Assembly: GCA_963786095.1 (NCBI GenBank) | Contig: CAWAXV010000038.1 | Location: 32,982-96,981 of the forward strand | DNA length: 64,000 nucleotides | Source: an uncultured Acidobacteriaceae bacterium | GTDB lineage: Bacteria; Acidobacteriota; Terriglobia; Terriglobales; Acidobacteriaceae | Reading direction: 5' to 3' | In this document: one piece after another, positions 1 to 64,000 of the stretch | Position numbering within the stretch: position 1 is the stretch's first letter | Layout of the letters: every line of letters begins with the position of its first letter | Made by a program: the position numbers and the translations under genes | The notes under the pieces: model-generated | Told to the model about the DNA's origin: nothing | The model's input: only the letters and a program-made list of their open reading frames with translations | The model's database searches: none

Positions 1-756
1 CTGCGACTCGATCTGCGAGCGGACTTGCGTCTTGGCTACGACCATGTCGTCGTAGGTTCCAGTGTAGGTGATGATTGCCTCGTAATCGATGTCTGCAATA
101 TGCGTGCAAATGCTGTTGAGGAAGTGACGATCGTGTGAAATGGCGATGACGATTCCGTCGTAAACGTTCAGAAATCCCTGCAGCCAGTGGATCGAATCGA
201 GGTCGAGGTGGTTCGTAGGTTCGTCGAGGAGGAGCGCCTGCGGATGACCGAATAATGCCTGAGCGAGAAGCACGCGAACTTTCTGTCCACCCTGCAGTTC
301 GCTCATTTTGCGGGTGTGGAGTTCTTCCGTTATGTCGAGTCCATCGAGCAGAATGGCAGCATCGCTCTCCGCGGTGTAGCCGTCTTCTTCGCCGACAATG
401 CCTTCGAGCTCGCCAAGCTTCATCCCGTCAGCGTCGGTCATCTCAGGTTTCTCGTAGATGGCATCGCGCTCCTGCATGGCGGCCCAGAGGCGCTTGTTGC
501 CCATGATGACGGTGTCGATCGCGGTATAGGCGTCGAAGGCGAACTGATCCTGGCTCAACACACCTAATTTGCGGGGACGGACGACCGTGCCCTTTTGCGG
601 CTCGAGTTCGCCGCTGAGCAGCTTCATGAATGTGGATTTTCCGGCGCCATTGGGGCCGGTCAGGCCATAGCGCTTTCCGGGCGTAAACGCCGTGGAGACT
701 TCATCGAACAGTATTTTGGCGCCGTAGCGCATCGACACATTACTGACTGAGAGCAT
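1..756 (-). CDS. ABC-F family ATP-binding cassette protein, N-terminal ~250 aa (gene continues past window start)
   Basis: My reverse-strand translation from the ATG at 756-754 gives MLSVSNVSMRYGAKILFDEVSTAFTPGKRYGLTGPNGAGKSTFMKLLSGELEPQKG... It contains Walker A GPNGAGKST, the ABC signature LSGGQKVRVLLAQALF, Walker B LLLDEPTNHLD, then ISHDRHFLN. It is missing from the ORF track because it has no stop inside the window. Confidence 0.9.
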   Translation of the reverse strand, partial: MLSVSNVSMRYGAKILFDEVSTAFTPGKRYGLTGPNGAGKSTFMKLLSGELEPQKGTVVRPRKLGVLSQDQFAFDAYTAIDTVIMGNKRLWAAMQERDAIYEKPEMTDADGMKLGELEGIVGEEDGYTAESDAAILLDGLDITEELHTRKMSELQGGQKVRVLLAQALFGHPQALLLDEPTNHLDLDSIHWLQGFLNVYDGIVIAISHDRHFLNSICTHIADIDYEAIITYTGTYDDMVVAKTQVRSQIESQ

Positions 757-920
757 TGGTTTGTAACTTCTTCAGGACCTGCGGGGAATTCCGCCAAGAC
801 GGTACGCAGCTGGAGTTAATAGAATATCACGTCGAAGTGCGTTTTTCGCTGGGATTGAGACCGCAGGTAGTGGGCTACTTTGAATTGTGAGACGACAGGC
901 GGAGGTGTTCCGCGCTGCCC

Positions 921-1277
921 GTGATGGTGAAGCTCGTTACTCTCCTGCAAAAATGTATTGGCTGCGACATGAAAGAAGTGAGTGGTCGGCCCGATCCCAA
1001 GCACATCTCAACAAGTTTCGTGGACAGGCAGAACTGGAGCGTCCCCACGAGCATAAGGCGCTATACGCGCTTGAGGAATGGCTTCTCGCGCAAGATGGAG
1101 AATCACGCGGCTGCGACAGCCCTCAATTATTTCGCCTACAACTTCGTCAAGATTCACAATACACTTCGCATGGCCCCAACCATGGCGGCTGGCGTCACAG
1201 ATCGACTGTGGAACGTAGAAGACCTTGTTGCCCTCTGGGAAACCTACGAGCAGCAGAGGGCGGAAAGAGCGGCGTGA
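921..1277 (+). pseudogene. DDE transposase fragment (C-terminal ~115 aa only, IS1-type tail)
   Basis: The ORF reads ...HISTSFVDRQNWSVPTSIRRYTRLRNGFSRKMENHAAATALNYFAYNFVKIHNTLRMAPTMAAGVTDRLWNVEDLV. This matches the ERQN..R..RRFTRLTN.FSKK.ENH...YNF.R.H..L..TPAMAAG..D..W tail of IS1-type transposases as I remember it. The N-terminal catalytic region is absent. Confidence 0.65.
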
Positions 1278-1297
1278 ACGCTAGAATCGTGATTTAA

Positions 1298-1543
1298 GTG
1301 GCGCGTGAACTCTTCATACTCTTTTTTTGTGCGACGATCGCCTTCCTCCTCGGAAAGGGTTATTACCAATCCTTTCGCAGTCGTGTCCTTACAATCAAAG
1401 GCCGCACCTCTCGCCGGGACAAGGAACCGATCAGCTACTGGATTGGCATCGCTATAGGGGCTTTCGCACTTCTCGTCATGGTGTCCGGGATTGCGGTTAT
1501 GGCGTTCCTGATATGCGTGGATTTATTCAGGACTTCAAAGTAG
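1298..1543 (+). CDS. Hypothetical small membrane protein (2 predicted TM helices) inside the IS relic; may be spurious
   Basis: GTG-start 81-aa ORF with hydrophobic stretches ELFILFFCATIAFLLG and ISYWIGIAIGAFALLVMVSGIAVMAFLICV. Its 3' end overlaps the right inverted repeat. I recognise no homology. Confidence 0.25.
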   Translation: MARELFILFFCATIAFLLGKGYYQSFRSRVLTIKGRTSRRDKEPISYWIGIAIGAFALLVMVSGIAVMAFLICVDLFRTSK

Positions 1544-1684
1544 CCCACTATCGAGACCGCGCCTCCACGTCGGAGTGTGAAGAACCTTCCGGGTCAGGGG
1601 CGTGCGTTCCCGCCATTTCAGTGCTACAGTTCTTTACCGCGCTACCGGTGACGTAGCCTGTTTTCAATCCAAGGGTGTCTGAGG

Positions 1685-2926
1685 GTGGAGGAACAAATGG
1701 GGAGCAGGCGAGTTTCGCGTTCTGCGAGCAAAAGTTTGGGGATTTGTGCAGTGTTCGTCCTGATGGCGACGGCGGCGTGGGCCGCAAGCACGACCAAGTT
1801 AATCTACAGCTTCGCCGGCAGTGCCGACGGCGAGTACACCGACACTGAACTCGTGATGGACAGCGCCGGCAATCTTTACGGCACCTCGGTGCAAGGTGGA
1901 ACATTCGGAGGAGGAACGGTCTTTCAGGTCACTCCCGCTGGCGTGCACACCGTGCTCTATAACTTCACAGGCGGTGCCGACGGCGGCGAACCGTACAAAG
2001 GCGTCACCCCTGACGCGCACGGCAATCTCTACGGAACGGCCGTCACCGGCGGCGGCGGATCGTGCGAAGGCGGCTGCGGCGTGGTCTTTATGCTGGCCAA
2101 CTCCGGCGGGGGCTGGAACTTCAGCGTGATTCACACCTTCACTGGCGCCGACGGCTCAGGCCCGGGAAGCCCAGTTTCGATCGACAAGAATGGCTATGTT
2201 TATGGCACGACTCCCACAGGTGGGGCAAACGGTATGGGCACGGTCTACAAACTCAGGCCGAACGGAACCGGCGGCTGGAGAATGCGCGTGATTCACACTT
2301 TCACCGGTGGCTCCGACGGCGGCGGAGGTTCAGCGGGACGGATGTTGATCGATGCGGCGGGGAATCTCTACGGCGTGTGCACAGTGGGTGGCGTGAACGG
2401 ATTCGGCACTGTCTTCAAGATGTCTTCCATTCAAGGACAGTGGCAACTGACAACGCTGTATGCCTTCAAAGATCAACCGGATGGTGCGCTACCCTATGGC
2501 GGCGTGATGTTCGACAAGTTGGGAAATCTTTACGGTACGACCTACTACGCCGGAGCGAATGACGTAGGCACTGTGTATAAACTCACTCGCAACAGTGGAA
2601 CCTGGACGGAGAGCGTGCTCTACAGCTTCAAGGGAGGCACGGACGGGGCAAGCCCCATCAGCAGCCTGGCTGCGGATGCTGCAGGGAATTTCTATGGAAC
2701 CACCAGTGATGGTGGCGCGGCGGCATGCAGTTGCGGCGTCATCTTCAAGATGACTCGCGGGGCAACCGGCAAGTGGACCGAGAGCGTGGTGTATCGCTTC
2801 CCCGGCACACCAAACCCGGGGTTCGCTTACAACGGAATGGTCAGCGATTCCGCCGGGAATTTTTACGGCGCGACGGTGCACGGAGGCAGCGGCAACGACG
2901 GCGCTATTTACAAGTTCACGCCGTAA
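1685..2926 (+). CDS. Secreted GloVer-type (choice-of-anchor tandem repeat) beta-propeller protein, seven ~50-aa repeats
   Basis: Signal-like N-terminus LGICAVFVLMATAAWAAS. Seven repeats follow the pattern L(Y/H).F.GG.DG..P...L..D..GNLYGT...GG..G.GTV(F/Y)K(L/M). The ATG at 1697 (MGSRR) is a likely alternative start. Confidence 0.8.
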   Translation: MEEQMGSRRVSRSASKSLGICAVFVLMATAAWAASTTKLIYSFAGSADGEYTDTELVMDSAGNLYGTSVQGGTFGGGTVFQVTPAGVHTVLYNFTGGADGGEPYKGVTPDAHGNLYGTAVTGGGGSCEGGCGVVFMLANSGGGWNFSVIHTFTGADGSGPGSPVSIDKNGYVYGTTPTGGANGMGTVYKLRPNGTGGWRMRVIHTFTGGSDGGGGSAGRMLIDAAGNLYGVCTVGGVNGFGTVFKMSSIQGQWQLTTLYAFKDQPDGALPYGGVMFDKLGNLYGTTYYAGANDVGTVYKLTRNSGTWTESVLYSFKGGTDGASPISSLAADAAGNFYGTTSDGGAAACSCGVIFKMTRGATGKWTESVVYRFPGTPNPGFAYNGMVSDSAGNFYGATVHGGSGNDGAIYKFTP

Positions 2927-2933
2927 GCGACCT

Positions 2934-4987
2934 TCAGTTGTGTGGCGCGGTTGCGCTCGCGTCGACCAACTGCTGTACCGGCGCAACCACCATCAGTAGC
3001 ATATCGGCCATCGGCTTCTTCGCCTGGTCAAACAGGGTGGACTGCTGCGTCTTCCAGGCATCGGGTGGCGCCTGCGACTTATCGATGTAGTCAAGCGCTT
3101 GCAGACCAGCTGCACCCAAGGCGGACAAGCTCTGCGACAGTGGAACGTCTTCCTGCAGAAGAGAGGACTGCTCGAGCAACGAGTGCAGATGCGCATCGTT
3201 GTCGCGCCAGGTTGTGAGCCAGTACCGAATATGGGCTTCGGCGGCCTGGTCCTTGTGGCCGCTCTGGATATACAGCTGCACTAGATCGCTGAAGTGCCGC
3301 CCAGCATCGCTCTCCGGATAGACCGCGTCGATCATGCGGGTTAGCGGGGCGTGGAAGTCGATGGGACCTTTTGCGTCGCTCCAACGGTTATAGTCTTTCA
3401 CCGGCTCGACAACATCGGCCAGCACGCGCAGCGAGGAAATATCGGCAGTTCCAGCCATGCGATGCAGCATGTGCATACGGCGCAGACCTGTGCGTCAGCC
3501 CCAGCGTTTCCAAGTCCAGGCTGACAGCATTCATCCGCGCATACATCGAGGAGACGTCGGTGACATTCTGTGGAGACCACAAACGCTCAGCGATGGCGGC
3601 GTCGCGCGGCCAGATGTGCGAATCGACATTTTCCGGCGTGACCCATTCCGCCCACTGGCACGACTCGCCGCCGAGGATCCGGCTCTTCTCGTCGGGAGTC
3701 AGAGTCGCGGCGGCATCGCTCATGGGATCAATGGCATAGTGCCGAGCCGCAGGCCACATTAGGTCGAGATAGTATCCGAACGAAAGCAGGCCGCTGTAGC
3801 CCTGTTTCGCGGCCGCGGCCAGCGATGCCTGTCCCGCGCCACGATTGCACAACGATCGTCTTCGGCAAATCAGGATGCAGGATCTCATCCCAGCCGACCA
3901 TGATCTTGTGGTTCTTAGCGACGATCTTCTGCAGGCGCTGGTTGTAGTAGGCCTGCAAGATCCTGGTTGGACTTCATCCCGTGTGCTTGTTTGAAGGCCT
4001 GAATCTTGGGATTGCTGTCCCAGAATTTGCCGTCAACTTCGTCGCCGCCGATGTGGAAATACGCGTCGGGAAAAAGCTTCGCCATTTCCTCGACGAACTT
4101 TTCCAGGAACTTGTATGTCTCTTCGCGGGTTGGATCGGTAACCGACTCAGGACCGTGTTCATTTTCGACGGTAAACGGTCCCGGATTGCTCGCTAGTTCG
4201 GGATAGCCGACGAACCACGAACGACTGTGACCGGGCAGTGTCGAACTCGGGGATGACGCGAATGCCGCGACTCATGCGCATAAGCGATGATGTCGCGGAT
4301 TTCATCCTGCGTGTAGTAATTGCCTTCGGAGCCCATGCTGGTTAGCTTGGGAAACTTCTTGCTCTCGACACGGAATCCCTGGTCATCGGAAAGATGCCAG
4401 TGCAGGACATTCATTTTTACAGCAGCCATTCCGTCGAGGTTGCGCTTGAGAACGTCGATCGGAATGAAGTGGCGGCTGACGTCGATCAGCAAACCGCGCC
4501 AGGGAAAGCGAGGCTGGTCTTTTATCGTGACTGCCGGGATCGCGAAGCCGGTAGGTGTGATTGTGACCAGTTGAAGAAAAGTCTGAAGTCCCCGTATGGC
4601 ACCCAGCACCGTCGGGGCAGTGAGCTTCGCGCCCGAATCGGCCACGGTCAGCTCATAGGATTCGTCTTCGCCGAGTTTCTGCACGGCGTCGCGACCGTGA
4701 TCAGCGTGGATCTGAAGACTCGGAGCCGTACCAGACTTGGAGCGAAATGGAATTCCCGTCTGCCGCGAAAGTTGGGTTTGAAACCTCTGGATTTCGCTGT
4801 CGAGAGACGCATCGCGAGCGCCGGTAACCGCGACGGAGAACGATGCAATGATCGGCAATTGGCCGGTGCCGGGCTGCACGCTGGCGGGCATCGGCATCAA
4901 GGGAAGTTGGGATTGAGATTGGGCAGCGGCAAAACATGATGCAAACAAGAAGACGCACAACACCTGCGTAAGTATGAACCCTCTCAT
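2934..4987 (-). pseudogene. Beta-N-acetylhexosaminidase (GH20), secreted; reading frame broken ~5 times
   Basis: The protein is spread over track ORFs 4193-4987, 3728-3958, 3388-3888 and 2934-3476, plus an untracked frame containing RGIRVIPEFD / LPGHSRSWFVGYPELAS...HIGGDEV. GH20 motifs LLIDVSRHF, HWHLSDDQGFR and GGESCQWAEW are present. Frame changes fall near 4255, 4232, 3958, 3833 and 3480, and each behaves as one extra base. Confidence 0.85.
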
Positions 4988-5035
4988 AAAGTCCTCGTGG
5001 GTGCGTTGGCAAGGTTTGAGCGCACCAAAACCAGC

Positions 5036-5917
5036 TTATTGTACTTTCTCAAGCTCCGCGGTTAGATTCACACTGCTTCCGGAGCTGACTTTCACTTTCC
5101 GTTCCCAATCTTTGAAGCCCGTTTTTCTCACTACAATTGTGTGGTCGCCTTCCGCCGTTTCAACATCAGATGGCGTGCTTCCCACAAAGTTCCCATCGAT
5201 CTCGATATCGGCGCTGGGCGGGGTCGATTCGAAATGCAACTTTGCATTCACAATTGCAGGAGGTGTAGAAGCCGCCACTGTTAGTTGCGTGGCCGGACTC
5301 GCCTGCTGGAATTTCGTTATATCCATCGTGACGTCACCACTCACGTAGGCGGTGAATTCTGCTCCTTTGGGCATGGTGATGTCCTTTCCGTGCATGAACA
5401 AAAAGAACGGCGCAGCTGGAAAGAAGACGATGCCGGTGGCAACGATCCCCGCAGTCATCGCACCTGTATGACCGCCGCCTTTGCCTCCCTTTACAGCGCG
5501 TAATGCAGCCTTCTCACTGTCCACGAGCTTCACGTAGTCGATGTTGATCTCGAGCTTGCCACCTCGAGCCATTCTCCTCTTCGGCTGAGCATCGGTGACG
5601 GTGCCGAACGCAAGACTTCCCTTTGGGATCACCAGAGTTCCGTTCACGCTGAGATCCTGCAATACCTCGAAGTCCACTGTGTCACCCACATGGGCATCTG
5701 CGGATGAAACGGTACGATTGAATCGCAACCGGATCGGCGTGGCATCCTCGAGAACAAAACCTTTGGCAGAGGTTACGTTCGTTGGCACCTGCTCGGGAGC
5801 CGTGGCGTTCTTTGTTTGACTGTCCCCGTTAGAAGTGGATGGCTTAGAAGTGTTGTCTTGCGCGATCAGAATGACAGATAGAAAGAAAAATGCACCTAAG
5901 ACGAAATAGCGCTTCAT
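5036..5917 (-). CDS. Secreted PEGA-domain protein
   Basis: Signal peptide MKRYFVLGAFFFLSVILIAQ. The C-terminal PEGA-type module is PPSADIEIDGNFVGSTPSDVETAEGDHTIVVRKTGFKDWERKVKV. Confidence 0.7.
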   Translation of the reverse strand: MKRYFVLGAFFFLSVILIAQDNTSKPSTSNGDSQTKNATAPEQVPTNVTSAKGFVLEDATPIRLRFNRTVSSADAHVGDTVDFEVLQDLSVNGTLVIPKGSLAFGTVTDAQPKRRMARGGKLEINIDYVKLVDSEKAALRAVKGGKGGGHTGAMTAGIVATGIVFFPAAPFFLFMHGKDITMPKGAEFTAYVSGDVTMDITKFQQASPATQLTVAASTPPAIVNAKLHFESTPPSADIEIDGNFVGSTPSDVETAEGDHTIVVRKTGFKDWERKVKVSSGSSVNLTAELEKVQ

Positions 5918-5994
5918 TGGAGTCTCCCTTCTTTACAACGTGAAGCAACATACGAATCTTGATGAGAAATGACACTCGATGAAAGGGTGCATCC

Positions 5995-7389
5995 CTAGTG
6001 TCCCCCGCCCAACTCTCTGACGATCGCACCGACGAACTGCTTGGCGTCTCCGAACAGCATCAGTGTCTGATCGAGGTAGTACAACGGGTTGTCGATACCC
6101 GCGAAGCCAGGATTCATGCTCCGTTTGATGACCATCACGGTATGCGCTTTATCCACGTCCAGGATGGGCATCCCGAAGATGGGGCTGGACTGATCGGTAC
6201 GCGCGGCGGGATTGGTCACGTCGTTGGCGCCGATGATGAGGGCGACGTCGGTCTGTGGGAAGTCGCCGTTGATCTCGTCCATTTCGATGAGGCGGTCGTA
6301 GGGAATGTCGGCTTCGGCGAGCAGCACGTTCATGTGGCCGGGCATGCGTCCTGCAACGGGATGGATCGCGAACCGAACGTCGACCCCCTTCTTCGTGAGC
6401 GCGTCATACAGCTCACGAACCTTGTGCTGCGCCTGTGCGACAGCCATGCCATATCCAGGCACGATGACGACTTTGTTTGCGGCAGCGAGAATCGCGGCGG
6501 CTTCTTCGGGAGTGGCGCTGCGTACTTGCCTTGCTTCCTCCCCGGCTGCGGCAGAGGCCTGCACTTGGCCGAAAGCACCGAACAGAACGTTGGTGAACGA
6601 CCGGTTCATCGCCTTGCACATGATTACGGAGAGGATTAAGCCCGAAGACCCGTCAAGCGCGCCGGCAATGATCAACAGTTTGGAGTTGAGAACGAAGCCC
6701 ATGGCCGCGGCAGAAAGTCCGGCGTAAGAGTTCAACAGTGAGATCACCGTGGGCATGTCGGCGCCACCGATCGGAATCACAAGAAAGACACCGAACAGCA
6801 GAGCGATGCCAACAATGACCGGGAAGAACTGCTTCGCTTCCGGATGCAGAACGAGGTAAACGGCAAGTCCAATGGCTATCGCGAGCAGAACCAGGTTGAC
6901 AACGTTCTGTCCTTTGTAGGTGATCGGCCGCTGCGGGAGAACTTCCTGCAATTTACCCGCGGCGATCAGGCTGCCGGTGAATGTCAGGCCTCCGAGGATC
7001 ACCTCCAGCGAGAGCACCGACATCATGAACTTCGGAACATCCGGCGAGCGGAGATAGAACTCGGCCGTTCCGACCAAGGTGACGCAGAGTGCGCCGAACG
7101 CATGGCTGAGCGCGGTTCGCTGGGGAACTGCGGTCATTTGCACCATGCCCAACGGGATGCCGATGCCGCTGCCGAGAACGAGCGCAATGATGATCCATTT
7201 GTAGTCGACGATGCCGTGGTGCAGGAGCGTGCCGCCAATGGCCAGCACCATGCCAATTTCGCCAGCCAGAATGCCATGGCGGGCCGTGGCGGGAGAACTC
7301 ATCCACTTCAGCGAAAGAATAAAGAGGGCGCTGGCGATGAGATAAACGATTTCGATAACGTACTGGCTTCCGGCAAACTGGGTCGGCAT
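5995..7389 (-). CDS. pntB: NAD(P) transhydrogenase subunit beta
   Basis: 464-aa intact ORF. It has a multi-TM N-terminal half and a C-terminal NADP(H)-binding domain (VVIVPGYGMAVAQAQH...GRMPGHMNVLLAEA...ANDVTNPAA). Confidence 0.95.
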   Translation of the reverse strand: MPTQFAGSQYVIEIVYLIASALFILSLKWMSSPATARHGILAGEIGMVLAIGGTLLHHGIVDYKWIIIALVLGSGIGIPLGMVQMTAVPQRTALSHAFGALCVTLVGTAEFYLRSPDVPKFMMSVLSLEVILGGLTFTGSLIAAGKLQEVLPQRPITYKGQNVVNLVLLAIAIGLAVYLVLHPEAKQFFPVIVGIALLFGVFLVIPIGGADMPTVISLLNSYAGLSAAAMGFVLNSKLLIIAGALDGSSGLILSVIMCKAMNRSFTNVLFGAFGQVQASAAAGEEARQVRSATPEEAAAILAAANKVVIVPGYGMAVAQAQHKVRELYDALTKKGVDVRFAIHPVAGRMPGHMNVLLAEADIPYDRLIEMDEINGDFPQTDVALIIGANDVTNPAARTDQSSPIFGMPILDVDKAHTVMVIKRSMNPGFAGIDNPLYYLDQTLMLFGDAKQFVGAIVRELGGGH

Positions 7390-7392
7390 AGA

Positions 7393-7731
7393 TTATGGCT
7401 TCGTCAACTGCGGCTTCGTTGGACGGCTGGTCTTGAACATCCTGAGCATGCGGTCGGTGATGAAGAATCCGCCAACCACGTTGCTGGTGGCGGCGACGAT
7501 CGCAATCACACCGAGCACGGTCGCGAAGGTGCTCTTCTTCTCGCCGACCAGCACAATCGCGCCGACCACCGCAATGGCGTCAAGGGCGTTGGTCAGCGAC
7601 ATAAGTGGAGTGTGCAGCAAAGGCGAGACGTGGCGGATGACTTCGAATCCGATGAAAGCCGCCAGCATGAAAACGAACAGTGCATCAATCAGGTTGGAAC
7701 CCATGTGCTCCCTCAGGGGCGACAGCCCCAA
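7393..7731 (-). CDS. pntAB: NAD(P) transhydrogenase subunit alpha part 2 (membrane part)
   Basis: ~100-aa hydrophobic protein (FIGFEVIRHVSPLLHTPLMSLTNALDAIAVVGAI) lying between pntAA and pntB. The true start is probably the internal ATG near 7704. Confidence 0.9.
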   Translation of the reverse strand: MGLSPLREHMGSNLIDALFVFMLAAFIGFEVIRHVSPLLHTPLMSLTNALDAIAVVGAIVLVGEKKSTFATVLGVIAIVAATSNVVGGFFITDRMLRMFKTSRPTKPQLTKP

Positions 7732-7743
7732 TGTCTTTCCGTC

Positions 7744-8961
7744 CTAACTACCCGCTGGTGCTTGTGCCGGCATTTTGAAGAACTCGCGCACCCGCGCATT
7801 CACCACTTCCCCGCCGCAGGTGATCATGGTCTCGCGCACGATTTCGTCCTGCAGGTTCAGTTGCAGCTTGCCCTCTTTGATCATGTAAAGAAGAAATGTG
7901 GTGACGTTGCGGGCGTACATCTGGCTGGCGTGATACGGAACGCTGCTGGCAAAATTGATGGCGCCGATGATGGTAACGCCGTACACCTTCACGGTTTCTC
8001 CGGTACGAGTCAGTTCGCAGTTGCCGCCGCGTTCAGCGGCGAGATCGACGATCACCGAGCCGGGGGCCATGCCTTTGACCATATCCGCGGTGATCAGCAC
8101 CGGCGATTTTTTGCCAGGAATGACGGCAGCGGTAATGACGACGTCGCTTTCCGCGACCACGCGCCCCAGCAGTTCGCGCTGACGGGCATAGAACGTTTCG
8201 TCTTGTGCCGTGCCATAGCCGCGAGCATCCTGCGCATTCTGAGCTTCAATTGGCAGCTCGACGAAGCGTCCACCGAGGCTCTGCACCTGCTCCTTCGCGG
8301 CGGGACGCATGTCGTAGGCCGACGCGACCGCACCGAGACGGCGAGCCGTTGAGATTGCTTGCAGTCCGGCCACGCCGGCACCGATCACGAACACACGAGC
8401 CGGCGTAATGGTTCCGGCGGCGGTAGTCATCATGGGAAAGATTCGCGGCGAAGTCTCGGCGGCGAGCAGCACTGCTTTGTAACCACAGCAGGTAGCCATG
8501 GAGGAAAGCGCGTCCATGCTTTGAGCGCGCGTGGTGCGAGGCATGAATTCCACGGAGAAAGCGGTGACCCCTGCGTGCGCGATCTCTTGTACCACTTCCT
8601 CGGATCCCAAAGGCCGCAGGAATCCGATCAGCGTCTGGCCGCGGCGCATCAAGGGTAGATCGGCTTTGCCGGTGACGTCATTCGAGCCGTAGCAAAGCAC
8701 CTGCACGACAATGTCCGCAGTGCCGAAGACGGCGGCGCGATCCGGCACGATTTTCGCGCCTTTTTCCACATAGGCCGCATCGGGATAGCCAGCCTGCTCG
8801 CCGGCTCCAGCTTCTACGATAACTTCGAGCCCAGCTTTGGTGAGATTGGGAACAGCAACGGGAACGAGTGCAACACGACGTTCCCCCGGATAGCTTTCTT
8901 TCGGAACTCCGACGATCACGCGGCTCTCGTCCTTTCCGTGCAGATCGGCACACGGATACAC
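7744..8961 (-). CDS. pntAA: NAD(P) transhydrogenase subunit alpha part 1 (alanine-dehydrogenase-like dI domain)
   Basis: Contains IVGVPKESYPGERRVALVP and the Rossmann motif VFVIGAGVAGLQAI. The likely real start is the GTG at 8919 (VIVGVPKE); the upstream 14 codons are probably not translated. Confidence 0.9.
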   Translation of the reverse strand: MYPCADLHGKDESRVIVGVPKESYPGERRVALVPVAVPNLTKAGLEVIVEAGAGEQAGYPDAAYVEKGAKIVPDRAAVFGTADIVVQVLCYGSNDVTGKADLPLMRRGQTLIGFLRPLGSEEVVQEIAHAGVTAFSVEFMPRTTRAQSMDALSSMATCCGYKAVLLAAETSPRIFPMMTTAAGTITPARVFVIGAGVAGLQAISTARRLGAVASAYDMRPAAKEQVQSLGGRFVELPIEAQNAQDARGYGTAQDETFYARQRELLGRVVAESDVVITAAVIPGKKSPVLITADMVKGMAPGSVIVDLAAERGGNCELTRTGETVKVYGVTIIGAINFASSVPYHASQMYARNVTTFLLYMIKEGKLQLNLQDEIVRETMITCGGEVVNARVREFFKMPAQAPAGS

Positions 8962-9030
8962 AAAAGCGAACTGAAAACAGTAACAGATCAGCGAAGGAAC
9001 TGGAAGAAGGGAGCCTTAGAGTTGATGGCG

Positions 9031-9951
9031 TTACTGCCCAAATCGGTAATGCCACACACGCGCGGCGCCGATCAGGTTGGTGTCTTCCCCCAACGATGCG
9101 AGTGCCAACTCGGTTTTCTCGGCAGGAACAAACCGGCAACCACCACGAATCACGGCGCGGATGCGGTCGAGAAACAGCGGAGCGCTCTTCATGACGCTGC
9201 CGCTTAGCACGATGGCGTCTGGCGTGAACAGGTTGATCAAGTTGGCCAGGCCCAAGCCCAGATAGAATGACTCGGTTTCGACCGCCTGAAGCGCTACGAC
9301 ATCTTCTTGCTGCGCAAGCTCGCAGATACGCTTGGCTGTGATCCCCTGCCGATGGGGATAGTCCGCAGGCGCGTTCGCTTCGAGCCATGCCACCATGGCC
9401 GGACCGGCAGCCAGCGATTCCCAGCATCCACGAAAGCCGCACGAACATTGCGGACCGTTCGGATCCACCACGTGATGGCCAACCTCCGGATGAGCGCCGT
9501 CGACTCCGCGGTAAAGCTTGCCATCAAACACCATCCCGCCGCCGATGCCTGTGCCAACCGTGACGTAGATCAGGCGTGTACGGTTGCGGCCCGCGCCCCA
9601 TCCCGCCTCGGCTAATGCGGCGGCGTCGCCGTCGTTTTCGAGGGCCACGCGTACGTTGAAAACCGTGGCCAGGTCCTTCACCGGGCTCTTGCCGCGCCAA
9701 CCGGGAAGAAAATCGACATCCCCAAACTCGCCGCTCATCGGATCGACCGGCCCCGTCGATCCAATACCGACGCCCGTAAGTTCCACGCCAGTCTTCTGCG
9801 CGGTCTTGCGCAACATGTGCGCGATCAGCTCAATTCCGTCGGAATAGCGATTCGGATCAGTCGGGGCTTCCATACGCGAGAGCACCTTGCCGTTGTCGTC
9901 CACGATGCCAACCGCAATCTTCGTTCCTCCGATATCAACCGCGCCGATCAT
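9031..9951 (-). CDS. ROK family sugar kinase (glucokinase / N-acetylglucosamine kinase-like)
   Basis: N-terminal MIGAVDIGGTKIAVGIV, the ROK zinc motif CSCGFRGCWE, and VTVGTGIGGG. Confidence 0.85.
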   Translation of the reverse strand: MIGAVDIGGTKIAVGIVDDNGKVLSRMEAPTDPNRYSDGIELIAHMLRKTAQKTGVELTGVGIGSTGPVDPMSGEFGDVDFLPGWRGKSPVKDLATVFNVRVALENDGDAAALAEAGWGAGRNRTRLIYVTVGTGIGGGMVFDGKLYRGVDGAHPEVGHHVVDPNGPQCSCGFRGCWESLAAGPAMVAWLEANAPADYPHRQGITAKRICELAQQEDVVALQAVETESFYLGLGLANLINLFTPDAIVLSGSVMKSAPLFLDRIRAVIRGGCRFVPAEKTELALASLGEDTNLIGAARVWHYRFGQ

Positions 9952-10049
9952 AGGGACTCCCCTGCACCCATGAATTCTCCTATGCTGCTATTGATTGTGA
10001 ATGGTTGGCTCGGCATCTTGCCGGCCGCGCGATGTTCGGCGTTCCGCGT

Positions 10050-11277
10050 TCAGAACTCCGGCACCATCGCCTTCGCTTCTTCCAGTGTGATTCTCTTCTT
10101 GTTCCTATAGGAAAGGTTCGCCATGTGCACCGCGATCGCGGATCGATAACCGATTTCCGGCGGAGCGTTCGGCACTCCCCGGCTGCGGATACAGTCGATC
10201 CAGTTGGCCATGTGGTTCTGGTTATGGGACCCGCCCTTCTTCGACTCTCCGTCGGGACGATTCGTCTTCTCCGGCCAGTATTCAAGAGGCTCCTCGAAGT
10301 GGTGCTCCAGTGTGCCATCGCTGCCCAGAATGCGGTCTGCCATGTCGTAGTGCTTGTTGCTGAAGGTCGACTGCCAGGTCACGACGATGTCCTTGGGAAA
10401 ATCGAGAGTGACGGCGATCGTGTCAGGCACCTCGCGTTCATCCTTTTCCGAGAAGACGCCGCCCGACATGTACGCCGCAGACGGCAGAGGCAGGTCGAGC
10501 GCACCTATGATCCAGGCGATCTGGTGCACCATGTTTTCCGCGCAATTGCCGCCGGAGAACTCCCAGAACAGACGCCAGTTAATGAGTTTGAAAGGATCGA
10601 ACGGCCGATCGGGCCGTCCATTGAGAAACGCGCTCCAATTGACGTTCTGTGCGGTGCAGTCCGATGGAACAGGACGCACCCACTGGCCTTTGCCGTGGGG
10701 AGTGTTGCGGCTCATCCAGGACTCGACTTGCGTGACCTTGCCGACCCAACCGTCTTTGATCCACTGCCGGGCATCGGTTAGTGCGCCGGAACTCTCGATG
10801 CTGCAGTCCGATCTGTATCACCCGGTTGGACTCCTTCGCTGCGGCCAGACACTTATCGGCCTCAGGAATCGACCAGGTCATGGTCTTCTCGGAATAGAGG
10901 TCCTTGCCGGCAGCCAGCGTGTCGAGAAAATGCCTCGCGTGAATGTGCAGCGGGCTGGCGACGATCACAGCGTCGATGTCTTTCATGTCGAGCAGACGGC
11001 GGTGATCGTCGAAGGTCTGAATGCCCGGGACCTTGCTTTTGGCTTCGTCCCGGCGGCGGCTATAGACGTCGGCCATCGCCACGAGCTCGACGCCATGGAC
11101 TCCGCGCACTTGCCCCAGCAGATCGTTGCCGCGGTCGCCTACTCCGATCATGCCAACGCGCACGCGATCGTTCGCGCCCAGCACGGTGGCAGTTGGATAG
11201 GCCAGCACGGCGGCGTTCCGATCGCAGCCTGCTTCAGAAACGAGCGTCTCGTTTGTTCGGCTCATAGTTCGCCCCAA
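10050..11277 (-). pseudogene. Gfo/Idh/MocA family oxidoreductase, one frame change
   Basis: The N-terminal part (track ORF 10579-11277) has VRVGMIGVGDRG...DAVIVASPLHIHARH. The C-terminal part (10050-10715) follows in the next frame. The junction near 10795 reads LQHRE|SGALTDARQWIKDGWVGKV and fits one extra base. Confidence 0.8.
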
Positions 11278-11298
11278 GTCATGATTTCTCTAGCCACT

Positions 11299-12259
11299 CT
11301 AGGATGCGCCGGCGTCTTGCAGAAGCTTCTTCATTCCAGCCCAACTCTTGCGTGACGACTCTTCGGGCGAACCGCCACCGCCCCAGTGGGTTTCGAGGCT
11401 GACGGCGAAGTGGTAGCCGTCGCGCTTGAGCGCCTTGAACTGGCCCGCCCAGTCGATGAGTCCGCCACCCATCGGAGCCCAGTCGTATTTCTTCCCTTTC
11501 TTGACGGTGTCTTTGCAGTGACAGTGACCGATGCGGTCTTTGGGCAGAAGATTGTAGCCGTCGGGATACGGAGTCTCGCCCGCGGCAGCGGCGTTGCCCG
11601 GATCCCAGTTCAGCATGAATGACGGAGTCTGCACCGCGCTCAACACCTTCGCAGCCTCGGCTCCTGTGGCCGTGTTGCATGCCGATTCATTTTCGAGTAC
11701 CAGAATGATGCCCATCTTCTCTGCCTTGGCGGCGGCCTCGCGCAGTTTGTCGTTGATGGCAGCGCGATACGGAGCCTGATCCTCAAGCCGCCAGAAGTCG
11801 AAGCAGCGCACGCGATCGGTCTGAAACGCCTTCGCCATCTCGATGGCACGGTCGAGCACTTCGTCCTGCTGCTTCCAGGAAAAATCTGCGCCGAAACTTT
11901 TGGCCTCGCTGAACTTCGATTTCGGCGCGCCCGGCCAGTCGACCTTAAAAAGCGGGCTGGCAATGTCGGTGACCTTCAGCTGGAATTTTTCGAGAATGCG
12001 GCGCGCTTCGGCGACTTCCTTTTCGTCGAGGCTGACGATGTTCTTCTTCCACATGCCGCGCAGCTCGATCCATCCCATGCCGAATTCGTGTGACGCGACC
12101 TCGCACGCGTGGCCGAAGTCCTGCGAGATTTCGTCATTAATGACAGAAATGCGGAAGGGCGAGTGGGATTCAGGTGGCAGTGAAACGGGCGGCCGCATTT
12201 GCGGCGGTCACGGCGACCATTCCCGCGAGGAATTCGCGGCGTGCAAACCGAATGGGCAT
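11299..12259 (-). pseudogene. Tat-exported xylose-isomerase-like TIM-barrel protein (sugar phosphate isomerase/epimerase family), one frame change after the signal peptide
   Basis: The ATG at 12259 is preceded by AAGGAG and encodes MPIRFARREFLAGMVAVTAANAAA (twin-arginine signal). That frame hits TGA and the body continues in ORF 11299-12198 (ISVINDEISQDF...LETHWGGGG). The shift is near 12175-12195. Confidence 0.8.
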
Positions 12260-12427
12260 TCCCTGCTCCTTGGGCAACGGTGGGCACAGCAACGAAAGGC
12301 GCAATCAAATCTACCACCATCGGAAACACAGGTGGATAGGCGAGTGATCCGATGCCCAAGGAAATAGCTGACTTTCAGCCTGTCGGAGAGCCGTTGGCGG
12401 GCTTGGGGACGTAGTGCAAGGTCTGGC

Positions 12428-12470
12428 GCGCAAAACAAAACGCCCCAGACTCGATTAGAGTCCTAGGACG
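12428..12470 (-). terminator. Intrinsic terminator of repeat unit A
   Basis: Minus strand reads CGTCCTAGGACTC-TAATC-GAGTCTGGGGCG followed by TTTTGTTTTG. Confidence 0.65.
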
Positions 12471-12598
12471 TCTGTTGATCAGCCCTCCCCCAAGTGCTGC
12501 TCAAGAACAACTCTAGTCCTGCTCCGAAATCCGGTAAATGGCTCGTCCGTGCCATGCAACGCGAATGGTGCAAATTGGAAGGAAAGTAATGTTTTCAC

Positions 12599-12640
12599 GC
12601 GCAAAACAAAACGCCCCGACTCAAATTGAGTCCTGGGCGC
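12599..12640 (-). terminator. Intrinsic terminator of repeat unit B
   Basis: Minus strand reads GCGCCCAGGACTCAA-T-TTGAGTCGGGGCG followed by TTTTGTTTTG. Confidence 0.65.
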
Positions 12641-12765
12641 CTGTTGATCAGCCCTCCCCCAAGTGCTGCTCAAGAACAACTCTATTCCTGCTCCGAAAGC
12701 CGGTAAATGGCTCGTCCGTGCCATGCAGCGCGAACGGTGCAGGTTGGCAAAAATACCGTTTTACG

Positions 12766-12808
12766 CGCAAAACAAAACGCCCCAGACTCGGTTTGAGTCA
12801 CGGGACGT
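12766..12808 (-). terminator. Intrinsic terminator of repeat unit C
   Basis: Minus strand reads CGTCCCGTGACTC-AAACC-GAGTCTGGGGCG followed by TTTTGTTTTG. Confidence 0.6.
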
Positions 12809-13032
12809 ATGTTGATCAGCCCTCCCCCAAGTGCTGCTCAAGAACAACTCTACGCATGCCCCAGGAATCGGGGAATGGCTCTGACGTGCTATGTATGGCA
12901 CTAATGGGTAGGTAGGGTAAGGGACGCCGCGAAAATGACGGTCCGAGGGGTCCCGGCCCTCGGAAATCATCATACCAATCCATTCGTTGATTACTTCCGT
13001 ACTAGTGACTGTAGACGGAGCCAATCGCTTAC

Positions 13033-13064
13033 CTGCACCAGCCGTGGCGCCGCGTCTGGTGCAG
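13033..13064 (+). promoter_or_regulatory. 9-bp perfect inverted repeat in the leader of the DUF4331 gene (function unknown)
   Basis: CTGCACCAG (13033-13041) and CTGGTGCAG (13056-13064) are separated by 14 nt, about 50 nt upstream of the ATG at 13113. Confidence 0.25.
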
Positions 13065-13112
13065 CCTATTCCTGAAGGGCACCGTCTTCAATTCAATCTC
13101 CGAGGAAATGTC

Positions 13113-14604
13113 ATGAAGCAACTGAAGTCAACGGTGGCCCTCGCCATGGCGCTGCTCATGTTGGTTCCAGCCAACCTGTTCGCATCCAGCCATCGCGAGG
13201 CTCCTATCACGGCGCTCGATCGCACCGCGGACGTGACGGACTGGTACGCCTTCGTCAGTTACGACCATCCGGATCGCGTAACCATGATTCTCAACGTCGA
13301 TCCATTTCTCGAACCCTCCAACGGTCCGAATTACTTTCCTTTCGATCCCAACGTCCTGTACGAGATGAAGGTCGACAATAACCAGGACGGAATCGAAGAC
13401 GTAACGTTCCAATTCCGATTCAACACTGAGATTCGCCAGCCGGGATTATTCACCGGATTTGTCGGTGGCATCGCCGGGATTCCGCCGATCACTTCGCTTT
13501 CGGGTCAAGGTTCGGCGGGCCTCAGCCTGCGCCAGACTTACAGCGTCGTTATGGTGAAGAACGGCCAAGCAACCTGTCTGAGCTGCGGCCAGACGCTCTA
13601 TGCGGTTCCGTCCAACGTTGGGCCGCGCACCATGCCCAATTACCAATCGTTGTTCAACCAGGGAATCTACAGCCTCGGCAACAGCGTTCGCGTCTTTGCC
13701 GGAACAGTGGATGATCCGTTCTACATCGACCTGGGCGCGGCGTTCGACTCGCTCAACTTCCGCATGGGAGTGGGTGGCGTGCTTCCCCCGGCCGAGGACG
13801 CGGACGACACGCACAACTACGCTCCTGACGCAGTCGCGGGCTTCAATGTGAACTCGATCGTGTTGGAAGTTCCGATCACCATGCTCACGGTGGACGGAAA
13901 GATTCATCCGACCACCGACAAGCAGGCTGTGATCGGGACTTATGGCAGCACATCACGCCACAAGCTCACGGTTCGGCGTTCGCCATTCCCGGAGAAGGAT
14001 TCGGGAGCGTTTCAGCAGATCCAGCGAGAAGGAAATCCTCTGATCAACGAACTGATCATCGGAACCGGATCGAAGGATCGCTTCAGCATGGATGATCCCA
14101 AGAACGATTCGCAGTTCGCGAACTTCGTGCTGAATCCCTTGCTGGCGACGGTGTTTCGGGTCACTCGGAATTCCGGTCGCCCCGCCACCGCGTACGGATT
14201 TGCTGATCCTGGCGCAGTACGAGCCACCGATCTGCCCTGGTTGCGGTGCTAGCGATGCCGGCCCAGTCGCGGATCTGCTCCGCCTCAACACGGGAATTCC
14301 TCCAACCGCAGTTGGCAGCCAGAAGCGCTTGGGCTTCCTCGCTGGCGATACGGCTGGGTTCCCGAACGGTCGCAGGCCCATCGATGACGTCGTCGACATC
14401 GCCTCTCGCGCTGTAGCTGGAATTCTTGTCGATTCCACCAAATATGGGACGGCAATTGGAGATGGCGTGCAGCTGAATCCGGAAGGGTACGGTTCCACGT
14501 TCCCCTACGTCATGCCGGCCAATAGTGGGCGCGACTCGGTCCACATCGGCCCCGGCCAAGCGGGCTGTTCCGGACAGACGAACGGAATCTGTCCCGTTCA
14601 GTAG
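13113..14604 (+). pseudogene. Secreted DUF4331 family protein, one frame change near 14156
   Basis: MKQLKSTVALAMALLMLVPANLFA | SSHREAPITALDRTADVTDWYAF... matches the SSHREAP start typical of DUF4331. The C-terminal part continues in ORF 14200-14604 (ADLLRLNTGIPPT...GFPNGRRPIDDVVDI). The junction ...LLATVF|GSLGIPVAPPPRTDLL fits one extra base. Confidence 0.8.
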
Positions 14605-14660
14605 TTCAATCAGATGGCCGCTGTCGCTTGCGGGCAGCGGCCACATTTTGAAAATCGAAA

Positions 14661-15938
14661 ATGAGGATTTTTATGAAGAAATTATTCGCTCTCCTGATCT
14701 TGAGCCTGAGCGCCGCGGCGTTCGCGCAGACCGCCGTTGTTGAGAAGACGGCGCTCTCTCCGGCGGAGCAGAGCATTGCCAACGCTCGAAAAGAAATCGC
14801 CAAGAAGCCCGCGCTCTTCTCGGGATACAACCAGCTCGCGATCGCACTCTCGCGGAGGGCGCGCGAAACCTCCGACGTGACCTACTATGCGCAGGGAGAG
14901 GACGCGCTGAAGAAATCGTTTGAGCTTTCGCCCGGCAATCTCGAAGGCGAGAAGATTCGAGTATGGCTGCTGCTTGGACGCCACGAATTCCCGGCCGCTC
15001 TTGAGGCAGCGAAGGTCCTGAATCAAAGAGTTCCCGACGACATCCTTGTGTACGGCTTCTTGACCGACGCCAACGCAGAACTCGGCAACTACAACGACGC
15101 CGAGAACGCGGCCCAATGGATGTTGAACCTGCGTCCCGGCAATCTTCCCGGCATGACTCGTGCAGCATACTTGCGCGAACTCTTTGGCGATGTGGACGGC
15201 GCCTATGAGTTGATGGACATGGCCTATCAGGCCACCGTTCCGACTGAAAACGAGGACCGCGCGTGGATTTTGTCGCAAATGGGACATCTCCGGGTGATCG
15301 CGGGCAAAACGGAGGATGCCGAAAACATATTGAAGCAGGCACTAGTCCTCTTCCCCGGCTACCACTACGCGCTGGGAAACCTGGCCAAGGTTCGCATCGC
15401 GCAGAAGAGGTACTACGAAGCGGTCGTCCTATTACAGCAACGCTATCAAGCCGCGCCACACGCGGAGAATCTATACGATCTCGCTGAGGCACTCGAACTG
15501 GCGGGACGCAAAGATGAAGCGAAGAAAGCCTTCGCGGAGTTCGAAACCAAATCTCTGGCGGAATCGTCACGCAAAGACAATTCGAGCCGCGAACTGGTCT
15601 TCTATTATGCCGACCATGCGCACCAACCCGCTCGGGCTCTCGAAGTTGCGCGGCAAGAATACGCTTGGCGGCACGACGTCTACACTCTCGACGCCTACGC
15701 CTGGACTTTGCACGTAAACGGACAAGACGCTGAGGCCCAGAAGCACATCGCAATAGCATTGGCCATAGGAATTCGTGATGCCAAGCTGTTGGCCCACGCA
15801 GGAGCAATTTCCCTCAAATTAGGAGATCGGTCGGCGGCAGAGAGCTATCTGCAACAGTCTGTCTCGCTGCATGCCACTGGATCGGAGCAAGCCAGTGCTC
15901 TGCTCGCCAGCATGAGCCAACGGCAGATCACAAACTAG
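14661..15938 (+). CDS. Secreted tetratricopeptide-repeat protein
   Basis: The likely start is MKKLFALLILSLSAAAFAQ at 14673. TPR-like helical repeats run throughout. The gene sits directly between the DUF4331 gene and the TonB-dependent receptor. Confidence 0.75.
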   Translation: MRIFMKKLFALLILSLSAAAFAQTAVVEKTALSPAEQSIANARKEIAKKPALFSGYNQLAIALSRRARETSDVTYYAQGEDALKKSFELSPGNLEGEKIRVWLLLGRHEFPAALEAAKVLNQRVPDDILVYGFLTDANAELGNYNDAENAAQWMLNLRPGNLPGMTRAAYLRELFGDVDGAYELMDMAYQATVPTENEDRAWILSQMGHLRVIAGKTEDAENILKQALVLFPGYHYALGNLAKVRIAQKRYYEAVVLLQQRYQAAPHAENLYDLAEALELAGRKDEAKKAFAEFETKSLAESSRKDNSSRELVFYYADHAHQPARALEVARQEYAWRHDVYTLDAYAWTLHVNGQDAEAQKHIAIALAIGIRDAKLLAHAGAISLKLGDRSAAESYLQQSVSLHATGSEQASALLASMSQRQITN

Positions 15939-15988
15939 CCACGTCATACGAAGTCGTCGCCACTGTCAGCAAAAAGGAGGAGAGACAA

Positions 15989-18229
15989 ATGAGAGCGCCA
16001 ATCTTGAACGTCGTTACCCTCGCTCTCCTTCTTTTTGTGGTGTGCCTTTCACCCCTGCGAGCACAAACTGGGTCACTGTCGGGCAATGTCTTAGATCCCG
16101 ATGGCGCAGCGGTCGCCGAGGCTCGGGTGAAGCTGCAAAGAGCAGCGAGCGGTGCTGGGCAGCAAGCAACTTCCGATGCCGAAGGACACTTTGAATTCAG
16201 TTCAGTCGACCCGGGCGCCTACAAACTCAGCGCTGAAGCACCCGGATTTACGGCCACGAGCATCGACGTCGCGGTCTTCCCCGGCCGCGTCAGCAAAGGA
16301 GATGTCCGATTCCAGAATGTCTCCTCATTGCAGCAGGTTACGGTTGTGTCATCGTCTGCAGACGCCCTAAGCCCGGATCCCACGCAACGGACCTTCGTTC
16401 ACGACGATCAACTCGAGGCCAATCCGGGACGCCCGGGCGCGCCGGTTTCGATCCCGGGGCTTCCCATCGAAACTGCATCGGGAGGGATCAAGGCACCGCA
16501 GTATTTTGCCCCTGGAGTCGCGGGAGATCACGGCGAGCCGATCGCACAATTTTTTCAGATCGGCAATTTCCTTTTCCCCAACAACCTCCCCGCCAACGCG
16601 CATGGCAACGGGTATGCCGATCCCAACGTCCTCATCTCGAACAGTATTGCGTCAGTCGAGGCCGATGGTGGAGCATTCAACGTCCGTGAAGGCAACCACG
16701 CCGTGAATCTTGCCGTCGCCTACGGCCTGCGTGATCGCCTTCTGCCGTTTACTCAGTTCACCGCGGACCAGCACGACACAGACTTCGTCACCGGATGGAG
16801 CCCTGCGAATCTGGCAACCCTCGCATGGGTAACTCTCGAAACCTCCTTCGGCAACGGATTCCTCGCGCGGCCGGAGCATCGTCAGCAGTACAAGATCAAC
16901 GCTTACCGCCTTTTCAAAAGTGGCGACCAAGAGATCACTTTGTTCGGAATTGGGTACTATGGCTTCTCTTTTGTTCCGGGCCTGATTCCGACAGGGGTTG
17001 CAGTGCCCGGTGACACCATCGACGCGCGCCAGCAAGACACGACACACAATTCATTGCTCGTTGCGACCGACACGTGGCGCCTTGACGACAAACAGCATCT
17101 GGAGTTCTCCGGATTCTTTCGCACCTACGGTCTCGACTTGCGATCTGATTTCGGCGATGGCTTGATTCGCCAGAGCGAGTTCCGCACGGTTGCCGGGGCT
17201 AACACGACGTATCTTTTCAAACCGCGGCAGGAGTTCTCTGTGCTCGCTGGAGTCGATCTTCGCCGTGATGCGCCGCGCAACCTGAATCTTGACCACACCG
17301 ACCAAAACGGAATGTTTCAGCCGGTCACCAGCAACAACCTTACTCTAGGGTTCGTTGCTCCGTTCTTATCGGTCGATGGTGCGATGACTCGCTTTTTCCA
17401 CTACGACATCGGCGTTCGGCGCGAAGAAGTATTTATGGACAACGTCGACAGACTGACGCCGGTAAATTCCTTTAGTAAGGCGGCCGGCATCACGCTACCC
17501 AAGGGCACGTTCACGCTCCTGCCTCCCAAGCAGAAGTACCTGCCGAAAGTCGCCCTTAGCTTTGGGGAAGCATTTCACACGAACGATCCGCGCATCGGCA
17601 CCGCGACTCAGACAACGACAACACCAACCGTGATAGTTCCTTCGCGCAGCACGCAGCTTGTGATCAGCAAAAACATTGCCGGTACGGATTTCAGCGTTAC
17701 CCTGGCGCGTGTGAGAAACGCGCAAGAACTCGCCAAGATCGACCCCGACACCGGCTTGCAGCAAGACATTGGCGCGTCCCTTGCTCGATCCGTTACTTTC
17801 TCGGCCCGGCGCTATTATTCCTTCGGCTCTCTGCAAGCATTGTGGGCGCGGGCGACCGCCACCGACCGCCTCACGGGCGAGGACGTTCCCGAAGCGCCGC
17901 GCCTCATCTGGGATGTGGCAGGTACAATCAACCGTCTTCCATTCGGCCTGCGCGTGAGAAGCGAATACGAAGCAGTCGGCCCAAAGCCCTTGGGAGACGG
18001 GTTCACGGCCCGCCCCGTGCGCGAGTTTCGCGTTTCACTTCTGCGATCGTTTCGCGACGGACGAATCGATGTAGGGTTGAACTCGCTGATCGCTCGTGGT
18101 TATGCCGGACAAACTCTCGAGACTCTTCAACTGCCCACCGAGAGCGCGCCCAGCGAACGTGTCGTCGGTGTCCCGCTGAAATCCTACGTGAGCCTCTCCT
18201 GGGCCTACAACTTCCGGCATAGCCGTTAA
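15989..18229 (+). CDS. TonB-dependent receptor-like outer membrane protein with N-terminal carboxypeptidase-regulatory-like domain
   Basis: Signal peptide LLLFVVCLSPLRAQ, then GSLSGNVLDPDGAAVAEARVKL...DAEGHFEFSSVDPGAYKLSAEAPGF (CarboxypepD_reg). The body is rich in beta strands and the C-terminus ends in an aromatic-rich strand (SLSWAYNF). Confidence 0.8.
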   Translation: MRAPILNVVTLALLLFVVCLSPLRAQTGSLSGNVLDPDGAAVAEARVKLQRAASGAGQQATSDAEGHFEFSSVDPGAYKLSAEAPGFTATSIDVAVFPGRVSKGDVRFQNVSSLQQVTVVSSSADALSPDPTQRTFVHDDQLEANPGRPGAPVSIPGLPIETASGGIKAPQYFAPGVAGDHGEPIAQFFQIGNFLFPNNLPANAHGNGYADPNVLISNSIASVEADGGAFNVREGNHAVNLAVAYGLRDRLLPFTQFTADQHDTDFVTGWSPANLATLAWVTLETSFGNGFLARPEHRQQYKINAYRLFKSGDQEITLFGIGYYGFSFVPGLIPTGVAVPGDTIDARQQDTTHNSLLVATDTWRLDDKQHLEFSGFFRTYGLDLRSDFGDGLIRQSEFRTVAGANTTYLFKPRQEFSVLAGVDLRRDAPRNLNLDHTDQNGMFQPVTSNNLTLGFVAPFLSVDGAMTRFFHYDIGVRREEVFMDNVDRLTPVNSFSKAAGITLPKGTFTLLPPKQKYLPKVALSFGEAFHTNDPRIGTATQTTTTPTVIVPSRSTQLVISKNIAGTDFSVTLARVRNAQELAKIDPDTGLQQDIGASLARSVTFSARRYYSFGSLQALWARATATDRLTGEDVPEAPRLIWDVAGTINRLPFGLRVRSEYEAVGPKPLGDGFTARPVREFRVSLLRSFRDGRIDVGLNSLIARGYAGQTLETLQLPTESAPSERVVGVPLKSYVSLSWAYNFRHSR

Positions 18230-18311
18230 CAGCGTCGTACTTCTAATGCACGGCTTGATGCACAGTGGCTAGGTGTTCTGTCGAGTTGCGACGCTGACCT
18301 GCGCTAACCGA

Positions 18312-18875
18312 TCACTCCTTGCGCGAGTACTGTCCGCTGAATACCGTCTTCCAGGTCACCCCGTTGTCGGTCGACTTCTCCCACGTCTGCTCAAGTTTGT
18401 TAGGTGTTACGCGGACCACTTTAACGCGATTGAGGACCGCTTCTCCATCGGGACCGCGGCTTGATCCATGAAACTCGGCTGACCCCGATGCGACCTTCCC
18501 ATCAACAAAGACATGCACCCGACCCTCGTTGTCGGCGAACATCCCGTACCAACTCCTGTCCTCGGGACTATATGCCAAGAGGGTTTCGCCAGAATGGCCT
18601 TTGCCGCCATTCCAGTTCTCTACAAACAGACACTTGTCGAGCGCAAGAGATACATGGCTGCTGCTCGCGCTGCCTGACCCGTTGGAGTTGGTGACCGTCC
18701 AATCGCCAAGCCAGAAGTCGAGTTGCCTGCTCTCCGAGGTCGCGGAACATGCCTCAGGCTCGTCTGCCGCGACTGCGCTCTGCGCCGTGCTCCCAAACCA
18801 CACTCCCACAACCATAAGAAACAGAATGTTCGTGAGCCATCCTGCCTTCCGGACAAACACGTCTAGCTTCTTCAT
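18312..18875 (-). CDS. Hypothetical exported protein (own RBS and signal/TM segment), in frame with the upstream methyltransferase ORF
   Basis: The ATG at 18875 is preceded by AGGAGG 8 nt upstream. The product begins MKKLDVFVRKAGWLTNILFLMVVGVWFGSTAQSAVA, followed by a beta-rich domain (FWLGDWTV...WEKSTDNGVTWKTVFSGQY). Confidence 0.6.
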   Translation of the reverse strand: MKKLDVFVRKAGWLTNILFLMVVGVWFGSTAQSAVAADEPEACSATSESRQLDFWLGDWTVTNSNGSGSASSSHVSLALDKCLFVENWNGGKGHSGETLLAYSPEDRSWYGMFADNEGRVHVFVDGKVASGSAEFHGSSRGPDGEAVLNRVKVVRVTPNKLEQTWEKSTDNGVTWKTVFSGQYSRKE

Positions 18876-19523
18876 TGGATTCCTCCTGAGATCAAAGATT
18901 TCTCGCACAACGCCCCCCGCTGTCAGTGCTCGATACGACTTGCTCCCTTTTAAGGACTGTGCTTCTGGACGTCGAGCATGGAAGCGGAATGCCTGAGAGT
19001 GCTTTTCAATTGCAACGACCTCGAACCCCGCCGCCTCGAGTCGTGCGCCAAACCGATCTGGATCAACTGGCACAAGAGTGTCACCGATATGGATGAGTCG
19101 CATTAGCCAGCCCTGCAGACTGTCGCTGCCCACGAAACTTCCTCCAGGCCGAATCACGCGCCACACTTCACGCAGCAGCCTGTCTTGCAGTTCGGGCGAG
19201 GGCACATGGTGCAGCATGGTGAACGAAACCACTCCTGAAAAACACCGGTCCGAAAACGCCATGGCAGTTGCGTCGCCCGCGACCACGTCGACATTGCTGT
19301 CACAAAGACGCGAACTCAGCGAACGCGCCAAACTCGGGTCGAGTTCAACGGCCGTTACATGCTCGACCCTTAATCGCAACAGATCTGTGGTGAGTCCAGG
19401 TCCAGGTCCGAGTTCGAGCACGTTCGGACCCAGGTCCGCTCCGCCAAGCATCCACGGCATCCGCTGGCGGATGGTTTCCCGCCATCGGGCAGAACGGCAC
19501 AACCAATGATGCAAGTGGTTCAC
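18876..19523 (-). CDS. Class I SAM-dependent methyltransferase (no stop codon before the next gene in the present sequence)
   Basis: Motif I VLELGPGPGLTT, then DVVAGDATAMAF and IRPGGSFVGSD. The ORF reads straight into the downstream gene, so the track shows a single 403-aa ORF (18312-19523). Confidence 0.75.
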
Positions 19524-19611
19524 ATTTTCCTCAGTCGAATGGGCTCACTGTCGAAACTAAAGATAGGTTAGCGCTTGGCGGCTTTGCGTACTTCGGATAT
19601 AGTGCCAATGA

Positions 19612-20406
19612 ATGTCGCAAAAGCGGCAGCTTGCGATTCCGGTTCGTTTACGCGATCGCCACTCCCAAATCACGACCCTCACTCGGGACTACCCGGCCGG
19701 ACATGCGATCCCATTGCATTTTCACGATCGCGACCAACTGGTCTATGCGTCCCGCGGAGTCATGACCGTACGCACCGGAGACGGTGCCTGGGTGGTTCCC
19801 ACCCATCGTGCGGTATGGATTCCCGCGGCGGTTCCCCATTCCATTACGATGTCGGGGGTTGTGGCGATGCGCACGCTCTACCTGAAGCCGCGCCTGGCCA
19901 GATCTCTCCCCCGAAGTTGCCGGGTAGTCAACGTGCCATTCCTGCTGAGGGACCTTATCCTGCATGCATGCACTTTCCCCGCTTTGAACAAGGCGATCAA
20001 GAGACATCGTCATGTCATCGATCTCATTGTTGATCAGTTGGAGACAATCGAAATGGTGTCACTGCGATTGCCGAATCCGACTGATCCAAGAGCGCAGCGA
20101 ATCGCTGAAGTCCTCTTCGCCGACCCGAGCGACCGGCGGACACTCAAGCATTTCTGCAGGATCGCCGGCGCCAGCAAGCGGACCCTCGAGAGGCTTTTCC
20201 TGGACGACGTGGGGATGACGTTCGGGAAATGGCGACAGCAACTTCGCCTAATGCAGGCAATGCGGTTCCTGGCGGAAGGCGCGAAGGTCACGCACGCCGC
20301 GCTCGAAGCCGGCTACAGTACACCGAGTGCCTTCATTTCGATGTTCAGGAAAACGTTGGGAACCACTCCGGCTCGATACTTTCGAACCGAACTGGAGGGC
20401 AAATAG
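19612..20406 (+). CDS. AraC family transcriptional regulator (cupin sensor + HTH)
   Basis: N-terminal cupin (HAIPLHFHDRDQLVYASRGVMTV). C-terminal AraC HTH (TLKHFCRIAGASKRTLERLF...THAALEAGYSTPSAFISMFRKTLGTTPARY). Confidence 0.9.
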   Translation: MSQKRQLAIPVRLRDRHSQITTLTRDYPAGHAIPLHFHDRDQLVYASRGVMTVRTGDGAWVVPTHRAVWIPAAVPHSITMSGVVAMRTLYLKPRLARSLPRSCRVVNVPFLLRDLILHACTFPALNKAIKRHRHVIDLIVDQLETIEMVSLRLPNPTDPRAQRIAEVLFADPSDRRTLKHFCRIAGASKRTLERLFLDDVGMTFGKWRQQLRLMQAMRFLAEGAKVTHAALEAGYSTPSAFISMFRKTLGTTPARYFRTELEGK

Positions 20407-20475
20407 AGAGTTATTCGAGAGCTGCGGTGATCGGTAGGATAAGAGAATCGAATATCGGGCTACAGTCTGAAAGTG

Positions 20476-21252
20476 TCACTGATTGACGCCGCTGGCCAGA
20501 ATACCTCCGTCCACAACCAGCAAGTGCCCGGTCACAAAGCTGGCTGCATCGGAAGCCAGGAATACTGTTGCTCCAGCCAATTCATCGAGTTGCCCGAAGC
20601 GACGCATCGGCGTCCGCATCAGAAATTCCCGCCCGCGGTCGGTCCCATCGAGCAAGTTAGCATTCATATCGGTGCGCAAAACACCCGGAACCAGTGCGTT
20701 AACACACACTCCGAACCTGGCCCATTCAACGGCAAGCGCCTTGGTCAGAGAAGCAACTGCTCCTTTGCTGGCACTGTAGGCCGCAACCTCATAAAGGCCG
20801 ACAAAGGACGATAGAGACCCAATGTTGATGATCCGGCCATAGCCCTTCTGGATCATGTGCCGCCCAAATACGCGGCAGGCGCGAAAAGTACCGGTCAAGT
20901 TGGTTTCAAGGATGGCATCCCAGTCCACATCCGGAACGTCAAGGCTAGGCGTTCGTTTGGTGCGACCAGCGCAGTTCACCAGGATCTCGACGCTTCCGAA
21001 AGCGTTACAAACTACTTCCAGGAAATTCTCGAGGCTGGAATTGTCGGTGACATCGCAGGTCGCAGCAAGCGATCGGCGTCCCAGCGCCTCCACCGCAGAC
21101 ACGGCGGCCCGCACTGGTGCCTCTCGACGCCCCGTAGGAACCACGTTCGCTCCAGCCAGCGCCAGCCCTCGGCTGAGGGCCAAGCCAATGCCGCTGGCTC
21201 CTCCGATTACGACAGCAGTCTTGTCCTTCAGTTCAAGAAGAGGATGTCCCAT
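20476..21252 (-). CDS. SDR family oxidoreductase (KduD / gluconate-5-dehydrogenase-like)
   Basis: TAVVIGGASGIGLA glycine motif, the YSASK catalytic motif, and a 258-aa classical SDR length. Confidence 0.85.
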   Translation of the reverse strand: MGHPLLELKDKTAVVIGGASGIGLALSRGLALAGANVVPTGRREAPVRAAVSAVEALGRRSLAATCDVTDNSSLENFLEVVCNAFGSVEILVNCAGRTKRTPSLDVPDVDWDAILETNLTGTFRACRVFGRHMIQKGYGRIINIGSLSSFVGLYEVAAYSASKGAVASLTKALAVEWARFGVCVNALVPGVLRTDMNANLLDGTDRGREFLMRTPMRRFGQLDELAGATVFLASDAASFVTGHLLVVDGGILASGVNQ

Positions 21253-21325
21253 GAAAGTGTCGCTTCAAATTCCTTCCGTAGTTGCCCGCGATTGCGGGAG
21301 AATTACAACTATTTGGAGTCAAAAC

Positions 21326-23688
21326 TCAAATTCGTGCAATGCGAAGACGCAGATTCCCGAGATGCGGTTTCTCCAGTCGCAGCACGCCCTGACTGTTGGT
21401 CCGCACGCGGAGCATGTCGGCTAGAACGCCCGGCAGCACCGCAGTCGGCGACGACGAAACATTCGGGCCGGTGAAACTAAGCTCGTAGACCGTATTCGGC
21501 AGCAGGCCGGACGCGATCAGCGAATCGCAGGCCAGATCCGGCAACGATACTTCCCCTCCCTGAGACAGCAGTATCCGACGTACTGAACAACACGAAGGGG
21601 CCGGCCTTCCGCAGCGGCACCCAGAAAATTAACTCCGTCGATCAGTTCGTTGCGCTTTTTGCCACGTGGCGCCGAGTATTGCCAATCTCGAAAACGTGCA
21701 GAAAGAAATCCTCCTCGGCGGGGATTGACGGCGACACTTCGATGCGCCACGCACCCGGCACCACGTTTTTGCGGTTCGAAGGAGAAATCTTCGAGAAGTC
21801 GTCGCCCCAAAAAGTCTTCCACATGTGCTGGAGTTTCGGATCCTGCGGCAACGGTCCGCCCTCCTGCGGCTCCAGAGGCCAATTTTCGCCGGTTCCCCAA
21901 GCGCCGCCGTGGTCATCGCCGGGAGTGTAGAAATCATGACCCGGACCGCCGCGGCGAGTGACCGACCGCTCACGCGGCAGTAGAGAATGCACCAGCAACT
22001 CTCCCGAGCCCTCTCGGAAGCGGAAAGTAGAGGCATTCTTGAACTCTTTCGCTTCCGGTGCTCCCTGCCCTGCGTCCTGGTCTACGCTTGGCTCGATTGA
22101 CTCCATGCAGCAGCCATGCCTTTTTGAAAGATGGATTCGTGCTGACGACCCGATCGAAGACGAAGAGCAGATCCTGCGCAGGAGCATAGAGAACTTCGCG
22201 CGTGAATTTCTTCAACTTTTCCCGCGAATATGCGTTGCTTGCATCACCCATTGCGTAGTGGTATTGGCCGGGCACATAATCCACGACTCGCATCGAGCCA
22301 AGATTCCACAGATCGCGAGTACGCTCAAAATCTTCAGGGCTGCGGATCGTGTTCCAGAAGCGGGAGGAGTCCATGCGCTGCCCGCCGTCGTTGGCAGCCG
22401 GCAGAAGATTCTGCGACCAAAAGAATTTTTCCGAGGGATCGTAAACCAATATCGAATTGTGAGCGACCGTGCGCCGGTAATAGTTGAGATAGTGTGGGCT
22501 CTCGCTGTCGGTGTAGTCAGCGCCACTATCGATTGCCAGATAGCCGCCGTGGTAGATGGTGATCTGGTTCTGATCGAGATGCTGATGTTTGGCCAGGTAA
22601 GGCCCGCAATCGAATTCAATCCAGGTCGAGTCCGGCTTCCATCCAGTCGCGCATGACCAGATGTCCTACGCCCGGAAAGTAGTGCTGCCGCGGCAACTCA
22701 GCTCTCGCTGGCCAGCGCTGGATCGCGCGGCGTGACTTCAGGATCGTCCCAAAGGAATTCGAGAACCGGAATGGTCCATTGTTTTGGGAAGAAGCCGCTC
22801 TTGCGCAGGAGCCACGCGCTGTAGGGATCTTTAAAGCGATTGACGGCGTAACCGAGAACGGAGGTGTCGCGCAGATCCAGAATCGGATATTCGTTATCAC
22901 CTTCGCGCGAGGGCGTGCCATCCGGCAGCAGCTTGTACAGGTAGGTGTTTCCAATATTGCGAAACAGGGAGTAGTGGTGCGCGGGATCAACACCGGTCGT
23001 CGTGCGCTGTAATTCAGCGAGCAAGGTCAGGCTGGCCCATGTGATCCGCATGTAGTCCATGGACTCGTGATAGCTGCCCTCGGGAGAGACCACATTCGTG
23101 GTCTCGAGAACGTTGGCCAGGCACTTTGCCACCTGCGCACGCCAGGAATCGCAACGATTCGTTGCAGCCTGCGATAGCCATCGAGTGCGGCGGAGACGAA
23201 TGCGGGTAATGCGAGATAGCGCACGGCGTAGTTGTGGTACGAGTAGTTGCCTGGATCGGCGAAGTCAGGGGTCGCAAGCATCGCCGAAGCCCCCTCCATC
23301 AACTCATCCGCAATCCGATTCTGTAAAGCAGGCTCGAAGCCGGGATATCCAGAAAGCCAATCGAACGCCAGCGACCAGCGGGCATAGTCAACCCAGGAAC
23401 GCGATGGCTTCACGCCCTTTGGTGATGTGGCCCGCGCGCATCGCGGCCAAGGCCTTCTCGGCGAAACTCTCTTGCCGGGTCAGTTGCCACGAAAGAGCCC
23501 ACCCCTCCATATCTTCGGACGGGCGCATTCCGCTCGCGTACCTGGTTCTTAGCAGCGCCAAACCGGTAAAGGCATCGGTATTGGAAATCAGCAGCCGCGG
23601 GCGCTGGGCCGGGACCTGAGTGTTGCTCTTCGACAGCGCGAGAAGAATTGAAGCCGCCCACGCCAGCCATGAAGTCACGCCGCTTCAT
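21326..23688 (-). pseudogene. Tat-signal heparinase II/III family polysaccharide lyase, ~9 frame changes
   Basis: The start is MKRRDFMAGVGG (ATG at 23688). Pieces lie in ORFs 23388-23678, 23027-23413, 23014-23277, 22698-23132, 22616-22993, 21970-22449, 21642-22187, 21517-21900 and 21326-21544. A Hepar_II_III-type motif is present: CGPYLAKHQHLDQNQITIYHGGYLAIDSG. Confidence 0.75.
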
Positions 23689-23861
23689 TCTTGAATGCTC
23701 CTTCGACCGCAAGTTGTGCCCGCTGTGCAGTTCAGGCGGAGAGTGGTTTCCTTTTTACACGTTGACGCAAGTAAACACAAGTAGTCGCAAGCAAAAGTCT
23801 ATCCGCAGATATTTGAGTCGCGGGCAGTGCAGGACCGCGCTGAGTGCTCTGACCCGCTCCT

Positions 23862-23883
23862 AGTCGCTGGTTTTCGAGCGACT
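23862..23883. promoter_or_regulatory. 7-bp inverted repeat in the divergent lyase/regulator intergenic region (candidate operator)
   Basis: AGTCGCT (23862-23868) and AGCGACT (23877-23883) are separated by 8 nt. They lie between the lyase start (23688) and the regulator start (24004). Confidence 0.2.
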
Positions 23884-24003
23884 CGGCGCAGAACTCTCCG
23901 CATTCTCCGTCGCTTTCTTTTATTTTCCTTGAATGGGGTGTATAAAATACGAGAATGCAGAACTCAGAGGAGAGTACTCCTCCTGCGAAGGGATCCTAAC
24001 TTA

Positions 24004-25292
24004 ATGATGACTGCAAGAGACTCACGTCTCCTGGCGGAGCAACGCCGGCGCAAGATCCTCGAACTGATCGAGCAAAAAGGACAGATCACCGTACGCGAAC
24101 TGGTCGAGCGGTTCGCCGTCTCGTCGGTTACGGCACGCGGCGATCTTGGATGCGCTGTGCTCGCAGGGCATGGCGGTTCGATCTCACGGCGGCGCAGTCC
24201 GCAAGTTGGAAGCGAGTTCGGACTCGCCCTCTGACTCAAGAGAGACACAGCGCTATGCCGAGGTGGCTCGTCTCGCAAAAGTCAGCGTGACGGCGGTTTC
24301 GCGCATCGCGAATGGAAGTGCCAAGGTCGCCCCTTCGGTGCAGGCAACGGTTCTGGCGGCTGCTCGAAAACTGGGTGTGACCCTGGCGGCGGGAAAGAGA
24401 AATCGCACGATCACGTTCATACTTGGCAATCGCGATACGGTGAACGAGTTCCAGTCGAAAGTGCTGCTGGGGGCGGAACTGTACTGCGCTCAGCATGATT
24501 GGGACTTGCATTTCATCAGTTTTCGTTGTGACCTGAACGCACCCTTGGGAAGCCTTGCGTCTTCCCGAGGCGCTGATGCGATCGAATCGACCGAGTGGCG
24601 TCATACTCACGGGCACACACTCTGTCAGTATTCTGGCGGCGCTTTCGGAGAGGAAGATTCCGTTCTCTCTCGTGGGAAACAATATTGTCGGCGATTGGCA
24701 GCCGGAACAATACGACTGCGTTTTCACGGACGATGTCCGAGGTTCCGCTGACATCACTCGCTATCTCATCGCTCAAGGTCACCGAAACATCTGGTATATC
24801 GGCAATCAGCGACTTCCCTGGTTCGCGCGTTGTGCCGCGGGCTACCGCCAGGCCATGAAGGAGGCCGACCTCGAACCCCGTTTCAGCGAGATCAGTTCCG
24901 AGGATCGCGAGCTCGGATACCTGGCGGTAAAGGCCCTACTGGCCAGCGGAGAGAGGCCCACCGCGCTTTTTGTAGGCACGGATCAGGCCGCTTCCGGCGT
25001 GTACCAGGCGTTGCAGGAATCTGGAATCCGAATTCCCGATGACATCAGTGTTGCGGGCTTCAATGACACCATCGGCGAAGTGCTGCATCCCGGGCTTACC
25101 ACGGTGCGCGAATTTCCTAAAGAGCTGGGCGGCCATCTGGCCGAATTTGCGCTGCGGCGGATTCACGAACCGGACCTGCCCCCGCAGCAACTCGTGATGC
25201 CGACTGAACTGATTCGCCGGGAAAGCGTGCGGCATGTTTCATCCGGCCATACGTTGCTGACTTCCGTTCACCTTCACGAAAACGTCCTGTGA
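24004..25292 (+). pseudogene. Transcriptional regulator with DeoR-type HTH + LacI-type HTH + LacI/PBP1 sugar-binding domain, 2 frame changes
   Basis: QRRRKILELIEQKGQITVRELVERFAVSSVTARGDL (DeoR HTH) is followed by YAEVARLAKVSVTAVSRIANGSAKV (LacI HTH). The PBP domain follows (ITFILGN..., VGTDQAASGVYQALQESGIRIPDDISVAGFND). Shifts fall near 24145 and 24550, both behaving as one extra base. Confidence 0.75.
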
Positions 25293-25356
25293 GATCCTTC
25301 GCCAAAACGTTTCTTCGCGTCGTGCGAGGCGACGAGGCAGAATACTTCTCTGCTTC

Positions 25357-27379
25357 ATGCTGGTCGTCTGGACAGCCGCAACCGCGTTGGCGGATCGACT
25401 CCGCCGCCGGAGGCGTTCTCGGTATTGCCATTGGCTCCGAGTGGTCCGCAGATCACGCCTTATCTTCAGTATCAAACCGAGCTGGCTTGGCGCGAAGACG
25501 AGAAAGAGGATGAAGGCGTGGGATGGGATTCGCACCGAGCAGGATCTGCTGCGCCTGCAGAAGCAATTGCGGCAAAAGCTTCTGACCATGCTCGGAGGAT
25601 TGCCCACGACAAGAACTCCGCTGCATCCGCACGTCACCGGACGCATTGCGATGGACGGCTTTCACATTGAAAAGCTGATCTTCGAAAGCCTTCCGGGCAT
25701 CTACGTGACGGCGCTTCTGTACGTGCCCGACGACCACAACAGCGGTGAGCATACGAAGCATCCTGCCGTTCTAGTCCCGGCCGGCCATGCAGAAAACGGG
25801 AAGGCACACTATCAGGCGCTTTGTCAGAGACTGGTGCAGCGCGGCTATGTGGTCATCAGCTGGGATCCCGTGGGTCAGGGGGAGCGCAGCCAGTTCTGGG
25901 ATGCGAAGGCAGGCAAGAGCCGCTACAACCGGATCTGCGCGGAGCACGCCGTGCTCGGCAATCTGGCTTATCTCGCAGGCACAAACCTGGCGCGTTGGGA
26001 AATCTGGGATGGCCTACGCGCCTTCGATTACCTGCTGACGCGACCGGAAGTCGATCCCGAACGCATCAATATTACGGGCACCAGCGGAGGCGGCTTTCAA
26101 GCGATGCACATCGCGGCGCTCGAGCCTCGGATCAAGGTAGCCGCCATCTCCTGCTACATCACCTCATTGCCCATGCGAATTCACAACCGCATTTTCAAGG
26201 ACCCGGACAGCGATCCGGAGCAGGACTTGTACGGCATGATATCGAACGGCGTCGACAATGCCGGACTCTTGCTGCTGATGTATCCACGCCCGGTCTTCGT
26301 TGCCGCGGCGACGCTCGATTTCTTTCCCATTGAGGGCACGCATAAGACTTTCCGGGAAGTGTCGAAGCCTGTATAGCCGTTTCGGTCATGCGGATCGCAT
26401 CGCGATGGCGGAGGGTTATCACGGCCATCAGTACTCCGATGAGAATCAGAAGGCGGCATTTGAATTTCTGGATCACTTCAATCGGCTGCCGCAGCGAGAC
26501 ACGCGCTCGCTTCGGCCAAAGATTTGGATGAGAAAGCCGTGCAGTGCACGCGCACCGGCCAGGTGATGCTGGATTTCGAAGATGCAAGGTCGCTGATGGA
26601 TCTGATCCGGGACTACTACACGGAGCACCAAACAAGAGCGGTTCAATCTATCCGGCAACTCTATCTGCGGCAGCAGATTATCCCGGCATTGCAACCTGGA
26701 ACATCAGCGAATATCGACGGCGTCGCCCCGGCCGAGCGCGAGATTGCGTGGGAGAGTGCGGGAAGCTCGACGATTCGAAGACATCTCCATCGATCGCTAC
26801 GTTTTGCGTCACAGTCGCAGCCTTGTGATGCCCCTGTTGCACATCCACCGAACAGCGAACCAGAGTCATCGCTGGTTGCTGTGGTTCAGCAAAGACGGCA
26901 AGGCGGGCGTGAACGATTGGCCCGAGATCGTGAAGTACCTGGATGCAGGCTTCGATATCGTCACATTCGATTTTCGCGGGCTTGGCGAGACGCGAATGCC
27001 CTACAAGGCGGTGTCGGAAGACGATCCCTCTTTTGCGCAGCTCGATTTCGACCACGCCTACGTCAATCCGCTCTCCAGCGTGCTAGCGGATTATGTTTAC
27101 AACTCGCTCTTGACCGGCAGACCCTATTTCTTGCAGATGATCGAGGATGCTGAGATCGCGGTCCGTTTCTCTCGGTTAAAACTGCACGCGGGAGACTTTT
27201 CTGTGGCCAGCGATGAGGAAGGATTCACGCTGGCAAATGCAATTGCAGAAACACTGCCGGCGATCAAACAAATTCCGTACCCCGGCGCGCCGATCATGAA
27301 GTGGTCCGATCTTGTAATTCAGAAGCGCGAACAGTGGCCCATTCAGTATCTGCTGCCGGGCGGGGCATACATTCACTAG
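25357..27379 (+). pseudogene. Large alpha/beta-hydrolase (acetyl-xylan-esterase/peptidase S9-like) protein, >=3 frame changes
   Basis: Nucleophile elbow NITGTSGGGFQAMHIAAL. The protein continues through ORFs 26300-26566, 26524-27153 and 26744-27379 (second hydrolase-like half FDFRGLGETR). Shifts fall near 26360, 26490 and 26760. The true start is uncertain (25357, or MKAWDG near 25509). Confidence 0.65.
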
Positions 27380-27414
27380 CGGCCTGAAAGATGAGACGAT
27401 GCGGTCCGCTGCGG

Positions 27415-28715
27415 CTATATCGGGCGCACCAGCCCCAGTTTCGTCGCCCGCGTGTTGCGAACCAGGAGCAGCACGAGAATCATTCCTACGAACGGCACAA
27501 GTCCCGCCACGATCATGATCGTGTCGAAGGAGTGGGTGGCCAGCGATTGGTTTGCATCGGAGAAGTAACCGACTAATTTGAATGCAATGATGGTCCCGAT
27601 GCCCGGCGCTCATGCCGCTAAGGCCACTGACCGAGGCTACGGAGTCGCTCCGGTAGAGGTCGGAAGGCAACACGTTGGCAATCGTCGAGAACGCGGCATA
27701 GCAAAATGTCGCCAGACGCAAAAAGAACGGTGATCATCGCAAGGTTAACGGTAAGCACTGTCGGTATGAGCAAGGTCACTCCAAACCCACCGAAAACCAC
27801 CAGAGCCTTACGGGCTGCGCCCAGTGTCCAGCCGCGCCGAATCAGATATCCGGACGTCGCTCCCCCGAAGAAATTGCCGAGATCGGCGGCGATGAAGGGA
27901 ATCCAGATTGCGATCAATCCGCTCTTGAGCGGAATTCCTTTCGCCACCAGATAGATCGGAAACCAGTCTGCAATGAAGAACCAAACGGGATCGGTGAACG
28001 ATCTCGCAATAATCACTCCCCACGTCTGCGGAAGCTTCAAAAGATCGACCCACCGGGAACGAGGCCCTTCGAGAAAAGCATCAGGATCGGCCGCATCCGC
28101 GAGAATCATTTGCCGCTCTTCGTCGCTCAGGCGTGGATGATCCTTGGGCAGGTGATACGCGCGACGCCAGACCAGCAGCCAAACGAAACCCAGCATTCCG
28201 GGAATTGCAAACGCCGGACGCCACCCCCAACGGCTGTAGATTGCGAATACGATAAAGGGTGCAACCGCTCCTCCAATCGATGAACCGCTGTCGAACAGTG
28301 CTGTGGCGAGAGCCCGCTCACGCTTCGGGAACCACTCCGAAACAGCTTTCGTCGCACCCGGCCAGTTGGCGGATTCGCCAGCGCCCAGAAGAAATCTGAA
28401 CGTCGCGAAACTGTAGAACCCGCCGGCCAAGGAAGTGGCCATCGACACGATCGAGTACCAGAGCACGGAGAGTGTCAGCCCTCGCCGGGTACCGACGCGA
28501 TCCATCAGCCTTCCGCACACGCTCTGGCCAATCGAGTACGCAATGCGAAAGCCGATGAGCAAATTCGCGTAGTCCGAATTCGTCCAGTGGTAGAGCTGTT
28601 TGAGGTAGGGCGAGAGCAGGGACAGGGTCTGGCGGTCGATGTAGTTGATTACCGTCGACGCAAACAGCAGCGCACCGATCCACCAGCGCAAGTTGCGAAT
28701 GGGCCGCAGGTTCAA
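27415..28715 (-). pseudogene. MFS transporter, hexuronate (ExuT)-like, 2 frame changes near the 3' end
   Basis: [23 protein letters not shown] and ...[22 protein letters not shown] are typical of the ExuT/anion-cation symporter group. The last helices lie in two other frames ([21 protein letters not shown]; IGTIIAFKLVGYFSD...). Shifts fall near 27715 and 27605. Confidence 0.8.
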
Positions 28716-28754
28716 CCCAGTGGACTTGCGCAGATGCAGGCATACTTTGCCGGA

Positions 28755-29527
28755 TTATGGCGCGGTGGAAACTCCCGAACTTAAGAGCGCAGCCGAATCC
28801 GTGTCGAGGTAGATAGTAGCATTTGGGTGGGTCCGCAGAATCGACGCCGGCATCATGGGACTGATCTCCCCTTCAAGGCACGCCTTTACCGCCCGGGCTT
28901 TCCGCGTGTCCGGGACTGACCACGATGATCTCCTTGGAGCGCATGATTTGCCGCACGGACATTGAAATCGCTTTCTTAGGCACATCCGTCAGCTTCGAAA
29001 ACCAACCTTCATTCACCTGCTGCTGACGGCATGCTTCATCGAGATCAACGATGAGGTACGGGTCAGCGACCTGAAAATCCGCGGGCGGATCGTTAAACGC
29101 GAGGTGCCCATTCTCTCCGATTCCGGCAAAGAGAATATCCACTGGTTTCGACTGGAGTTCGGCTCCCAATTTTTGTAACCGACCCTTGTGGATCGCCATC
29201 ACCGTCCAACAGGTGATACCTGGTGATTCCGACTTTGTGAATCAATCTCTCGAAGAGATATTTGCGAAAACTGGCTGGATGGGTAGAAGGCAGGCCAACG
29301 TATTCGTCCAGATGAAAAACCTCGACCCGGCTCCAATCGATGTCGGGCGCGCTGGTCAACGCATCCAGAAATTCAAACTGAGATGCCCCGGTGGCGGCCA
29401 CGAGACGGGCACTTCCCTGATCGCCGAGCGTCCGCCGGAGAGAGCGCGCGGCATGATCGGCTGCTGCCTGGCCTAAAGAGTACTTGTCTGCAAGAATTTC
29501 TATTTTAGATTGCAACACCGGGTTCAT
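28755..29527 (-). pseudogene. Glucosamine-6-phosphate deaminase / 6-phosphogluconolactonase family protein (NagB-like), 2 frame changes
   Basis: ATGASQFEFLDAL...VFHLDEYVGL, then [22 protein letters not shown] in the next frame, then the C-terminus in the third frame. Shifts fall near 29195 and 28935. Confidence 0.8.
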
Positions 29528-29593
29528 TTAGCCTCGTCATTCCCTGGTTCATGTTTCCAAGTGCAACTCGTTGTTGCGTGTGTGATCGCGTTG

Positions 29594-32500
29594 TCACCGT
29601 CTGCACTGATTCACTTGGACCGACGGCGCAGCTTCGGCGCGTGCCATGCGCGTGAAGTGGTATGCACAGCATCCGGTCAGGGAGCAGCAGCGCCTTCTGA
29701 AATCTCTGGTCCGCTTCTTGCTGATTGCCGAGTGCGCCCGCGAGCGCACCGGCGGTGTAGTCCCACCAACTGGTATAGCTGCTGGTGTCGCTACGACTCT
29801 TTGCTTGTGCGAGAGCGGTTTGCAGGCGCTCCTGCCATTGCTTCTCGTCAAAACCGGGTAGTTTCTGCGCTGCCCGCCAGGCCCACAACATCTGATCAGG
29901 AGCGGATGCCGCAGAAGCCAGTTGGAATTTCTTTGCCGCCTCCTCGGGCTTTGCGCAGCTGGCGTAAGCAGTGCCCAGCAGATAGTTCGTCCGCGCAGAT
30001 TGCAGAATGGGTTCGAGCCCGTCATGTGTAAATGGAAGATCGGGCACCGGCGCACCCAAGTGCTCTGCCAGATCGAGAGCATCCGCGCAATGACCGTCTC
30101 TTGCCGATGCGAGCATCTTTTGCAGTTCGACTTCAACCCAAACCTGGCGGACGTTGGTTCCTCCTTCTTCGCGTGGAAAGAATCGGTTATGGAACAGACT
30201 CTCGGCGCGTTGAAAATCGCCCGCCTCGGCCAGATTGAGGATCAGTTCGAAGATCAGACTGGAAGGCGCATCCGCGAGATTCGGATATTTCTCGAGAACT
30301 TGCACTCTTTCGCTGGCGGGTTTCGACAAGAGGCTGAGCGCCTGGTCCGCACCGAGGTAAATCGTGACGTTCGTAGCGTCGCTCCGCAGTCCGTCCCGAA
30401 AAGCAGAGAGGGCCTGCTCAGCGTCATGCTTCTCGTGCAGCAGAGCCAGACCCAGGCTCGCATCGAGGACGGGAATTTGCGGGTTCGACTTGCGGGCCAG
30501 CAACCACTCTTCAAGGGCCGAGTCCGTCAGCCCGCGGGAGAAATATAACGTGCCGAGCAGATAGTGCGCTGTAGCATCGTCGAGGGTTCTGTGCGCATGA
30601 CCGTACTCAGGACGGTGAGTTCTTCGGCCGAGCTCGGAAAAACGTACGAGGTCGAGAGTTTCGACGCGATCTTGTAGTCGGATAATCCCGATTGCCCGAG
30701 ACGCTCGCGGCAATATCCGCGGAAGTACGCGATCATCGGGTGTTTGCCGGGCGGCGAGCGCACCCAGTTCAGTCTGATCAGCTGGGACGATGGATAGTCC
30801 CGCGAGAGCACAGTCAGCGCCCGCTGGTACAGTCCGAGGCGCATGTATTGAGCGGCAAGATTCAGCACGCGATTTGCGTCATTCGCGAGCTGTTTGAGGT
30901 TGGGTTCGCCGAGTTCTTCGCTGAGAAGATAGCTCAGCGGAAAATGGGCGATTCCCTGACGCGCCAGCGTCTTCCCTTCTTCCACCTTGCCGGATGCAGC
31001 TTTTACCGCAACCAACTCCTCGATTGCACGCACATCGTCAGGTGCGGCTCGAACCGCTTCGCTGAGATGACGCTCGGCCTCATCCAGATCGCCGTCCCGC
31101 GCCAGCATCTCTCCGAGACGCAGAGCAGCGGCGGCGCGAAAGGAAGCAAATCGCTGGGCATCCTCATATGCAGTTCGCGCCTTCCGCGTTTCGCCCAGCC
31201 CATCGTATGCAATCCCAAGGTAGTACGAGATTTCCGGATCAGAAGTGTCGCGCGCGTGCACCTGCTCAAGGAAATTCTTCGCTTCGTCAAATCGCAGCAG
31301 GCTCGCGGTCAGTCGCCCGGCCGATTTCAAGGCCCCAAAGCTGCCGGGAAATCTGCGAAGCGTTTCCTCGTACGTATCGAGCGCCTGAAGATTTTTCCCG
31401 TTCAGCTCAAGGTCTTTCCCGAGCTGAATCCAGTCATCGCAGGTTCTCTGGTCTGGGTCGGGTATGACGGTAGGAAGGCTGAGGGCCAACCTGAATTTCA
31501 GACTCCGGAGTCCAGTCATATTCGCCTTCAGTCTGGCGGATGAGGACGCGCTCCAGCGCGTCCCGAATCTCGACGGTGTACTTAGTCTGCGCGTCGAGGA
31601 CGGGAAGTTCGTGAGTCCAGGCACGTTCGGGAACGAGATCAACTTTCTCGCTGAATAAGCGGCTGCTACCGTTCAAGATCGAAACCGTAGCCTTAGAAAA
31701 AGCACGATTCGCGTTGAATCCGGCAATCAACGCATTGCCGTGGCGCGCAAGACTGAGCACTCCTGAAAGATTGGCGCGCGAGATGCCGCCAATCTCCCGA
31801 ACCGGCATCCAGTACTCCGAGAAGTGGATGCGACTGCCGCGGTTGCATGAAGGCATACGTCTCCTGATTGCGAAACAAGCCAGCCTGGATTTCGATGTAT
31901 CCGCTGTTGTCGTCGGAGAGGGCCTTGCGCCAGTCCAGGCCCTCCTCGTCCACGCCCCACGACCAGATTTTCTTGGCGGGCAGCTCCTCGTATTCGGCAA
32001 AGTGCACCGTACCGGTTTTGGTTGCGGGATTCCAAACTCCCATAAATTCCTCACGGCTTCCGTGTGTAAACAGTGATACCGGGCCGTGAACATGATTGCG
32101 AATGATGCTTAAGTCGTGCCCGTCCTCATCGACGGGCCAGCGAACGACTTCGGTGAAGCCGTGACTCGCGGCGAAGCGCATCGGGTAGACAATCTGCGAA
32201 TCGTCCGAAACTCGCGCCGCTGCATTGTTCCACCAGTAGAAACGATGCCGAACGTCGCTGCGGTTGCTGAGCGTCACACGCTCCTCCAAGAGCGTGGACT
32301 TGGGCCGAAGCATCAACTCGACGGTCCACTCCATTCCGTAAACGCGATCGACGTTGCCCACGATCACAGAGGCACTGCCATCCGCGTTTTTATGGAAGGC
32401 AAAATCGACCGGCGACATACTCACCCAGTTGTGGGAAACAGGAAAGTTGAACTCGATGCCGAATGCCGCCCAGGCCCCACGATAGCCCACAGCCGCCTTC

Positions 32501-32838
32501 TTGATAGAGGTGTTGGCGTAGAACATCGACTGCCCCGAGATTTTGTCGATGCAGGTGTAAAGATGCCCGCCAATGTCAGGCAGCACCGAGCATTTCAGGT
32601 ATTCATTTTCCAGATAAATGGCGCGCCAGTCGTGATTTGCGCGGCGGCTCGTCAGGTTTTCCCGCAGGACATATGGATAGTTGAACTTGTTGTTCGTGAA
32701 CTGGTCGAACGGAGGATTCGGATCGGGCATCCCCTCTTCGTAAGTGGGCAGAGTGAGCGTTCCTTCCCACACGCGCACTTGCGCCTGCGACAGCGTTGCC
32801 AAGGTCAGGACGACAAAGAGATTGAGATAGCGTCGCAT
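29594..32838 (-). pseudogene. Secreted DUF5107 domain + TPR-repeat protein (~1080 aa), ~4 frame changes
   Basis: The N-terminus is MRRYLNLFVVLTLATLSQAQVRVWEGTLTLPTYEEGMPDPNPPF...YLENEYLKCSVLPDIGGHLY...GIEFNFPVSH (DUF5107 pattern). A long TPR region runs through ORFs 31434-32093, 30527-31642 and 29505-30713. The 3' end is uncertain (29594 or 29505). Confidence 0.7.
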
Positions 32839-34037
32839 CTAAATTCGCAATATCCGGGCGGAGTTCTCGTAGTACACCTTTTTGAGGATCGTCTCCGGCA
32901 GTCCAATCCCATAAATTCTCCAGCGCCCCTGCGGCGGGATTTTCGCTGGAGCGTAGTCGAAGTATTCGTCTTCGGTTTCGAGAAAACGAAAATAGATCTC
33001 ATACAGCTTGTCATTGAAGACCTGTTGCGGATACTCGTCCCCATGCGGCGTGGCATCGGTGCCGAACAGAATCCGGTCCTGATATTTCTCGAAGAACCTG
33101 CGCGCGGTTCTCGGCTGTCGTCCAAGTTCTCCGATGCGCGCCGCGAGGTCAACGAACATGTTCGGATAGCGGTCCAGATTTTCCGACACGTTTTGCAGAT
33201 CTTCCGCGAAGTTGCCTACGTGCAAGACAACGAACTGCGTCTTGGGGTGTCGCGCAATGACCCGATTGCGAGCGGCGATCAACTCTTCATTACTGGGAAA
33301 ATCCCCACCGTGGAACGACCAGTCTGGATGATTGTTCAGTTCCTCGTAGCGCTCGTTGAAGCGATCCGTCGGGGTGAAGAATGCGATCGGATCCGAAATA
33401 TGAATCGCTACCGGAAGATTAAGCTGGCCGCAGGCGTCCCACATGGGATCGAAACGAGCATCATCAATTTTTACCAGCGAGCCCGAGGTGATGTTTTCAC
33501 GGAGATAGAGTCCCAACGTCTTGAGAATCTTCAGGCCTCGCGCCGCCGTCGCGATGCGCGCGCTCGATGGCCTGTGCCTGCAGCTTCGGGTAATCCGGTT
33601 CCTTGAAGCGGGAATAGGAGGGCTCGGTGAAAGTGTAAAAGCGGCCGGGATACGCACGGTCGTATCTCGCTACCGCTTCGGCAAGGCCCTGATCGTAGCC
33701 ACCAGTCAGGTTGACCATCGCCCGAATGTTCTTGCGGTCCATCACCGCCAGCAATTCTTGGGGAGTTCCCAGGTACTCACGATCTGGAGAGAGTTCCACA
33801 CCTTTCTCCGATTTTGTCGAGACCGGAGATATGCGTGTGAAAGTCGATCAGCGGAAATCTCGAACGTTCGACGCGGGACTCGTGCACCTGGAGCATACTT
33901 CTGGGCTCGTACTGCGAAAGCTCCAAGGGCGCGGGATGCGCTTCGTTCCCGGTCGTAACACCGGCAGCCCTGCCCACATGCATTCCAGAGCCTGCCACCA
34001 GACCCATTCCATACAGCCATTGGCGCCGATTGATCAC
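32839..34037 (-). pseudogene. Tat-signal metal-dependent amidohydrolase (Amidohydro_2-like TIM barrel), 2 frame changes
   Basis: MINRRQWLYGMGLVAGSG, then FPLIDFHTHIS, and later VAIHISDP...FGTDATP. The three pieces are ORFs 33777-34037, 33497-33799 and 32839-33657. Confidence 0.75.
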
Positions 34038-36311
34038 CTAGCTCCTCCGGCTATTGCCCAGGGTCGAGCACAGGCGTGGCGATGTCCACGGTCCCGCTGC
34101 TTCCCGTTGACCGCACCATGCCACACGCTCCCGCCGAATGTTGTGATGTAGACCTCGTCGTGGTGCAGCGGATCGGGAATGACACGTTGCCCCCACTTGA
34201 AGTTAAATCCGGGAATACGGGTCCAGTGCAGCCCGCGGTCTGCCGATCGCCAGGCCGACGATTCAAAGCCGGCCGCGTAGATCACCTTGGGGTCTTGCGG
34301 GATCAATGGTGACGTCGTAAATGTGGCGATCCTTGTCGAGCACCTGCTTCCAACTCTTGCCGCCATTCTCCGAGAGAAAGATCCCTCCGCCGTCTCCGTG
34401 TTCTCCGGTCGCTCGAGCCCAGGCGGCGAGGTAAAGACGATCTGGCGACTCAGGATCGATGGCGAGGCCATTCGGTCCGTTCGTTCCCTCAGGCAACGAA
34501 ACGGGCTGCCAGTGCTCCGCTCCGTCGGTCGACCGGTACAGGGCACCGTCGCCGGCATTGCCGATGCTTCCATCCTCCGACCGTCGCGCGATCACGACAT
34601 AGAGCGTGCCATTCGAAGCTCGCGCCAGCCGCCACGCGAACGGCTGTTCTTGCGTGATCCCATTGTTCTTCAGCGCCCAGGTGCGCCCGCCGTCTGAACT
34701 CTTGTAGACTCCGCGGCCAAAACCGGCTACGTACAACACGCGTGCATCCACTGGGCTGGTGGGATCGAGCAGGATATGGGTCGCGCCTGTCTCGTCCATC
34801 CCGGTGTTCGACTTGGTCCAGTTCTTGCCGCCGTCATCGCTGCGGCAAACGCCACCTTTGTAATGTCAGCACTGAGTTGTGCCGCCACATCTTCGGGCGA
34901 GGAAGATCATGAGTGTAGCTATTGACGCTCCACATCCGCCCACGCACCTTGGGGTCGAAGACGATCCAATAGGTTGTGTTCATCCACTCGCGGGGCACTC
35001 CAGCCGTCGAACTCGTCCAGGAGACGCCACCGTCTTCGCTGCGGAAGAGTCCGATATCGGTGTAAGTAATGAACTGGCGCTTTGGATCGAACGGATCGAA
35101 ATGAATTCCGTAGCTGGTGGTGACGTCGAGACCCGAGGCTGGTCCAGCCCGCAGTCATCGACTTTGCGCGAATACTGCGGCCACCCAGGTAGCGCCACCG
35201 TCGTCGGTCCGCATCGTTCTTCCGAGGTCGGTACCGTAAGCGAGGTTGGCGTCCTGTTGAGCTACCGTAAGATTCAGAGGATTTTCCGCCCAGTCTGGCC
35301 CGAAGCGCGCGGTGATCCAATCGTCATTCACGTTCTTTGCCGCGACATCGGATTCCTTCCATACCAACTGCCAGTCAGCGCCGGAGTTGGTGGTCTTGGC
35401 CACGCCCATCCAGACCTTTCCATCAAGCGTCAGATGATCGTAGGAGACATATGCCGTCTCCGGATGCTGCAGGCTGGTCGCGATCGCGCGCACTTTCGCT
35501 CCCGTGCCGGGCAGGTCGCTCTTGCGCCAGTTCGCGCCTCCATCTTTCGAAACGAAGATTCCTTGCTCCGAAGTGGCATAGATGATTGGCTGCGGGCCCG
35601 AACCAAAGCCCAGCGAAATGTCACTGACAGTCGCGGGAAGCGGGAGACTGCGCACTCCGCCGTGACTGATCACCGCGATCGCGTGTTCGCTTGCCAGAAA
35701 CAACGTGCGGCCATCGGGCGCGGAATGCGGGTCCACCCAAAGCCGGCGCGGAACATCGGGCAGGCTCACTTGTTTTTGCCAAGTCTTTCCGTAGTCGCGC
35801 GAAACAAAGAGCGCGGGACTCTCCTTGGTCCCAGCCGCGGCGTAAAGAATCTGTGAGTTGGAAGGATCGACCGCCAGGGCTGCGATCGTCGCTCAATGGA
35901 TCCGGATCGGCAAGAATCTGTTCGTCGGAGTGATCCGAATTCATCTTGACGCCCTTGACGGCGGACGGATTCGGATAGACCAGATTCCCACCGTTCGCCG
36001 CCATCCGTGCTGCGCCACAATCCCGTCGCGTGGGCGTACATCGTCTTCGGATCGAGCGGGTCGAAGACAAAGAAATTCACCACGCCGCGCAGGTTGAACA
36101 TGCGCCAGGTACGTCCCCCATCGTGGGTGATGTACGAGCCGGTCATGTCGCAGGAGACCAGCACGGTATTCGGATCGTGCGGACTGATGGTGGGATTGAA
36201 CATGGCCCCGCCGCCACCCGGACCGATCACGCGAAAATCTCCCGGCCGCTCGGCCGCGGCGCTGACCAAGCTCAAAACCAAGACGACGCCGATGACTAGT
36301 CTGAACTTCAT
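34034..36311 (-). pseudogene. Secreted BNR/Asp-box repeat (sialidase/xyloglucanase-like beta-propeller) protein, >=4 frame changes plus one in-frame TGA
   Basis: Signal peptide MKFRLVIGVVLVLSLVSAAA. Repeated S.DGG.TW boxes are present (THDGGRTW, STDGGERW, SKDGGANW, TDDGGATW, SEDGGVSW, SDDGGKNW, SSDGGRTW, STDGAEHW, SENGGKSW). The pieces are spread over ORFs 35766-36311, 35621-36070, 35155-35769, 34263-34799 and 34034-34573 plus untracked frames. Confidence 0.75.
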
Positions 36312-36386
36312 GGATTCTCCGGACAGACTGCCTGCCGGCGCCGTTGTTCGCAGCGGGCAGTCCTTCTGCAGTCGACTCCTTGCAAC

Positions 36387-39300
36387 CTAGAACGTGATCC
36401 TAAGCCGCAACCGGATCGTCCGACGGCTATCGACGCCTTCCTGTGGAAAGGTAGAGAACAAACGAGCAAAGTCCGAGTTTGTGTTTAGGCATAGCACACC
36501 GACGTCATTACCGCAGTCAGCACCAGTTTGAAGCGCCGGCTGCAGCGTGACTGGATCTATCTTTATGTTGAAGCCCCCGAGATAAGAAAAGCTGTTATCT
36601 CCGAAATCCTGGTTCGGCATTCGAATCGGGTGATTGAAGATGTTATCGAAGTCAGCGCCGATGTTGGCGTTAACTCGCTCACCGAATTTGAAATCCTTTT
36701 GCAAACCGAAATTGAGTCCCCAGCCTCCGGGCCCCCATAACAGGTTCTTCCGTGCAATGGAGCTGTTCGTAAAAACATCCGCTCCCATGGGCGGAGGTGC
36801 GAAGGCATTGGGATTGAAGACTTGGTCAGCGACGTGCTGCTTGTAGTTCCCGACGATCGCCGGCCTATAACCAATGAAATCGTTGAAATCGCCGAGGGCG
36901 TCAATTGATTCGGAAGCGATGTTACCCGGACCCACCATGCGTGCACTGTTGCCGCAGTTGTCACAGGTCCAGTAAGGCGTAAATGCTGTACCACTCTTGG
37001 CAAACATCTGGAACGTCGTCCGCCAACCTCCGACTATCGCGTCCGCCCACTTCGACATTCCGTGGCCATAACTCCGGCTGCGTCCAACTGGCAGATCGTA
37101 CATGCCATAGAAAACGAACCGGTGGTGTGAGATCCAAGCGTCTTCGGTGTAATCAAGATGTGGCTGAAACGGATCGTAAGGAACGCCGCCGAGACTGGAA
37201 TTGCCCTGGTCGATACCTGTCGACTTCTGGTCGAGATAGGTGTAAGACGCATTGAACATCAGGCCCTTATCAAACCGTCGTTCGACCTGCGTCTGGAAGG
37301 AGTTGGATCGGCTGTACCCATAGTTCCCATAAGTCAGAAGGTAATCGCCCAACGTGGGATACGCTAAACGGGCGTAGTCGGCGGCGGTCGGGAGGCAGTC
37401 TCCATCATCGGGAGAGCACGCGGTAACTCCATCCCCGGTCGTAGTGCCCCATGGATTGTCGCTGGGTGCGATTTCATTGAGGTCAATGCCTCCAATCAGC
37501 CCCCCCGAATGAATCCCAATGTAGGAAAATCGCACCGATGTCTTGAGACCTAGTTGACGCTCAAAGGTACCGTTGTACTGCTGGACGAGAGGTGCGTGCA
37601 GCCCAACGGGCACGGCATTTACCGAGAACGCGCTGGAATCGAGCACGACATCGCCGCCCGTCATTGGGGTGGGCCATGGTTGTATCGGTTGATTCACGGT
37701 GCCGTTCGCCTTTGTCAATGCCTGGTTGAATCCGTTCGTGGAAATGGGATCCCGAATTCCCTGTGCGGCCGATGTCGGGAAGTAGATTCCGTAGCCTCCG
37801 CGTATGACCGATTTGGATCCGATGCCCCAGGCAAACCCGATGCGAGGAGCGAAATTGTTTTTGTCGGTCCGGACCAGACCTCGGCCGACGCCAAGTCCTG
37901 ACTGTGCTGCGGTGACTGTGGGTAGAGTCGCGGAAATTCTCGGGTCCAGATAGGAGAGAGTTCCTGTAGAAGGCACGATGAACCGTCCGGTGTTGTTGTT
38001 GAACGTAGGATCGAAGTTCAGCAGGATGTCATGCTTGTCGACCCATGGCGAGACCAGTTCATAGCGGACACCGAGGTTCACGGTCAGGTTGGATTTGACC
38101 TTCCAATCATCCTGGAAGAAGTACCCCTGCTCCCAGTTGGTTACGTCCATATCGGGGCGGGTTTTGGCAATGTAAGTGACCTTGGAGGGCGGTAAGCCGA
38201 GCAGGAAATTGGCGAAGGCGCTCGTGCTGCTGCCCGAGTACGTCATCGTTCCCCGTGGATTGCCGCGCCCCGTTGAAAAACCATCGAGACCCTCGTTGTG
38301 CACAAAATCAGCACCCATTTTCAGGTTGTGATTCCTGACGACCCAGGTCAGGGTATCTCCGAACGTCGCCAGGTATTGACTCTCCTGACGATCCGTATTC
38401 CGGTCGCCGCTCCGATCGAATGACGTATAGGAGGAACCATACGTGATCACAGTATGCCCGTGCGTGAGAAGCTCTCCAGGGCCCACCACTGCGCCATACG
38501 CATCGATCGCATTCTGGTCGAAGCCGATGCTCGACAGAAAACTCTGCAAAGTTGTGTTGCTGTGCCGGTAAATAAATTCGCGATTGAAGCCGCCCCGTGC
38601 TTCATTGACGATGTTGTTGCGAATGGTCCGCACGTATGAACCCGATAGGGTACGGGTTCGCCGTTCCTGCTGGGTCAGGCCGAGTCCGGTAAATGGCGAT
38701 CTGACGGCCGCGTTCCCACCACTGAACGCCTGCGCGTTATACACGCCGTAGACGTGATCTCTGTCCGAGAAATCGTGGTCGATGCGAAGGGTTCCCAGGT
38801 CCCGTGTCGTGTTGCTTGGCATCAGGGTTTGGAACAAGTCTCCTATCCGACCGTTCGCTGTATTGATCGCGATCGATGGATCGATCTTGGGAAAATACGT
38901 AGTGATGAGTTGCTGGACATTCGGGTTCAAAAGCTCAGAGGGGATTGTGACGAACTGCGCGCCGGTTCCTGTGCAGTTTGGCCAGCCCACACAATAGGTG
39001 TCAGCTGCAATCTCCGCCGGCGTCAGGGTCACGCCTGCCGGAACGGCAGGAAGGTGCGGCTGAGTGGCAAGCGTATTGTCAACAATCAGCTTGGAGAAAT
39101 CTCCCGTCCAAAACGAGGGATGCGGCAATTTGCTATCTGTTATCTGTACCGAATCCCTGTCGTAGTTACGCTCGTAGGCCATGAAGAACCAAGTCCTCTT
39201 CAGACCAGGGATGGGGCCGCCAAAAGAACCGCCGACGTCGTTAAGGTTGAAGTAAGGAGAAGGATAAGGGTACAAAGAACCCTGGGCATCGCGTATCCCC

Positions 39301-40094
39301 TGTTGATCCTGAATGGTGAGGCCGGCAAGAGCGGAGTTCTTGTTGTTATAAAAGGCCGAGCCATGGAACTGGTTCGAGCCGCGCTTGGTGGTCACGCGAA
39401 TGCTCGAAATACCGGCATATTCCGCGCTGAAATCATTGGACAGCACATTCAGTTCGCCGACTGCCTCGAGCGAGGGCTCACTGGCGGAGGCGGATCCATC
39501 AAGCGTGCTCGTGGAGCGCTGTCCGTCGATGGTGAAGTTCGCGCCATAACTCTGGAATCCAAGAAACTTGAATGTGCCGTCGCCGGTGCTCTGCGTGATA
39601 TTCGGGTTCAGGTACAGAAACGAATAAACATCCCGGCTATCGCGCGGCAGATCGATAACTTCGCGGCTGGTGATCGTATCGGCAATCGTCTGATCGGCGG
39701 TGTTGATCGTGGGCGCTTCGCTCGTCACCACTACGTTCTCGCTCGCGGCCGAAACTTTAAGAACGGCGTTGGCATTGACAGTGTCGCTGCCAGTTAAGAC
39801 GATGCCCGTGATGTCACGGGCTGTCATGCCAGGAGCGGTGATTGTCACCTTGTACGTGCCTGACGGAAGTCCAAACATCTGATATTCGCCGTTGGGGTTC
39901 GTTTCGGCGTGACGGAGCGTGTTCGTGGCTAGATCCGCGATGGTCACGCTTGCTTTGGCGACGACTGCGCCGCTGGGGTCGGTGACCGTTCCCCGAATAG
40001 TACCGAGATCTGTGCCTTGCGCCAGCATCAACTGCGCGCATCCAACGCTGATCGCGAGCGCCAACGGAACAACCAGATATTTTGCGAAGTTCAT
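36387..40094 (-). CDS. TonB-dependent receptor (Oar-like, carboxypeptidase-regulatory N-domain), 1235 aa, intact
   Basis: The ATG at 40094 is preceded by AGGAG and gives MNFAKYLVVPLALAISVGCAQLMLAQ, then GTIRGTVTDPSGAVVAKASVTI...NPNGEYQMFGLPSGTYKVTITAPGM. The C-terminus ends in an aromatic residue (...RLRLRITF). The track ORF extends to 40265, but that extension overlaps the upstream gene. Confidence 0.9.
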   Translation of the reverse strand: MNFAKYLVVPLALAISVGCAQLMLAQGTDLGTIRGTVTDPSGAVVAKASVTIADLATNTLRHAETNPNGEYQMFGLPSGTYKVTITAPGMTARDITGIVLTGSDTVNANAVLKVSAASENVVVTSEAPTINTADQTIADTITSREVIDLPRDSRDVYSFLYLNPNITQSTGDGTFKFLGFQSYGANFTIDGQRSTSTLDGSASASEPSLEAVGELNVLSNDFSAEYAGISSIRVTTKRGSNQFHGSAFYNNKNSALAGLTIQDQQGIRDAQGSLYPYPSPYFNLNDVGGSFGGPIPGLKRTWFFMAYERNYDRDSVQITDSKLPHPSFWTGDFSKLIVDNTLATQPHLPAVPAGVTLTPAEIAADTYCVGWPNCTGTGAQFVTIPSELLNPNVQQLITTYFPKIDPSIAINTANGRIGDLFQTLMPSNTTRDLGTLRIDHDFSDRDHVYGVYNAQAFSGGNAAVRSPFTGLGLTQQERRTRTLSGSYVRTIRNNIVNEARGGFNREFIYRHSNTTLQSFLSSIGFDQNAIDAYGAVVGPGELLTHGHTVITYGSSYTSFDRSGDRNTDRQESQYLATFGDTLTWVVRNHNLKMGADFVHNEGLDGFSTGRGNPRGTMTYSGSSTSAFANFLLGLPPSKVTYIAKTRPDMDVTNWEQGYFFQDDWKVKSNLTVNLGVRYELVSPWVDKHDILLNFDPTFNNNTGRFIVPSTGTLSYLDPRISATLPTVTAAQSGLGVGRGLVRTDKNNFAPRIGFAWGIGSKSVIRGGYGIYFPTSAAQGIRDPISTNGFNQALTKANGTVNQPIQPWPTPMTGGDVVLDSSAFSVNAVPVGLHAPLVQQYNGTFERQLGLKTSVRFSYIGIHSGGLIGGIDLNEIAPSDNPWGTTTGDGVTACSPDDGDCLPTAADYARLAYPTLGDYLLTYGNYGYSRSNSFQTQVERRFDKGLMFNASYTYLDQKSTGIDQGNSSLGGVPYDPFQPHLDYTEDAWISHHRFVFYGMYDLPVGRSRSYGHGMSKWADAIVGGWRTTFQMFAKSGTAFTPYWTCDNCGNSARMVGPGNIASESIDALGDFNDFIGYRPAIVGNYKQHVADQVFNPNAFAPPPMGADVFTNSSIARKNLLWGPGGWGLNFGLQKDFKFGERVNANIGADFDNIFNHPIRMPNQDFGDNSFSYLGGFNIKIDPVTLQPALQTGADCGNDVGVLCLNTNSDFARLFSTFPQEGVDSRRTIRLRLRITF

Positions 40095-40177
40095 GATGGG
40101 GACTCCTAAACTTGGGAGGCTTTCAAACACCAGCTCTTTTAAACTAAAACAGCAAGTGAAAGCAAGAAATAAATAAA

Positions 40178-40195
40178 TTATCGAAAGTATTCGAT
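40178..40195. promoter_or_regulatory. Palindrome TATCGAA-AGTA-TTCGATA in the AT-rich region upstream of the TonB receptor gene (candidate operator)
   Basis: 7-bp arms with a 4-bp spacer, 84-101 nt upstream of the ATG at 40094. On the minus strand it is followed by TTGCTT-17 nt-TTAAAA, which is promoter-like. Confidence 0.3.
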
Positions 40196-40212
40196 AGCCT
40201 TCGCAATCCACC

Positions 40213-41445
40213 CTAAGCGGGGAACGGGTACAGGGTAAAGCTCGGAACCACCCGGCGAATGACACCGCCTTCGGAAGGGGAATCGGGCCGCAATCCTTCC
40301 TGCAAGCAGCGGAACAAGGCGAGCTGCTGGCCGACCATCACATCCAGCACGGGTAGATCCTCGTCAGCAACATCCGGGCACTGGTATGGAACCACTAAGT
40401 CTTGCGCACAGGCTATGCTCTGAGTGACGCCATCGCCGGCGATGATCCGCGCCAGCCCGAGTCGCTTTTCCTTCATTTCTGTCAGGACATCGGTCTCGTA
40501 AGCACGTACCAGCGGATCCGACGACAGGAAGCAAACCACCAAGGTGTCGCCGTGAATGCCGCTCATAGGCCCGTGGCGTAATCCCAGGAACGTTTCACAT
40601 GTCGTGGCAACCCGGCCCGCCGTCATTTCCAGCATCTTGAGCGAGGCTTCCCTCGCCGCCGCGAGCCGAGCTCCGCTGCCCAAAAACACAGCGCGTCGAA
40701 ACGGCTTTTGGGCGAGTTTCGCCAACTTAGTCATTTGATCCCGCAGAAGGGTGGATGCGCTGCGCGCCAACGCGGCAACCAATGTGTTGTATGCGGCTGA
40801 ATCCTTAGAAAAGCCCAGAAAACTTGCGCCAAGCGCCATATTCGTGAAACTGCTCGTCATGACCAGGCTTCGGTCATTCGTGGCGTCGGCCAGCGTAATA
40901 ACGCGCACTTTCGGATCGCCGCGGAAGGCGTTGGCGAGACTTCCCTCCCGGTTGCAGGTCAGAACCAGGTGACGCACATCAGGCTCTAGCTGTCGAACCA
41001 GGGCGAGCGCCCCAACGCTTTCGGGACTATCTCCGGAACGAGCCAGCGACACCATCAACGAAGGTTTACCAACCGGCAACGCATACCTGCCGCGTGCGAG
41101 CAACGCTCCGGCAGCCACAGCCTCCACGTTGATCCCCAGTCTCTTGCGAAGTGCCAGGCGCGCGCAGTCACCCGCATATTCTGAGCTTCCGGATCCCGAC
41201 AGAGCCAGCCACGAAATCCCATCGACCAGATCGCGCAATTCGCCCGCGTGGGACTGCATGAGTTCAGAGGTGCGAACCCAGGTCGAAGGCTGCTGGGCGA
41301 TTTCGCGGAACGTATGGAAATATCCCAGCCGTCGCTGCTCCTCGTCGCTTCGTTCCAGCAATTCCCTTGCAACTGGCTGGACTTCGGAGAGGTGGCCTAA
41401 CCACTCGGCCTGCGACAGGAACGGCGAATAAACGGGGGTCGACAT
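40213..41445 (-). CDS. SIS-domain sugar isomerase/deaminase (AgaS / tagatose-6-P ketose-aldose isomerase-like)
   Basis: Two SIS modules (LALSGSGSSEYAG...SLARSGDSPES and VFLGSGARLAAAREASLKMLEMT). The start is taken at MSTPVYS (41445). Confidence 0.8.
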   Translation of the reverse strand: MSTPVYSPFLSQAEWLGHLSEVQPVARELLERSDEEQRRLGYFHTFREIAQQPSTWVRTSELMQSHAGELRDLVDGISWLALSGSGSSEYAGDCARLALRKRLGINVEAVAAGALLARGRYALPVGKPSLMVSLARSGDSPESVGALALVRQLEPDVRHLVLTCNREGSLANAFRGDPKVRVITLADATNDRSLVMTSSFTNMALGASFLGFSKDSAAYNTLVAALARSASTLLRDQMTKLAKLAQKPFRRAVFLGSGARLAAAREASLKMLEMTAGRVATTCETFLGLRHGPMSGIHGDTLVVCFLSSDPLVRAYETDVLTEMKEKRLGLARIIAGDGVTQSIACAQDLVVPYQCPDVADEDLPVLDVMVGQQLALFRCLQEGLRPDSPSEGGVIRRVVPSFTLYPFPA

Positions 41446-41508
41446 CGGAAATAGACAGCAATGAAAAGAAAGCAATGGTACAGTAAACGAAAGCAAACGG
41501 AGAATCAA

Positions 41509-42222
41509 ATGAATTCAGCAGAATCGAAGGGGGACCCTGAATCTTCCCGTGGGGCCGGGTTAGCAAGCCGATTCAGCGCGCTTTTGTTTGATCTTGACGG
41601 CGTCCTCATCGATTCCACTCCCGCTGTGCAGAGGGTTTGGGCCCAATGGGCAAAGGAACGCGGCCTTGACCCCGATACTGTGGTGGCCCACGCCCACGGC
41701 CGGCCTAGCTTGAGCACGGTCAGGCATTTTCTTCCCAACTCCGATCACGAGTCGGAAAATCGGGACGTCGAGCGCCGGGAAATCGAGGACGTGGAAGGGA
41801 TCGTCGTGCTGCCCGGTGCGGTGGAATTGTTGACGAGCCTTCCTCCACATCGCTGGACGATCGCGACTTCGTGCACACGTCTCTTGGCGGAAGCTCGGCT
41901 GCGTGCTGCCGGGCTACCCATTCCTCCAGGCATCGTGACTGCAACCGACGTGACTCGCGGCAAACCCGATCCTGAACCGTTTCTCAAAGCCGCGGCGAAG
42001 CTTGGCTTTCCCACCGCCGAATGCGTCGTCTGCGAAGATGTTCCTGCGGGCGTTCTGGCCGGCAAAGCTGCCGGGGCGCGGGTTGTCGCCCTACGCACAA
42101 CTTTTCCCGAAGGCGAGTTGCTCGTCGCAGGAGCCGACTTCGTCGTCAATAGTTGCGCCGACATATCCGTTACCGAGAGTCCCGGTAGCCTGGCGCTGCA
42201 TCTCAGGTCCGTTAACGTGTAA
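41509..42222 (+). CDS. HAD-superfamily sugar phosphatase / beta-phosphoglucomutase-like hydrolase
   Basis: LLFDLDGVLIDS (motif I), ATSCTR, RGKPDPEPFLKAA, and VCEDVPAGVLAGKAAGARVVAL. Confidence 0.85.
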   Translation: MNSAESKGDPESSRGAGLASRFSALLFDLDGVLIDSTPAVQRVWAQWAKERGLDPDTVVAHAHGRPSLSTVRHFLPNSDHESENRDVERREIEDVEGIVVLPGAVELLTSLPPHRWTIATSCTRLLAEARLRAAGLPIPPGIVTATDVTRGKPDPEPFLKAAAKLGFPTAECVVCEDVPAGVLAGKAAGARVVALRTTFPEGELLVAGADFVVNSCADISVTESPGSLALHLRSVNV

Positions 42223-42262
42223 ATTGCTGTTGACCATTCGCATCAAGAAGGAAATCACCGCC

Positions 42263-43804
42263 ATGCGTCGCAGAGACCTCCTGAAAAGCGCGGCACTCTT
42301 GCCTGCTCTGACTCGCCTGAACTTTGCATCCGTCGCGACTGGGGACGATCCAATCTGTTTCCCAACGCCGCCAGGAGAGCGCCTGAACCAGGGGCCCTTC
42401 GATATCGAGCAAGACCAGGGTTGGCAAACCATTCTGTTCACTACGCCCTCCGAAAAACCGATCCGAAATCCAGGACTCGGCCTAGTGGGATACACCTGGG
42501 AAGAGAGCGGTCCCTCTCTGGCGGCGCGCGCCGGTCGAGAAACACTGGAACAGCATGTGGAAAAAATCTCAAGCCTGCCATTCGTCGACGTTCTGTATAT
42601 TCGCTGCGATTGGCGCAACGTGCAATCTCGCCCCGGACGGCTCGATCTCGATCCCGTGTGGGCTCTGACGATGGACGCCGCGAAACGCAAAGGGCTTCGA
42701 GTCGCCTTTCGCATTCAGTTGTCAAATTACTTCTTTTCAGCCGGAACAGGTTGCCCTTCCTTCGTTCTTGCGCGAGCGCATTCCGCTGGTGAAGATCGGG
42801 CGCATTCCAGACAAGGGCGACGCCCAATTTCGGGAACCTCGTTATGACCACCCCGAATTTCAGAAAGCATTCGCGGAGTTGAACGATTTACTGGCGGCTG
42901 AGTTTGAAGGGCAATCCTCTGATCGAATGGATGGATCTGATGCAGTACGGCTTCTGGGGCGAAGGACACACCAGCGACTTTCCCAATCCTTTCCCGGACT
43001 ACGTCACAGCAGAACGAACTTTCGTGAACATGACGGCGCGTCAGCTCGACACGTGGAAGAAGACTCCCCTCGCGGTCAATACGCAGCCAGACATCAGCAA
43101 CGTCGGCAACCGCACCGTGATTGACATGGCGGTGCGGGCGGGCGCGTGGATGCGATCGGACAGCATTATCGTCGAGGAACCGATTCAGATCGATGAACTG
43201 GCCAATCGCCCGCCCTGGACCGCGGCGATCCTCGAGGATGGTTACTTCCGCCAGTACGACACGCAGACACTCAAAACGGATGCGGCTGGAATCAACGTGA
43301 TGGAAAATTACATGCTGCACGTTCTGGATGTGCGGGCGAATTACTGGGCTCTGTGGACCGAAGCGGACAATCTGGCGCGCTACAACGAGATGTATCCTCG
43401 CGGATTCGAACGGCTCCGCACCAGCCTGGGATACCGTCTGCGACCTTCCTGGGTGTGGCAACGAAAGAGATATGACACTTTTGAATTAATCGTATGCGTC
43501 AGCAATCGAGGAGTGGCTGGGGTTCCGGGTGTGCTGTGGCTGCACTTGCAGAGTCCCGACGGGAAGATGAATTTGAAGGGAGCACTCGACGCGGGACACC
43601 CTCGCTGGCGGCGGCCTCCGGCAGGCGTCCTTTCTGCTTCCTAAAGGCTACAGCGGCAAGCTCAATCTCTCGGCCCAGCTTGAGATGCGCAGGGGTGTAA
43701 AAAAGGCAATCGCCTGGGCGTGTGAACAGCCAGTTAATCCGGACGGCTCAATCACTATAGAACTCAAAGGAGAGAACGATCGTGGCTGGCGGAAAGGCGT
43801 TTGA
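42263..43804 (+). pseudogene. Tat-signal glycoside-hydrolase-like TIM-barrel protein (GH42/DUF4832-like), 3 frame changes
   Basis: MRRRDLLKSAALLPAL, then VDVLYIRCDWRNVQSRPG..., and IEWMDLMQYGFWGEGHTSD in the next frames. Shifts fall near 42722, 42900 and 43600, all behaving as one extra base. The family assignment is from memory only. Confidence 0.55.
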
Positions 43805-43842
43805 CGGCTCTCGGTCGGAATCGATTTCGCCGTAGACCTCCA

Positions 43843-44806
43843 TTAGCGAGTTGCGCCCTCGTTCGCAATCTGTGCGATCGCGAAGCAGAGTTCGACCGAC
43901 GGAAACACTTCGGCAATCGAGGGCTTCGCAGTCCCTCCGCTTAGGGCTTCAAGAAACGCTGCGGCTTCGTCATAGCAGCCATTCACGATGTCTTCGGGCG
44001 TCTGCAGCGGGTACGTTTTCTGCTCCGACAAGTCGGCCGTCCCGGAAGCAGCGCCATCCGAGTTGCGGACCGAAGGGGCACGTGACCGATGCCCGAAAGC
44101 CGTCGCCGAACAGGTCATAGGTTTCTTCCACCATTCCCGCTGTGGGCAGCACATCGATACGTCCGGAGATTCCGTTCTCGAATTGCAGGTCCAGCGCATA
44201 CCACGCTGTTGCTCCTGAGGGCGCCTTCAAAGTGCGAAGGTCAAATGCGACAACTTGCCCTGCGATGTAGCGCAAAGTATCTACCGCGTGGACTGCGGTA
44301 GCCCATAGGAACTCGGGTTCCTGACGCGCATGCCTGGCCATAGTGCAGTGTACGTAGCGAAGAGCGCCGGCATTGTGCGTCCACTCGATCGCGCGGTTCA
44401 GAGATCGGCATGAACCGCCGGTTCACAGAAACCATGTTCGAAGTCTTCGTTGCGGCAGCGGAATCTCGCAGCGCCTGCGCTTCGGCCAGCGATGCGCCGA
44501 GAGGCTTTTCCACCACGCACGGAATACCCAGACTTAGCAGTTTGATTCCAAGTTCAGAAATGTTTTCCGGCGGCACGACGGCGATGCAGCCGTCGAGATT
44601 TTCCTGCCTGCAACATATCGTCGACATTCCGATACGCCGCCAGAAAGCCGTATTTTCTGCTGAAGTCCCGCGCGCGTTCGATCTGCAGGTCGCACACCGC
44701 GGCCAGCAGGATTTCGTCGGGATGCGCGGCTTTGTATCGCGCCAGCGGGATCGCGTGCCCGCTCTCTGAATGCTGCTCCGCAGCCGATCAATCCAAGACG
44801 AATCAT
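43843..44806 (-). pseudogene. Gfo/Idh/MocA family oxidoreductase, ~4 frame changes
   Basis: MIRLGLIGCG..., IAVVPPENISELGIKLLSLGIPCVVEKPLG, and MVSVNRRFMP, with the C-terminal domain in further frames (ORFs 44241-44627, 43970-44341, 43843-44199). Confidence 0.75.
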
Positions 44807-44816
44807 AGTTCGACGA

Positions 44817-46547
44817 TCATGGGCTCGACGACTGGCTAGCGGTACTGCCGATCGGAAGGTCCTTGCTATCAAGTGTTGGTTTTGCGCGTTCGCGGTTCCG
44901 CGCACAAACCATAGAGACCCTCCCACCGCAACCGTGAGCGCAGCGAACCATACCACCGTGATCCGCTGATTGGGCGGCACGGTGAAGAGCAAGCACCAGG
45001 CTCAGCAATCCAATGAAGGAAATCGTGCGGCTCAGAAAGCGGAATACGGGCGCGGTGAAATCGGCGGAATCCTTCAATTCGGTGGCAACGTCGACGGGCG
45101 TATTCAGGTTCCTGAACAGCAGCGCCCGCCCGGGCGTATCTCCCCGGTCGAACAGCATGGTCAGGAAAAAAACTCCGAAGGACGCGGGAATAATGATCGC
45201 GACCTGCTGAATGAGCGACCAGTGATAGACGAAGGCGCCAAGCATGCCCAGAATCAGTCCGGTGGCGAATGAGGCCAGACCCGACCAGGGCGGCGTCCGC
45301 CGCACCACCAGCCCCAGCAAAGCAGGCGGGCCGTACGCCAGCGACATCAGCGTATTGAATGTCAGCATGATCTGGAAGACGCTCTGCCCGCTGGCAGCCA
45401 TGATCACGGCGATCACGGTGGTCGCTCCTCCGATCAGAAACGTCGTGACCCAACCCACGACCAGCAGTTCGTGTTCTCCCGCGCTCTTGCGGAACAGCGA
45501 CTGATATACATCTTTGGTGAGAATCGCAGATTTCACATTGAACTGGGCCGAAAGATTGGCCATGGTCGCGCTGAACATGGCTGCCAACATGACTCCGATC
45601 AGGCCATGCGGCAGCAACGTCAGACTGGCGACCGCGTAAGCTGCTTCGCTGGCGTTGGGCAGGCCCATGCGGGGCAGTTCCGGATAAACCACGCGCATCG
45701 CCATCGGCGGAATAAACCACAAGAAAGCCCCGACGAAAAACAGTCCGCAGCACAGCAATGCGATTTTGCGCGCCGAGCGCTCGTCGTCCACGCTGAAGTA
45801 GCGCTGCGCCATGGCGCTGGTGTTGTAGCCGAACGAGACCATGATCGTCCATGAGGCGATGTAGAGCCAGCCAAACTCCCCGGAAACATGCAGCGTTTTC
45901 ATTTCCGGCGGCAGCGAATGCACCAGGCCGCTCACGCCGCCCACGCGGGCGAGAGACATGACGACCAGAACCATGCAAAACGGCATGAGGATGGAGGCTT
46001 GCAGAAAATCGGTGACGACCACGGCCCACAAGCCGCCCAGCACGCAGTAGAAAACGATCAGGGCGCCGGCGCCGAGAATGGTCCAGGTCACAGGAAAGCC
46101 GCAGGCGGAAGATACGAAGAGGCTCAGACCAAACAGCGTGCTGGCACTGGTAAACAGCTGGAACACGATCGTGGTCCAGGAAAAAACTTGATGAGTAGCC
46201 GGGTTGAAGCGCCCCGAGAGATATTCCATCACGGTGGTGATGCGGCTGCGCCGCCAGCGCTTGGCGAAGACGAAGTAGCCGAGCAGAAAACTCAAAGCAT
46301 TTCCGATGTAGAGCCCAATGGCCGCGATGCCCGAGCGATAGGCGACACCGGCGGCCCCGGTGAAGGTCCAGGCACTGAACCCAGACATGAAACAACTCAG
46401 GCCGGCGACCAGCCAGGGAATGCGGCTGCCGCCGCGAAAATATTCGGCCGCACCCCGGTTGAAGCGCAAAACGTAGAAGCCCACCCGCACCATCAGCAGC
46501 GCGTAGAGGGCGATGACCACGTAGTCGACGGAGTTTGCGCTTGCCAT
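44817..46547 (-). pseudogene. Sodium:solute symporter (SSS) family transporter, compensating pair of frame changes near the 3' end
   Basis: MASANSVDYVVIALYALLMV...RGGSRIPWLVAGLS, about 13 TM helices. The last helix (ITVVWFAALTVAVGGSLWFV) is in another frame between about 45000 and 44820-44910, after which the original frame resumes to the stop at 44817. Confidence 0.8.
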
Positions 46548-46627
46548 AGAAAAGCCAGGCTTCCTTATACTTTGTTTTTCGCTGAAATAGAAGCCAAGAA
46601 ACAACAAACGAAAGAAATAGTCGCCAT

Positions 46628-47661
46628 GTGAATGCTATACTCGGTCCCGCCATGCGCCGTCCTTCCCTTCTGATCAGTGCCGGAGAAGAACTGTTTGCCT
46701 CTTTCTTTCCCGCGCAAGAGCAACAGCGCTTGAGCCGTCGATTCCGATGGGAACGGCAAGGAACCAGCAAATTCACCGCCGATTTCAAGCAGCGCTTGAG
46801 CACCGCAGACGCGCTGGTGACTACCTGGGACAGCCCTCATTTCGGCGACGAGCTTGCCGCTTCTGGCCCCGCAACTGCGCATGATTGCCCACTGCGGAGG
46901 AGAAGTGAAATCGCGCTTCTCTCGATCCCTGTTCAAACACCTGACCATCACCAACGCACCCGCTCCCATGGCACGCGCCACCGCTGAGTTGGGTGCCGCT
47001 CTGCTTTTGTATTGCGCACGCAATGTCGACTTCTATCGTTCCGAACTGCGAAAGCGGTCGAACCGGATCTATGACGAAGTGCACCTCCACGGCAGTTCGG
47101 AATCACTGATCGGGCAGACGGTGGCCATGATCGGCTTTGGCCGGATCGGTCGCGCGCTGGTGGATTTGCTGCGAGGCTTCGACATCAAGTGGTTGGTTCA
47201 TGACCCCTACGCTCCGCGCTCTCTCTCGCGGCAGATATCCCGTGCGATTCGTCGGTTTACAGAAGTTGCTGCCCCAGGCTCATTTGCTGGTCCTGACCGC
47301 GGCGTTGACCGAACAAACCCGGGGCCTGCTGGGTCGGCAAAACCTGGCGCACCTGCCGGACGGCGCTGCATCATCAACATCGCCCGTGGTGGGCCTGATT
47401 GATCTGGATGCTCTCAGGAAAGAGGTGCAGAGCGGGCGGCTGCGCTGTGCTCTCGACGTAACTGATCCGCAGGAACCGCTTCTGGTCGGAGATCCGTTGC
47501 GGACGATGCCAGGGGCAATCGTTACGCCGCATATCGCGGGGAGCGGACGGCGCGTCCGGGAAGGCATCGCGCGTGTCGTATTGGATGACCTGGAAAGATT
47601 TTTCAGCGGCAAGAGAGTTGAAAATCGGGTGACAACTTCCATGCTGGACCGGATGACGTGA
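46628..47661 (+). pseudogene. D-isomer-specific 2-hydroxyacid dehydrogenase family protein, ~4 frame changes
   Basis: GQTVAMIGFGRIGRALV (NAD-binding) and IINIARGGLIDLDAL...TPHIAGS. The pieces are ORFs 46628-46987, 46854-47402 and 47137-47661. ATG 46652 is an alternative start. Confidence 0.75.
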
Positions 47662-48481
47662 GCGGTGAAGAGATTTCGTTCTCAACGCTGGCCTGCCCGG
47701 ACTGGACGATGCCACAAATCATCGCGATCGCCGTGGGCGAGGGCTATGACGGCATCGAGTTGCGTTTTGTGCAAGGCGAGGACTCGTTGTGGAAGTTGCC
47801 GGTGTTTTCAGGAAAGGAACTGGCATCCACCAAACGGGCACTTGCGGATCAGGCTTTGACCATCTCGTGCCTGGATACAAGTTGCCGATTTCATTCGCCC
47901 GATGCAGCCGAGCGCGGACGTTGGATCACGGAGGGAGAACGGATGGCGGATCTGGCCGCGGAGTTGGGTGCGCCGGGCCTGCGAGTTTTCGGGGACACGA
48001 TCCAACCGGGAGCGGACCGCACCTCCACGCAAAGCTGGATCGCAGAGTCCATTCGGGAATTGGCGAGATCGCCGCAGCAAGAGGAGTCGAGGTCTGGATC
48101 GAGAATCACGGTGACTTTGCGGCTGCGAGTGAGACAGCGGCGATCCTTAACGCAAGCGGCCTCTCCAAAAATCGGCGTGGTCTGGGACCCGGCGAACAGT
48201 TTCGTTGCGACCGAGGAGCAACCCGCGGACGGTGCCGCGCGGTTGGGAGCTGCGATTCGCCATGTTCACATCAAGGATTTGCGGCGCGATCAGACACGGG
48301 TGGAATTATGTCCTGACGGGCGAGGGCGACTTTCCCCTTGCTCGAATTGAAAGCGGCTTTGACATGATCTCCAATACGACCGCTTCCTTTCTTTCGAGTG
48401 GGAAAAGAAGTGGCACCCGGAAATCGCAGACGCTGATATTGCCCTGCCGCACTTCGCGCGCTGGTTTCGGAAGAACTTCGC
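47658..48481 (+). pseudogene. Xylose-isomerase-like TIM-barrel protein (sugar phosphate isomerase/epimerase family), ~4 frame changes, 3' end unresolved
   Basis: GYDGIELRF..., GVEVWIENHGDF..., IRHVHIKD..., and YDRFLSFEWE in alternating frames. The GTG start overlaps the upstream stop (GTGA). No in-frame stop is found before the next gene. Confidence 0.65.
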
Positions 48482-49302
48482 ATGCGAACTGGCAGCGAAA
48501 AACTGCGCAGCTTGCGTGTCGAAGACATTCCGGCGGCAGCCAAGTTGTCCGCGCAGGCGGGATGGAACCAGACGGAGGAAGACTGGCGGACGCTGCTGGA
48601 ACTTAGTCCGCGAAGGCTGTCTGGCAATCGAAGTGGATGGCGTTCTGGCTGCGACCACGACTCTGCTTTGTTATGGGCGCAGCCTGGCGTGGATCGGGAT
48701 GGTTCTAACCAAGGCAGAGTATCAGCGACGCGGCTTTGCCAGAACAGCTGCTGGCGCGCACGTTAGAGAATGCAGACAAGATGGGAATCGAAACCATAAA
48801 ACTCGATGCCACCGATCAGGGGCAGCCGCTCTACGAGAGACTCGGATTTCGATGCGAGCAGGAAATCGAGCGCTGGTCGCGGCCCGGCGGGAACGCACAA
48901 CTACCGGCCGGCGCGGCATCCGTGGAGGATCCGTGGCGCGACCTGGATTCGCTGGTATTCGGGACTGATCGTTCACAACTTCTCGGAAGACTCGCGCAGA
49001 TCAACCCTCCGACATCAATTTCGCAGTCGTATTTGTTTTCCAGGCCCGGCCGCGTGACTGCGTACCTGGGACCGTGCGTCAGCGAGAATCCGGACACCGC
49101 TCGTCGCATGATCGAGGAGTGCGTACAGAACACGAGGTGTGCCTGGTCATGGGATCTGTTCCCGCGAAATCAACACGCGGTGGCGCTGGCTCGCGATTTG
49201 GGCTTTTCTCCAAAACGGCATCTTGTGCGCATGGCTCGTGGCAAGGAATTGCGGGAAAACGAAAATTCGATTTACGCGATCGCAGGATTTGAACTCGGAT
49301 GA
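48482..49302 (+). pseudogene. GNAT family N-acetyltransferase, 2 frame changes
   Basis: LRVEDIPAAAKLSAQAGWNQTEEDW, ...WIGMVLTKAEYQRRGFAR, and LYERLGFR. Pieces lie in ORFs 48482-48766, 48516-48968 and 48736-49302. Confidence 0.7.
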
Positions 49303-50330
49303 CCGTAAAGATCAAAACGGAATCAGAATTGGAAGAATTGCTCTCGCGCCCCGACGAAGAGACCGCATCGGCAATGGCGGCGCTGGACGGCGATCTTCTC
49401 ATCCTCGGAGCCGGCGGCAAGATGGGTCCAAGCCTGGCGCGTCTTGCGCGGCGCGCTATTGACGAGGCGGGCGTCAAGAAGCGGGTGATCGCAGTCGCCC
49501 GGTTCACGAATGACAAACTGCCATCTGACTTCGCCGCGCAGGGGATCGAAACTATCGCCTGTGATTTGCTCGACCGCAGTTCGCTCGAAAAACTTCCCGA
49601 GATTCCCAACGTCGTCTTCATGGCTGCCCGAAAATTCGGCACCTCTGGCGAAGAACATCTGACGTGGGCGATGAATACGTACCTGCCTGGGCTGGTCGCC
49701 GAACGTTACCGCAACTCCAGAATCGTGGCCTTTTCCACGGGAAATGTTTACCCGCTACGTCCGCTGAAAGACGGTGGAGCGGTCGAGACGACACCAGTCG
49801 GTCCCGTCGGTGAGTATGCGCAGTCGGCTCTGGGCCGCGAGCGCATGTTCGAATATGGATCGATGCGCTGGCGCACTCCGGTCGTTCTCTTGCGCCTGAA
49901 CTATGCAGTCGAGCTGCGCTACGGAGTGCTCGTGGATATTGGACGTGCCGTATTCGAACGACGTCCCATCGACCTGTGCATGCCGCGTGTGAATGTGATC
50001 TGGCAGCGCGATGCTAACGCGTGGTGTCTGCGGTCTTTTGCCCATTGCCAGTCGCCGCCCTTGGTCCTGAACATCACGGGCCCCGAGACGCTTTCGGTGC
50101 GCGAACTGGCACTCGAATTTGGCCAACACTTTGGCGTCGAACCCAACTTTGTTTCGTCAACGGAAGGCTCGAGCGCCCTGTTGAGTAACGTCAGCAAGGC
50201 GCGTGGCCTTTTCGGAGCTCCTACAGTGAAGCCGAAGGAAATGATCGAGTGGATTGCGAATTGGATCCGCGACGGCGGTTCCGTGCTGAATAAGCCAACT
50301 CATTTTCAGACGCGGGACGGGAAATTCTGA
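49299..50330 (+). CDS. NAD-dependent epimerase/dehydratase family protein
   Basis: Rossmann motif LLILGAGGKMGPSL in an intact 343-aa ORF. The start overlaps the upstream stop (ATGA). Confidence 0.75.
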   Translation: MTVKIKTESELEELLSRPDEETASAMAALDGDLLILGAGGKMGPSLARLARRAIDEAGVKKRVIAVARFTNDKLPSDFAAQGIETIACDLLDRSSLEKLPEIPNVVFMAARKFGTSGEEHLTWAMNTYLPGLVAERYRNSRIVAFSTGNVYPLRPLKDGGAVETTPVGPVGEYAQSALGRERMFEYGSMRWRTPVVLLRLNYAVELRYGVLVDIGRAVFERRPIDLCMPRVNVIWQRDANAWCLRSFAHCQSPPLVLNITGPETLSVRELALEFGQHFGVEPNFVSSTEGSSALLSNVSKARGLFGAPTVKPKEMIEWIANWIRDGGSVLNKPTHFQTRDGKF

Positions 50331-51345
50331 TGCAGTTGCGCGACAAACTGCTTTCCGGCCTGGTCATTCCCGCCCATCCTCTGGCCCTGAACTCGCAACG
50401 CCAACTGGACGAGCGCCGCCAGCGCGCTCTCACTCGATACTATCTGGCCGCAGGCGCAGGCGGCATCGCTGTGGGTGTTCACACCACCCAGTTTGCCATT
50501 CGCGATCCCAAGTTTGGATTGCTCGAACCGGTGCTTACATTGGCTGCCGAAGAGAGTCGCGGCAATGACATCGTGAAGATTGCCGGAGTTTGCGGCAAAC
50601 GCAAGCAGGCGTTAGCCGAAGCGGAACTCGCCGCCAGATTGGGCTACGATGCCGCGCTGTTGAGTCTTGCCGATCTTAAACACGAAACCATTTCTCAGCT
50701 TCTGGAACACGCCCGCGCCATTGCCGCGGTCGTCCCGATTATCGGTTTCTACTTGCAGCCTGCCGTCGGAGGACGACTGTTGTCCTACGAATTCTGGCGC
50801 CAGTTCGTAGAGATTGAAAACGTGGTCGCGATTAAGATCGCGCCGTTCAACCGCTATCAAACGCTCGACGTCGTTCGCGCACTGGCGCAGTCAGGCCGCA
50901 CCGCAGGAAGTCGCTCTCTATACCGGAAACGATGACAACATTCTGAACGATCTGCTCACGAAGTTTGACTTCGGCACTCAGCCGCTTCGAATCGCCGGCG
51001 GCTTGCTGGGCCATTGGGCGGTGTGGACCAAGACTGCCGTTTCTCACCTCGCCCTCGCCAAGCAACACTCCGATTCCGTTCCCGGCGAACTGCTGACCCT
51101 CGCCCAGCAAATCACGGATGCGAATGCGGCCATCTTCGATCCCGCGCACAATTTTCAGGGATGTATTCCGGGCATCCATGAGATATTGCGGCGACAGGGC
51201 TTGCTCGAAGGGCGCTGGTGTCTCGACCCGGACGAGGAGCTCTCTCCCGGTCAGAGCGCGGAAATCGATCGCGTGTGCCGAGCCTATCCGCATCTTGCAG
51301 GATGATGCATTCGTGCAGGAGCACCTTGATGAATGGCTTCGCTAA
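50330..51345 (+). pseudogene. Dihydrodipicolinate synthase (DapA)/class I aldolase family protein, 2 frame changes
   Basis: GIAVGVHTTQFAIR... and VVAIKIAPFN. It continues as EEVALYTGNDDNILNDLL in the next frame (shift near 50900), and the terminal HLQDDAFVQEHLDEWLR lies in the third frame (shift near 51297). Confidence 0.7.
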
Positions 51346-52078
51346 TATCGCGCTGCTGATGATATTCGTCACGGGCATGGCAGGAGGTTCGGACCAAGCT
51401 GTGTCGAACCAAGCCATGTCGGACCGGGCCGTGATCGAGAGCGTCCAGGCAACTCGAGATGTTCCTCTGCATCTCGATCCCACGTCCGAATTCTGGCGTG
51501 CCTCACGTCCCGTGTACATGGAGAAAGATGGTTTCGGAAAGGTTGTTCCCCGGTATCGCACCGAGGTCCGCACGCGCTGGACGAAGAACAATCTTTACTT
51601 TCTGTTCGTCTGCCCCTACGAGGAACTTCACCTTAAGCCTTCGCCCAACGCCCAGAAGGAAACGAACGAACTATGGAATTGGGACGTCGCCGAAGTCTTC
51701 GTCGGCTCCGATTTTACGAACATCAAGCGCTACAAGGAGTTTGAAGTATCTCCGCAGGGCGAATGGGTTGACCTCGATATCGACCTGAGCAAGCCGCATC
51801 ACGAAGACGGATGGACCTGGAACTCCGGCTTCGAAGTGAAGGCGCGCATTGATGAAGGCACGCACACCTGGTACGGAGCGATGCGCATTCCCTTGGCTGC
51901 GATTGACGCGCGTCCCCCAGTCGCCGGAAACACTATGCGCATCAACCTGTTTCGGAGCCAGGGATCGCCTCCGCATCAGCAAGAGGTAACATGGCAGCCT
52001 CCAATGAAGGACTCGTTTCACGTTCCTGAACGTTTCGGGTTAATCCGGCTCGTAGAGAGATCCGTGGAGAAAAAATAA
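51329..52078 (+). CDS. Secreted carbohydrate-binding family 9-like domain protein
   Basis: Signal-like MNGFANIALLMIFVTGMAGG. Pattern: WTKNNLYFLFVC...WNWDVAEVFVG...YKEFEVSPQGEWVDL...W.GAMRIPL...NLFR...HVPERFG. Confidence 0.55.
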   Translation: MNGFANIALLMIFVTGMAGGSDQAVSNQAMSDRAVIESVQATRDVPLHLDPTSEFWRASRPVYMEKDGFGKVVPRYRTEVRTRWTKNNLYFLFVCPYEELHLKPSPNAQKETNELWNWDVAEVFVGSDFTNIKRYKEFEVSPQGEWVDLDIDLSKPHHEDGWTWNSGFEVKARIDEGTHTWYGAMRIPLAAIDARPPVAGNTMRINLFRSQGSPPHQQEVTWQPPMKDSFHVPERFGLIRLVERSVEKK

Positions 52079-52083
52079 TTCGC

Positions 52084-53895
52084 ATGCGTACATCGACTAT
52101 CAACAGAGTTGTCCTGCTCGCCACCTTCGCAATTCTGACTCTCATTCCGCAATTTGCTTTTGCCGCCGATCCTTATACCGTGACCGTGGAACACGGCGTC
52201 GCGGTGACGATGCGCGACGGCACCGTACTTCGCGCTGATATTTACCGGCCAACTGCATCGGGAAGATTTCCCGTTCTCCTCACGCGAACTCCGTACGATA
52301 AACATAGTGACGGTGATGTTGACTTCGGCCATAAGGGCGCAGCCCGCGGTTATGTCGTAATCAACCAGGATGTTCGCGGACGCTACACATCCGACGGCGA
52401 ATGGTATCCCTTCCTCCACGAATCGAACGACGGCTACGACACCATCGAATGGGCGGCGGCGTTACCTTATTCCGATGGCAGGGTAGGAATGTACGGAGGC
52501 TCGTATGTCGGGGCCACCCAGATGCTGGCCGCGATCGCACATCCGCCGCATCTTGCGGGAATATGTCCGGTCGTAACCGCCAGCAATTATCACGATGGAT
52601 GGACGTACCAGGGCGGCGCCTTCGAACAGTGGTTCAACGAATCGTGGACTTCAGGTCTGGCCCAGGACACGCTGAACCGCTTCGTGCAACACCACACAAA
52701 TGCATTGAACGGCATCGCAAAACTTCCTCTCACTCAATACCCGCTCTTTCCATTACCGCAGGCATCTTCCGATGCGGACCTGCTGCATTCTCTGGCTCCT
52801 TACTTTCTCGACTGGGCGGCTCATCCCGCTTATGACGAGTATTGGAAGAGGTGGTCCATTGAGGATCACTACGCCGACATCGGTGTACCCTCGCTGACAG
52901 TCGCGGCCTGGTATGACATTTTTCTGGGTGGATCCTTACGCAACTACGTCGGAGTGAAGTTGCATGGCAAGGACGAAGACGTGCGACGCGGACAACGTCT
53001 CCTGGTGACGATCGGTGGACACGCCGGTTCCTCCCGCAAGGTTGGCGACGTAGATTTCGGCCCCACCGCCCCGTTTGACGAAGATGAAACTACTTTGAGC
53101 TGGTATGACTTTCTCTTCAAGAACGTTGCCAATGATTTTTCCCATCCCAAGCCCGTAAAACTTTTCGTGATGGGCGCTAACCAATGGCGCGAGGAGGACG
53201 GCTGGCCCCTCGCTCGCGCCCGCAGCACAAAATACTTTCTGCATTCCGCCGGAAAGGCGAACTCAGCGACGGGTGACGGTAGTCTGGTCACGGCAACTCC
53301 TGCCTCGGACAAACCTGGCTCGGACAAGCCTGACCAGTACGTCTACGATCCTGCGAACCCAGCGCCCACGGTCGGTGGTCCTTTGTGTTGTGACTGGGGA
53401 CACCTCGGCCCCGGGCCCCGCGACCAGCGCACCGTAGAAGCGCGCTCCGATGTGCTGGTCTACTCGACGCCTCCATTGGAGCAGGACCTTGAAGTAACGG
53501 GACCTGTTCAACTCGAACTCTTTGCCAAGTCCTCCGCCGTTGACACCGACTTTACAGCCAAGTTGGTGGACGTCGGGCCAGACGGATTCGCGCAAAATGT
53601 CACGGAAGGAATTGTTCGCGCGCGCTATCGCAATTCGCAGGAAAAGACAGAACTCATGAACCCAGGCCAGATTTATAAGTTCACTGTGGACCTGTGGGCA
53701 ACCGCCAACGTCTTTCGCAAGGGACACACGTTGCGACTGGAGGTCAGCAGCAGCAATTTTCCGCGTTTCGATAAGAACCTGAATACGGGTGAGAACGCTG
53801 CTATCGGCGGAAAGTCAACACCGGCTACGAACACGATCTATCACGATGCCGAGCATCCCTCGGCACTCGTCATTCCTATAGTGCCGACCACCTGA
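52084..53895 (+). CDS. CocE/NonD family hydrolase (X-Pro dipeptidyl-peptidase S15-like), secreted
   Basis: Intact 603-aa ORF with FPVLLTRTPYDK, YVVINQDVRGRYTSDG, DGRVGMYGGSYVGATQ, and a C-terminal beta-sandwich (HTLRLEVSSSNFPRFD). Confidence 0.85.
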   Translation: MRTSTINRVVLLATFAILTLIPQFAFAADPYTVTVEHGVAVTMRDGTVLRADIYRPTASGRFPVLLTRTPYDKHSDGDVDFGHKGAARGYVVINQDVRGRYTSDGEWYPFLHESNDGYDTIEWAAALPYSDGRVGMYGGSYVGATQMLAAIAHPPHLAGICPVVTASNYHDGWTYQGGAFEQWFNESWTSGLAQDTLNRFVQHHTNALNGIAKLPLTQYPLFPLPQASSDADLLHSLAPYFLDWAAHPAYDEYWKRWSIEDHYADIGVPSLTVAAWYDIFLGGSLRNYVGVKLHGKDEDVRRGQRLLVTIGGHAGSSRKVGDVDFGPTAPFDEDETTLSWYDFLFKNVANDFSHPKPVKLFVMGANQWREEDGWPLARARSTKYFLHSAGKANSATGDGSLVTATPASDKPGSDKPDQYVYDPANPAPTVGGPLCCDWGHLGPGPRDQRTVEARSDVLVYSTPPLEQDLEVTGPVQLELFAKSSAVDTDFTAKLVDVGPDGFAQNVTEGIVRARYRNSQEKTELMNPGQIYKFTVDLWATANVFRKGHTLRLEVSSSNFPRFDKNLNTGENAAIGGKSTPATNTIYHDAEHPSALVIPIVPTT

Positions 53896-53946
53896 GTAAC
53901 AATGGCCGTCTTCGACCCCGGTCCGTAACTTATCGCAGGAGATTCC

Positions 53947-54981
53947 ATGCTAAACCGCACGTCGAAACGCATCTTCCTTGCCCCCGCACCACGAACGGTA
54001 TCCGACATTTTCGATGACAAAGATCTGGGTCGGTTGCGCGCCATTGGAGACGTGGTGATTCACGAAGATGGCCCCGTCACAGATGCAATCTTCGAAGAGA
54101 ACGCCGCGAAAGCAGAAATCATCATCGGCCAGATCGACCTGCCCGAAGCACGCCTGAAGCGTGCCACGTCGCTGAGAGCAGTCTTCAATGTGGAGGGAAA
54201 TTTTCTTGCTAACGTTGACTACGCCTACTGCTTTCGACACGGCATACGTGTGCTCAATATAAGTCCGGTATTCGCTGAGCCGGTAGCCGAGGCGGCGTTG
54301 GGCATGGCCATTGACCTCGCCCGCGGCATCACCCGATCAGATCGTCATTTCCGCCAAGGCGCGGAGCAGTATGGACTGGAGGCAAACGCCGAGGCCTTCT
54401 CTCTTTTCCGCCAGGCGATAGGTTTTATCGGGTTAGGCGATCTCGGTCGTGCGATCGTACCGTTGCTTCGCCCATTCGATTGCCGCATTCGCGCATACGA
54501 CCCGTGGCTATCGGCGGAATATATTCAGTCTTTGGGGTGCGAGGCCTCTTCCCTCGATGAGGTCCTGCGGAGCTCGCGCCTTATTTTCGTGGTCGCAGGG
54601 GCCACGTCGCAGAATCAGGGCTTTCTGGGGGCAAGTCAGTTTTCCTTAATGCAACCGGGAGCCGCATTGGTCCTGGTCAGCCGCGCAGCTGTCGTGGATT
54701 TTGACGCCATGCTCGACTTCGCTGCGAAAGGGCTCATCCGCGTCGCGACCGACGTTTTTCCCGAGGAACCCCTGCCTGCCTCACACCGGGCACGGTCCAC
54801 CGATAATGCAATTCTCTGCGCGCATCAGGCCGGCGCAATGGAAATCGCGATCAAACAGATTGGGAAGCTGGTTGTTGCGGACGCAGAACTGATTGCCCGC
54901 GGGCTTCCACCGATTCTATGCAAAGTTGCACAGCCTGAGACTGTTCGCCTGTTTCGGAGTAAACCCGTCAGCAAAACTTGA
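53947..54981 (+). CDS. D-isomer-specific 2-hydroxyacid dehydrogenase family protein (intact paralogue-type of 46628-47661)
   Basis: IGFIGLGDLGRAIV NAD-binding motif and SRAAVVDFDAMLDFAAKGLIRVATDVFPEEP. Intact 344-aa ORF. Confidence 0.75.
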   Translation: MLNRTSKRIFLAPAPRTVSDIFDDKDLGRLRAIGDVVIHEDGPVTDAIFEENAAKAEIIIGQIDLPEARLKRATSLRAVFNVEGNFLANVDYAYCFRHGIRVLNISPVFAEPVAEAALGMAIDLARGITRSDRHFRQGAEQYGLEANAEAFSLFRQAIGFIGLGDLGRAIVPLLRPFDCRIRAYDPWLSAEYIQSLGCEASSLDEVLRSSRLIFVVAGATSQNQGFLGASQFSLMQPGAALVLVSRAAVVDFDAMLDFAAKGLIRVATDVFPEEPLPASHRARSTDNAILCAHQAGAMEIAIKQIGKLVVADAELIARGLPPILCKVAQPETVRLFRSKPVSKT

Positions 54982-55044
54982 GAGAACACTTAGAGCAGAG
55001 ACAAGCCGAGTGAGGTGTTTTTGGGATCAGCTGGAAAGAATTGG

Positions 55045-55383
55045 TTACCGTTCAAGTTTAAAGATCCTGTCCATCAAAATCCATTTTTCTCCTGGGGCAG
55101 CTTGTGGCAGCGGACGCTGGAATTTCCACATGAGCTCCTCCCATTCGCGAACTTTCGGATTCGCGCCGTCCGCGAGTGCCTTTGCCTCGAATGAAAAGTT
55201 GTCGTTAACGTCCAGGATCATAAAAAGGCGTGTTCCCAACGAGTAGATCTCGGCATCTTCAACGCCGGATTGTTTAAGGCTCGCGGTGATCTCCGGCCAG
55301 ATGCGCTCGTGATAACGCTTGTATTCTGCGATCAGCTTCGGGTCATCCTGCAAATCGAGGGTAAGACAATATCGTTCGCTCAT
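55045..55383 (-). CDS. L-rhamnose mutarotase family protein (likely L-fucose mutarotase here)
   Basis: 112 aa: YCLTLDLQDDPKLIAEYKRYHERIWPEI...FMILDVND...EWEELMWKFQ. Its start overlaps the fucP stop (ATGA). Confidence 0.8.
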   Translation of the reverse strand: MSERYCLTLDLQDDPKLIAEYKRYHERIWPEITASLKQSGVEDAEIYSLGTRLFMILDVNDNFSFEAKALADGANPKVREWEELMWKFQRPLPQAAPGEKWILMDRIFKLER

Positions 55384-56690
55384 TTTGCTTCACTCGAGGC
55401 AACGTGCAAGATCGGGTCAGCAGCACCGAGGACTGAAGGTCGATGTCCGCGCACGGCGAAATAGAGAATGTAGACATGGCAGAGCAAAGGAACAAAGAAG
55501 GCTCTTTGAATGTTGGATGCGTCTGAGATCCTGCCCATCACGGCTGGAATAGCGGCTCCCCCAATGATCGACATGACCAGCAACGACGATCCTAACTTCG
55601 TATAGGAGCCAAGATCTCTCAGACTTAGGGCAAAGATCGTTGGAAACATGATCGAATGAAAGAAACCGACTAAAACTACCGCCCAGACCGGAATCTGGCC
55701 CGACGCAAGTGAAACGAGTGTGAGACAAACAAGCGACCCCAGGGCAAAAAAACTGAGCAGATTCGCAGCGGGAATTTTCTTCATGACGGCTGAACCTGAA
55801 AAGCGCCCGAGCATGAATCCCAACATGTGCAGCTGCAAATAGTGCGCCGCGACCTTTTCGTGTGTTCCAGGAATCTCGTGCTCGGCGAAACGGATGATGA
55901 AGCTCGCTACCCCGACCTGCGCGCCAACATAGAAGAATTGAGCAATCACCCCTCTAACAAGATGAGAATGAGCCCAAACCCCACTTAGACGCGCTGACGA
56001 CGATTCCACTTCGCGGCTCTCGCGAATTTCCGGCAAGTGCGAGAAGTAAATCAAAATGGCAACACACAGAAAAATTCCAGTAATCGCGAGGTACGGCAGC
56101 TTCACCATGTTCGCTTCGGAGGCGCGGTAGGCGAGCAGTTGCGCCGGATTCATCGCCGCCAGTTCACTCGGGGTGTGCTCGATTCCAGAAAGGATGAACG
56201 CGGCCCCGAGCAATGGCGTCACCACAGCGCCAACGGAATTGAATGACTGAGCGAAGTTCAGCCGCCGCTCTGAGCTTTCAGGGGGACCTAGCCGAGTCAC
56301 ATACGGATTCGCTGCCACTTCCAGAAAGGACTGGCCGCAGGCCATCACGAAGAGCGCGAACAGAAAAAATCCGTACGTGCGAACCGATGCGGCAGGGATA
56401 AACAGGAGTGCTCCCGCCGAGCAAATCAACAATCCGGTCAGGATACCTCGCTTGTACCCAATCCTCTGCATCAGCCAGCCGGCCGGAAGCGCGGCGAGGA
56501 AATATCCTCCGAAGAAGGCGGATTGAATGAGAGACGATTGAAAATCCGTCAGGCTAAAGGCTTTTTTCAGGTGAGGGATGAGAATGTCGTTGAGATTGAC
56601 ACCAATGGCCCACAGAAAAAAGAGGCTGGTCACTAGGGCGAACGGAACGATGTATCGTCTGTCAGTCAGAGGCCCGGAAGTCCCTGTCAT
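55380..56690 (-). CDS. fucP: L-fucose:H+ symporter permease (MFS)
   Basis: PFALVTSLFFLWAIGVNLNDILIPHLKKAFSLTDFQSSLIQSAFFGGYFLAALPAGWLMQRIGYKRGI is the characteristic FucP N-terminal region. Confidence 0.85.
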   Translation of the reverse strand: MTGTSGPLTDRRYIVPFALVTSLFFLWAIGVNLNDILIPHLKKAFSLTDFQSSLIQSAFFGGYFLAALPAGWLMQRIGYKRGILTGLLICSAGALLFIPAASVRTYGFFLFALFVMACGQSFLEVAANPYVTRLGPPESSERRLNFAQSFNSVGAVVTPLLGAAFILSGIEHTPSELAAMNPAQLLAYRASEANMVKLPYLAITGIFLCVAILIYFSHLPEIRESREVESSSARLSGVWAHSHLVRGVIAQFFYVGAQVGVASFIIRFAEHEIPGTHEKVAAHYLQLHMLGFMLGRFSGSAVMKKIPAANLLSFFALGSLVCLTLVSLASGQIPVWAVVLVGFFHSIMFPTIFALSLRDLGSYTKLGSSLLVMSIIGGAAIPAVMGRISDASNIQRAFFVPLLCHVYILYFAVRGHRPSVLGAADPILHVASSEAK

Positions 56691-56700
56691 TTTCTCCCCA

Positions 56701-57483
56701 CTAGGTCAAAGCGCGATCGAGATGCACGTAGCCGCCGTCGACGAACAGGTGTTGACCTGTAATGTGAGCCGCCCTGAATGAAATCATAAAGACCACCATT
56801 GCGGCAATTTCTTCGGCGTGCGTCATTCGCTTTCCCAACGGAATTTTGGCAACGATGCCCTTTAACTTTTCATCGGGATTCGGAAAAGTTGAGAGCCATT
56901 GCTGATAGAGCGGTGTCATTACTTCTGCGGGCACCACGGCGTTGACGCGGATCTCAAAGGGAAGCAGTTCAACTGCCCATTCGCGAGTGAGGGCGAGGAT
57001 AGCCCCCTTGGAGGATGCGTAGCCGGAGGTTCCTCCTTGCCCCGTGATGGCGGTCTTCGAACTTATGTTCACGATCGATCCGCGCGATTGTTTGAGGTGC
57101 GGCAGTGCATAGTACGCCATGTTGTAGTAATGAAGCAGGTTTCGCTGCAGCGAGGCAACGTATTGCTCAGGACTGCCGTGCTCGAGGCCGACGCGGTCGT
57201 TGACGCCGGCATTATTGATCAAGGCATCAATGCGGCCCCACTCTTTTTCGCAGTGGTCCACCGCCTTGCTGCATTGCTCGGCCGATATCAAATCAATCTC
57301 GATGAAAGAAGCTCGCGCTCCACGTTGACTGAGTTCCGTGCGAAGGCCCTCTCCCGCATCGGCGTCGCGATCCGCGATGACCGTGATCGCCTCCTCGGTG
57401 GCGAGGGCCCGCGCGGTGGCCGCGCCGATCCCCTTGGCGCCCCCCGTAATTAATACAACCTTATCGCGCAGCTGCAGGTTCAT
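56701..57483 (-). CDS. SDR family oxidoreductase (candidate L-fucose dehydrogenase)
   Basis: The start is taken at MNLQLRDKVVLITGGAKGIGAA (57483). YASSK catalytic motif. Function is inferred from position in the fucose locus. Confidence 0.75.
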   Translation of the reverse strand: MNLQLRDKVVLITGGAKGIGAATARALATEEAITVIADRDADAGEGLRTELSQRGARASFIEIDLISAEQCSKAVDHCEKEWGRIDALINNAGVNDRVGLEHGSPEQYVASLQRNLLHYYNMAYYALPHLKQSRGSIVNISSKTAITGQGGTSGYASSKGAILALTREWAVELLPFEIRVNAVVPAEVMTPLYQQWLSTFPNPDEKLKGIVAKIPLGKRMTHAEEIAAMVVFMISFRAAHITGQHLFVDGGYVHLDRALT

Positions 57484-58321
57484 GATTCGAGACTTTGAGG
57501 CCGTAAAACGAAATCGCATTCAAACCGAATATTCTCTCTTGCTGTTGCAGAGGAAGGTCCTGAACATAGTTCGCAACCAACTGCTTGACCCTGCTGTACG
57601 TGCCCGCAACCAGGCAGACCGGCCAATCCGACCCGAACATGACGCGGTCCGGCCCGAAGGCTTCAAAGACGACATCGAGAAATGGTTCGAAATCTGCGCT
57701 TCGCCAATTTTTCCAATCGGCTTCTGTGACCATCCCCGAAACCTTGCAGCAGACGTTGCGGTTGCCGGCAAGAGTGCGTAGTTGCCGCGCCCATGGCTCG
57801 ATTTCGCGCGTGTGGATGGATGGCTTTGCCAAGTGATCAAGCACAAATCGCTGGTCGGGAAGTTTCTCAACCAATTCGGTTGCTGAGTCCAGCTGGTGTG
57901 GATAGATCAAGATGTCGTAACAAAAGTTAAATTCTTGCAGACGCCCGATTCCCTCAAGGACATCTTTCCTTACGAGGAAGTGATCATCGGGCTCCGACTG
58001 AGCGATATGCCGGAACCCGCACAGCTTTTCGAAGCGAGAGAAATACTCGAGACGCTGAGCCAAGTTTGAAGCGCAGAGATTTACCCAGCCCACCACTCCT
58101 TTGATCCCCTGATATCGCGAGGCCAATTCAAGCAGGAAGTTGGTTTCGTTTTCCGACTGATCCACTTGTACTGCGATGCACCCATCCATTTGGTTGAGGC
58201 GCAGCTCAGGAAGGAGATCCTCAGGCAGGAAATCGCGGCGGATCGCGGACATCTCATCGGTGATCCAGCCGTGTGTGGCTGCGTTGTAACGCCAGAAATG
58301 CTGATGGGAATCGATATGCAT
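57461..58321 (-). CDS. Amidohydrolase-2 family lactonase (candidate L-fucono-1,5-lactonase)
   Basis: MHIDSHQHFW...VLDHLAKP...MFGSDWPVC, the typical Amidohydro_2 sugar lactonase pattern. It overlaps the downstream SDR start by 23 nt. Confidence 0.8.
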   Translation of the reverse strand: MHIDSHQHFWRYNAATHGWITDEMSAIRRDFLPEDLLPELRLNQMDGCIAVQVDQSENETNFLLELASRYQGIKGVVGWVNLCASNLAQRLEYFSRFEKLCGFRHIAQSEPDDHFLVRKDVLEGIGRLQEFNFCYDILIYPHQLDSATELVEKLPDQRFVLDHLAKPSIHTREIEPWARQLRTLAGNRNVCCKVSGMVTEADWKNWRSADFEPFLDVVFEAFGPDRVMFGSDWPVCLVAGTYSRVKQLVANYVQDLPLQQQERIFGLNAISFYGLKVSNHEPAAAR

Positions 58322-58349
58322 GTGGGTAGCCGAGCCGGTGCCGGCGTTG

Positions 58350-59171
58350 TCAGCCGTGCAGTTTCAAGAATCCTCCGTCAATTGGGTAGTCCGTTCCGGT
58401 AATGAACGCAGCCTCGTCCGAACACAAGAACAGCGCGAGTGAAGCGACTTCGTCGGGCTGCCCCATACGGCCGATAGGTTGAGTTTGTGAGAGTTTGGCA
58501 AACATCTCCTGCTCTCGGCCGGGATAGTTCTGCTGCAGGTATCCGTCGACAAAGGGCGTGTGCACCCGAGCCGGGGAGATGCTGTTGCAACGGATCTTGT
58601 GCTGCAAGTAATCTTTCGCCACTGAGTACGTCATGGCGACCACGGCACCTTTGCTCATGGAATAAGCGAATCGATCTGCGAGACCTGACCATGCCGCAAT
58701 CGACGCCATATTCAGAACTACTCCCCCGCCATTTTCTTTCATATGGCCGATCGTCGCGCGCATGCAATTGTAGTAGCCTCTGACATTGACCTGAAACACG
58801 CGGTCAAATTCCACTTCCGTCGTCTTTTCCAGATTTCCGACGTGCGCGATCCCAGCATTATTGACGAGGATATGAATCCTTTCCAGCGCAAAGATTTTGT
58901 CAAAGACCGTGTTGACTTCTGCTTGCTGGGTAACGTCGCAGCGACCGGTTCGGGCCTTGCCACCATCCTTCAGGATTTGTTCAGCGGCGCTCTCTGCAGC
59001 TCCAAGGTTGATATCGAGAATGTGGACGTGAGCGCCGTTCGCCGCAAACTTGCGGGCAATAGCGAAGCCTATGCCACTGGCAGCCCCCGTAATGATGGCC
59101 GCCTTGCCATCAAGGCGAAATGAACTTGAATTCTCCGTCGAACCTTTCAGAGCGAAACTCCTCTCTTCCAC
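58350..59171 (-). CDS. SDR family oxidoreductase (candidate 2-keto-3-deoxy-L-fuconate dehydrogenase)
   Basis: GKAAIITGAASGIGFAIA, YSMSK, and FITGTDYPIDGG. The exact start is uncertain because it overlaps the uxaA-like stop by 25 nt. Confidence 0.75.
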   Translation of the reverse strand: MEERSFALKGSTENSSSFRLDGKAAIITGAASGIGFAIARKFAANGAHVHILDINLGAAESAAEQILKDGGKARTGRCDVTQQAEVNTVFDKIFALERIHILVNNAGIAHVGNLEKTTEVEFDRVFQVNVRGYYNCMRATIGHMKENGGGVVLNMASIAAWSGLADRFAYSMSKGAVVAMTYSVAKDYLQHKIRCNSISPARVHTPFVDGYLQQNYPGREQEMFAKLSQTQPIGRMGQPDEVASLALFLCSDEAAFITGTDYPIDGGFLKLHG

Positions 59172-60826
59172 GGGATGAAGTCATCTTGCGCCAGGACCTC
59201 AGCTTTCGTTTTAGCCTGGCCACTCGCAATGCGAATGACCGTATCCAAAATTATTTCTCCGGTCTGCTCGACACTTGTTTCTTCAGACAAGATGGACCCC
59301 GTGTCGATGTCGATAATGTCGGGCATCCGCGCAGCCAGTTCCGAGTTGGTTGAGATCTTCACGACGGGCGCAATTGGATTTCCCGTCGGAGTGCCCAGAC
59401 CCGTAGTAAACAGAACGATGTTTGCGCCTGCGCCAACCTGAGCGGTTACGCACTCCACATCGTTGCCGGGCGTGCACTGTAAATTCAACCCCGGCTGCGT
59501 GCAATATTCGGGATAATCGAGCACGGCCTTTACCGGCGAAATGCCCCCTTTTCTCGCAGCGCCGGCAGACTTCATCGCGTCGGTAATGAGGCCATCGCGG
59601 ATGTTTCCCGGTGATGGATTCATATCGAAGCCGGAACGGACGGCGCTGGCCCGGTCTGCGTAGTCCCGCATCAGATGAGCGAATTTCTCTGCAACGGCGT
59701 CGTCTGCACTGCGGTCCAGCAATTCCTGCTCGACGCCGCACAGTTCGGGAAATTCTGACAGGATGCTCCTTCCGCCAACCGCGGCGATGAGGTCGGAGAC
59801 GTGCCCGACGGCGGGATTCGCCGATATACCGGAAAATCCGTCGGACCCGCCGCACTTCAAGCCAACACATAAATTCGAAATGGCGGCCGGAGCGCGACTT
59901 TTCTTGTTCTCCTCCACCAAGCCAAGAAAAGTAGCCTCAATTGCTCTCGATAGCAGATTAAATTCTGACCCACTCTGTTGCTGGTCAAAAACCAGGAGAG
60001 GCTTGGCGAAATTCGGATCGCGGCGCTTGATCTCTTCACGTAAAATCGCGACCTGCGAGTTCTGACAACCGAGGCTGAGGATGGTCGCGCCCGCGACATT
60101 CGGATGATGAATATATCCTGCAATCAGCGCGCACAAATTGTTGGAGTCCTCTCGCGTTCCACCGCAGCCACCCTCGTGAATGAGGAACTTGACACCGTCG
60201 ACGTTTTCGAAGATTTTTCGCGTAGACGATGTTGGCGGAATCTTACTCCCCGAACTGGCCAGTCCAGGTTGCAAGCTGCCCCCCTGATAGCGGTTCACCA
60301 ATTCCGCCAGTTGCTGACGATAGATTTGGGGGGGGGCAAACCCTAACTCCTCTTCAAAGGCTTGCTTCATGACTGCGATGTTTCGGTTCTCGCAGAAGAC
60401 CAGGGGCGCCACCAGCCAGTAATTCCGGGTTCCGACCTGGCCGTCTGAGCGGTGATACCCGAGGAACGTCCGTTGTTTCCAGCCGCTGACATCAGGCGGT
60501 GTCCACTCGTATACCTGTGATTTTTGACGAAATGGTGACGCGTCGTGAACGGTGTTGCGAGTGGTCAGGGCCTCGCCCGCCTCAATGGGCTCTCTCGCTT
60601 TACCGACAAGAACACCGTACATAATGACAGCGGCGCCGGGAGCAAGCTTCTCGGTTGTAAATTTGTGCTTGGCTGAAACATTGGAGTGCAACTGCAGCGA
60701 GTTGCCCGACCAGTGGATGATCTGACCTCTTCCAAGGTTGCGCAAGGCGATCAGCACGTTATCCCGTGGATCAACCTGAAGGATTCCTGCGTGCAGATCT
60801 GCGTGGCTTGTTAAATTCGAATTCAC
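59147..60826 (-). CDS. UxaA-family (altronate dehydratase-like) sugar-acid dehydratase, candidate L-fuconate dehydratase
   Basis: Intact 559-aa ORF with a GTG start. N-terminal SAF-type domain (LQVDPRDNVLIALRNL), then HEGGCGG...LGCQ...GLKCGGSD...FTTGLGTPTG, typical of the UxaA/GarD family. Confidence 0.8.
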   Translation of the reverse strand: MNSNLTSHADLHAGILQVDPRDNVLIALRNLGRGQIIHWSGNSLQLHSNVSAKHKFTTEKLAPGAAVIMYGVLVGKAREPIEAGEALTTRNTVHDASPFRQKSQVYEWTPPDVSGWKQRTFLGYHRSDGQVGTRNYWLVAPLVFCENRNIAVMKQAFEEELGFAPPQIYRQQLAELVNRYQGGSLQPGLASSGSKIPPTSSTRKIFENVDGVKFLIHEGGCGGTREDSNNLCALIAGYIHHPNVAGATILSLGCQNSQVAILREEIKRRDPNFAKPLLVFDQQQSGSEFNLLSRAIEATFLGLVEENKKSRAPAAISNLCVGLKCGGSDGFSGISANPAVGHVSDLIAAVGGRSILSEFPELCGVEQELLDRSADDAVAEKFAHLMRDYADRASAVRSGFDMNPSPGNIRDGLITDAMKSAGAARKGGISPVKAVLDYPEYCTQPGLNLQCTPGNDVECVTAQVGAGANIVLFTTGLGTPTGNPIAPVVKISTNSELAARMPDIIDIDTGSILSEETSVEQTGEIILDTVIRIASGQAKTKAEVLAQDDFIPWKRGVSL

Positions 60827-60888
60827 CCGATTATTCTCTCCCAGTCTGAGTCCAACACGGACCTGATTTTGCGTCCATATAGTAAATT

Positions 60889-60907
60889 CTCGTTTGCGTA
60901 AAACGAG
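60889..60907. promoter_or_regulatory. Inverted repeat CTCGTTT-GCGTA-AAACGAG upstream of the uxaA-like gene (candidate operator)
   Basis: 7-bp arms with a 5-nt spacer, 63-81 nt upstream of the GTG at 60826, inside an AT-rich stretch. A TATAT box lies just downstream on the minus strand. Confidence 0.3.
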
Positions 60908-60948
60908 CCCATGTGACCTTACCGTCGATAGTTGATAGCTTACGCTCT

Positions 60949-60990
60949 CCGAAAATAGAAATGCCCAGGCTCACCCTTGAGTCTGGGCAT
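60949..60990 (-). terminator. Intrinsic terminator after the M20 peptidase gene
   Basis: Minus strand reads ATGCCCAG-ACTCAAGGGTGAGC-CTGGGCAT followed by TTCTATTTTC, about 40 nt after the stop at 61030. Confidence 0.6.
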
Positions 60991-61029
60991 CGTAGTGAAC
61001 AAGGTGCGATCTAAAGATTGGGCGATGCC

Positions 61030-62535
61030 TCAGGCCGTTTTAGCGACTTCGTAGAGGTACTCAACGAAGGACCGCACCGCGCCATCCATTCCTTGGACTT
61101 TTTCGTTCTTCGACTCGATTACATAATATTCATCGGGCGCATGTGCTCCGCTTCCATGACCGAAGCCGAAATGTCCGGCCGCGAGACGCAGGGGTTCATC
61201 GGTAAACACGTATCCTGGCCAGGACCCGGCACTTCGCGGCAACAGAATGGGATCGATGCCGCTTCGCTTGTACACCGCAGTCTGTGCACGGATGAGTGCA
61301 GCATCGGCAGACGTACTGTTCGGATCGTACCCGCCGGTCATGTGTACCTCAATGTCGCCAAAGCCCCGCTTTGCCAGGTGAGCTTGGAGTGCGGCCAAAG
61401 CTTCGGTGGCCTTCATGTCGGGTACCAGACGCATGTCAATCTTCGCCACTGCACGGTGAGGAAGAATGGTCTTTCCTCCCGGCCCGGTGTAGCCGCCCAC
61501 GAGGCCCTCAATATTTACCGTCGGCCGGGACATCAACCGTTCGAGCGCTTCTTGCCAACTGGCGTCATGCACCCAGTGCTCGACGCCCATTTGTTTCTTG
61601 GCTACAGCTTCGTCCAGTCGCTGCGCGGCTGTGGCAATCATTGCCTTTTCGGCTGCAGAAACAGGACGTGCCTTATCGGCAAAGCCTTCGATGACAGGGT
61701 CGTTGCCGTCAGGAGAGACGAGGGTCCCCAATGCTTCCACGAGATGCCATGCCGGACTGTCGACGCGCGCTTTGTTGCTGGAGTGAATATCGTGGCGCGG
61801 TCCCCGACCCCAGCGCTCCCCGCTCGACACCATTTCAAGCTCTACAACACCTTTCGCCCCCAGTGTCATCGTCATCGAGCCATCGGGATCCTGCTCAGCC
61901 GACGGCATGAAAATTCCAATGCAGGGCCGAAGCGCAGCCAGGACTTCGGGACGGCGCACGATCTGCGGGAAATGCGGCGACCCGATTTCTTCTTCTCCTT
62001 CTGCAACTAGCACTAGGTTCACGGGGAGCTTCCGACCGCTCGCGCGAATCGCATGGAGGGCGGCAATGAACGATGCTTCGGGCCCTTTCTGGTTCACAGC
62101 TCCTCGACCCACGACGACTGTTCCGAGTCCAGGTTTTTCGACCATCGCCGCCGCCCATGGAGGCGACGACCACTCGGAAGGATCCGCTTGCTTCACGTCA
62201 TACATGAAATAGAGCCCGAGCGTTTTCGGAGCGCCTGCGTCCAGCTTGGCGAATATTCCCGGCGGGCCGTCCGTCGGGATTTTCGTGACCTCACCGAATC
62301 CGGCATCACGAAGGAAGCGCATCGTGAGATCGCAGCCATCCGTTACTCCACGGTTCTCGGCTGCGATCGAGGGCTGCTTGATCCATTCCTGCAACCGCTG
62401 CACAGCTTGATCGTGCTGCTTTTCGATTTGAGTGAAAATCGGACCGAGCTCACTTTGATCCGCGTCTAAACGATGGGGAATCGCTAAGGTCGCGGCGCCG
62501 GCTAGCGCGCCCTGAAGGAAGGTTCGTCGGTCCAT
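61030..62535 (-). CDS. Tat-signal M20 family metallopeptidase / dipeptidase
   Basis: The start is taken at MDRRTFLQGALAGAATLAIP (62535). The product carries M20 motifs (VAEGEEEIGSP, HAPDEY) and is 501 aa. Confidence 0.85.
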   Translation of the reverse strand: MDRRTFLQGALAGAATLAIPHRLDADQSELGPIFTQIEKQHDQAVQRLQEWIKQPSIAAENRGVTDGCDLTMRFLRDAGFGEVTKIPTDGPPGIFAKLDAGAPKTLGLYFMYDVKQADPSEWSSPPWAAAMVEKPGLGTVVVGRGAVNQKGPEASFIAALHAIRASGRKLPVNLVLVAEGEEEIGSPHFPQIVRRPEVLAALRPCIGIFMPSAEQDPDGSMTMTLGAKGVVELEMVSSGERWGRGPRHDIHSSNKARVDSPAWHLVEALGTLVSPDGNDPVIEGFADKARPVSAAEKAMIATAAQRLDEAVAKKQMGVEHWVHDASWQEALERLMSRPTVNIEGLVGGYTGPGGKTILPHRAVAKIDMRLVPDMKATEALAALQAHLAKRGFGDIEVHMTGGYDPNSTSADAALIRAQTAVYKRSGIDPILLPRSAGSWPGYVFTDEPLRLAAGHFGFGHGSGAHAPDEYYVIESKNEKVQGMDGAVRSFVEYLYEVAKTA

Positions 62536-62573
62536 GAGCGGAGAGCATAATCGCAAACGAACGTCTTCGTCCA

Positions 62574-62605
62574 GATTCAAATTAAGGCTGATTCAAATTA
62601 AGGCT
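62574..62605. repeat. Perfect 16-bp tandem duplication (GATTCAAATTAAGGCT x2) spanning the stop codon of the amidohydrolase gene
   Basis: 62574-62589 is identical to 62590-62605. On the minus strand it reads CAGCCTTAATTTGAAT twice. The first copy supplies the last codons and the TAA of CDS 62598-63872. Confidence 0.9.
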
Positions 62606-63872
62606 GGACACCCGCATACACGGGAATGGCACTGCGTGCAAAGTTCTTGTAGACGATGCCGCCCTTCATCACAAATACAACGCGACGAACCGCGGTAATG
62701 TCTTTCAGCGGATCGCCATCAAGTGCAATGATGTCGGCCTGCAAGCCGGGAGCGATGGCGCCAATCTGATCGCCCATGCCCAGCGCTTCAGCGCCTAGTG
62801 AGTTGGCGGAAACCATAGCCGCCATCGGGTCCACGCCACAGTCGCGCACGCGATCGATAAACTCTTCCGCATTGCGCCCGTGCGCGCCCGCTACGGCGTC
62901 CGTTCCGAAAACCATTTTCAATCCCGGAGTTTTCGCCGCGCGTTCCACAATCTCGTGATTCAGGGGAAGAATCTTTTCCATTGCGGCGAAGCCCTCGGCG
63001 GTGTAGCCGGATGTGCCGAGATACTTATCTTTGTTGAGCAGATAGTTCTCAATCACCAGCCCGGCTTGCGGATCCAGATATGTGCCTTTCTCCGCCATAA
63101 GTTTCAGGTCGTCGTCGCTCGCCAACGTACCATGCTCGATCTCGGTGCAGCCGGCGAGAGTTGCGGCGCGCACAGCCTCTTTGTATGCGTGCACAAGCGT
63201 GCGCAGTCCCTGCTTTTTCGCTTCGTCGCAGGCTGCGTTCAATTGTTCCTGCGAAAGAGTCATTCCACCGCCTTGGCGTATGGACTTCGACGCGAAAATT
63301 TTGATCACGTCCGCTCCGGCTGCTTTTTCCTTCCTGACAAACGAACGAATGTCGTCGGGCGTGCCGGTCGCTTCACCACGCCCTTCAAGCGGTTCGACGG
63401 CAGTTAGGATGCGCGGACCAGGCAGCAGTCCCCGCGAGGTCGCATCGCGCAACGCGACGTCGTTAGCAGCACCTACGCTTTGTACCGTCGTGAATCCCGC
63501 CATCAACGTCAGCCAGGCATTCGAAGCTGCTTGATAGGCATCCTCTTGCGTTGTGCCCTCTGTGCCGGCATTTTTCCCATCCTTGCCGAAGATCCATGTA
63601 ATGTGCACGTGCGCGTCAATCCAGCCAGGCAACACCGTGAGGCCACGCAGGTCGTAGTCTGCCGGCCCTTCCGCGCTGGGATTTATGGCAACAATCTTTG
63701 AGCCCTCGATCACTATGTGCACATCGTGCAGTACGTGGCCCTTACCATCGAACACGGCGCTTGCCGCAATCACAATGCGCTGGCTCGTTGCTCGCGTCTG
63801 TGCTGAGATCGGGACAAAGGCACAGATGAGAAGAATGATGATCATGCTCAGTGGAATCCTCGATGATCGCAT
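62598..63872 (-). CDS. Secreted amidohydrolase family protein (imidazolonepropionase / Xaa-Pro dipeptidase-like)
   Basis: Signal peptide IPLSMIIILLICAFVPISAQ, LPGWIDAHVHI metal-binding motif, GTDA...HG. Intact 424-aa ORF preceded by AAGGAG. Confidence 0.85.
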   Translation of the reverse strand: MRSSRIPLSMIIILLICAFVPISAQTRATSQRIVIAASAVFDGKGHVLHDVHIVIEGSKIVAINPSAEGPADYDLRGLTVLPGWIDAHVHITWIFGKDGKNAGTEGTTQEDAYQAASNAWLTLMAGFTTVQSVGAANDVALRDATSRGLLPGPRILTAVEPLEGRGEATGTPDDIRSFVRKEKAAGADVIKIFASKSIRQGGGMTLSQEQLNAACDEAKKQGLRTLVHAYKEAVRAATLAGCTEIEHGTLASDDDLKLMAEKGTYLDPQAGLVIENYLLNKDKYLGTSGYTAEGFAAMEKILPLNHEIVERAAKTPGLKMVFGTDAVAGAHGRNAEEFIDRVRDCGVDPMAAMVSANSLGAEALGMGDQIGAIAPGLQADIIALDGDPLKDITAVRRVVFVMKGGIVYKNFARSAIPVYAGVQP

Positions 63873-64000
63873 CAGCGTCTCCTTTTAGGCGCCCCTTAAC
63901 AAAGTTCTTGGTCAGACACTGCGGGATCGAACGCCGCTAGGTCCCCTTGAGACCCAACAGGTGGTCAGTGAGCGTAATGGCATTTTGCAACAGCTACCCG

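Follow-up and report, generated by a model that had tools for sequence, protein, structure and literature searches.

A tandem array of three candidate sibling sRNA genes from an undescribed, multi-copy RNA family of soil and peat Acidobacteria

The Qrr1-5 small RNAs (sRNAs) of Vibrio are encoded by paralogous genes of ~100 nt, each with its own promoter, upstream regulator site, and Rho-independent terminator. These paralogues share an absolutely conserved segment of ~30 nt, the remainder of the sequence being free to drift, and their copy number differs between species. Tandem sRNA paralogues, which an initial annotation of the DNA considered here regarded as unusual, are in fact well represented, e.g., by PrrF1/2, OmrA/B, and NsiR1. 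The alpha-proteobacterial 'cuckoo'/alpha-r14-r15 (AbcR) RNAs present an anti-Shine-Dalgarno (anti-SD)-like CCUCCUCCC in their loops, which pairs with ribosome-binding sites, and the RNAs of the CsrB/RsmX-Y-Z type contain many GGA hairpins per molecule. Chlorobi-1 RNA (RF01696) is an sRNA candidate of unknown function that is present in several copies per genome and restricted to Chlorobi (Weinberg et al. 2010, PMC2864571). The Acidobacteriota are among the most abundant bacteria of soil and peat, and their RNA-based regulation is almost unexplored, with only four annotated sRNA families given in a review (PMC9029176).

The window, i.e., the whole 64-kb stretch of acidobacterial DNA that was analysed, contains three head-to-tail units of ~168 bp within ~500 bp, each with a terminator hairpin and U-tract. 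Tandem Repeats Finder reports them as a single array (12427-12852; period 169, 2.5 copies, 88% matches), and the 42-mer AGAGTTGTTCTTGAGCAGCACTTGGGGGAGGGCTGATCAACA occurs on the minus strand exactly three times (12473-12514, 12642-12683, and 12810-12851), bearing out the three tandem units with a 42-nt core of the initial annotation. The 42-mer has no further occurrence in the 64 kb and no match in shuffled sequences. Only 73 of the 130 aligned columns outside it are invariant, so that a run of 42 consecutive identical columns (p ~3e-11) lies far beyond drift. Two parts make up this core, the first 12 nt being the -10 hexamer and discriminator of a candidate promoter and the last 30 nt falling in the predicted transcript; across species, conservation of the core is limited to a TAnnnT motif and the predicted transcribed part. 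We consider it probable, from these and the comparative signals described below, that the three units are sibling sRNA genes arrayed on the minus strand, each transcribed on its own, and that their products would act in trans via a G-rich hairpin. The predicted features are:

12432..12502, minus strand: predicted sRNA copy A, 71 nt, starting (+1) with the G of 12502 and ending in the U-tract around 12432
12477..12502, minus strand: 5' hairpin of copy A, GAGCAGCACUUGGGGGAGGGCUGAUC, with a G-rich apical loop
12432..12476, minus strand: linker AACAGA and intrinsic terminator of copy A, an interrupted GC-rich stem followed by UUUUGUUUU
12510..12515, minus strand: candidate -10 hexamer of copy A, TAGAGT, at positions -13..-8
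12533..12538, minus strand: candidate -35 hexamer of copy A, TTTACC, at positions -36..-31, with a spacer of 17 bp
12538..12555, minus strand: palindrome of copy A, ATGGCAC-N4-GAGCCAT, at -53..-36 (centre -44.5), a putative transcription-factor operator
12561..12570, minus strand: conserved upstream block of copy A at ~-68..-59, consensus C..TTCGYGC
12603..12671, minus strand: predicted sRNA copy B, 69 nt, with +1 at 12671
12679..12724, minus strand: predicted promoter region of copy B, with -10 TAGAGT (12679-12684), -35 TTTACC (12702-12707), and palindrome (12707-12724)
12769..12839, minus strand: predicted sRNA copy C, 71 nt, with +1 at 12839
12847..12892, minus strand: predicted promoter region of copy C, with -10 TAGAGT (12847-12852) and -35 TTCCCC (12870-12875)
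12875-12892, minus strand: palindrome of copy C, ATAGCAC-N4-GAGCCAT, in the same register as in copies A and B
11299..12259, minus strand: TIM-barrel gene (xylose-isomerase-like, with a TAT signal), the syntenic downstream neighbour, outside the RNA

Upstream of the core, copy C shows an identity of 46-52% to the other copies, yet its register equals that of A and B; the 5' half of this unit, formerly described as unrelated, in fact carries ATAGCAC-N4-GAGCCAT, TTCCCC, and TAGAGT in the shared register. The TIM-barrel gene (Pfam: AP_endonuc_2), which is frameshifted in the copy in the window, is the first of a TIM-barrel/Gfo/ROK/PntAB cluster.

The units belong to what is an undescribed, multi-copy, and almost invariant family of soil and peat Acidobacteria, to judge from sequence comparisons. 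Far from being an orphan, as had been supposed, the array has hundreds of homologues in Candidatus Sulfotelmatobacter, Acidoferrum, and their relatives (Acidobacteriota), with several syntenic loci per genome; the comparison set used below contains 272 distinct homologous units from ~250 loci. There are at least three conserved loci, and some metagenome-assembled genomes (MAGs) hold 2-3 of them. Contigs CAVWVM010000009.1 and CAVWMB010000006.1 are examples from near-complete MAGs with the family. The TIM-barrel/Gfo/ROK locus is represented by 27 arrays with 1-4 tandem copies each, its synteny holding in loci L001-L010 and L251-L254. Elsewhere the family occurs as single copies, such as those in the arrangements NAPRTase-sRNA-FG-GAP/ASPIC and MFS sugar transporter-sRNA-unknown protein. 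A search of the whole window against Rfam 15 at gathering thresholds returned no match, including to Acido-1 (RF01686) and Acido-Lenti-1 (RF01687), the two families that the initial annotation had singled out for comparison, and at E <= 10 nothing relevant was recovered beyond sub-threshold hits to Chlorobi-1 and NsiR1. A literature search for the core sequence and acidobacterial sRNAs recovered nothing relevant, and the core is absent from the first 200 files of the supplementary alignments of Weinberg 2010.

The predicted RNA of ~70 nt, shorter than the 110-170 nt initially estimated, would begin with a 5' hairpin of 26 invariant nt whose loop shows GGGGGAGGG, followed by a linker of 4-6 nt and a terminator. 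The stem of the 5' hairpin is formed by GAGCAGC/GCUGAUC and encloses a loop carrying UUGGGGGAGGG; the closing pair GUUGUUC/GAUCAAC proposed earlier is not conserved. This hairpin is identical in all 160 distinct units recovered by a genome scan, even though the pattern used prescribed just 12 of the 26 nt. Some of the loop invariance is imposed by the search patterns. The scan units include ~50 tandem neighbours that the pattern had not selected, and the hairpin is also identical in 14/14 loci fetched via TIM-barrel orthologues (84-93% identity) with no DNA pattern used. All 26 nt, stem included, are invariant in more than 100 species-level genomes, and variation is confined to positions 2, 24, and 26 in more distant metagenome copies. 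Most of these variants preserve or even improve the stem: A24, which faces G3, may be U or C, C26 may be U, and a G at position 2 pairs with U25. A rare A24-to-G change, seen in three copies, does not pair.

Downstream of the linker, every unit forms a hairpin rich in GC around GACTC/GAGTC, with CGTTTTGTTTTG after it. The intrinsic terminator seen earlier in each unit is upheld in 3/3 copies by the arrangement ...GACUC-loop-GAGUC...GGGGCG UUUUGUUUU, in agreement with the minimum-free-energy folds, and the stem of copy B is shorter than that of copy A by 1 nt per side. In an alignment of 127 distinct transcripts (alignment A4), this second helix shows eight pairs with compensatory double changes, a number reached by 0/500 shuffles; 96.3% of its cells are paired, as against 41-50% when the structure is slid by 1-3 columns. 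The predicted transcripts fold with energies of -30.4 (copy A; z = -4.3), -30.6 (copy B; z = -4.4), and -31.0 kcal/mol (copy C; z = -3.7). Owing to the interruptions in their stems, the three terminators escaped a simple terminator scanner, and RNAalifold on whole units recovered nothing besides the 5' hairpin and terminator.

An information profile of the 160 distinct units from the genome scan places the onset of sequence invariance exactly at the G of GAGCAGC, i.e., the predicted +1. A TAnnnT -10 hexamer lies 7 nt 5' of this G, and a TTTACC-like -35 element lies another 17 bp upstream. In the profile the -10 is conserved at T-13 (152/160), A-12 (128/160), and T-8 (148/160), and the 17-bp spacer between it and the -35 TTTACC (-36..-31) is devoid of conservation. 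In the larger comparison set TAnnnT is found in register in 264/272 units, compared with 1.5% of 5000 random positions, and at least 4/6 positions of the -35 agree with TTGACA in 200/272 units, compared with 0.16% of controls; the spacer measures 17 bp in 219/272. The combination of a -10, a -35, a spacing of 16-18 bp, and a fixed distance to the conserved transcript suggests a sigma-70-type promoter, and the presence of such a predicted promoter in each unit strengthens the initial reading of a paralogous sRNA gene array on the minus strand. A generic promoter/terminator scanner made no call on these elements at its thresholds, being blind to the promoters of the window because their hexamers match the consensus at only 4/6 and 4/6 positions. 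The RNA is accordingly predicted to start at or beside the G of GAGCAGC; T-5, T-2, and T-1 are conserved above the usual discriminator level in the profile, and the true 5' end could hence lie a few nt further upstream. Both transcription from these promoters and the exact RNA ends listed above are predictions.

The palindrome-like block is present in 259/272 units, and divergent metagenome variants carry a perfect palindrome, TGGCAC-GTTC-GTGCCA, with an unchanged register. The ATGGC-N8-GCCAT element (ATGGCACGGACGAGCCAT) had been placed at 12538-12555 and 12707-12724, which stands, and had been taken for a 5' hairpin of the RNA, which does not: it is located 5' of the -35, no more than 5 bp can pair consistently, and it is most likely a transcription-factor operator outside the RNA. 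As an RNA helix it is weakly supported, with a G-C pair changed to A.C in 42/159 units and to A-U in only 10. The moderately conserved block at ~-68..-59 may be a second operator half-site. Matches to the operator, sought in the window and in ~1 Mb of loci, were confined to the units themselves. A sigma-54 promoter (TGGCAC...GC) is ruled out by the GG-N9-GC spacing of all units, 1 bp short of the required 10; moreover, the first G of the GG doublet is A in 52/159 units and the base before GC is variable. Other upstream structures were likewise rejected, namely an arm1/arm2 alternative hairpin or a UUCG mini-hairpin, with register and pairing inconsistent between paralogue classes, and a small CCGG..CCGG hairpin that only some classes have and that lies inside the promoter spacer. 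The half-sites resemble those of CIRCE (TTAGCAC/GTGCTAA), with a spacing of 4 bp instead of 13 bp. A divergently transcribed cognate regulator was rejected as the upstream neighbours are heterogeneous; 6/34 of them are receiver-only response regulators devoid of a DNA-binding domain.

The best-supported reading of these predicted elements is that of sibling sRNAs which act in trans, in the manner of Qrr and PrrF. Each copy combines putative promoter and terminator signals with an invariant segment common to the paralogues, and the several loci per genome are not tied to a single downstream gene or orientation. Each unit would comprise, from 5' to 3', an operator centred at ~-44.5 with a half-site-like block upstream, a promoter of the form TTTACC-17 bp-TAGAGT, and the ~70-nt transcript. 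We propose that a dimeric regulator might bind the palindrome and co-regulate all copies, and that the RNA might act in trans via its invariant G-rich hairpin, most likely by base-pairing with C/U-rich sites on other RNAs; the tandem copies would add dosage, as in Qrr, PrrF, or NsiR1. Target prediction for the G-rich segment, which the initial annotation had advocated, showed no enrichment: in ~1 Mb of locus-biased sequence, a duplex-energy scan of the loop against 792 translation-initiation regions performed no better than shuffled controls, and a scan for 9-mer complements was likewise unenriched. The invariance of both strands of the stem is unusual for a simple seed-pairing sRNA; the partner might instead be a protein or the ribosome.

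This last aspect is central to a possible though unlikely alternative, in which the same ~70-nt trans-acting RNA uses its invariant hairpin as a decoy rather than as an antisense seed. The hairpin would be a strong Shine-Dalgarno (SD) mimic (GGGGGAGG) that titrates the 16S 3' tail on the 30S subunit or a conserved RNA-binding protein (CsrA-like or other), with the tandem copies supplying the stoichiometry. The constancy of 26/26 nt across the species-level genomes is easier to reconcile with a partner that reads the whole shape than with a short seed, the loop contains a GGA triplet, and the lack of mRNA target enrichment in the 792 start regions is also in line with a decoy. The predicted duplex of the hairpin with the 16S 3' tail GGAUCACCUCCUUUCU (-14.8 kcal/mol, compared with -7.0 for the TIM-barrel gene's own SD) is in the same vein, but the tail used is the canonical bacterial sequence, which may differ from that of the host. 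Against this, the U24 variants (GCUGUUC, GCUGUUU) improve the stem and break the UGAUC:GAUCA part of the 16S pairing, indicating selection on the hairpin and not on extended anti-SD complementarity. Further, there is one GGA per RNA as opposed to the many of Csr/Rsm sponges, and ribosomes greatly outnumber a typical sRNA. A related proposal, that the hairpin is no ordinary antisense seed but an SD mimic or ribonucleoprotein handle for contact with the translation apparatus (the 16S anti-SD tail) or with a conserved RNA-binding protein, and that it defines, together with Chlorobi-1, a cross-phylum 'UGGGGGA-loop' sRNA class, we regard as rather doubtful; were it true, tandem amplification beside sugar-metabolism genes would tune dosage.

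The gene contexts bear on a very unlikely explanation, already raised as the alternative in the initial annotation, that the units are stacked cis-acting attenuators or a processed leader with a promoter upstream of unit C, controlling the TIM-barrel/Gfo/ROK operon 170 bp downstream. Consistent with such a role, 27/27 arrays of the TIM-barrel locus immediately precede the TIM-barrel gene and share its orientation, the multi-copy arrays are concentrated at this locus, and 85 of the 110 downstream genes over all loci are co-oriented. However, the downstream gene is on the opposite strand in the other 25/110 contexts. The 122 arrays classified by their flanking genes include 21 with divergent neighbours, 14 with convergent neighbours, and 7 that are antisense to both neighbours. 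These convergent and doubly antisense contexts include single copies beside high-scoring flanking genes (L025, L040, L048, and L093), and they argue against stacked attenuators. Units between co-directional genes are co-oriented with them in 60 cases versus 7, a bias that could also reflect a degree of dependence on transcription from the flanks. The putative promoter recurs in a fixed register in each unit, and what precedes the hairpin on its 5' side is promoter spacer that is not conserved and offers no aptamer-like or anti-terminator alternative; on these grounds and that of the 25 opposed genes a riboswitch or attenuator leader is not supported. The TIM-barrel locus additionally has a separate conserved inverted repeat and SD between the last terminator and the ATG.

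It is highly improbable that the units are a dispersed DNA repeat (REP/MITE-like, or a reiterated protein site with a bidirectional terminator) whose RNA is functionless. They are indeed multi-copy and dispersed and contain palindromes, but copies occupy equal syntenic positions in many species, the alignments show neither terminal inverted repeats nor target-site duplications, and no copy was found in viral contigs; the REP/MITE origin that the initial annotation had named as a possible refutation of its reading thus finds no counterpart here. Moreover, conservation follows a promoter-plus-transcript pattern of free spacers and invariant transcript, and at the RNA level there is covariation in the stem of the terminator. 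There is a negligible chance that the units are genes for a small protein or leader peptide ending in ...EQHLGEG-stop (with the UGA within GCUGAUC). In favour of this, many units keep the frame GAG CAG CAC UUG GGG GAG GGC UGA open over 30 codons or more, and upstream U positions have a 3-nt periodicity. Against it, start codon and SD are not conserved, in-frame TAG occurs in many units (also inside the conserved block), a 1-nt shift destroys the frame in ~20% of units, and the 'codons' do not vary even at synonymous positions. The periodic U include the TAnnnT hexamer and leave T-5 and T-2/T-1 in the discriminator unexplained, and the overlapping ORFs, which the initial annotation already held to conserve no peptide, have no Pfam match and no conserved start or frame.

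Read as sibling sRNA genes, the units form an unusually clean candidate, with predicted operator, promoter, ~70-nt RNA, terminator, and invariant hairpin at several paralogous loci, and metatranscriptomes already available from peat and soil allow a direct check of the predicted RNA ends. From the palindromic operator common to the copies, a single regulator is predicted for all of them, which offers a way to the signal. Known sRNA seeds are dominated by C-rich loops, and the G-rich, SD-like loop of this family mirrors them; its partner (C-rich RNAs, the anti-SD, or else a protein) might bring to light an unstudied mode of regulation. Adding the family to Rfam could also mask the spurious ORFs that are now called across the units.

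Among the known systems, CsrB/RsmX-Y-Z resemble the acidobacterial family in having GGA in a hairpin loop, multiple and sometimes tandem copies (RsmX), and, ahead of the promoter, a palindromic site for an activator. They differ in their multiple GGA hairpins; the single GGA (G15-A17) of the apical hairpin does not fit a Csr/Rsm-type sequestering sRNA, and there is no Rfam match. Chlorobi-1 shares the U-GGGGG-A apical loop directly before an A-rich linker and intrinsic terminator, as well as the several copies per genome, but has an extra 5' hairpin and a G-loop stem that covaries freely, in contrast to the invariant stem seen here. Membership in RF01696 was rejected at 11.3 bits (gathering threshold 50; E = 8): the sub-threshold match involves unit B only and aligns promoter sequence to hairpin 1, and the transcript alone gives no match. 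The two families are best treated as analogous and are possibly convergent. The 'cuckoo'/AbcR RNAs are similarly multi-copy and often tandem, with an ultra-conserved hairpin-loop motif followed by a terminator, whereas the acidobacterial loop is the complementary, SD-like GGGGGAGGG. NsiR1 (Nostocales; RF02399), PrrF1/PrrF2, OmrA/OmrB, and LhrC1-4 match the array in their head-to-tail repeats with a promoter and terminator each and in their strain-variable copy number (1-4 here), and differ in regulators, taxa, and seed composition (G-rich here); there is no homology to these RNAs, the NsiR1 model scoring 10.5 bits against a gathering threshold of 39 on the terminator only. Qrr1-5 share the multi-copy state, the promoter and terminator for each gene, a conserved site for a regulator ahead of the promoter (putative in the acidobacterial units), the long invariant segment, and the variable copy number. 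They differ in being dispersed rather than tandem, in belonging to another phylum with no sequence similarity, in their established targets and Hfq dependence, and in being driven by sigma-54 promoters and LuxO, where the acidobacterial units have sigma-70-like promoter signals.

The tandem units that the initial annotation described as a candidate orphan sRNA array are recovered by Tandem Repeats Finder as one array (12427–12852, period 169, 2.5 copies, 88% matches), with a mean column identity of 87% in the minus-strand three-way alignment. As noted there, a 42-nt core (AGAGTTGTTCTTGAGCAGCACTTGGGGGAGGGCTGATCAACA) is identical in the three copies (12473–12514, 12642–12683, and 12810–12851, all minus) and absent elsewhere in the window; since only 73 of the 130 aligned columns outside it are invariant across the three units, an invariant run of 42 columns is not drift (about 3e-11). 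The claimed terminators, each an interrupted GC-rich hairpin followed by CGUUUUGUUUUG, are likewise present in 3/3 units, and the overlapping ORFs lack a Pfam match, consistent with non-coding units. A further terminator-like hairpin, TCCGAGGGCCGGGACCCCTCGGA then CCGTCATTTT, lies upstream of unit C (12942–12964, minus), with no gene on that strand ending there; the closest relatives (homologous locus L002) do not conserve it.

Related units were aligned by the invariant core and profiled per position, with the G of GAGCAGC as +1 (272 distinct units in the combined genome and metagenome sets, 160 of them from the genome set, among the matches listed). Positions +1 to +26 are identical in 160/160 distinct genome-set units among the matches listed, the genome search pattern having fixed only 12 of the 26 hairpin positions, such that the loop invariance is partly pattern-imposed; about 50 of the 160 are tandem neighbours outside the pattern's selection, and nhmmer found no diverged copies in the genome-scan loci. 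Upstream of +1, conservation across the 160 units falls away save at specific positions, namely a –10 element TAnnnT (T–13 in 152/160, A–12 in 128/160, T–8 in 148/160; forms include TAGAGT, TAGTCT, and TATGCT), a –35 element TTTACC at –36 to –31, and a palindrome-like block at –53 to –36, with the 17 bp separating TTTACC from TAnnnT essentially without conservation. In the combined set, TAnnnT is in register in 264/272 units versus 1.5% of 5000 random positions, a –35 with at least 4/6 matches to TTGACA occurs in 200/272 versus 0.16%, and the spacer is 17 bp in 219 units. In sequence, this pattern is typical of a sigma-70-type promoter, with the predicted transcript beginning where the invariance begins. 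It follows that the 42-mer is a composite, in which the first 12 nt would represent part of the –10 hexamer and the discriminator, and the last 30 nt the predicted RNA 5′ end. The elements of the three copies are as follows:

Copy A, minus strand: predicted RNA 12502 to 12432 (71 nt); –10 at 12510–12515; –35 at 12533–12538; palindrome at 12538–12555
Copy B, minus strand: predicted RNA 12671 to 12603 (69 nt); –10 at 12679–12684; –35 at 12702–12707; palindrome at 12707–12724
Copy C, minus strand: predicted RNA 12839 to 12769 (71 nt); –10 at 12847–12852; –35 at 12870–12875; palindrome at 12875–12892

Hence, the 5′ half of unit C is not unrelated, as had been thought: it has all three promoter elements in register, although it shares only 46–52% identity with A and B in the sequence upstream of the core. 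In all units T–5, T–2, and T–1 (and G–6) are more conserved than in a usual discriminator (–7 to –1, e.g., 12503–12509), and T–1/A27 do not covary; the true RNA 5′ end may lie 1–2 nt upstream of +1, or these bases may matter for initiation.

The palindrome ATGGC-N8-GCCAT, earlier taken for an RNA 5′ hairpin, sits upstream of the –35 hexamer, overlapping it by one base, and thus is not part of the predicted RNA. If formed in RNA, the helix would have only 5 consistently pairable bp, and its second G–C pair is A·C in 42/159 units, A–U in 10, and G·U in 7. A sigma-54 promoter, considered because of the TGGCAC motif, was rejected on the GG-to-GC distance of 9 rather than 10 bp and the frequent AG in place of GG. 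The palindrome is best read as a putative operator, centred near –44.5, to which a dimeric regulator would bind; a half-site-like block, C..TTCGTGCC, occurs about one helical turn farther upstream. No additional operator copies were found in the window and about 1 Mb of related loci, and no DNA-binding regulator consistently adjoins the arrays among their neighbours. In one lineage, the divergent gene upstream of the array at the TIM-barrel locus codes for a receiver-only response regulator of 141–142 aa (PF00072, without an output domain; 6/34 divergent neighbours: loci L015, L022, L057, and L252–L254).

The ~70-nt predicted RNAs fold into two hairpins (z-scores –3.7 to –4.4), a 5′ stem-loop, GA.GCAGC.CUU[GGGG]GAG.GCUG.UC, and the terminator, whose base is lengthened where AACA pairs with UGUU in the tail. 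Across 127 distinct predicted transcripts the terminator helix has 8 pairs changed on both sides and 96% pairing (0/500 shuffles attain the observed covariation; slid controls are 41–50% paired). In the genome set the 5′ hairpin shows no variation, and covariation is therefore no test of the stem there. The metagenome scan, which fixed only hairpin positions 3–23, yielded the variants GCUGUUC, GCUGUUU, GCUGCUC, GCUGGUC, and GGGCAGC...GCUGUUC, with A24 (facing G3) changed to U, C, or G, C26 (facing G1) to U, and A2 (facing U25) to G; all but the G24 change are predicted to keep or improve the stem. The variants retain the TAnnnT register and show a perfect palindrome, TGGCAC-GTTC-GTGCCA, at –52 to –37 beside a better –35 (TTCACA). 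Four divergent metagenome copies have the RNA hairpin without the palindrome (L156:947, L182 (–) 307, L197 (–) 256, and L249:5590), one of them with G at position 2; the in-register –10 is missing in L156, L182, and L249 and present in L197 (TAAGCT). They may be differently expressed, decaying, or of a more distant lineage.

The xylose-isomerase-like TIM-barrel protein encoded downstream has thousands of close homologues, the named ones from Candidatus Sulfotelmatobacter MAGs (Acidobacteriota). Retrieval through its orthologues (84–93% identity) gave 14 contigs free of DNA-pattern bias, and 14/14 have 1–3 unit copies directly upstream of and co-oriented with the TIM-barrel/Gfo/ROK/PntAB cluster, with a variable far-side gene (DUF4331, fucosidase, receiver-only response regulator, or sulfatase-modifying enzyme). 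A gapped pattern (12 loop bases and the U-tract) gave at least 120 matches over one genome per GTDB species; those listed are nearly all labelled Sulfotelmatobacter, Acidobacteriaceae, Terriglobales, Acidoferrum, or Acidiferrales, and include several MAGs with at least two or three separate loci each. The matches listed for a 21-nt pattern over JGI metagenomes are soil and peat contigs; distribution and per-genome copy number from both scans are lower bounds. The viral contigs scanned contained no copy. Contigs L068, L085, L117, and L030, labelled Candidatus Eisenbacteria, Dormiibacterota, Binatus, or Aquilonibacter, have units and neighbours resembling acidobacterial ones and are probably mis-binned or mislabelled rather than cases of horizontal spread.

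By Pfam scans of neighbouring genes, the units recur at three or more conserved locations:

Upstream of the TIM-barrel gene: 27 arrays of 1–4 copies, including most multi-copy arrays
In the interval separating NAPRTase from an FG-GAP/ASPIC protein
Flanked by an MFS sugar transporter and an unknown protein

Flanking-gene orientations for 122 arrays came from a simple gene finder based on codon usage, which was trained on the loci and recovered the window's known genes: 60 lie between co-directional genes in the same orientation, 21 between divergent genes, 14 between convergent genes, and 7 antisense to both neighbours; those with high-scoring neighbours were checked one by one (L025, L040/L093, L048, L012/L014/L067). 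A 5′ leader, as the alternative of stacked attenuators would have it, is impossible for units that lie between convergent genes or run antisense to both their neighbours, and a 3′ UTR is impossible for those between divergent genes; a unit therefore needs its own promoter and terminator, and signals for both are present. The strong co-orientation bias (60 versus 7) could come from selection against head-on terminators, or read-through could contribute to it. In all syntenic loci, the interval from the last sRNA terminator to the start codon of the TIM-barrel gene contains a conserved inverted repeat, CTAYCC(R)CC...N~11...TGGTGGTAG, then ATTTGATT (window 12311–12339, minus; L002:3924–3960, L005:3924–3960, L007:3924–3955), which could be an operator or 5′-UTR structure of the TIM-barrel/Gfo/ROK operon, apart from the sRNA units.

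Three neighbouring genes look frameshifted (12161–12259, minus; 10050–11277, minus; 12987–14604, plus): the TAT signal peptide (MPIRFARREFLAG...) and mature domain of the TIM-barrel protein are in different frames, the Gfo/Idh/MocA oxidoreductase is divided between two overlapping ORFs where each orthologue is one 404-aa protein, and DUF4331 ends at profile position 305 of 421 and resumes in a different frame. The pattern points to pseudogenes or to an indel-prone (long-read?) assembly; were the assembly at fault, 1-nt differences among the sRNA copies could likewise be sequencing errors.

We consider it likely, with RNA ends, regulator, and targets inferred, that these are three sibling sRNA genes, each transcribed independently and co-regulated via the shared putative operator, whose products would act in trans by means of the invariant G-rich 5′ hairpin, by default base-pairing with C/U-rich RNA sites. 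Loop pairing against 792 translation-initiation regions, all from locus-biased sequence, showed no enrichment over shuffles. The main rival, a hairpin serving as a decoy for a protein or the ribosome, seems rather unlikely. The loop is SD-like, with a predicted duplex with the canonical 16S 3′ tail of –14.8 kcal/mol versus –7.0 for the TIM-barrel gene's own SD, but the A24-to-U variants improve the hairpin yet break the UGAUC:GAUCA part of that duplex. Separately, a ~230-nt conserved intergenic element without an Rfam match (L122:1340–1640, plus; also L106, L087, L083, L136, L164, L217, and L232) opens with an 11-nt C-run, CCCCCTCCCCC, fully complementary to the sRNA loop GGGGGAGGG (duplex predicted at –20.9 kcal/mol). 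Some 290 nt downstream of the element is a small cupin gene, which one sRNA paralogue directly follows; the element may be a target or a partner RNA, or the match may be coincidental.

The sRNA family itself appears undescribed, because its units match no Rfam 15 family and its core sequence has no match in a bacterial context in the searched literature and is absent from the Weinberg 2010 alignments searched. The nearest, sub-threshold Rfam match is Chlorobi-1 (11.3 bits versus a gathering score of 50), whose published alignment places (A)AUGGGGGA(C) in the loop of a hairpin directly ahead of a terminator. Unlike the family described here, Chlorobi-1 has a stem that covaries freely and an additional 5′ hairpin; we regard the likeness as one of analogy, not membership. 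In their general organization, multicopy and partly tandem sRNA genes with their own promoters and terminators are well known, viz., Qrr, PrrF, OmrA/B, and NsiR1.
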